Shown here: one piece after another, positions 1 through 30,600 of the stretch
Position numbering within the stretch: position 1 is the first letter of the stretch
Layout of the letters: each line of letters starts with the position of its first letter
Virus record (IMG/VR): IMGVR_UViG_3300025646_000213
Coordinates: 1 to 30,600 of that record
Reading direction: 5' to 3' (one strand)
Origin: a virus
Lineage: Duplodnaviria; Caudoviricetes
Length of the DNA: 30,600 nt
Made by a program: the position numbers and the translations under genes
The notes under the pieces: model-generated
Database searches by the model: none
The model's input: only the letters and a program-made list of their open reading frames with translations
What the model was told of the DNA's origin: nothing

Positions 1-18
1 TGTTTTTATATTTTGCAT
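1..18 (-). CDS. 5' end of a CDS truncated by the window edge (MQNIKT...)
   Basis: Minus strand reads GGAGGAAACA-ATG with ATG at 18. The RBS matches the style of neighbouring early genes and lies downstream of the promoter at 64-91. Confidence 0.6.
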
Positions 19-63
19 TGTTTCCTCCATTGTTAAGTTAATGTTAATATAAAACATAGTTTT

Positions 64-91
64 ATTATAATGATATCCCATGAACATACAA
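64..91 (-). promoter_or_regulatory. sigma70-like promoter with ATCCCATG box in the spacer
   Basis: Minus strand TTGTAT-N16-TATAAT; ATCCCATG at 75-82. Confidence 0.7.
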
Positions 92-109
92 CACTTATTT
101 TAATTATCT

Positions 110-200
110 TTTAGAATAATTCTAAACTGGTTTGCACAACCTAGAGTTGTACCCGGATCAGATTAACTCGGGACCAAGCCGGGCACAACCTGGAGTTGTA
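110..200. repeat. Palindrome plus two 18-bp direct repeats, each an interrupted palindrome
   Basis: TTTAGAATAATTCTAAA at 110-126; GCACAACCTAGAGTTGTA at 134-151 and GCACAACCTGGAGTTGTA at 183-200 (core ACAAC-N5-GTTGT). Confidence 0.8.
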
Positions 201-212
201 TGTCCAGTTATT

Positions 213-249
213 AAAAAACCCTCTAACAAAATTAATTATTAGAGGGTTT
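213..249 (-). terminator. Rho-independent terminator
   Basis: 11-bp stem AAACCCTCTAA/TTAGAGGGTTT with a U-tract on the minus strand, just after the stop of 262..570. Confidence 0.75.
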
Positions 250-261
250 AAGTTTTATTAA

Positions 262-570
262 TTAATCTCCAAATAATACATTATTCATTATTTGAGTTCT
301 TAACAATTTAGCATTAGGTTTATGGGCAACGTCTAACCACTCATTGCCCCTCTTAACCTCTTTAATCTGATAAGCATATATTGAGCCCATCTCATCAAAG
401 AACCCGATTTGAGAGCCTTTAGCATCAATTAAAATTGTAGTCTTTAATCCTCGACCTTGATTAACAGACTCCATTAAAACACCCTCGCAAAGTATTCCTA
501 ATTGATTTGATTTTATAATGTCTCCTTTTTTAAGGTCATTAAACATTATCACTTTTTTATCATTACTCAT
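262..570 (-). CDS. Hypothetical early phage protein (102 aa)
   Basis: ORF with GGAGGATACA RBS, upstream promoter and downstream terminator. Confidence 0.85.
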   Translation of the reverse strand: MSNDKKVIMFNDLKKGDIIKSNQLGILCEGVLMESVNQGRGLKTTILIDAKGSQIGFFDEMGSIYAYQIKEVKRGNEWLDVAHKPNAKLLRTQIMNNVLFGD

Positions 571-594
571 TGTATCCTCCTATTGATTAATATG

Positions 595-627
595 TTGACA
601 TAATATCTTATGATGCTAGGATGTCAA
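595..627. promoter_or_regulatory. Fully overlapping divergent sigma70 promoter pair
   Basis: Plus: TTGACA-N16-TAGGAT (TGn extended). Minus: TTGACA-N16-TATTAT. Variant box ATCTTATG at 605-612. Confidence 0.75.
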
Positions 628-652
628 TTAAATAAAAATGGAGGATACAAAA

Positions 653-925
653 ATGAAAAAACAATTACTAGGAGGGACAGGGGTTGACAGTGGTCAACTC
701 CTAATCACTGACCCTTGTTATGTTGAAATGAGTGGTCATAACAAAGGCATTACTTATGATGACATGATATGTAATGGCAACGACCCGAAACAACTTATAA
801 ATAAATATGGTGCTGAAGTCGGGTTAGTTATTCCAACATTACACGGCGACGGGTTTTATAATGTCAAAGGTAATTACAATAAAGACGGAAGAATAACTTC
901 CATTACAATCAACTTAAATTACTAA
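653..925 (+). CDS. Hypothetical early protein with GVDSGQ...DPCY motif (DUF4241-like)
   Basis: GGAGGATACA RBS precedes ATG at 653. GVDSGQLLITDPCY and HGDGFYNV motifs recur in phage early proteins. Confidence 0.8.
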   Translation: MKKQLLGGTGVDSGQLLITDPCYVEMSGHNKGITYDDMICNGNDPKQLINKYGAEVGLVIPTLHGDGFYNVKGNYNKDGRITSITINLNY

Positions 926-927
926 TA

Positions 928-962
928 GAGGAGTGAGGGGAGCAATCCCCTCATAACAAATC
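928..962 (+). promoter_or_regulatory. Shine-Dalgarno separated from its start codon by a GCAA-tetraloop hairpin
   Basis: GAGGAG (928-933), then TGAGGGGA-GCAA-TCCCCTCA (934-953), then 9 nt, then ATG at 963. Confidence 0.6.
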
Positions 963-1145
963 ATGAAATATAAATATAAAGGTTATTCAATTGGAATGGA
1001 TTTTGACACTAAAAAAATCACGTGTGAAAAGGATGACGATTTTATAACTTTTTACCCAAAAAATTCTACCAGTACATTAGAGGAAATCAAAATTTCCGCG
1101 TTCGGTAGGATCGACGATAGAATAAATTATTTAAATAAAAGATAA
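963..1145 (+). CDS. Hypothetical protein (60 aa)
   Basis: ORF in an operon with 653..925, ending at a terminator. Confidence 0.7.
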   Translation: MKYKYKGYSIGMDFDTKKITCEKDDDFITFYPKNSTSTLEEIKISAFGRIDDRINYLNKR

Positions 1146-1180
1146 AAAAAGGGAGGGTTGAACCCTCCCTTTAATTTTTT
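1144..1180. terminator. Bidirectional intrinsic terminator
   Basis: AAAGGGAGGG/CCCTCCCTTT stem flanked by A- and T-tracts, between convergent genes. Confidence 0.85.
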
Positions 1181-1572
1181 TAGAGTTCCGCCTCAAAGGC
1201 ACATTCACCTGTATCTTCAACACACTTTTGGATTTGTTCTCCTAAATGAAGTCGAGCATACCACTCTAAAAGAGTTTTGATTTTAGTGTAACCTTTAACC
1301 ACCATATTATGATTATCTTTATAATAGGTGGTTATCATGTCGTCATTCCAACCATCATTTTTCGCAAAAAAGTCATCAAGTATTTTTTTATGTTTACCTA
1401 AAGATTTTTTACATTTGGCTACACCTTTTTTGATGTCCTCTAGATTATCCTTATCAAAATAATAACTTAAATAATTTGAATGACCCTCGACACCAAAAAA
1501 GTCAGCGTCAGCACTTGATTGAACAGCAACCCAAAATTTGCCTTCAATGTCTCCACTATAGTATCTACCCAT
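1180..1572 (-). CDS. Conserved-looking hypothetical phage protein (MGRYYSGDIEGKFW...)
   Basis: AAGGAG RBS before ATG at 1572; the longer start in the ORF track lies inside the upstream gene. Confidence 0.85.
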   Translation of the reverse strand: MGRYYSGDIEGKFWVAVQSSADADFFGVEGHSNYLSYYFDKDNLEDIKKGVAKCKKSLGKHKKILDDFFAKNDGWNDDMITTYYKDNHNMVVKGYTKIKTLLEWYARLHLGEQIQKCVEDTGECAFEAEL

Positions 1573-1777
1573 GATGACAATCTCCTTTTTTGATTTCTTC
1601 AAAATTACAAACAAAATAATTTTCTTGAGGCATACCTTCAAGCCCTACAGTATAATTATTATGTTTACAGATAACTAAGTATTGACCTAGATTATCTTTT
1701 TTTACTTCATATGCTTTACTTGAGTTAAAAACTTTTAACCCATTATCAACGCACATTTTAACTGTTTCTAGTTTCAT
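1565..1777 (-). CDS. Hypothetical protein (70 aa)
   Basis: GGAGGATACA RBS at 1780-1789 before ATG at 1777. Confidence 0.8.
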   Translation of the reverse strand: MKLETVKMCVDNGLKVFNSSKAYEVKKDNLGQYLVICKHNNYTVGLEGMPQENYFVCNFEEIKKGDCHHG

Positions 1778-1798
1778 TTTGTATCCTCCATTTTTTAG

Positions 1799-1829
1799 TT
1801 GACTATATCCCATGATCATATAAAGTCAA
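1799..1829. promoter_or_regulatory. Fully overlapping divergent sigma70 promoter pair with ATCCCATG box
   Basis: Plus: TTGACT-N16-TAAAGT. Minus: TTGACT-N16-TATAGT. ATCCCATG at 1807-1814. Confidence 0.75.
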
Positions 1830-1863
1830 TACATAACCATAAAAAAAAATAGGAGGATACATT

Positions 1864-2220
1864 ATGGGATACACTAACTATTGGACTTATAAAAAGCCCT
1901 TTGATGATAACGAGTGGTCAAAAATCAAAGATGAATACGACTACATCGTTGAAAACTTTGACGGAGAAATCATAAAAAATGAAACTCCAGTTCATAAGTT
2001 AAATGAGTACATACAGTTTAATGGCATTGGCGACAATGAGCATGAAACTTTTTTACTCTTTAAAGACTTTCGAAAGCGTAAACAATATTACAATGGCATG
2101 GATCTCGCTTTTGATTTTTGTAAAACTAATCGAAAGCCCTATGATCTCGCCGTTTGGCATATGTTAACATTTGCTAAAAATGTTAATGATGATAAAATCG
2201 AAATAAGGAGGGATCGATAA
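1864..2220 (+). CDS. Hypothetical phage protein (MGYTNYW...FCKTNRKPYDLAV)
   Basis: GGAGGATACA RBS. The MGYTxYW, HETF and FCKTxRKPYD motifs are typical of a widespread phage hypothetical family. Confidence 0.85.
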   Translation: MGYTNYWTYKKPFDDNEWSKIKDEYDYIVENFDGEIIKNETPVHKLNEYIQFNGIGDNEHETFLLFKDFRKRKQYYNGMDLAFDFCKTNRKPYDLAVWHMLTFAKNVNDDKIEIRRDR

Positions 2221-2465
2221 TGAGTAATAATAAATTATGGCTAGACAAGGTGCGAAAGCACCTTGTCGGGCAAACTATAAAAGATGTCAAATGGTTAAGT
2301 CCCGAAAAGACAGAAGAATATTTTGGATGGGATACTCAACCTTGCGAAATCTATTTATCAAATGGCGTTGTCCTAACGCCTCAAGCTGATGATGAAGGCA
2401 ATGACGCGGGAGCGATTGCTACAAATCTAAAAGACTTGCCAATTATTCCAGTTTTTAGAGATTAA
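2220..2465 (+). CDS. Hypothetical phage protein (DDEGNDAG motif)
   Basis: TAATG coupling to the previous gene; AGGAGG RBS. Confidence 0.85.
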   Translation: MSNNKLWLDKVRKHLVGQTIKDVKWLSPEKTEEYFGWDTQPCEIYLSNGVVLTPQADDEGNDAGAIATNLKDLPIIPVFRD

Positions 2466-2473
2466 TTAAAAAT

Positions 2474-2503
2474 AAAAAAAGGGGCGATTACTCGCCCCTT
2501 CTT
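2474..2503. terminator. Intrinsic terminator, stronger on the minus strand
   Basis: AAGGGGCGA/TCGCCCCTT stem; loop GUAA and U-tract on the minus strand; lies between convergent genes. Confidence 0.8.
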
Positions 2504-2522
2504 CCCGCTCGGAAGGATACAG

Positions 2523-3203
2523 TTAAGCGGAAACCGTGAAACCGTATTTATCTTGTTTTGCTCGACCTTTAGCAAGTAAGCCAACAACCACATTTGATTT
2601 ATTTTTAAATCGCATGTCATGTAAATCACCATTAATAACTTTGTATTTCTTATAAAGCTTCGGTAATTTATCTTTAAAGACAACCGCGACTGGTGACTTT
2701 TTAATTAGTTTAAAAGCTTCCTTTTCATTTGTTTCGGATCGTGAAAAAGTCAGATGATAATTGCTAGGCTGATTGTCATGGATCCGATTATCTCCTTTGG
2801 TGTAATCGTAAAATGTCACTGTCGGGAAATGGTCCATTAAATTTTTGCCTTGATATAAATATTTCTCCCAAGGCAAATCAGAAGTACCATTCAAACGAAT
2901 CGCCAGTTTCATATTTTTCTTTTTAGCCCGGCGTAATAATATAGTTATATCACTATGCAGCTCAGCCAAAAATTTAGTACGATCTTTAAAAAAGGCCAGC
3001 GTTTTTCTAATTCGGGCCGACTGTACCGAAATCATCTGACCACGCCCGGCTTTATAGAGGCAGCCATCGATACACCCAGGCGAAGCCCAGGGACAAACAT
3101 TTTTGCCGCTAGTTTTATGGGGAGCTAGGTATAGGATCCCGGTTAAAACCCCGTACTTCATTGACTTGATTGTTTTCCAATTTGTATTTACTTGTAACAA
3201 CAT
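2523..3203 (-). CDS. Gene product 88 (GP88)-like Cys-cluster protein
   Basis: LYLAP...C-P-x-AS-x-GC-xxx-C, RLNGTSD, FYDYTK and NYHLTFS motifs; AAGGAAGGA RBS. Confidence 0.8.
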   Translation of the reverse strand: MLLQVNTNWKTIKSMKYGVLTGILYLAPHKTSGKNVCPWASPGCIDGCLYKAGRGQMISVQSARIRKTLAFFKDRTKFLAELHSDITILLRRAKKKNMKLAIRLNGTSDLPWEKYLYQGKNLMDHFPTVTFYDYTKGDNRIHDNQPSNYHLTFSRSETNEKEAFKLIKKSPVAVVFKDKLPKLYKKYKVINGDLHDMRFKNKSNVVVGLLAKGRAKQDKYGFTVSA

Positions 3204-3223
3204 ATTTCCTTCCTTTGTTAGTT

Positions 3224-3259
3224 ATCCCATGAATATAAGACTATAAATATAAATGTCAA
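3224..3259 (-). promoter_or_regulatory. sigma70 promoter with ATCCCATG box over the predicted start site
   Basis: Minus strand TTGACA-N16-TATATT followed directly by CATGGGAT. Confidence 0.75.
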
Positions 3260-3285
3260 CTAAAAAATTTATTGATAATTAGGAA

Positions 3286-3785
3286 CTGGGTAATTAGTAG
3301 GACCATCACCTTTCAGTGAGGCTGTAACCAATAATGCTTGCAAGTCGACTAGACAAGCATGTGCAATGGTCCAACAAATTACTATCAGTAATTATTTACG
3401 ACTGGGTCATTTGCCTCTAGCAAAAATTCTATGCACTAGCGCCTACCGTTGGATCTGGCCGACCCAGTCTTAAAAGTGACCCCGACCCAGGCTACCGGGT
3501 CGGGATCGATTAGTATGGGTCCTAACACCACTTTACTAATTCTTCTGGGGTGTCCCGGCTCGAAGCTGCGACTAGACCAGAAGTTGACCCGGGCAACAAC
3601 ATTTACCGATAGGATAGAGTTACCCGGATCCCAGACCACTAGAACCACCTGAGCGTCTCGTGTGTATACCCACGCTAGTGGTCAGGGATGGCATCGACGG
3701 TTAACTCGGTCAAAAGTCGACCGTCGACCCGTTCGTAGTCGATAAAAAACAGGAGCTATAAAAAAGTTTTAAATCGAACTACCAA
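3286..3785 (-). ncRNA. Candidate ~500-nt structured non-coding RNA (tandem hairpin array)
   Basis: No credible ORF, raised GC, about nine stems of 7-14 bp, several A-C mismatches that become G-U pairs on the minus strand, and a dedicated promoter at 3791-3818. Confidence 0.7.
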
Positions 3786-3790
3786 TTATC

Positions 3791-3818
3791 CTTTTATCAT
3801 CATGGGATTTAATGTCAA
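3791..3818 (-). promoter_or_regulatory. sigma70 promoter with ATCCCATG box, driving the non-coding region
   Basis: TTGACA-N16-TAAAAG (TGn extended); box at 3801-3808. Confidence 0.65.
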
Positions 3819-3826
3819 CAATTATT

Positions 3827-4201
3827 TTATAAATTTTTTAAAAAATTTTTTAAATTTTGCCAGTTGATCGGCTCCCGTAATACGCGAATCGGTGGATCGG
3901 CAAGAGGGTCACGGGTTGCGAGTCCCGGTTTGAAAAGTTTCAGTGCTCTCTCCTTGGGTACGGAAATCAAGATAAAAACACGCCCGTGATGTTTCAATCT
4001 GGTATAAATCCAGACCTTCTGGAAGCGAGTTAGTTTACCTCGATTTACCTTTAATTCGATCCATCCTTCAACGCCATCAATACAGTAATTTATATCAGGA
4101 ACTCCTTGAAGTGTACTTGTTTCTATTCTTTGAAAGTGCGCGTCTTTTATGTGTTTTTTTATTCTTTGATACAGTTTTGATTCGGCTTTTTTCAGTGCCA
4201 T
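3827..4201 (-). CDS. PD-(D/E)xK nuclease, VRR-NUC/Holliday-junction-resolvase-like
   Basis: E..., GVPD, WIELK and LTRFQKVW motifs. Confidence 0.8.
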   Translation of the reverse strand: MALKKAESKLYQRIKKHIKDAHFQRIETSTLQGVPDINYCIDGVEGWIELKVNRGKLTRFQKVWIYTRLKHHGRVFILISVPKERALKLFKPGLATRDPLADPPIRVLREPINWQNLKNFLKNL

Positions 4202-4541
4202 CAAGTCCCCCTAAAATAGCATTTTGTAGGTATGGTAAAAACCACTTATTATCTCTTATAACTTGCGAGAAAGAATTAGCAAGTGCATTTACAGTTTGTT
4301 CTTCAGTATCATCTCTAGATAAGGCTCCCCCATCAGAATTTAGCCCAGTTTGATATACACAACCATGTAAAACTTCATGTAAAAGGGTATTGGCCTCTTG
4401 TCTTGGAGTCATTCCTCTTGCAATTTCAATAACTGAAGAAGAAGCTTTAAATTCTCCTAATGCCTCATTTAATTTTTGAGGAGTGAAATCCACCTTTAAA
4501 ATTTTTATGTCGTCGTATCCTATTTTTATTTTTTTCTTCAT
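4095..4541 (-). CDS. HEXXH zinc metallopeptidase-like phage protein
   Basis: NTLLHEVLHG followed by a downstream EE. Confidence 0.75.
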   Translation of the reverse strand: MKKKIKIGYDDIKILKVDFTPQKLNEALGEFKASSSVIEIARGMTPRQEANTLLHEVLHGCVYQTGLNSDGGALSRDDTEEQTVNALANSFSQVIRDNKWFLPYLQNAILGGLDGTEKSRIKTVSKNKKTHKRRALSKNRNKYTSRSS

Positions 4542-4713
4542 GAACTTGCACCTCTACAGATCCCACAGATGAACCCATCAAGTGTCCATTGTGTACTTCG
4601 TGAAATAAATTCCACCATTCTCTCTCAGTCTTTAGATTCTGGAGTTTCTTCTGCTGGGACTTCGATAACATTGGCTTGTGGTATTTCATCTTGAAGTTTT
4701 TTAATTTGTTCAA
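4465..4713 (-). CDS. Possible small hypothetical protein (start uncertain)
   Basis: Bridges the gap between terS and the HEXXH gene but overlaps both. Confidence 0.35.
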   Translation of the reverse strand: MNKLKNFKMKYHKPMLSKSQQKKLQNLKTEREWWNLFHEVHNGHLMGSSVGSVEVQVHEEKNKNRIRRHKNFKGGFHSSKIK

Positions 4714-5119
4714 TCAATTCTTCTTTACTCATTGCTGATAAATCTTCAACTTTTATTTCAGCTCGATCCACATAAAATCCTGCAGCTTGCCCTAATCTAA
4801 ATTCTGCATTTACTGCTGCAGCATACTGGCCTTTGTTTTCTGCTTTTTTTGATAAAATATCTAATCTTTTTAAATGTCTTAAATAATCTTTAAAATAACC
4901 TGACTTCTGATCTCTAAGAATTTCCATGTAAGAAACTACAGCGGGATTTAAATCAGGGTTAGTTAAATTAGAACCAGTTTTAGAAGCAATTGCTTTGCTA
5001 TACCCGGCTTGTTCAGCAGCTTGTGTTTTGGTCATGTCAGGATAATTAGCAACATAAATCTCACAAAAACTTCTTTGTTTTGCTGTAAGCTTGGCTCCTA
5101 ATCTAGTTAATCTTTTCAT
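4625..5119 (-). CDS. terS: Terminase small subunit-like protein
   Basis: N-terminal LTAKQRSFCEIYV...TQAAEQAGYS HTH signature; helical C-terminus. Confidence 0.75.
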   Translation of the reverse strand: MKRLTRLGAKLTAKQRSFCEIYVANYPDMTKTQAAEQAGYSKAIASKTGSNLTNPDLNPAVVSYMEILRDQKSGYFKDYLRHLKRLDILSKKAENKGQYAAAVNAEFRLGQAAGFYVDRAEIKVEDLSAMSKEELIEQIKKLQDEIPQANVIEVPAEETPESKD

Positions 5120-5284
5120 GGATCTACTCTACCACAAGTTTACGGTGAAGGCTATCACCGTATAAATTTTTCAGTTTCCTATAAGGTATTATATAGTAAA
5201 CATACCTCTAACACGAAAAAAAGGTAAAAAGTACCCTGAAACCAGAATAAGTTAAATAATCCTTATAGAATGCGGTTAATTTTG

Positions 5285-5385
5285 TCAGCCTAGTAGGCTG
5301 AAAGTAGGCTGAAATTCTGGGAACGGCAGCCGAAATGCGGCAACCGCCGCAGAATAGCCGCCAAATATGACCGCACTGTGGCAGA
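5285..5385. repeat. Palindrome/iteron-like cluster (candidate origin or packaging site)
   Basis: TCAGCCTA-G-TAGGCTGA (5285-5301), tandem GTAGGCTGAAA x2 (5293-5314), CGGCAGCCG and CGGCAACCG (5324-5346). Confidence 0.55.
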
Positions 5386-5503
5386 ATTACAACTAAAATA
5401 TTCCGTACACCAGAAGACCAATCAGAGTTTTCAGTATACCGATTGCGATCGGTGTAGCGATTAAAACTGCTAGTCCAACTAAAATAAACATAATCATGCA
5501 ACT

Positions 5504-5554
5504 TATTTACATGGGATAAATTAATTTGTCAAACAATATTTTTTATGTTAAATT
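5504..5554. promoter_or_regulatory. Back-to-back promoters sharing TTGTCAA, with ATCCCATG box
   Basis: Minus: TTGACA-N17-TAAATA with box at 5510-5517. Plus: TTGTCA-N17-TAAATT (TGn extended). Confidence 0.65.
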
Positions 5555-5559
5555 AAATT

Positions 5560-5778
5560 TAGTTTTTATTTCATAAAAACTTTCTCTTTAAAAACAAAAG
5601 ATCAATATGACCTAGAACAGGGGCTCCGGCCCCCGTTAACCGTGCTTCTTTGTCCTTATTGCGGGAACCAGTATTTTAGATTACAATCAACAAACTGTTT
5701 ATCTTTTATTTGTATTTCTATAAACAGTGAATTTTCCTTCATTGAGTGGGGAGCTGACTTTCAAGGTGAGCTCCTCAC
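5560..5778 (+). ncRNA. Candidate ~220-nt small RNA
   Basis: Plus-strand promoter and no credible ORF. Hairpins at 5561-5581, 5620-5633 (C-UCCG-G tetraloop) and 5746-5778 (G-U pair on the plus strand). Confidence 0.45.
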
Positions 5779-5970
5779 CTAAAATCGTTTAAATAACAAT
5801 CTCCATAACCAAGAACGAAACAAAGAAACAATTGTAAAAATTATTGCGATTTGAAAGCTTTCAAAAATCGTTGGGTGCAAGTCAAAAAACGGAAAAATGT
5901 ATAATTGAATTAAAGTGGAAAGAAGTAAACCGCTACCAACATCGATCGCAGCTTCTATAAAAGACCTCAT
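5779..5970 (-). CDS. Small two-TM membrane protein
   Basis: Two hydrophobic helices; SxxE...VSLxRSxxWR pattern common in phages. Confidence 0.8.
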   Translation of the reverse strand: MRSFIEAAIDVGSGLLLSTLIQLYIFPFFDLHPTIFESFQIAIIFTIVSLFRSWLWRLLFKRF

Positions 5971-6813
5971 CTACAATCCACACAGGCCCTCACACTCTTG
6001 ATTAAACATATCAAGTTGGTTATCCTCTTTAACCTTAAATTGTGCATCTTTGAGTGGAACACAGGATCGGTGAATATATAACTGGTCTTTAACTTTTTTA
6101 TTGCCTTTACGAATTGTTTCATCAATCTCGCAAGCATCTTTAAATTCCTCAGGTCGATTAGCTTTCATATCAGCCCAAAAACTGTCATCATGAAAAGGAC
6201 AACCAATACAAGCAGACTTTGCAGGTCTTCGATAATCTTTACCATTGTACCAGGTCATGCAATCATCTCTTGACATCTTTTTTTCAATCAATGGCCAACG
6301 ATTCTTTTGCCACCAGATTCTTGCAGGTTTCATTCGCATAATCTCATCCATGGAGATTCCAATCCACATCTCAACCCATTTTTCTTTTGGAAATCGTTTT
6401 CTAAAACCAACATTCATTAACTCTCTTGTTTGTTTTTGAATGGGAGTAATTTTATATTCTCTAGTGCATTGTCTACGCAACATGCCTTTTTTATTGGTAT
6501 CAGGATTTTTAGTAAAAAACGGCGCTGACGCAAACCGATTACCATCTGCTGACATTGCCTTTTGAATATCTTCTCGAATGTTGCCTTTGCTACAAATGTA
6601 AACAGGATACGATAATTGTTTCTTCAACCAATTTAAATGTTCGATTACTGGTTTAGGTTCCCAACCTGTGTCGGCAAAAATAGCTGCATCGGGTTTAACG
6701 CCAAAGGCACCCTCTTCTGCCATCAATGCCATCGTAGAACTTTGCACACCTGCCCCTAACGACAATATTCGCATTGCCGGTTCACCTTGAAATTTGTTTT
6801 CTTCAGTTAGCAT
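5971..6813 (-). CDS. PAPS-reductase/adenine nucleotide alpha-hydrolase-like protein with Cys clusters
   Basis: PP-loop-like SLGAGVQS, FADTGWE, RQCT, KSACIGCPF and C-terminal ECEGLCGL. Start placed at MLTEENK (6813), coupled to the upstream stop. Confidence 0.75.
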   Translation of the reverse strand: MLTEENKFQGEPAMRILSLGAGVQSSTMALMAEEGAFGVKPDAAIFADTGWEPKPVIEHLNWLKKQLSYPVYICSKGNIREDIQKAMSADGNRFASAPFFTKNPDTNKKGMLRRQCTREYKITPIQKQTRELMNVGFRKRFPKEKWVEMWIGISMDEIMRMKPARIWWQKNRWPLIEKKMSRDDCMTWYNGKDYRRPAKSACIGCPFHDDSFWADMKANRPEEFKDACEIDETIRKGNKKVKDQLYIHRSCVPLKDAQFKVKEDNQLDMFNQECEGLCGL

Positions 6814-7117
6814 CTTTTTTAATATTGTTTCTATATTGAATATCAAGTTTTTGCAATCGTTTTAAAAACTTTGCATTGTTATAATAAAATCTAACTTCTG
6901 TTTCATTACGTAAATCTGGTTTAAAAGATTTTAAATGATCCATAAGTTCTTTTGTTAAGTCCGCTGTGAATTGAGAATAATAACAACCACCTGTAGGTTC
7001 TATTTGATGTTGTTCTAAATAAAAATCTAAAACTTTTTGTTTTTCTTTGATGTATTCAACACGTTCTAAAAAATTTCCAATTTTTAATGTTGCTTTTAAG
7101 TCTTTAGTTTTTCTCAT
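6803..7117 (-). CDS. Hypothetical protein (104 aa)
   Basis: Short overlaps with both neighbours, in the operon orientation. Confidence 0.75.
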   Translation of the reverse strand: MRKTKDLKATLKIGNFLERVEYIKEKQKVLDFYLEQHQIEPTGGCYYSQFTADLTKELMDHLKSFKPDLRNETEVRFYYNNAKFLKRLQKLDIQYRNNIKKDAN

Positions 7118-8606
7118 ATTCTGCTTTTCCTATTGCTCTTGCGATTTCTTCTGCGATTTGCGGGACGATAGAGTTTCCCAGTGCTTTAAGTCTGTGTACC
7201 CGGCCTTGTACCCCATTAGCCACTCGACCCACGTCGGGTTCAAACTCCCACCTGCGTGGCCAGCTAATCGGTGTTTCTCTTTCGCCTTCTGATAATTCGT
7301 GTTCGGACCCGAATCTTTGTGATCCCTCGATGTTGGAGTGGGCACCATCTGCACTCCCTTGCGTTTGATCAAACTCTCTGGATTCTCTTGACCCGATGCT
7401 CTCGGTGTTGGCCATAACACTTGCTGGTGTCTCACCTGATCGTTCAAGCTTATTGGCATCTTCTTCTCTAATTTCATTTTCATTCTCTCCTCCGATGCTG
7501 GCCCCCTGTCGCAATGTGCGTCTGGTGTTCTCCACAGTTTTATCTCTTGTTTCCATTCTATTGAGTGAAGTGTTGTCATCAAGTCGTCGTATTTGATTGT
7601 CTTCAGATGCTTTTTGATTTTGTTCCAATCTTCTATTGATGGATGACTGAATCCTGCTTTGTCCCTCCTGAACCAGTGTTCGACTGTCGTCTTCTTGATT
7701 CCAGTTTTTTCGTGTAACTCTTTGACTGACGTCTGCTCTCTCATGTAGTTTACGAATTCCTGTTGTTTTGGTAAATTCTTTCTCGTTACCATTTCGTAGT
7801 CCTTGTATTTTTCCATCAATTCGGGATTGTTCATTATCTCTTCGACCATTACTTCGTCCGCTAGAGATATCTGTATTCTCGCTCCCGTTGATCTGAGATT
7901 TTTCCCTTGGACTAATTTGGTTGCGTGTTTCAATGAGTCCTCTTTCGTGTCCATTGTTGTTGGTGTTCTCCATAACTTCATTGTCTCTGGGTCTACTTGT
8001 TCTCTCAGATTCGATGGTCTGGTTCTCCCCTTCCGTTGACCGTGCATCATTTTGAGTGTGCCTTCCTTTGATCTCGGAGGCAAGTGATCCATAGTGTTTG
8101 GAGTGGCCCACAATCCAGATTCTTTCCCTTTGGTGGGGTGCACCGACGCCCGCAGCTGGAATATTAAACGGTTGTACTTGGTAGCCTTGGTTCTCCAAAT
8201 CAGAGCACACACGTTCGAAGACCACGCCGTCTTGGATGTTAACAATTCCTCGCACATTCTCTGCAACAACCCACCTTGGTTGCACTTCGGTAATAACTCG
8301 AAACATTTCTGGCCAGAGATATCGATCGTCATTGGTTCCTTTTTGTTTTCCGGCAACACTGTACGGCTGGCAGGGGAAACCACCGCAGACAATATCAATT
8401 CTTCCATGTGCTTCTTCAAGATCTTTCCCTTTGAGGTTTTTAATGTCATTATATATCTTAACACCTTTCCAATGTTTTTGCAGCAACTGTTTGCAATATT
8501 CATCTACTTCACAAAATGCTACGGTTTCATACAATCCTGTGTTTTCAAATCCGAGGCTAAATCCTCCAATCCCAGAAAACAAATCAAGAATTTTTAGTTT
8601 TCTCAT
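7104..8606 (-). CDS. C5 cytosine DNA methyltransferase, catalytic (alpha) polypeptide
   Basis: Motifs I (DLFSGIGG), IV (GGFPCQ), VI (ENV), VIII (QRERIW) and X (LKALGNSIVP) are present. The middle is a long polar stretch with no motif IX. Confidence 0.92.
   Translation of the reverse strand: MRKLKILDLFSGIGGFSLGFENTGLYETVAFCEVDEYCKQLLQKHWKGVKIYNDIKNLKGKDLEEAHGRIDIVCGGFPCQPYSVAGKQKGTNDDRYLWPEMFRVITEVQPRWVVAENVRGIVNIQDGVVFERVCSDLENQGYQVQPFNIPAAGVGAPHQRERIWIVGHSKHYGSLASEIKGRHTQNDARSTEGENQTIESERTSRPRDNEVMENTNNNGHERGLIETRNQISPREKSQINGSENTDISSGRSNGRRDNEQSRIDGKIQGLRNGNEKEFTKTTGIRKLHERADVSQRVTRKNWNQEDDSRTLVQEGQSRIQSSINRRLEQNQKASEDNQIRRLDDNTSLNRMETRDKTVENTRRTLRQGASIGGENENEIREEDANKLERSGETPASVMANTESIGSRESREFDQTQGSADGAHSNIEGSQRFGSEHELSEGERETPISWPRRWEFEPDVGRVANGVQGRVHRLKALGNSIVPQIAEEIARAIGKAEYEKN
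7130..8503 (-). CDS. Nested alternative-frame methyltransferase polypeptide (beta; TRD modules plus motif IX), start uncertain
   Basis: 457-codon ORF inside the MTase gene, with five (L/M)(W/V)xTP modules and motif IX-like LNPTWVEWLMGY. Parallels M.EcoHK31I alpha/beta. Confidence 0.8.
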   Translation of the reverse strand: MNIANSCCKNIGKVLRYIMTLKTSKGKILKKHMEELILSAVVSPASRTVLPENKKEPMTIDISGQKCFELLPKCNQGGLLQRMCEELLTSKTAWSSNVCALIWRTKATKYNRLIFQLRASVHPTKGKESGLWATPNTMDHLPPRSKEGTLKMMHGQRKGRTRPSNLREQVDPETMKLWRTPTTMDTKEDSLKHATKLVQGKNLRSTGARIQISLADEVMVEEIMNNPELMEKYKDYEMVTRKNLPKQQEFVNYMREQTSVKELHEKTGIKKTTVEHWFRRDKAGFSHPSIEDWNKIKKHLKTIKYDDLMTTLHSIEWKQEIKLWRTPDAHCDRGPASEERMKMKLEKKMPISLNDQVRHQQVLWPTPRASGQENPESLIKRKGVQMVPTPTSRDHKDSGPNTNYQKAKEKHRLAGHAGGSLNPTWVEWLMGYKAGYTDLKHWETLSSRKSQKKSQEQ

Positions 8607-8973
8607 CGAAATATTTTATAATTTTATTTGCTGTAATAATTTTACTTTGTTGTTTCATGTAAGGCAAAATCATTTTAAGTAATTCATAAGCTTTGCTTCC
8701 ACGAATATTCCACATTAATTGAGGCTTTGATAGTTTCCCGTTAACCGTAACTCGTGGGGGTCTTTCAATTAACGTACCAAGTCCAAAGGTTTGATGAAGT
8801 CGTTGTAAGATTCCGAAATCCGTATTACAAACTTCGATTCGATGCGTATGCGTTGGATAAGCAACTCCTCGACCGTTTTTCTTTAATCGACAAACGGATT
8901 CAATATAACCTTCGCCATCAATGAACCCTGCAGTGTAAGCTTTATCACTTGTTTTTATTCCTTCGCTGATCAT
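8584..8973 (-). CDS. Free-standing single-motif LAGLIDADG homing endonuclease
   Basis: AYTAGFIDGEGYI motif, IEVCNTD, FGLGT and ILPYM...K C-terminus. Confidence 0.85.
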   Translation of the reverse strand: MISEGIKTSDKAYTAGFIDGEGYIESVCRLKKNGRGVAYPTHTHRIEVCNTDFGILQRLHQTFGLGTLIERPPRVTVNGKLSKPQLMWNIRGSKAYELLKMILPYMKQQSKIITANKIIKYFDEKTKNS

Positions 8974-9274
8974 AAATCTTCCTCCATTTTAAATACTCAA
9001 TTTGTTTTTTCGTAAATTTAATTTTTCCACTTTCAAGCATTGTAAAATACTTATCACTAATATACTCAGGTTCAAATAAAGAGCAATAACAAACGTAATC
9101 AAAGTCTTCACTTTTTTCAACAAACCACATGTGAGCTTCGTTTTTATAAACGATTAAAGGACGTTCGAGTCCTCGATACAATACATCTTCAAAAGCTTTT
9201 GATAAAACTGCGCGCCAAAGTTTAACTTCAGGTTGAAGTTCTTCTGGATCTTTTTCGTTTTTTAAATAATCCAT
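8945..9274 (-). CDS. Conserved-looking hypothetical phage protein (LWRAVL...WF...DF..VC)
   Basis: AAGGAG RBS; motif pattern recurrent in phage proteins. Confidence 0.85.
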   Translation of the reverse strand: MDYLKNEKDPEELQPEVKLWRAVLSKAFEDVLYRGLERPLIVYKNEAHMWFVEKSEDFDYVCYCSLFEPEYISDKYFTMLESGKIKFTKKQIEYLKWRKIYDQRRNKNK

Positions 9275-9285
9275 TATAGCTCCTT

Positions 9286-9350
9286 AAAATGAGTGACCAG
9301 GGGAAGATCGATTGGTAGTTCGAAAGTGTGGAAAACTGGCCACTCATTTT
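9286..9350 (-). promoter_or_regulatory. Intergenic 15-bp stem with 35-nt loop abutting an RBS
   Basis: AAAATGAGTGACCAG / CTGGCCACTCATTTT; the single mismatch is G-U on the minus strand. Confidence 0.6.
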
Positions 9351-9355
9351 TGAGA

Positions 9356-9577
9356 TTATTTAACTAAACGCAATACCGTACTTTTGATCGTACGTTTACG
9401 TGCTCGTTTGTATTCAGAGTCCATTGTAATGAGAAATTCGATTCCTTGTTCAGGCAATCCAAAGGTGCATCCAGAATATAAACCAAACATAACCTGTTTG
9501 ATTTTATCAAACTCAGTCGGGGTTGTTTTACTGGCTATAATCTCGATAGCCTCTTTCAGCTCTTTTTTAATACTCAT
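9356..9577 (-). CDS. Hypothetical protein (73 aa)
   Basis: GAGGA RBS; operon orientation. Confidence 0.8.
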   Translation of the reverse strand: MSIKKELKEAIEIIASKTTPTEFDKIKQVMFGLYSGCTFGLPEQGIEFLITMDSEYKRARKRTIKSTVLRLVK

Positions 9578-9665
9578 CTATCCTCTAAATTTAATTGAAA
9601 AATTATTTGACCGCGTGATTACGCTTTGATCAATTAATACTAGAAAATAGATGAGTTGACAAGTT

Positions 9666-9908
9666 TTATTTTTTAGAGATCCCGTTGAGTGCTTTTTTGT
9701 ACTCATCGGGTTTTTTAGCATCATCCATCAGTTTTTTTAAGTATTTATCTACCGATAGATTTTTGTCTTTTGCCCGTCTTTCAATCTCTTTTCTGGTCAT
9801 AATCGCGATTAATTCGACGGGTTTGCGTTCATCCTTAACTCCCAGTGCTTTAAGAATTTTGTAATCGTCAATTCTTACTGCTATTGACTTCCATTTGTTG
9901 ATGTCCAT
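9666..9908 (-). CDS. Ribbon-helix-helix-like DNA-binding protein
   Basis: N-terminal KSIAVR beta strand followed by two amphipathic helices; GAGG RBS. Confidence 0.65.
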   Translation of the reverse strand: MDINKWKSIAVRIDDYKILKALGVKDERKPVELIAIMTRKEIERRAKDKNLSVDKYLKKLMDDAKKPDEYKKALNGISKK

Positions 9909-10056
9909 CTTTTACCTCATTTGTTAATAATAGTGGTGGCTGTAACGCTAAAGCTGCTTTTAAAGAAGTATTTTCTTTTTTAAGCTTTTCAATTTCGTTA
10001 ATTGCAAACTTCATTGCTTCTTCTACATCTTTCCACGTTGTTTCTCTTAGACTCAT
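9868..10056 (-). CDS. Hypothetical coiled-coil protein
   Basis: GGAGGA RBS, TAATG coupling. Confidence 0.75.
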   Translation of the reverse strand: MSLRETTWKDVEEAMKFAINEIEKLKKENTSLKAALALQPPLLLTNEVKDGHQQMEVNSSKN

Positions 10057-10307
10057 TAGTTATTCCTCCATTTGATCATTTGTTCTTTAATTGATTGTAA
10101 AAGAGTATCAAACATTGTTTCTAAATCACCTTTAACGAATCGATTTAATTCCATTTGATTTAAAGTTAATGTTAATTTGTTTGCATTACGATCCCATTCC
10201 ACAATAAATTTTTCAGTGTCCATAGGGTCTAAATACAAAGGATCCTTCTTACTTTCAGAAGAAACAGATTGTTCCATGTTTGTTTGTGAAACTAATTTAA
10301 TCTTCAT
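10056..10307 (-). CDS. Hypothetical protein (start uncertain)
   Basis: The track start at 10343 coincides with a -35 box; the first ATG downstream of that promoter is at 10307. Confidence 0.7.
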   Translation of the reverse strand: MKIKLVSQTNMEQSVSSESKKDPLYLDPMDTEKFIVEWDRNANKLTLTLNQMELNRFVKGDLETMFDTLLQSIKEQMIKWRNN

Positions 10308-10365
10308 ATCCCATGATAATATTTTTTTTATATCTATTGTCAAGCAATAAAATAACTCGTAAGGT
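10308..10365. promoter_or_regulatory. Back-to-back promoters sharing TTGTCAA, with ATCCCATG box
   Basis: Minus: TTGACA-N16-TATTAT-CATGGGAT. Plus: TTGTCA-N17-TAAGGT. Confidence 0.65.
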
Positions 10366-10370
10366 ATTTA

Positions 10371-10601
10371 ATGAAATTTATATTAATTCTTCATCTTTGC
10401 AGTATGATTACTGGTAAATGTATTGACCCGTACATCCCTGGATATCAATTCACAACCCATTATGACTGTGCAATTGCAGGTTATGCCTTATCTCAAGAAA
10501 GTTTAAAAAGATTAAAAAATGATGAATATTATGGATTAGACCGCATAAACAAAGAAGAATTAGCCATTCGGTTTGAGTGCAAAAAGCTCACCAGTACATA
10601 A
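10371..10601 (+). CDS. Small secreted or membrane-anchored Cys-containing protein
   Basis: MKFILILHLCS...C...C...RFEC pattern with a hydrophobic N-terminus. Confidence 0.8.
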   Translation: MKFILILHLCSMITGKCIDPYIPGYQFTTHYDCAIAGYALSQESLKRLKNDEYYGLDRINKEELAIRFECKKLTST

Positions 10602-10604
10602 AGG

Positions 10605-10633
10605 TTGACTTTTTCTCCCATATTCATTAATCT
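10605..10633 (+). promoter_or_regulatory. sigma70 promoter, probably giving a leaderless mRNA
   Basis: TTGACT-N17-TAATCT; ATG begins 7 nt after the -10; variant box CTCCCATA in the spacer. Confidence 0.65.
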
Positions 10634-10639
10634 ATACAT

Positions 10640-10903
10640 ATGAAGTCTTATCTTTTTATGATTAGGTACTCTGGAAAGTACTACGAAAAGGTAGTCCAGG
10701 CCGAAAATGAAGAAGATGCTAAAAAAAGACTTACAGAAACAGTAGATCGTGGGGATCCATTTGATAAAACAGATGATGAACCAATGTATAGACCTGACTA
10801 CTGTTTTGTAACTATTGAGGAGGTCAATGATGTTACAACAGTTAATATCGGAGAAACTTCAACTGGAGTCCAAGTGGGCTCAACAGGCGTTACAACAGGG
10901 TAG
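10640..10903 (+). CDS. Hypothetical protein (87 aa)
   Basis: ORF directly behind a promoter; VQAENEEDAKK motif. Confidence 0.75.
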   Translation: MKSYLFMIRYSGKYYEKVVQAENEEDAKKRLTETVDRGDPFDKTDDEPMYRPDYCFVTIEEVNDVTTVNIGETSTGVQVGSTGVTTG

Positions 10904-11030
10904 AGTAACAACTGATATGAAGTGGATTGATATCAAGATCAAAGAACTTAGAAATAAGATCAATGATCAGAGTGTCGAAGATGCTAAACGAGGATTATTC
11001 GACATAGCTAGTGACGAAGTAAGAGCTTAG
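10827..11030 (+). CDS. Hypothetical coiled-coil protein
   Basis: GAGGAGG RBS before ATG at 10827. Confidence 0.8.
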   Translation: MMLQQLISEKLQLESKWAQQALQQGRVTTDMKWIDIKIKELRNKINDQSVEDAKRGLFDIASDEVRA

Positions 11031-11049
11031 TCATTAGTTTTTTATTTTT
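11008..11049 (+). terminator. Putative intrinsic terminator
   Basis: CTAGTGAC/GTCATTAG stem followed by a long T-tract, at the convergence point. Confidence 0.5.
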
Positions 11050-11215
11050 CTTTAAAATCATTAATTTGATCATAGGGTCGTATGCCCTTCATTAAACAAT
11101 AACATTCTCCGCAATAATATTTTTTGTTTTCAGTAATTACTGAAATCTTTTTTTTGCATTGTTCACAGTTAAAACATGTCGTGGGATAAAATTTCTTCGT
11201 AATAAATTTTTCCAT
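11042..11215 (-). CDS. 57-aa Zn-finger-like protein missed by the ORF track
   Basis: Manual translation: MEKFITKKFYPTTCFNCEQCKKKISVITENKKYYCGECYCLMKGIRPYDQINDFKEK*. Confidence 0.5.
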   Translation of the reverse strand: MEKFITKKFYPTTCFNCEQCKKKISVITENKKYYCGECYCLMKGIRPYDQINDFKEK

Positions 11216-11366
11216 TTTTAAATTGTTTTACTTTGTTTAAACAAAAACTACATTCAACAATAGATTTTGTGCTATTAATTTTTTTAATTAAATTAAAATG
11301 AGTCCATTCTTCACACTTAGGACATTCACCTAAATTTAATTGTTTTCGTTTTAAATCTTCTGGCAT
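11169..11366 (-). CDS. Zinc-ribbon protein
   Basis: CPKC...CSFC. Confidence 0.8.
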   Translation of the reverse strand: MPEDLKRKQLNLGECPKCEEWTHFNLIKKINSTKSIVECSFCLNKVKQFKNGKIYYEEILSHDMF

Positions 11367-13222
11367 TCACCCCAGCTCTTCCCAATTTCAACATCTACTT
11401 TTGATGGAACCTTTAATTCTGGAATGCATTTTTCCATAATCTCCTTAATCTCTGGAACGTCTTTTGCAGGTCTAACATTAAAACACAATTCATCGTGGAT
11501 TTGAATTAAAGGCAAGAAACCTTTTTTATAAGCTTCAACCATTGCAACTTTAACTTGATCCGCAGCTGAACCTTGAATTAAACGGTTCAAAGCTTTATAG
11601 GTTCCTGCTCTTTTAATATTATTTTTACCAAACTTAATAACCGCTTGATCATAAGGTAAAGATTTATGTAATCCCCAAGCTTGTGGTTCCCACTGATCAA
11701 AACGACATCGACGACCTTGAATTGTTCTAATCGAACCATTGAGTTCAGCTGAGTCCATACAACGTCTTGCTAATTGTTTTACAAAAGGAACTCTTGAATT
11801 GTACTGGTTTAATAGTTCGGTCGCTTGGTCTTTATCAATTCCTAACTCTCTTGCTAATTTGTTTACACCCATACCATAAAAAATACCTAAGTTAATTGTC
11901 TTTGCTTGTGTCCTAGGAATGCCTGCCATGTCTGCAACCGTTTGATGAAAGTCTGTGTCTTCTTTTTCGTAAGCTTTAATTAAATCATAAGCTCCTTCAA
12001 AACCAATGCTGTAAGCATAGTGTACCACCATACGTGGCTCTTGCTGTGAATAATCAAATGAACCCCACTCAAAACCTCTGTCAGGCTTAAATAGAGCCCT
12101 TATTTTAGGACCAAAGTCTTTGTTTCTAGCAGGAATCTGTTGTAAGTTAGGATTTGAGTAACTTAGTCTACCGGATACCGTACCCCCACTGTCGGATCGT
12201 AATTGATTTATATCGGCATGAATTCTACCTTTATGAGAATATTTAAAAATAGAATCAATAAACGTACTATGAAATTTATTAATTTCTCTAGCTTCTCTAA
12301 TCAATTGAGCAATTGGAGCTTCACAATTCAATAACCAGTTTGCAGTAAAGCTAGGTTCTTTTGCTTTTTCAGATAATGGATATTTAATTTTTAATTTATC
12401 AAATGCTTTAGCAATAGATCGCGCAGCCCAAAGTTCAACATCTAATCCACAAAGTTTTTTAATTTGCATTAATAACTGTTTTTCTTGTTCAACAAATGTA
12501 TCTTTTAAGTTCTGTGCTTGTTCTAAATTTACACGTACACCGTGTGCTCTCATTTCATGAATAACTTTAAAGACCTCACATTCTAAATCAAAAATATCAA
12601 ACAAAGATTGTTTTTCAATTTGTACTTTTAAATGTTGCCAAAGTTTTAAAGTTAGTTCTGCGTCTTGTTCAGCATAATAACCAACGAATTGTGCTGGGAG
12701 CTTATACATTTCTCCTTTTGCATCGACCATCCATTCCTCTGCAATTTCTTTTAATTCTTTTTCTGCTTTGACTTCTCCTAACCAATCAAAACATAATGCA
12801 TTTAACGAATAAGAAAATCTGTTTTCATCTACTAAAGCTGCAGCAATCATAGTATCAATAATCTTTCCTTGATAAATCCGTATTCCGTGAGCCCTTAACC
12901 AGCCCACGTCATACGCTGCATTATGAAATATTTTATCACAAGGGGCATTACAGATATCTTGCACCCAGTCTAAAACCATTTTCATATCCATGTTTGAACC
13001 TGCTTCATGAGCAATAGGGTAATAACCTTTAAAACCATCTGTCGCTACAGCCACTCCAATAATATTTCCATCCATAAACGGCCAACCTGGGCCACGATTT
13101 TTAATATTAGGATCCTTTGTTTCTAAATCGATCGCAACTTCTTTTGCAGATCGTAAATCTGGAAAATGAGTAGGTGTTCGCCAGTCTGATTCTCTAAATG
13201 TAAAATTAATTTGATGGCTCAT
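11351..13222 (-). CDS. polA: Family A DNA polymerase with 3'-5' exonuclease domain
   Basis: ExoI DLET, ExoII HNAAYD, ExoIII YAEQDA; SGRLSYSNPNLQQIP; motif A DYSQQE, motif B RTQAKTINLGIFYG, motif C IHDEL. Confidence 0.97.
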   Translation of the reverse strand: MSHQINFTFRESDWRTPTHFPDLRSAKEVAIDLETKDPNIKNRGPGWPFMDGNIIGVAVATDGFKGYYPIAHEAGSNMDMKMVLDWVQDICNAPCDKIFHNAAYDVGWLRAHGIRIYQGKIIDTMIAAALVDENRFSYSLNALCFDWLGEVKAEKELKEIAEEWMVDAKGEMYKLPAQFVGYYAEQDAELTLKLWQHLKVQIEKQSLFDIFDLECEVFKVIHEMRAHGVRVNLEQAQNLKDTFVEQEKQLLMQIKKLCGLDVELWAARSIAKAFDKLKIKYPLSEKAKEPSFTANWLLNCEAPIAQLIREAREINKFHSTFIDSIFKYSHKGRIHADINQLRSDSGGTVSGRLSYSNPNLQQIPARNKDFGPKIRALFKPDRGFEWGSFDYSQQEPRMVVHYAYSIGFEGAYDLIKAYEKEDTDFHQTVADMAGIPRTQAKTINLGIFYGMGVNKLARELGIDKDQATELLNQYNSRVPFVKQLARRCMDSAELNGSIRTIQGRRCRFDQWEPQAWGLHKSLPYDQAVIKFGKNNIKRAGTYKALNRLIQGSAADQVKVAMVEAYKKGFLPLIQIHDELCFNVRPAKDVPEIKEIMEKCIPELKVPSKVDVEIGKSWGECQKI

Positions 13223-13896
13223 AATATTTTCCTTTTATATTCATTAGCTTCATTTATACTTTTTTGAATTGCGTTTTTAAGTATAAGTGTATAACTATTA
13301 TTAAACAAAACAAAATCTTTCTCTCTACCCATTTCATAAAATTTAAAATTTATTTCATTTTGAAAGTGAAAGTAGGTACTCCATAAAAAAGGATCTTCTA
13401 AATGTTTTTCTAAAAATTCATCATTAAATTTCATATGTTCAATGATAGGAAATTTAGGTAGGATGTTTAAAACTCCATTATCATTCCAAATGATATATCT
13501 ATGATGATTATATCCTCGCCAGGCTACGTTTGGTCCAGCATCTACATCTTTAGATAATTCACACAATGCAGATGGTGTTTCAATATATCCCGCCTTTGCA
13601 ATTCTTGATATTTCTTTTAAAGCATGAACTGGATTCCATAAATCTTCAATAACATGTCTACAATATAAAAAATCAAATTCTTTATTTTGATAAGGTAACA
13701 TTTCAGTTGAAGCATCTGCTATTTTATAATTATTGAGTCTTCCTTTTTCTTCCATAGTCCAACCACAAAAATCTGTAGCTTTACTAAAAGGAATTGTTCC
13801 AGGGCCTATCTCTAAAACTTTAGCACCATCTTTAACTAAAGATTCTATGTATTCTAAATTTTGTTTAATTGGTATCCAGTATTTATTTTTGTTCAT
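13219..13896 (-). CDS. Class I SAM-dependent methyltransferase
   Basis: VLEIGPG, LPY...FDFLYCRHVIED, ALKEISRI..GYIETP. Confidence 0.85.
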   Translation of the reverse strand: MNKNKYWIPIKQNLEYIESLVKDGAKVLEIGPGTIPFSKATDFCGWTMEEKGRLNNYKIADASTEMLPYQNKEFDFLYCRHVIEDLWNPVHALKEISRIAKAGYIETPSALCELSKDVDAGPNVAWRGYNHHRYIIWNDNGVLNILPKFPIIEHMKFNDEFLEKHLEDPFLWSTYFHFQNEINFKFYEMGREKDFVLFNNSYTLILKNAIQKSINEANEYKRKIL

Positions 13897-14092
13897 AAAT
13901 ATAATTTTCTTCTATGTGTTGGTTCAACTTATTTTTATTACTAAATGCATATAATGCTGCATGATAATCTTCTGGAAAAATTTCCCAAACAATTTTATTG
14001 TGTAGACCTTTACATTCAATATGTAAATAAATTTCCAAATAAAATACATGATTATTTATTTTTATTGTTCTTTTGACTACTGCTTTTTGCAT
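13883..14092 (-). CDS. Hypothetical protein (69 aa)
   Basis: Operon-coupled ORF. Confidence 0.7.
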   Translation of the reverse strand: MQKAVVKRTIKINNHVFYLEIYLHIECKGLHNKIVWEIFPEDYHAALYAFSNKNKLNQHIEENYIYEQK

Positions 14093-14333
14093 CTTGTTTT
14101 CTAATAAAATCTTTTTCTAAATTACAAAATTGAATTATTTTATCTAATTGTTCAAACACATCTCCTTTAGTATAAAGTCTAGATGCATATTTAATTATTG
14201 CAAATTGAGTTGCATTAAAATTATTAGCTCTTGCATACGTAAATGGTTGAATTTTAAGGTTTTTATAGTGGTCACCCCCTATTTGATAATCTAATGGAAA
14301 CGCTTCATTGAACTCTTTATCATTCATAATCAA
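14052..14333 (-). CDS. DUF3310 (SaV-like) protein
   Basis: QIGGDHYK...IQP...IKY..R...K....DK signature. Confidence 0.8.
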   Translation of the reverse strand: MIMNDKEFNEAFPLDYQIGGDHYKNLKIQPFTYARANNFNATQFAIIKYASRLYTKGDVFEQLDKIIQFCNLEKDFIRKQDAKSSSQKNNKNK

Positions 14334-15906
14334 TCCTTTCTAATTCGTTTTTAAGCCTACATAAAGGGAAAGTAGTATCAAAGCTACTCCGTAATATATG
14401 TAAATATTTCTTTGCTCTGGTAACTCCCACATACCAAACTCTATATTCTGAACTAACTTCTTTAGAACTTTTACGATAGATTGAAGCTGCGAAACTACTT
14501 TTTTCATATAATACAATATGATCCGCTTCATCTCCTTTAATTGAATGTATGGTGTCAATAAGAATCCGTGGATCTTCATCCATGTTTGTACCATTTTTTA
14601 TAACATTTTCAAAATAAATTTTATCTTTTTCTGGAAAATTTCTGTTAAACATGTCTTGCCAGTTTTTAATTTTAGCATTTAAACCACCTTGTTCTTGTAA
14701 AAATTTTAAATCTAATAATTGTTCTTTATCAACTGACGACCATTTCTTGGTATCCGTACTCCGATAGCCGTGTTGTATATCATTGATATAGGTGTATATG
14801 ACTTGCACATCTTCTTTTAAAACACTTTCTCCATTTAATAATTTATCCCAAGAAAGAACTGCTCTATATTTATTTAAATCAAATGATTTATGTTCACTGG
14901 TATCTTTAAAATATAAACCATGTTTCTTCGCTTCTTCTTTTAACTCATAGACAATTTTATTAGTTCTACCAAGAATCATCCAAGAACCCGGTGCATCAAA
15001 AGGAATATCCATAAAACGATTATAAGTTAAAATATGTCCTTCTTCTTTCAATGGCACAAATTTTTTATGAACTCTGTTTTTAATATACGTAGAAATGTAT
15101 TGTGAGTATTGGTGAATTTTTTTAGGCATTCGATGAGATTGATTTAAAATAAAATTTCGTCCTGGAAACTCTATAAAGTTTTCTACTTCAGCGCCATTCC
15201 ATTCATAGATTGCTTGATCATCATCTCCTGCTAAATAAATTTTATCTGAGTTCTTAGCAATCTTATACACAAGCTTCCATTGTAAGGGAGTAAGATCCTG
15301 TGCCTCATCTACAATTAATACTTTAAAACTAGGGTCTTCTGCTTTAGCTAAATATTCTTCGATCATATCGGTAAAGTCGACTCGATGATTCTTTTTAAAA
15401 TTTTCATAAGCTTCTATAATAATTTCAAATTTAGAACGATTGACTTGTTTATTTTCTTCCTTAACATATTGTTCAATTGGAGAAACTAATCGATTTCTCG
15501 CTTTATCATAAACTCGTAATGACCAGTCATTCCATACTGCTTGACCATTGTGTTTTTCATACCTAATCTTTGGCAAGTTTAATTTCTCTGCAAATTCTAC
15601 CATATCTGTTTCAGGGTCAATTACTGGTTTAGATTTAAAGTTTTGTCTACAGAAACTATGTAAGGTTCTAAAATTAAAAATATCTTCTTCAGTTGCATCA
15701 ACAAATTGTTTCTTAGCTCTTTCAACTGCAGTATCTACTGCTTTGTTGGTGAAGGCTAAAAAAGCAACTTGAATCGGCATTAATCCTCTTGCAAACAATC
15801 GATCTAAATGATTTAATAAAGTGGTAGTCTTTCCTGTACCTGGTGGACCAAAGATCTTAACTGTTTTCTTCTTCAAATGGTGCTCGTTCTCTTTTGAACA
15901 AAACAT
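14320..15906 (-). CDS. UvrD/Rep-like superfamily 1 DNA helicase (true start possibly TTG at 15876)
   Basis: GPPGTGKT, AFTNKA, TLHS, VDEAQD, GDDDQAIY, TIHSIKG, YVGVTRAK. Confidence 0.95.
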   Translation of the reverse strand: MFCSKENEHHLKKKTVKIFGPPGTGKTTTLLNHLDRLFARGLMPIQVAFLAFTNKAVDTAVERAKKQFVDATEEDIFNFRTLHSFCRQNFKSKPVIDPETDMVEFAEKLNLPKIRYEKHNGQAVWNDWSLRVYDKARNRLVSPIEQYVKEENKQVNRSKFEIIIEAYENFKKNHRVDFTDMIEEYLAKAEDPSFKVLIVDEAQDLTPLQWKLVYKIAKNSDKIYLAGDDDQAIYEWNGAEVENFIEFPGRNFILNQSHRMPKKIHQYSQYISTYIKNRVHKKFVPLKEEGHILTYNRFMDIPFDAPGSWMILGRTNKIVYELKEEAKKHGLYFKDTSEHKSFDLNKYRAVLSWDKLLNGESVLKEDVQVIYTYINDIQHGYRSTDTKKWSSVDKEQLLDLKFLQEQGGLNAKIKNWQDMFNRNFPEKDKIYFENVIKNGTNMDEDPRILIDTIHSIKGDEADHIVLYEKSSFAASIYRKSSKEVSSEYRVWYVGVTRAKKYLHILRSSFDTTFPLCRLKNELERIDYE

Positions 15907-17389
15907 TACTTGTCCTCTCTATAACTGGTTCGTCCACTTTATCGGCTAGCCATACATTTTTTAATTTAAGTTTGTCGTAATATTCTTTTTTATTACATCC
16001 ATGTTTTTTAAGAATATTAATAATTTCATATTTTTTTATTGTTTTATTATTTTTTCTAATAAATCTTTCAAAGGTTCTATATTTAAATACAATAGAATCT
16101 TTATTTAAAAACCACATGTCTGCTTCTACTTGTGATGGATTATCTGCTTGTTGCGTTTCTTGAGTAAATTGAATTAAAGTATCTTTAAACTCTTGTTCTG
16201 ATTCTTCTGTTTCATCATAGCCTTCAATGTCTTGTTGCATCTGTTTTAACTGCACTAAAAATTTTCTATAGTCTTTGTCTTTCATCTTCATCCATACAAT
16301 GTCTGCTTGATCGAATAATTGTTCTGAAAGAAGTTGTTGTTGGTTTAATTGTTTTCCATTTAACTCTACCGTCATTTTTCCTAGAGTTAAAAAATATATT
16401 GGTGGATTAGTTTTTAATCTTTGAAAAGAATCAATTGATGGAACATAAGAACCAGAGTCTATTCCATATTTTAGTTCCTTGCACAAAGCTGCATTACAAT
16501 GTGCTTTTAAAGGCATGTCTGAACATTTATAAGAATAATCTTTTTTCTCATATTGTTTAATTAAACCTTGCACTTCAGATTTAGGCAAAGGTTCATTAAA
16601 CATTTCATTCCGATCCCAAACTTCTTTTTGCCAACCTTCTGGATTTCTTTTCTTTGCTAATGTAGCAAAACCTGTTAATGCATTATTCCGATAACCGTCT
16701 TCACAATTATTTCTAATCAACGCTTGTAAGCATGGCGGAAACTGATCAAATTCATCCTCTTGATCGACAACTTTAGCTACTTCAATTGCATTAAAGTTTT
16801 CTGGTTTAATACGATACTTACTTACAAAAGCAAATAAATCATTTAAAGGAACTCCAATTCCATTATCATACATTGCATAACGTGTAGTACGTGCAGCTTG
16901 TTGATATGGAATATTTAACCAGTTTCCTAAATCATTTTTATGTACCATAATTTCTCTTTGTTTAGGAAAGATCTCACAAGATGATAAACCTAGATCCGAT
17001 GCAATTTCAGTAAGTTTGTCAATCATATCAGATGCAAGGATCTCTCCATCTATGTGCAAGAATAAATGAACCCCACCAGATTTCGATCGATATGGAACTA
17101 AAGGATAATTTTTATAACGAATTTTTTCTATTAAATCTTTATGATTTAAATTGTATTTATCAACATCAATACATCCCCAAGAACATTTATTGTCTTTGTT
17201 AATAGGAATGATTCCTAAATTAATTTCTCCGTTGATATGTTTTCTAAAAAGTTCTTCGGTAACAGGGCCACGCTTAGTAATCGCTTGGCCCTTAGTTTTA
17301 CCGGTCTTGGAGTCTTTATCTCCATTAAGGAAATATTCTCCATAGGCAATGTCCAAGCCTTTGAAAAGGTCTATGAACTGTTGAATCAT
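15857..17389 (-). CDS. AEP-superfamily primase with C-terminal PriCT-like and Cys domain
   Basis: WGCIDVD, RSKSGGVH, EIFPKQ, PPCL..., RNNAL motifs. Confidence 0.8.
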   Translation of the reverse strand: MIQQFIDLFKGLDIAYGEYFLNGDKDSKTGKTKGQAITKRGPVTEELFRKHINGEINLGIIPINKDNKCSWGCIDVDKYNLNHKDLIEKIRYKNYPLVPYRSKSGGVHLFLHIDGEILASDMIDKLTEIASDLGLSSCEIFPKQREIMVHKNDLGNWLNIPYQQAARTTRYAMYDNGIGVPLNDLFAFVSKYRIKPENFNAIEVAKVVDQEDEFDQFPPCLQALIRNNCEDGYRNNALTGFATLAKKRNPEGWQKEVWDRNEMFNEPLPKSEVQGLIKQYEKKDYSYKCSDMPLKAHCNAALCKELKYGIDSGSYVPSIDSFQRLKTNPPIYFLTLGKMTVELNGKQLNQQQLLSEQLFDQADIVWMKMKDKDYRKFLVQLKQMQQDIEGYDETEESEQEFKDTLIQFTQETQQADNPSQVEADMWFLNKDSIVFKYRTFERFIRKNNKTIKKYEIINILKKHGCNKKEYYDKLKLKNVWLADKVDEPVIERTSNVLFKRERAPFEEENS

Positions 17390-18201
17390 TAAAATGGCTG
17401 TTTTTCATTCGCTACGTTTTGGGAAGCTGTAGCCTCTGCTTCTTCAGATTGAACTTTAACATCGCCACCTTTTATAGTCTCATAAAATTGTTTTCCAATT
17501 TTATAAACATCGGCTGTGACATCACCATGATGATTAATCACAAAACCTGGCCAAGAATAAGTTTTATTTCTTTCCATAATAGAACTCATTTTATAAACTT
17601 GAGACCATCTAGGTAAATCAACTTTTTGACCGTTGATGTCCCTTCTCATGTTCATAATCATTGCATTCCATTGTTTGGATTTCTTGAACTGGGTTTTACT
17701 CATGTAAACAACTGCTTTCTCAGCTACCTTCATGTTTTCGTCTAATATTAAAACATAATGTTCACCATTAGCTTCTAAGACGTTTCCATTACCCAATACA
17801 TCTTTCGATCCTTGTCTAGTAGTTTGATCTTTAATTGGATGATCGGATGGATATTCAGCTACAGGACCAGCAGAAGTATTATTCATGTCCCATTCTTTGT
17901 ACGTTAATTTATAATAACACGGAACTACAAATAACCCTTGTCCACCATCGTATAATGTTTTGGTAACACTATTAATAAACATAAGGGGTCTTGCAGAGTC
18001 AATGTAATCTGAACTACCTGGTTGACACTCAGGAGAAGTACTTGCCAGTAGTTTTAATCTTGGCAAAGTAACATCTCTGTCAGTGATGTTATCATGTCCT
18101 AAGTCAGCATCTTGAATTATTAGACTAGCTAATTCTCCTCCAGACTGTTTCTTAACGACATTTGTTTGTTGTGTTGCGTTTTGCTGTTTTGCGTTTTGCA
18201 T
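17389..18201 (-). CDS. Putative single-stranded DNA-binding protein
   Basis: Position in the replication operon, LPRLKLL motif, acidic tail ending in PF. Confidence 0.6.
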   Translation of the reverse strand: MQNAKQQNATQQTNVVKKQSGGELASLIIQDADLGHDNITDRDVTLPRLKLLASTSPECQPGSSDYIDSARPLMFINSVTKTLYDGGQGLFVVPCYYKLTYKEWDMNNTSAGPVAEYPSDHPIKDQTTRQGSKDVLGNGNVLEANGEHYVLILDENMKVAEKAVVYMSKTQFKKSKQWNAMIMNMRRDINGQKVDLPRWSQVYKMSSIMERNKTYSWPGFVINHHGDVTADVYKIGKQFYETIKGGDVKVQSEEAEATASQNVANEKQPF

Positions 18202-18209
18202 ATTTTCTC

Positions 18210-18734
18210 CTATGTAAGTTTGGCTCTATTAGTTACATAAGTTTGAAATAAATCAGATGGAACTGCTCTACCTTCTTCAACTTCAGTTTTGAACCAAGCC
18301 TTTAAAGTTTGAGCATGTACATCTTGTTTTACTTCTGAACTTATATTTAAAGATTTTAAGTAGTCTAGAACCTTTTGAGCTACTTCATCTTTTTTCATTC
18401 CCAAGTCGACGGTAATGAAATTTTTTATGAGACCCCCATGTCCGTTATCTCTTAACCAATCTAAACATTCTTGTCTTCTTTCAAGAGAAAGTTTTGCACT
18501 ATAGAATGGAGATAAACCTATTTGGGTGCCGTCCGTAAATTCCCAAGTCTTAATATTTAATTCTTCCATTAAGTTAGGAATTACATCATCTCGAAGTTTC
18601 ATTCGATATTCTTTTTTTTCAGAGACTATCTTTTCTAAATCTTCGATTTCTTTGTTTACTGTTTCTAGATTTTTGCACTGGTCATGCAAATGATCGTACT
18701 TATCGCCCGATCCTTTTTTTATATTTTCTACCAT
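18210..18734 (-). CDS. Conserved phage replication-region protein (WLRDNGHG...VHAQTLKA)
   Basis: AGGAGGA RBS before ATG at 18734; motif recurrent next to SSB genes. Confidence 0.8.
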   Translation of the reverse strand: MVENIKKGSGDKYDHLHDQCKNLETVNKEIEDLEKIVSEKKEYRMKLRDDVIPNLMEELNIKTWEFTDGTQIGLSPFYSAKLSLERRQECLDWLRDNGHGGLIKNFITVDLGMKKDEVAQKVLDYLKSLNISSEVKQDVHAQTLKAWFKTEVEEGRAVPSDLFQTYVTNRAKLT

Positions 18735-18796
18735 AGTTCCTCCTACCAACTAAATATTATATTGCATTTATAAGTCAAGTAATATATTTACGTTGC

Positions 18797-20221
18797 GTGG
18801 AAAAAAAGAAATACAATTTTAAAACACCGCCATACGACCACCAAAGAAAAGCCTTAGAAATTGGTTGGGACAAAGAAAGTTTTGCATACTTCATGGAAAT
18901 GGGTACTGGTAAAACTAAAGTTTTAATAGATAATCTTGGAGTTCTTTTCTCACAAAATTTAATAAATGCGGGTTTAATTATAGCACCTAAATCAGTTTAT
19001 ACAATATGGCAAAATGATGAATTACCTAAACATTTAAATGTGGAATATGAAAGTTTATTATGGAAACCAACATTAAAAGAAAAACTTATAAAAGAATTTA
19101 TTAATAAAGAAACGAATAAATTAAAATTATTAGTAATGAATGTTGAAGCTTTTTCTACAAAAAAAGGATTAACATTTGCAGAAGAATTTATTAAGATCCA
19201 TCATTGTTTAGTATCAATTGACGAATCAACTGCAATTAAAAATCATAAAGCAATTCGTACAAAAAACATCCTTAAATTAAGAAAAGTAGCTAAATACCGT
19301 AGAATATTAACTGGTTCTCCGATAACCAAAAACCCATTAGATTTGTACACACAATGTTACTTTCTTGATCCGAATCACTTAGGATTTAAATCTTTATATG
19401 CATTTAAAAATTATCATTGTCATTTTGAAATTGTGTATTTTGGAGATCGTGAAATTGCAACACCAGTTGGTTTTAAAAATTTAAATGAAATTGAAAGTAA
19501 ACTACCAACCTTTTCTTTTAGAGTAACTAAAGAAGAATGTTTAGATTTACCTAAAAAAATATATACGGTTCGATATGTACAGTTAACCGATGAACAAAAG
19601 AAACTATACGAACAAATTGAATCAGAAGCTAGGGCTAACTTGCAACAGAATGAAATGACTGTAAATAATGTCTTAACTGAAATATTAAGACTTCATCAAA
19701 TTACTGCAGGATTTTTTACTGGTGATTCGGGTACCGTAGAACTTAAAAATAATAAATTAAATACTTTAATGGAAGTTGTTGATAGTATTGAGGGCAAAGC
19801 AATCATTTGGGCTAACTGGGTCCACAACATAGAACAAATTAAAGAAGAACTTGTTAAAGAATATGGTATGGAAAGCACAGTTACTTTTTATGGAAAGGTT
19901 ACATCTGATCAAAGAACAGAAGCCATTAGACAATTTCATAATAATCCAAAATGCAGATTCTTTGTTGCTAATCCATCTACCGGTGGTTATGGTTTAACTT
20001 TAACTCAAGCAACGACTGTAATCTATTATTCAAATAGCTATAATGCTGAACATCGTATGCAGTCAGAAGAACGAGCACACCGTATTGGTCAAACTGAAAA
20101 AGTAACTTATGTTGATTTAATTACGGAAGATACCGTAGATGAAAAAATTGTAAAAGCTTTAAAAACTAAATTTCGTCTGTCGGCTGAGACGCTTGGGGAA
20201 GTTGTACGGACTTGGATATAG
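18797..20221 (+). CDS. SNF2-family (SF2) helicase
   Basis: MEMGTGKT, DES, LTGSP, GYGLTL, QSEERAHRIGQ. Confidence 0.95.
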   Translation: MEKKKYNFKTPPYDHQRKALEIGWDKESFAYFMEMGTGKTKVLIDNLGVLFSQNLINAGLIIAPKSVYTIWQNDELPKHLNVEYESLLWKPTLKEKLIKEFINKETNKLKLLVMNVEAFSTKKGLTFAEEFIKIHHCLVSIDESTAIKNHKAIRTKNILKLRKVAKYRRILTGSPITKNPLDLYTQCYFLDPNHLGFKSLYAFKNYHCHFEIVYFGDREIATPVGFKNLNEIESKLPTFSFRVTKEECLDLPKKIYTVRYVQLTDEQKKLYEQIESEARANLQQNEMTVNNVLTEILRLHQITAGFFTGDSGTVELKNNKLNTLMEVVDSIEGKAIIWANWVHNIEQIKEELVKEYGMESTVTFYGKVTSDQRTEAIRQFHNNPKCRFFVANPSTGGYGLTLTQATTVIYYSNSYNAEHRMQSEERAHRIGQTEKVTYVDLITEDTVDEKIVKALKTKFRLSAETLGEVVRTWI

Positions 20222-20876
20222 TTTGAAATTTATTAAACCGATCCCACCACAAATTCGTATACATTTGTAATTGTTGTTTATCAATTTCAAATAATTGAAA
20301 CTGTAAATCTCTACTACACATTAAAACTGCACCTGCCTCTATTTCACCATGATGTTTTTTATGAGCTTCGGAATAAGCTGCAAGTTGAATAAAATAATCT
20401 TCAATCCATTCTCGACGTTTTGGTTTGTTAGTTTGTTTAAAATCCATGATCGTTGGCTTGCCTTTAAACAATCCTACAAGGTCTGTAGTCCCAGCATATA
20501 GATTTTCGTATCTAAGGTGTACTTCTGAGCCCCAAGCTTCGTTTAAATGGACTAATCCTTCTGATATGACCTTTCCTGCCATTTTAACGGCCTGTATTTC
20601 GTCATCGTCCTTTGGCTGGTACTTAGTACCTAAAATGTGGTTTTCTAGCGTTAAATGCATCGCTGTGCCGACTTTTGCAGCTTCATTCTTAATTCTTTCC
20701 GCTTCTTCTTTGCCTACACGCGCAATCCACTTGTCGATCCCCGATTTGTCTTTAGTTGAATCTAAAATCGTTGTAACCGATGGCATACGTGCTTCTTTAT
20801 TAACGTAAACTCTTTTACCAGTTTCGTTATTCGTTTTTCGATCAAAGATTTCGTATTGATATTTTTTGATAAGCAC
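20166..20876 (-). CDS. PD-(D/E)xK exonuclease (MGME1/Cas4-like fold)
   Basis: PSVTTIL, GTAMH, E...YAGTTD, MDFKQT, QLAAY. Confidence 0.9.
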   Translation of the reverse strand: MLIKKYQYEIFDRKTNNETGKRVYVNKEARMPSVTTILDSTKDKSGIDKWIARVGKEEAERIKNEAAKVGTAMHLTLENHILGTKYQPKDDDEIQAVKMAGKVISEGLVHLNEAWGSEVHLRYENLYAGTTDLVGLFKGKPTIMDFKQTNKPKRREWIEDYFIQLAAYSEAHKKHHGEIEAGAVLMCSRDLQFQLFEIDKQQLQMYTNLWWDRFNKFQTISKSVQLPQASQPTDEI

Positions 20877-20885
20877 AGCTATATA

Positions 20886-21065
20886 TTAGCTGAAATGTTG
20901 TGAAAGTACAGCTAAAAGTATAGCAAACATTCCACCCACAAGCCATTTTTCCATTCTAGACATTCTAGATTCAATCTTATCTATTCTTTCGAAAGTTTGT
21001 TTCTGCATGATTCGACAGATTTTCTCATGGTATTCAATTCTGTCCATTGCAGATTTTCTAGGCAT
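20886..21065 (-). CDS. Small coiled-coil protein with C-terminal TM (XhlA/holin-like)
   Basis: HEKIC motif, coiled coil and hydrophobic C-terminus; AGGAG RBS before ATG at 21065. Confidence 0.65.
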   Translation of the reverse strand: MPRKSAMDRIEYHEKICRIMQKQTFERIDKIESRMSRMEKWLVGGMFAILLAVLSQHFS

Positions 21066-24000
21066 TTTGAGCTCCTGTTGCTTGTTGTCTACGTGCAATT
21101 GCTTTAGATAATTCATCTTCAGGAAATAGTTCTTCAATCCTGTCTGAAATAGATTGGTCTGCCATCATTGTAATTGGAGGAACTTCTGCAGGAGATACTG
21201 TTGGAGTAGATACCGCCGCAGGTTGTGTTGGCGATGTTTGTGAAACTTGTGGTATTGTTTGTTCAACATCTCCAATAGCAGATCTTAAATCATAATTAAA
21301 ATATTCTGGATCTTCAACATCATCCATTAACATACTTGTTTGAATTCCTACAATTCTTGCAATCTCTGCAATATCTCTAGCGTTTCCGTTTCTAACACCC
21401 CTGTTTAATAAATTCATGAATGCTCTTGAACCCATTAATCTAGATAAAACGTTCATTTGAATTAATATAGGTGCTTTAGCAAGAGGGTTAAGAGCAATCG
21501 AAGCTGCTACAAGTCCACCTGATAATGTTTTCTTTTGTGTTAAGAAGGTTGCTTGGTCTGCAAATTCCATAATTTCTTTACCTAAATCTTTACCAAAAAA
21601 TATTTCCATAGACTCTTTACCACCTAGTCTAGACATTTCATTTTTAAGTTTTTGACCATTTAATAAAACACCATCTACAATAGAACTTGTGTCATCAACC
21701 ATTTTTTGTAATAGTTTATTCATTCCTGCAGTTCTGATTTGTTGTAAACTTTCTCTGCCTTTTGGAGTTTGATTTAATACATTTGATATTTTAGCAAACT
21801 GGCCAATGTTATTTGGAGCGAAGATCGTGTCAATGGCTCGAATACCTTCCATCCCTGGTTTGGTTAAGTCACCAATAAAACCACCTAAGTCATTATATTG
21901 TTTAATAGTATCTAATTCATTTTTAATTGAATTAACTACATCATCCACATTAGATATTTCTCTATTTAAATACTTACTGTTCATTAAATTATTCATTAAC
22001 GTATCATCAATAGTTCCAGTTGCATTTGATAATTCATCCGCTAACCCCATTAATCTAGCAGCTTCTTGTTTACCAGCAACAAGCTCTAATGTTGAAGGAG
22101 TTTTGGAACCTGTTGCTTCTCCATATTTTTTAATAGTTCTTGCAAATTTTGACGCATCAATATTATTAGTAATACTATTTCTAGATCCATTTAAAATATC
22201 TTGTACTAATGTTTTAGTCATAAATAGTTTTGTTTTACTAACTTCGTCTTCACTTAATATTTTTCTAGATATTTTTTCTCCTGGTCTTAATCCAATTCTT
22301 TCTGCTTCGGCTGGTAATAATTCTTTAGCCGTTGCAAGTTTTTTCTGTTCAGCTTTTGTTAAGGGTTTACCCATTTCTTGAATAGCTTTTGCAAAAGGTT
22401 TGCCTTCTCCAAATTTAACTTCTTTTAATATTCTATTTAAATCATCAGGATTATTTCTTAATACAATTTTTCTTAATTGAGATGGGTCAATTGCTCCAGT
22501 TGCTCTAACTTGTTTTAATAATGCTTTAGCTGTACCACTTTGAAATTTTCCAGCATTGTTTTTAGTAAAATCAAAAGCAATTTGTCTTAATCTTAATGCT
22601 TCTTGAATCGTATTTTTATCTTGCACTGCTTGTTTTAAACCTTTTTTAAATCCTTCAGATAAAAAAGCATTATCAAAATATTCAATATTTTCTTTTACTA
22701 AATCAAAAATTTCATTTTTTTGTTTAATAGATAAATCTCTATATGTTTTAGGAACTCCATCTGACCCTTCTGTTAATACTTTTGTTATATTGGCTCGAAC
22801 GGATTGAGGCACTTTATCAGTCATTAAATTTGGACTTGTAGCTAACCAATCTGAAATAGTTTTATTTTTAGCTTGATTTAGTGTTACTTTAGCAGCACTT
22901 TCTGGAGCAGCTCCAATTGCTTCATTTAAGAATTGAGATCCTCTTTGTAACGTGAATTGATCAAAACCAGCTTCAACTGGATTAGGTACATAACCTAATT
23001 CATCCATTAATTGTTTTAAAGTATTTGCTTGTGTATAAGTTAATAAAGGTCTATCTCCTTGTAGGTAACCCATAACTTTTCTAACGGCTGGAGTATCCAT
23101 TAAAACATTGCCGTCTTTAATTTGTTGCATAAACATATTTTTAATTGGGGAAGCATCAATAATTGCTCTGTTACCAAACATTTGATCTACTCTAGAATAA
23201 AGCACAGAAGACTCTCTTTGAAAGTTAACGTATGCTTGTTGAGCATTTTTAATTACTTCATTTGATAAAACTTTTTGTTGTGTCTTCGGCACTTGTTCTT
23301 CAAACAATTGAGACAATAGTTTATTAATATTTCTTTCTGCTTCTTTAGAAGCCATTTCTGAACCACTAATAGATTCCCTTAAAGTTTTAAATGCGTTTTC
23401 ACCACCCTCTCTATATACTTTAAATAAAAATTCTGGGTTAACAAAGTTGTTTTTAAATACGGTATCGTATTGATCTTTAAAACTTGTTCTAGCTAATTGT
23501 TGCAGTTTAGCAGAATATGCTTCTAATTGTTTCGAAGGTCTTCCCATAAATGTTCTAGGACCCGTTTTGATTAAATTATTTAACAAAGACTGGTACTCGC
23601 TATCCGCAGCTACATCTACGCCTTTAGATTTTAAAATCATCTTTGTCATTTCATTATTCATGAATCGTTGATTGAAATAATCTCTAGGGTTGCCAAAAAT
23701 AGTATCAAACATTCCTTGGAATCTTCCAAGAATAGGTCTACCGGTTGTTTGTAGTAAAGAAGGAAGGGCTCCTAAGTTCTGTGTTTCTTGTCCTAATTCT
23801 TGTGCGATTTTTAATTTAGGATCGAACTTTCTATAACTTAATAAACTTTTTTCAAAACCTTGTTGTTCTAATGCTCTATTCGCATCATCAAATGTACTAA
23901 ATAAATTTGTAGCAGTTGTTCGTTGACCTGGTGCAAATAAATATCTGTAGATTCCTCTTAATCCTCTACCCAAACCTTCGCCTCCAGCTGACAATAAAGC

Positions 24001-24672
24001 TTCATAAGCAATATCTTTTGTAGTGTTACTTAATTCCATGTCTTCACCATTAAAGACAAATTCATCTAACGCTTTTCCAATACCTCCACCTAAACCAGTA
24101 ATTGCCATTGCTGGAATCGTTCCCATCCCCCCAGTTAAGACAGAAGCCGCAACTGCACCTACTAAAGGAAGACCCATAGATGATTTTAGTTCAGCAAGGT
24201 CATATATAAAATCAGGATTCATTGGATTTAAGTTTTTAAAAAAACCTAAGTCAGCATCAATTAATCGTCCTCGTTTTCCTTCTAATAAAGGGTCTTCACC
24301 AATTTTAGCTAACCCAACATCAGTTAAATAATATCTACCTCTGTTGTCTTTTCCAAAACCTTCTTTACCTACTTTCTTTTGCAGAAATGCCACACGTTCT
24401 TCTTCATTATCTTGTTCAGCAAAGTTAGATCTAAAATCAAAATTTTTAACACCTTTAGTGTTATCTATATCATCATTAGCACCAAATGGATTTGTAATAT
24501 TGCCTTGAGAAAATTTAAATACATCTCCGTCTTGAGACATATTTTTATCTTGACTGTAACCTTTTTGTTTTAGAATATTTAATTGATCAATATTTAAATC
24601 TTCAAGATCTAATTGTTTTCCATCTTTTAACTTTTGGAGTTGTTCTACATTTAAATCTTGTAAGTCTAGCAT
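21058..24672 (-). CDS. Large internal virion/DNA ejection protein (1204 aa)
   Basis: Size, helical composition, Gly/Ala-rich hydrophobic hairpin near aa 165-200, and last position in a three-gene series typical of podoviral ejection proteins. Confidence 0.7.
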   Translation of the reverse strand: MLDLQDLNVEQLQKLKDGKQLDLEDLNIDQLNILKQKGYSQDKNMSQDGDVFKFSQGNITNPFGANDDIDNTKGVKNFDFRSNFAEQDNEEERVAFLQKKVGKEGFGKDNRGRYYLTDVGLAKIGEDPLLEGKRGRLIDADLGFFKNLNPMNPDFIYDLAELKSSMGLPLVGAVAASVLTGGMGTIPAMAITGLGGGIGKALDEFVFNGEDMELSNTTKDIAYEALLSAGGEGLGRGLRGIYRYLFAPGQRTTATNLFSTFDDANRALEQQGFEKSLLSYRKFDPKLKIAQELGQETQNLGALPSLLQTTGRPILGRFQGMFDTIFGNPRDYFNQRFMNNEMTKMILKSKGVDVAADSEYQSLLNNLIKTGPRTFMGRPSKQLEAYSAKLQQLARTSFKDQYDTVFKNNFVNPEFLFKVYREGGENAFKTLRESISGSEMASKEAERNINKLLSQLFEEQVPKTQQKVLSNEVIKNAQQAYVNFQRESSVLYSRVDQMFGNRAIIDASPIKNMFMQQIKDGNVLMDTPAVRKVMGYLQGDRPLLTYTQANTLKQLMDELGYVPNPVEAGFDQFTLQRGSQFLNEAIGAAPESAAKVTLNQAKNKTISDWLATSPNLMTDKVPQSVRANITKVLTEGSDGVPKTYRDLSIKQKNEIFDLVKENIEYFDNAFLSEGFKKGLKQAVQDKNTIQEALRLRQIAFDFTKNNAGKFQSGTAKALLKQVRATGAIDPSQLRKIVLRNNPDDLNRILKEVKFGEGKPFAKAIQEMGKPLTKAEQKKLATAKELLPAEAERIGLRPGEKISRKILSEDEVSKTKLFMTKTLVQDILNGSRNSITNNIDASKFARTIKKYGEATGSKTPSTLELVAGKQEAARLMGLADELSNATGTIDDTLMNNLMNSKYLNREISNVDDVVNSIKNELDTIKQYNDLGGFIGDLTKPGMEGIRAIDTIFAPNNIGQFAKISNVLNQTPKGRESLQQIRTAGMNKLLQKMVDDTSSIVDGVLLNGQKLKNEMSRLGGKESMEIFFGKDLGKEIMEFADQATFLTQKKTLSGGLVAASIALNPLAKAPILIQMNVLSRLMGSRAFMNLLNRGVRNGNARDIAEIARIVGIQTSMLMDDVEDPEYFNYDLRSAIGDVEQTIPQVSQTSPTQPAAVSTPTVSPAEVPPITMMADQSISDRIEELFPEDELSKAIARRQQATGAQNA

Positions 24673-24681
24673 ACATAACCT

Positions 24682-26115
24682 TTATTTTTTAGTTTTTTCA
24701 GCAATGATTTCATCTATTGTTTTTCCTGAATTATTTGTAAATCCTCCAAAACTACTTTCTGGATTTTGATAAGTGTAACCATACTGACCTGCTTCTAATT
24801 CTAATTGACCATTAATAATACCTAACATTTTATTTAATTTTTGATTAAACTCTGCTGGGCTTTCTGTATAAGAAAAACTTGCTAAAATTTTTTCAATTCT
24901 TTGAATGTCTCGATCACTAACTGGACTTAATCCTCTAGTTAGTTCTTTAGCAAATGCTACTTTTAGATCATTAATAATTAATTTTAATCGTTGAGCAGGC
25001 ATTTGATTTGCATTATCTACACCAGTAACTGCTTCTAAAACACTAAAAAAATCTCCACCAATTTTATCAAAAGTGCTTTGAGGTCCTGCTTTATTGATAA
25101 TAGACATTGCTTCTAGAATACTGTTTCTAGTTCTAGATAAATTTTGAATTTTAGACATTGATTCACGATGTTTTTCTGGATCGTATTTTTTTAAACCATA
25201 AAGTTCTGCCTGTTTATCAACTGCATATTTTCTAGACTCAACTTCATCTTGTGAAATTTTTAATTTAGTAGCAAGTTCCATTAACTCTAAATCAGCATCA
25301 CTTTTTTGTTTTTCTTGTTCGATAAATGTTTCTAATGCACCTTCTCCTGCACCTGCAAATATTTCAGCAAATGCTGGTAGTCCTTCTTGGTATGAAGTAC
25401 CTTTCATTAAACCTAACGCTAATCTCATTAATGGTAGATTAACAGAAGACCCTTCTTTTCTTTCTTCTGCTAATTCATCCATGATGTTTCTAATTTGTTT
25501 TTTAGTAGATAATTCAGCTGGATCTTTTGGAGTTTCATCAATTAAATTTTTTTGTACAAGATCTCCTGGTTTTTTAGCAGTTACATAATTAGTGAAAATT
25601 TTATCAGCTTCCTCACTCCCTGTTGAAACCTTAATATCACTTGTTGTTTTCTCAGAAGGAGTTAATTTTGCAATAATGCTTGGATCTTTTGTAATTTCTT
25701 TTTCTAAACCTGATACTTCAGTATCAGCTTCAGCTCGTTTAGTTTCTCTTTTTTCTGCTAAAGTGCTTTGTTTAGCAGAAGTAGGGACTCCCATAAAATA
25801 AGCTGTATCAGGGTCATAACCCTCAACATCAAAAAATTTAGTTCCAGAATATCCTGGATTAGTTCCTGTTAAAAATTCTGCACCTAAGTTAATAGGCACC
25901 GCACCTAAATCATATAATGCTGCTCCTGCTTTTTTACCTTCTTTAACAATAGTTTGTCCTGCTGATTTTAAGGCTTGACCTAAAGGCACATCTTCAAAGA
26001 AACCTTCTTTTCTAGCTTCTCCGCCTTTATCCATTTTTAAAGTAACAATACCTCCAGCTCTAAAATGCTGAACAGCTTTTTTTCTAAAATATTTTCTTTC
26101 TAATACTTTACTCAT
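24682..26115 (-). CDS. Internal virion protein (477 aa)
   Basis: Position, helical and Gly-rich segments, two N-terminal [FM]xxGG motifs. Confidence 0.65.
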   Translation of the reverse strand: MSKVLERKYFRKKAVQHFRAGGIVTLKMDKGGEARKEGFFEDVPLGQALKSAGQTIVKEGKKAGAALYDLGAVPINLGAEFLTGTNPGYSGTKFFDVEGYDPDTAYFMGVPTSAKQSTLAEKRETKRAEADTEVSGLEKEITKDPSIIAKLTPSEKTTSDIKVSTGSEEADKIFTNYVTAKKPGDLVQKNLIDETPKDPAELSTKKQIRNIMDELAEERKEGSSVNLPLMRLALGLMKGTSYQEGLPAFAEIFAGAGEGALETFIEQEKQKSDADLELMELATKLKISQDEVESRKYAVDKQAELYGLKKYDPEKHRESMSKIQNLSRTRNSILEAMSIINKAGPQSTFDKIGGDFFSVLEAVTGVDNANQMPAQRLKLIINDLKVAFAKELTRGLSPVSDRDIQRIEKILASFSYTESPAEFNQKLNKMLGIINGQLELEAGQYGYTYQNPESSFGGFTNNSGKTIDEIIAEKTKK

Positions 26116-26930
26116 TACTTACCTGCAAATGCAGCATAAGCCCCAAGACCAGTTCCAACTGCTTGTGCTGCTGGACTTGCGGTAGGTACTGCGGTTTGTG
26201 TTACTTGTTGTTGAGAAGAAGGAACCCCTCTTTGAATATCACTAACAAAAGAAAGTCTAGTGTATGGATCTTGTATTCTTCTCTCTTCTGTTTGTCTTAA
26301 TGCATCAAGTCTTGCTTGTTCAGTAGCTTGTGCAGTAGCACCAGTTGTGCTTAACGCTTGAATATCTTGCGCTCGTTGTCTCATTAAAGCATCCGCTGCT
26401 GATAAACCTGTTTGTGCTTGTAATTGTTGTCCTCTTTGGAAAGCATCTAAAGCTCCTGTAAAGGCAGCATATTGCGATTCTCCTATTTTTCCAAGTCTTG
26501 CTCTTTCTTGTTCTGCTAACTGTATCCCTTCTCGACCACCGCCAAACGCACCTGCTTGAATTGCTTTTTGTGCAGTTTGTTGTTGTCCCATTTGTGCTTG
26601 TCGATTGATTTCATCAATAATGTAAGATTGATATGGGTTTAAATATTGTTGAAACTGTTGTGATGAAGGATCTAATGCAGCAGCAGTTTGTGCTCCTGTA
26701 ATAGAGGATATACCTACCCCTGTTTGACCTGCAAGAGCTCCAGCTGCTTGTTGTTCTTGTGTTAAACCTGCTGTTTGAAATGCAGGTAAGTTTAATGGTT
26801 GTCTTGCAACACGAGTTGCTTCGTCCATTAATCCAAGTCTTCTTGCTTCGATCTCTGGTGCTTCTCTAATAGTTTGTACGTTTGTAGTGTCCGCGGGTGT
26901 TCCGCCTCCACCTCCTCCGCCTCCTGACAT
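26115..26930 (-). CDS. Ejection/pilot-like virion protein (Gln/Ala-rich)
   Basis: MSGGGGGGGG start, YLNPY, GAFGGGR motif, Gly/Ala hydrophobic C-terminus. Confidence 0.7.
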   Translation of the reverse strand: MSGGGGGGGGTPADTTNVQTIREAPEIEARRLGLMDEATRVARQPLNLPAFQTAGLTQEQQAAGALAGQTGVGISSITGAQTAAALDPSSQQFQQYLNPYQSYIIDEINRQAQMGQQQTAQKAIQAGAFGGGREGIQLAEQERARLGKIGESQYAAFTGALDAFQRGQQLQAQTGLSAADALMRQRAQDIQALSTTGATAQATEQARLDALRQTEERRIQDPYTRLSFVSDIQRGVPSSQQQVTQTAVPTASPAAQAVGTGLGAYAAFAGK

Positions 26931-27364
26931 TATGCGTGCCCTCCTATAAATTTATCCATTTGTACATGATTAAAATGAAAACCTAAAGGTTCTAACATTT
27001 TTTTCCATCCTGGTCTCCCGTATACCTCTAACTTTTTACAGCCACAGTTTTCAAAAGCCCATTTTTCAAATACGTTAATCTTGTCAATCCATAAAGGCAA
27101 ATCTGTTCCAGTTGCGATATTAACCACCCCTACATTGTAATTCGGATATTGTGCTATTTCAGAAATACAAACACCTTTAAAGTTGTCTTGGTTATCAACA
27201 GTTACCCACAATTGTTTAATACCTTGTTTACACATTTCTTTTACATGTTGATTGTCCATTAATGTTTTACCTTCATGATTTCTTTCTAATGCAGATTGTA
27301 CTTTGTCTTTTACTAATGGCCATACTTTATCTATTTCTTCTGGTTTAAATTGTATTAAATACAT
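26930..27364 (-). CDS. GNAT-fold acetyltransferase-like virion assembly protein
   Basis: GCKKLEVYGRPGWKKML motif; lies immediately upstream of the ejection genes. Confidence 0.65.
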   Translation of the reverse strand: MYLIQFKPEEIDKVWPLVKDKVQSALERNHEGKTLMDNQHVKEMCKQGIKQLWVTVDNQDNFKGVCISEIAQYPNYNVGVVNIATGTDLPLWIDKINVFEKWAFENCGCKKLEVYGRPGWKKMLEPLGFHFNHVQMDKFIGGHA

Positions 27365-28365
27365 TATCTTCTTCCCATGCTAGCTAATTTATCTAACTTC
27401 GCCATTTGATCATAAAAATATTTAGCACCCATTTCTCTTTGTTGTTCTTTATCATTTGGATCCGCACCCATTGCGATTCCCGCACCCCGTACTGCGCTTG
27501 ATTTAGTTACGAATTCGCCATCGGCTAGTTGAGCAAGCATAGTATCTTTGTTTTCAGATCCTTTGCCTGCAGAATCAACTACCATTTTACCAGAAGTTCT
27601 TTTATAATTCTTTTCGTTATTTTCATCTTTATTTGTTTTACTAGGTAAAGCATCCACTAAATCTCCTTGATTAAATTTGCTTGTTTGTTCTTCAGCATCA
27701 CTTGGTTCGTTAGTAGACCTTTGACTTATTTCTTGATCATAAGCTTCTTGTAAAGCTTGTAGTCTTTGTTTCATTTCTTCAATTTCATTTAGTTGCATTT
27801 GGTTTGTTCTAATTGCGGCAATGCCTCCTGATCTCATGTTTGCATATGGTTTTTCTGGAAACTTAGAAGGGTCTATTTCTTGATCACCAAAAGTTCTAAA
27901 CGCTTCTGGTTGTGAATAATAAATTAAATTAGCTCCTGGAATTCTTGGATCTTTTGGATCTTGTGGATCAAATGCTCCCGCTGCATACAAGCCTGCACCT
28001 AATGCACCAGCACCAAGGCCTACTTTAAATTTATCTATTTGTCTATCTGCTCCAGTTCCTGATCTAAATACATCGGTAAAAGTTTCTAAACCTGCTTTTG
28101 TTTTATCTAAAAACGATGTTGGTTGTTGAGTTGCTTTAAAAAACATAGAAGGATCTCCGCCTCCTGGCACTCCTGATGTTCCAACTGTTCTAGCAACTTC
28201 AGTTGCTTTAGTTGCATCTTTAGCTGCACCCATACCTCCTGCAAATTGACCTATCCCATAAGTCAATGCAGCGTCTCGAACTGTAGATTTTAAAAGGTCA
28301 GAACCTCTTTTACCTTGTAATGCGTTAATACCGCCAGCAATTAATGCGGCTGTTAATGGATCCAT
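27364..28365 (-). CDS. Putative virion protein (333 aa)
   Basis: MDP-hydrophobic N-terminus, MRSGG, and a G.G...D...A.L.DGEFV motif. Confidence 0.65.
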   Translation of the reverse strand: MDPLTAALIAGGINALQGKRGSDLLKSTVRDAALTYGIGQFAGGMGAAKDATKATEVARTVGTSGVPGGGDPSMFFKATQQPTSFLDKTKAGLETFTDVFRSGTGADRQIDKFKVGLGAGALGAGLYAAGAFDPQDPKDPRIPGANLIYYSQPEAFRTFGDQEIDPSKFPEKPYANMRSGGIAAIRTNQMQLNEIEEMKQRLQALQEAYDQEISQRSTNEPSDAEEQTSKFNQGDLVDALPSKTNKDENNEKNYKRTSGKMVVDSAGKGSENKDTMLAQLADGEFVTKSSAVRGAGIAMGADPNDKEQQREMGAKYFYDQMAKLDKLASMGRR

Positions 28366-28406
28366 ATTATTATAACTCCTGTTTTAAAATACGTATAAGA
28401 GTAAAT

Positions 28407-29144
28407 TTACTCAATTTTCATGCATTCGTCAATGAACTTGGCTCGAAAAGGATAGTTGCCATGGTGGGTTATTTCAGAGTTTATAAGAGCAAATATACGT
28501 CCACCAGCCTTCCTATAACGGTCACAGAAAGCAAAATCTTCCCCTATTATTTGACCAGTTTCTTTGATAAACTGAGTATCCCAAAAATTATAAGAATGTT
28601 CAGAATTTTTAACTGTTTCATTAATTAAGTGATTTTGTCTTACTTTTAATTCAGGATAAAATTTAATCATGCGTTCAATCGCTTCTCTTTTAATTAACAT
28701 GCATCCCGCAGGACCTCTTTCAATCTCCATCCACCCGTTCACCGATTGAAAGTCATCTTGATTTATAACTTTAATTGGAAAATGAAACCCACCTTTATTG
28801 ACTGGTACTCGATGGTTTTTGAATAATTCATCCGCTTTTTTCCAATCAATCCATTTCATAGGATAAGGAATTAAAGTTATTTCTTCATCGGCTTCAATCA
28901 TTTTGAATATATCTTGTTCATTAAATTGAATATCTGTATCAACAAATAACATATGAGTACAATTTGAATGTAAGAAAGCTGCAGTACATGCATTTCGACC
29001 AAAGGTTACAATCGAACTTTTATGTAAATGTAAAGTAATTGCTATTTTTCTTTTATTACATTCTGCTTGTAATAAAAATATAGACCGCATGTAATGAATA
29101 TCTACTTGACCGGTTGTTGGTGAAGTGACGTATAATTTAGTCAT
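28407..29144 (-). CDS. GT-A fold (family 2-like) glycosyltransferase
   Basis: GRN, THMLFVDTDI (DxD), GPAGCMLIKR, GEDFAFC; start at MTKLYV (29144). Confidence 0.85.
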   Translation of the reverse strand: MTKLYVTSPTTGQVDIHYMRSIFLLQAECNKRKIAITLHLHKSSIVTFGRNACTAAFLHSNCTHMLFVDTDIQFNEQDIFKMIEADEEITLIPYPMKWIDWKKADELFKNHRVPVNKGGFHFPIKVINQDDFQSVNGWMEIERGPAGCMLIKREAIERMIKFYPELKVRQNHLINETVKNSEHSYNFWDTQFIKETGQIIGEDFAFCDRYRKAGGRIFALINSEITHHGNYPFRAKFIDECMKIE

Positions 29145-30012
29145 GTTTAATAAACTCATCCATGTATCGACCAATATATTGATGTTCACCAACATGCATA
29201 ATATATTCATCCACTACGGCAAAGATCTTTCCGCCAACCTCTTTCCATAATTTACAAAAACCAAAATCTTCACCCATGTAAGTTTGAGTTTCTTTATCGT
29301 GAATCGTATCAAAAAAATTGTAATAATATTTCTTTTCTTCGTACTGGCCATTGATCACTGATTTTTGTTTAATTTTACGATCAGGAAAGGTTTTAATTAA
29401 TTTATCAAAAACGGATCGTTTAATTAATAAACAACCTGCTGGAGCATGAGTAATTTCTATAATACCTTTATCCATTACAATATTACTGGCATCCTCTAAC
29501 CGCACTGGATAAGTACAGCCTCCAGTTTCCATGTCTTCTTCTGTTTTAATTAATCCTCTTTCAAAACGTTCTTTTAACTTCATCCATTGAATACTTTTTA
29601 AGGGGTACGGGACACAGATCACTTCTTTGTTTGAATTAATCATTTTTTCAATGACATGGGTTCCAACAGCAATATCTGAATCTAAAAACAATAAATAATC
29701 AGCATCAGTTTCTAAAAAAGAAGCTACTGTTAAATTTCTACCTTGTGTAATTAAAGAAGATTTATGCATTAAAAAAGATACACTATTACCTTTTTTCATA
29801 AAATCTTTTTGAATTTCTAATAAGCATTGAGTGTAATGAATAGATACTTCGGAATGTACTGGTGTTCCTACACAAAGTCTAATTTGTTTGTTATCCTCTT
29901 TCTGGATTTCTTTATTAAACCAAATAGGTTTTGAGGGATCTTGTGGATTCACGTTAACTTCTTTTATAGTTTGATAAGTGTCTTCATTTGACCAATTTTT
30001 ACTTTTTTGCAT
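29137..30012 (-). CDS. GT-A fold (family 2-like) glycosyltransferase, paralog of the neighbour
   Basis: GRN, YLLFLDSDI, APAGCLLIKR, GEDFGFC. Confidence 0.85.
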   Translation of the reverse strand: MQKSKNWSNEDTYQTIKEVNVNPQDPSKPIWFNKEIQKEDNKQIRLCVGTPVHSEVSIHYTQCLLEIQKDFMKKGNSVSFLMHKSSLITQGRNLTVASFLETDADYLLFLDSDIAVGTHVIEKMINSNKEVICVPYPLKSIQWMKLKERFERGLIKTEEDMETGGCTYPVRLEDASNIVMDKGIIEITHAPAGCLLIKRSVFDKLIKTFPDRKIKQKSVINGQYEEKKYYYNFFDTIHDKETQTYMGEDFGFCKLWKEVGGKIFAVVDEYIMHVGEHQYIGRYMDEFIKHD

Positions 30013-30600
30013 TAAGGACGCCTTGTAAAAAATTATTCCATTCCATTGCTCTTTTATTCCAGTTATAATATTTTTGATAATAAGTTTGTTGTAGATCTAA
30101 ACTATCTTGAATAGTCTTTTCATGTAAAGTTTCTGCAGCCATATCAATAGCAACAGCAAATGTTTGAGATAATATTTCAAGATCTTTAGTGTACGTTATA
30201 TACATTGGAAACTCAGCGCAAGTTTCATACAAAGCTCCATAGTTAGTAACAATCGTATATAAACCAGCAGACATACTTTCTATTGCAGATATACAAGAAG
30301 TTTCTTCAAAGATACTTGGATATACATACAAATTATAATTATTTAAATTTTTTAAAATATAATCATTGGGTTTGTAGCCAATATAATTTACATTAGGTAA
30401 TTCAGATGCTTGTTTATATAAAGGAATATATCTTTCATCATTACGTTCTTTAAAAGCATCTCCATATACTTGGGTTGAACTATATACATCTAATTTAATT
30501 AATGGATTTTTAACTAATTGCATTGCACCTAATAATACAGATAAACCTCGCCATGGTGTGTTTTGATGTATGATTCTAATAGGATCTCCTTTTTTATAAG
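29999..30600 (-). CDS. GT-B fold (family 4-like) glycosyltransferase, 5'-truncated by the window edge
   Basis: Frame stays open to the edge (...IIHQNTPWRGLSVLLGAMQ...); YPSIFEETSCISAIESMSAG (EX7E motif). Confidence 0.88.
   Translation of the reverse strand, partial: YKKGDPIRIIHQNTPWRGLSVLLGAMQLVKNPLIKLDVYSSTQVYGDAFKERNDERYIPLYKQASELPNVNYIGYKPNDYILKNLNNYNLYVYPSIFEETSCISAIESMSAGLYTIVTNYGALYETCAEFPMYITYTKDLEILSQTFAVAIDMAAETLHEKTIQDSLDLQQTYYQKYYNWNKRAMEWNNFLQGVLNAKK

Follow-up and report, generated by a model that had tools for sequence, protein, structure and literature searches.

In the 30,600-nt stretch of phage DNA (Caudoviricetes) analysed here, called the window, the minus strand between a nuclease gene and a GP88-family gene appears to encode a real structured RNA, composed of an antisense head with named predicted targets and, behind it, a series of cassettes that can be exchanged. 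The array is strongly structured and modular, shares cassettes with other phage lineages and is complementary to translation start sites of the same phage. The reading that we prefer, with a probability of about 55%, is that the first hairpin (H0) is antisense to the ribosome-binding sites (RBS) of groES and of a gene for a 109-aa protein and would block their translation at an early stage of infection, and that the swapped cassettes would, less securely, link copies of the RNA.

The array falls among the small genes that separate terS from terL, with a VRR-NUC-like nuclease gene upstream (3827..4201, minus strand; score under the Pfam cut-off) and a GP88-family gene downstream (2523..3203, minus strand; own promoter at 3259). 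The DNA polymerase of the phage is 60% identical to that of pelagiphage HTVC023P and 50% identical to that of HTVC027P. All nine stems named in the initial annotation were recovered in place with 86 Watson-Crick pairs and 3 U.U mismatches; its list was incomplete, lacking the conserved 5' hairpin at 3735-3786, the module whose predicted function is the clearest. Comparison with dinucleotide-shuffled controls had been proposed there as a check, and the array folded well beyond them: the most stable minus-strand fold reached -194.5 kcal/mol against -151 ± 6.5 kcal/mol for 100 shuffles (z -6.7), the plus strand was on par (z -6.8), and the region ranked 1 in stability among 62 segments of 500 nt. 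The array is also GC-richer than its surroundings, as had been noted (0.48 versus 0.34 for the whole window), and its longest frame without a stop is 81 codons. Palindromes are dense here (9 per 500 nt), yet not at their densest in the window. Rfam searches of the window at the gathering cut-off and at an E-value of 10 gave nothing credible, and neither ARAGORN nor Rfam returned a tRNA or tmRNA in the array, in agreement with the initial annotation, which had not recognised it as tRNA, tmRNA, RNase P or an intron; blastn against 50,697 phage records gave a single chance match. The other long gene-poor stretch of the window (5120-5780) contains several 150-nt segments with a fold z of about -5, plus a ATCCCATG motif.

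A putative early promoter was located on the minus strand at 3791..3818, with a perfect -35 element (3813-3818), a ATCCCATG motif (3801-3808) and a weak extended -10 element (3791-3796). Of the TTGACA promoter claimed initially, the -35 element stood and the promoter region is kept in relatives, whereas the -10 element lacks its final T and the site is absent from the consensus-scan list. The stem mismatches had been taken to point to the minus strand, and this was supported, with 3 pairs being G-U on the minus strand and 0 on the plus strand. In the wider family (159 cluster representatives), isolated non-Watson-Crick stem pairs were G-U in 80 cases, A-C in 6 and other in 30, counted only at positions outside those used for cassette selection. 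A promoter-like site was present upstream on the same strand in 110 of 154 arrays, and one pointing in from the opposite side in 6 of 160. At the 3' end of the array a U-tract terminator was not found, and only H6 was flagged as terminator-like. On the minus strand of the window, the ATCCCATG / CATGGGAT motif occurs at 3224-3231, 1807-1814, 75-82, 5510-5517 and 10308-10315 in addition to 3801-3808; it lies in or adjoining early-type promoters, is found in HTVC023P too, and is a candidate operator or activator site.

All four RNA libraries analysed (4/4, from 4 studies) yielded contigs that align to 3405-3659 with 0-6 differences and whose loose ends coincide with cassette boundaries; these contigs carry no strand, ends or level, may include DNA, and in part belong to other phages sharing a cassette. 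RNA accounted for 18 of the 22 sequencing runs listed, only 2 being above a small share, and read depth is unable to rank genes because the runs had been selected for the array stretch. In run X1, positions 3614-3764 were uncovered, most of H0 and H1 included, although contigs cannot demonstrate absence.

Protein and pattern scans gave close relatives that share the promoter region and the first two hairpins; pattern-scan matches that had neither promoter nor H1 context were discarded (10 of 21 viral, 20 of 36 metagenome). The initial annotation had described one fixed 500-nt RNA, and this did not hold: behind a conserved two-hairpin head, composed of H0 (3735..3786) and H1 (3690..3732), seven architectures with 2 to about 9 hairpins were found, in which whole hairpins are swapped, inserted or missing at hairpin boundaries. 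What survives of the proposed stand-alone non-coding RNA is the structure, the minus strand, the early-type promoter and the pair-preserving changes. On the minus strand of the window the head is followed by cassette H2a (3628..3689; family-A frame CCC-U-G / C-U-GGG with a U.U mismatch, a loop that carries the palindrome GUAUAC (3664-3669), 3 alleles at this slot in relatives), cassette H3 (3589..3627; 4 alleles with the stem retained, loop self-complementary only via G-U in the window), and hairpins H4 (3542..3583; common to the six long architectures), H5 (3509..3540) and H6 (3478..3507). Then come cassette H7a (3395..3474), with 94% identity over 64 nt to a cassette that sits in another frame in locus L375, and cassette H8a (3290..3382), which has a family-B frame with two U.U mismatches, a loop palindrome AGUCGACU around 3344-3349 and a near copy in locus L423. 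In 6/7 architectures the array leads directly into an RBS and an ORF. The window type has lost this 84-aa ORF, which stands behind the array in relatives, except for its final codons (3269..3289, minus strand), which meet H8a at a short stretch of shared sequence; the last cassette has replaced the ORF, and the statement that the array is not simply a leader is valid for this strain type and not for the six other architectures.

Pair-preserving changes among homologues, which had been suggested as a test, were found both in the head and in relatives of H7a and H8a. In an alignment of 8 head sequences with 19 pairs, one-sided changes affected 4 pairs, each gaining or losing a G-U, and a two-sided change affected 1; this covariation is modest evidence because the sequences are related. 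H7a and H8a differ from their counterparts in L375 and L423 by 2 and 3 two-sided stem changes, respectively, and both H8a U.U mismatches are retained. We showed from sequence that the locus is a linear chain of RNA modules, folded by prediction, which phage lineages appear to trade in the manner of gene cassettes.

For the wider family, seed searches with the closing stem of an allele from a relative, the H8a frame and a third variant gave 52, 40 and 121 viral loci, respectively (about 300 estimated for the last). From 219 loci, 273 distinct oriented cassettes were extracted and grouped into 159 clusters, which are greedy and without phylogenetic independence. None of the 219 loci had frames on both strands, and identical cargo was found inside different frames. 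The H8a and L423 cassettes are about 88-93% identical, the flanks of the H7a and H8a copies are unrelated, and the L375 and L423 arrays are HTVC027P-like; likewise, the extra cassette of a close relative (L125) was found again in L304. Horizontal exchange of cassettes would be the simplest reading of these matches. H0, H1, H2a and H3-H6 had no homologue above null among 197 distant arrays. HTVC027P itself carries an unannotated array at 17,700-18,180 of MN698241. The distribution is patchy, with frames in 0/74 distant VRR-NUC and 1/78 distant GP88 loci within the fetched flanks, and the earlier tie of the array to the flanking nuclease and GP88 genes was lost accordingly. The frame pattern gave 1 match in 185,579 prokaryote genomes, in an actinobacterial MAG.

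Several related loci were observed along the way. HTVC023P has, at the syntenic site between promoter and GP88 (L041, 15185-15305), a structured leader of about 110 nt with no Rfam match. In a separate lineage (L081, 3500-3780, and L099), the VRR-NUC gene is followed by a first hairpin that is conserved and by cassettes that vary. The arrays of L202, L439 and L368 share at their 5' ends a recurring first module that resembles an H-type pseudoknot, as judged by eye. A frequent non-palindromic cargo, GGCAAA...GGACGUAAAGCC (L297, L324 and L326), has no Rfam match at E 1 and presumably resembles a stem of c-di-GMP-I riboswitches.

H0 is predicted to be an antisense module with two arms, arm A (3774-3786) and an anti-RBS loop arm (3744-3761). 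For groES matching, a 47-kb contig of the same phage (G006), longer than the window, was used, in which groES (product 51% identical to HTVC027P GroES) is followed by homologues of gp56, gp57, gp58 and the capsid gene. The H0 loop arm forms an 18-nt perfect antisense match with the groES RBS; 0 of 300 array shuffles attained such a match, and the groES start ranked 1 among 53 starts in G006. In another contig (G001) the orthologous site ranked 1 among 29, and a synonymous A>G change in the target is offset by U>C in the RNA; the 13-nt match there was equalled by 26 of 300 shuffles and is alone not significant. GGAGCT sites stand at 6 of 42 non-early versus 0 of 5 early plus-strand starts. The groES sites of HTVC027P and HTVC023P had no equivalent H0 match (7 nt only).

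The second predicted target was obtained by self-search of the window. It is the ORF of a 109-aa phage protein with no family assigned (8945..9274, minus strand), in whose leader the two H0 arms pair at two sites 26 nt apart over 13 nt and 11 nt. Site A (9311-9323) is contained in the loop of a conserved leader hairpin (9291..9345, minus strand), and site B (9274..9284, minus strand) covers the RBS and the first base of the ORF. By plain duplex energy (-24.3) this leader falls outside the best 12 of 2973 segments. In 3/3 sister-lineage contigs a C>U change in the target is offset by G>A in the RNA and the leader hairpin is retained with altered stems, with 9-10 pairs at site A and 7 at site B. 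H0 covariation amounts to one matched change for each target; GroES is 80% identical between the lineages compared, and unmatched changes shrink the duplexes from 18 to 17 or 13 nt, from 13 to 10 or 9 nt and from 11 to 7 nt. On this complementarity, H0 probably blocks translation of its targets. A LAGLIDADG endonuclease gene (8584-8973) overlaps the end of the 109-aa gene, and translational coupling may therefore be possible. A distant homologue of the 109-aa gene (L460, 60-250) keeps a similar leader hairpin and a GGAGCUA site, with no array after VRR-NUC there.

Self-complementary sequences are in excess in the cargos of the wider family. Palindromes of at least 6 nt were detected in 99 of 159 cargos (60 ± 6 in shuffles) and those of at least 8 nt in 56 (17.6 ± 3.8 in shuffles), with odd-centred and mirror symmetry controls at chance level; the remaining 60/159 cargos have no 6-nt palindrome. 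Palindromic hexamers were less paired than other hexamers (0.38 versus 0.52). When homologous cargos with multiple changes were compared, 16 of 29 pairs were still palindromic, representing 12 families (chance about 7% for two changes), and in 10 of the 16 the changes lie at inner positions that are unable to pair within one hairpin. At least 4 of 12 'broken' multi-change pairs have the same sites in shifted register and were kept in the count. Single changes (n = 12) were G-U tolerant in 4 cases and broke the palindrome in 8. These palindrome-preserving changes suggest pairing between two RNA copies, with template-switch mutation being an alternative source of palindromes. Orthogonality within arrays was absent, 3 of 82 pairs sharing a hexamer against 4.0 ± 1.8 expected. 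In the window itself, 4 of nine loops are self-complementary (p 0.67 versus shuffles), and the only two exposed Watson-Crick palindromes containing G or C are those at 3664-3669 and 3344-3349. Because its own loops match shuffles, self-pairing of the window RNA rests on the family membership of H2a and H8a.

In the mechanism that we propose, host RNA polymerase would start near 3784-3786 and H0 would open through strand exchange. The H0 loop arm would then cover ribosome sites of the AGGAGCU type, groES being the best and the gp56 and gp57 homologues being covered as well, so that the chaperone-capsid operon would be held back until late mRNA exceeds H0 RNA and head assembly would be delayed. 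Cassettes would move by recombination, for which the closing stems that they share and short AT-rich junctions would serve as sites. Palindromic loops would give homodimer kisses, with low-valency assembly in the window (2 Watson-Crick and 2 wobble sites) and assembly of higher valency in longer arrays. A further version, in which the palindromic loops form a multivalent RNA network or condensate inside infected cells and, in this lineage, the antisense head recruits groES-capsid mRNA to it, timing head assembly, can be entertained only tentatively.

Other functions of the cassettes were considered. They could form a library of decoy or aptamer RNAs for host proteins or metabolites, in which palindromes help to present a double-stranded ligand and H0 is possibly antisense. 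Such a library would fit the roughly 159 cargo clusters, in which unpaired sequence is conserved, the rapid turnover in close relatives with exchange across lineages, and the conserved U.U mismatches that may resemble a protein-binding mark; since the palindromes are free to vary in sequence with their symmetry retained, and Flavobacterium-1 was the only Rfam match in 20 array loci with no other aptamer, we consider it rather doubtful. Unlikely, in our estimate, is a long 5' leader that stabilises or processes an early transcript and carries near-neutral passenger cassettes acquired via recombination, with palindromes made by template switching. That most architectures run straight into a gene (the shortest being two hairpins), that the 3' end has no U-tract terminator and that frames are missing from most distant syntenic loci would all be expected of it; however, unpaired cargo sequence is about 90% conserved between lineages, the window strain type retained its array despite losing the downstream ORF, and the H0 matches would be left unexplained.

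The hairpins and palindromes might also act as DNA, serving as an origin, as a signal for packaging or injection, or as decoy restriction sites close to terS. The location of the array, with terS on one side and terL on the other in phages of this type, the equally good folding of both strands and the resemblance of 6-nt palindromes to restriction sites are consistent with this, but the 80:6 ratio of G-U to A-C on one strand, the restriction of the four one-sided head changes to G-U, the array orientation that tracks promoters and the contigs in RNA libraries argue against it and make it very unlikely. The initial annotation had further raised guide RNAs; on this reading the loops would have been acquired as spacers against phage or host genes. 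Variable cargo enclosed by repeat-like frames recalls CRISPR/TIGR-like guide arrays, in which spacers match target genomes; unlike these, the cargos had no excess of matches to phage ORFs (14-nt matches in 0.9 Mb, phage ORFs only, for 21/159 cargos versus 23.5 ± 4.0 in shuffles) and are themselves structured and conserved, so that we give this idea hardly any credence.

The preferred reading, an antisense head with exchangeable cassettes, has partial parallels among known systems. In phages P1 and P7, loops of the c4 antisense RNA are described as pairing around the RBS of a phage mRNA that is encoded at another place in the genome (PMC12197685). H0 is like c4 in having a loop complementary to the target RBS and in its predicted two-site pairing at the 109-aa leader, and unlike it in having no Rfam C4 match and a chaperone-capsid operon as predicted target instead of an antirepressor; it would be an analogue, not a member. 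Phages of this type are described as lytic (PMC12753301). On its own H0 would add one more member to a known kind, as a well-defined and testable candidate for late genes timed by an RNA in a marine phage that is lytic. For assembly, ROOL, GOLLD, OLE and manA are reported as natural RNAs that oligomerise via kissing loops or palindromic pairing (PMC12990946; 10.64898/2026.07.01.735769). These are single conserved folds, whereas in the window independent modules that can replace one another are strung in a linear chain, which matches no Rfam family and whose assembly is predicted. Engineered RNA nanostars are described with palindromic kissing loops, three arms being enough for condensation (PMC11289419). 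Like them the array has consecutive stems capped by 6-nt self-complementary loops; unlike them (artificial, with identical loops per molecule) its loops differ and the palindrome occurs in some cassettes only. PeSL cassettes of T4-type phages are described as non-coding repeats that lie in a variable early region and mediate recombinational shuffling (PMC2839356); they are promoter and terminator units moving genes, whereas the array moves structured RNA behind one upstream promoter.

One module of the array family has an Rfam entry. Flavobacterium-1 (RF02976) was detected among the modules of the HTVC027P array (90 bits), in L192 and in 5 of 20 loci tested, and its covariance model had no match in the window array; the Rfam entry is confined to this module and describes neither the array nor the exchange of cassettes. 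The motif is unnamed in the main text of PMC5737381, and this orphan gains a context from the array family. In the available part of PMC12753301, non-coding terms were not found, and high expression at 6-9 h is given for HTVC027P gp33 and gp34, the genes directly behind its array. No description of such a swappable array was found in the literature within reach, which took in few subscription papers and not the supplement of Weinberg 2017. As seen from the sequence, the architecture of the cassette array would be what is new, with a mechanism that is only predicted. Since cultured HTVC027P carries an array and has public infection RNA-seq under BioProject PRJNA1253180 (PMC12753301), the idea is testable now. 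Elsewhere in the window, the cytosine methyltransferase ORF at 7104-8606 was observed to hold a 457-aa ORF nested in another frame (7130-8503).
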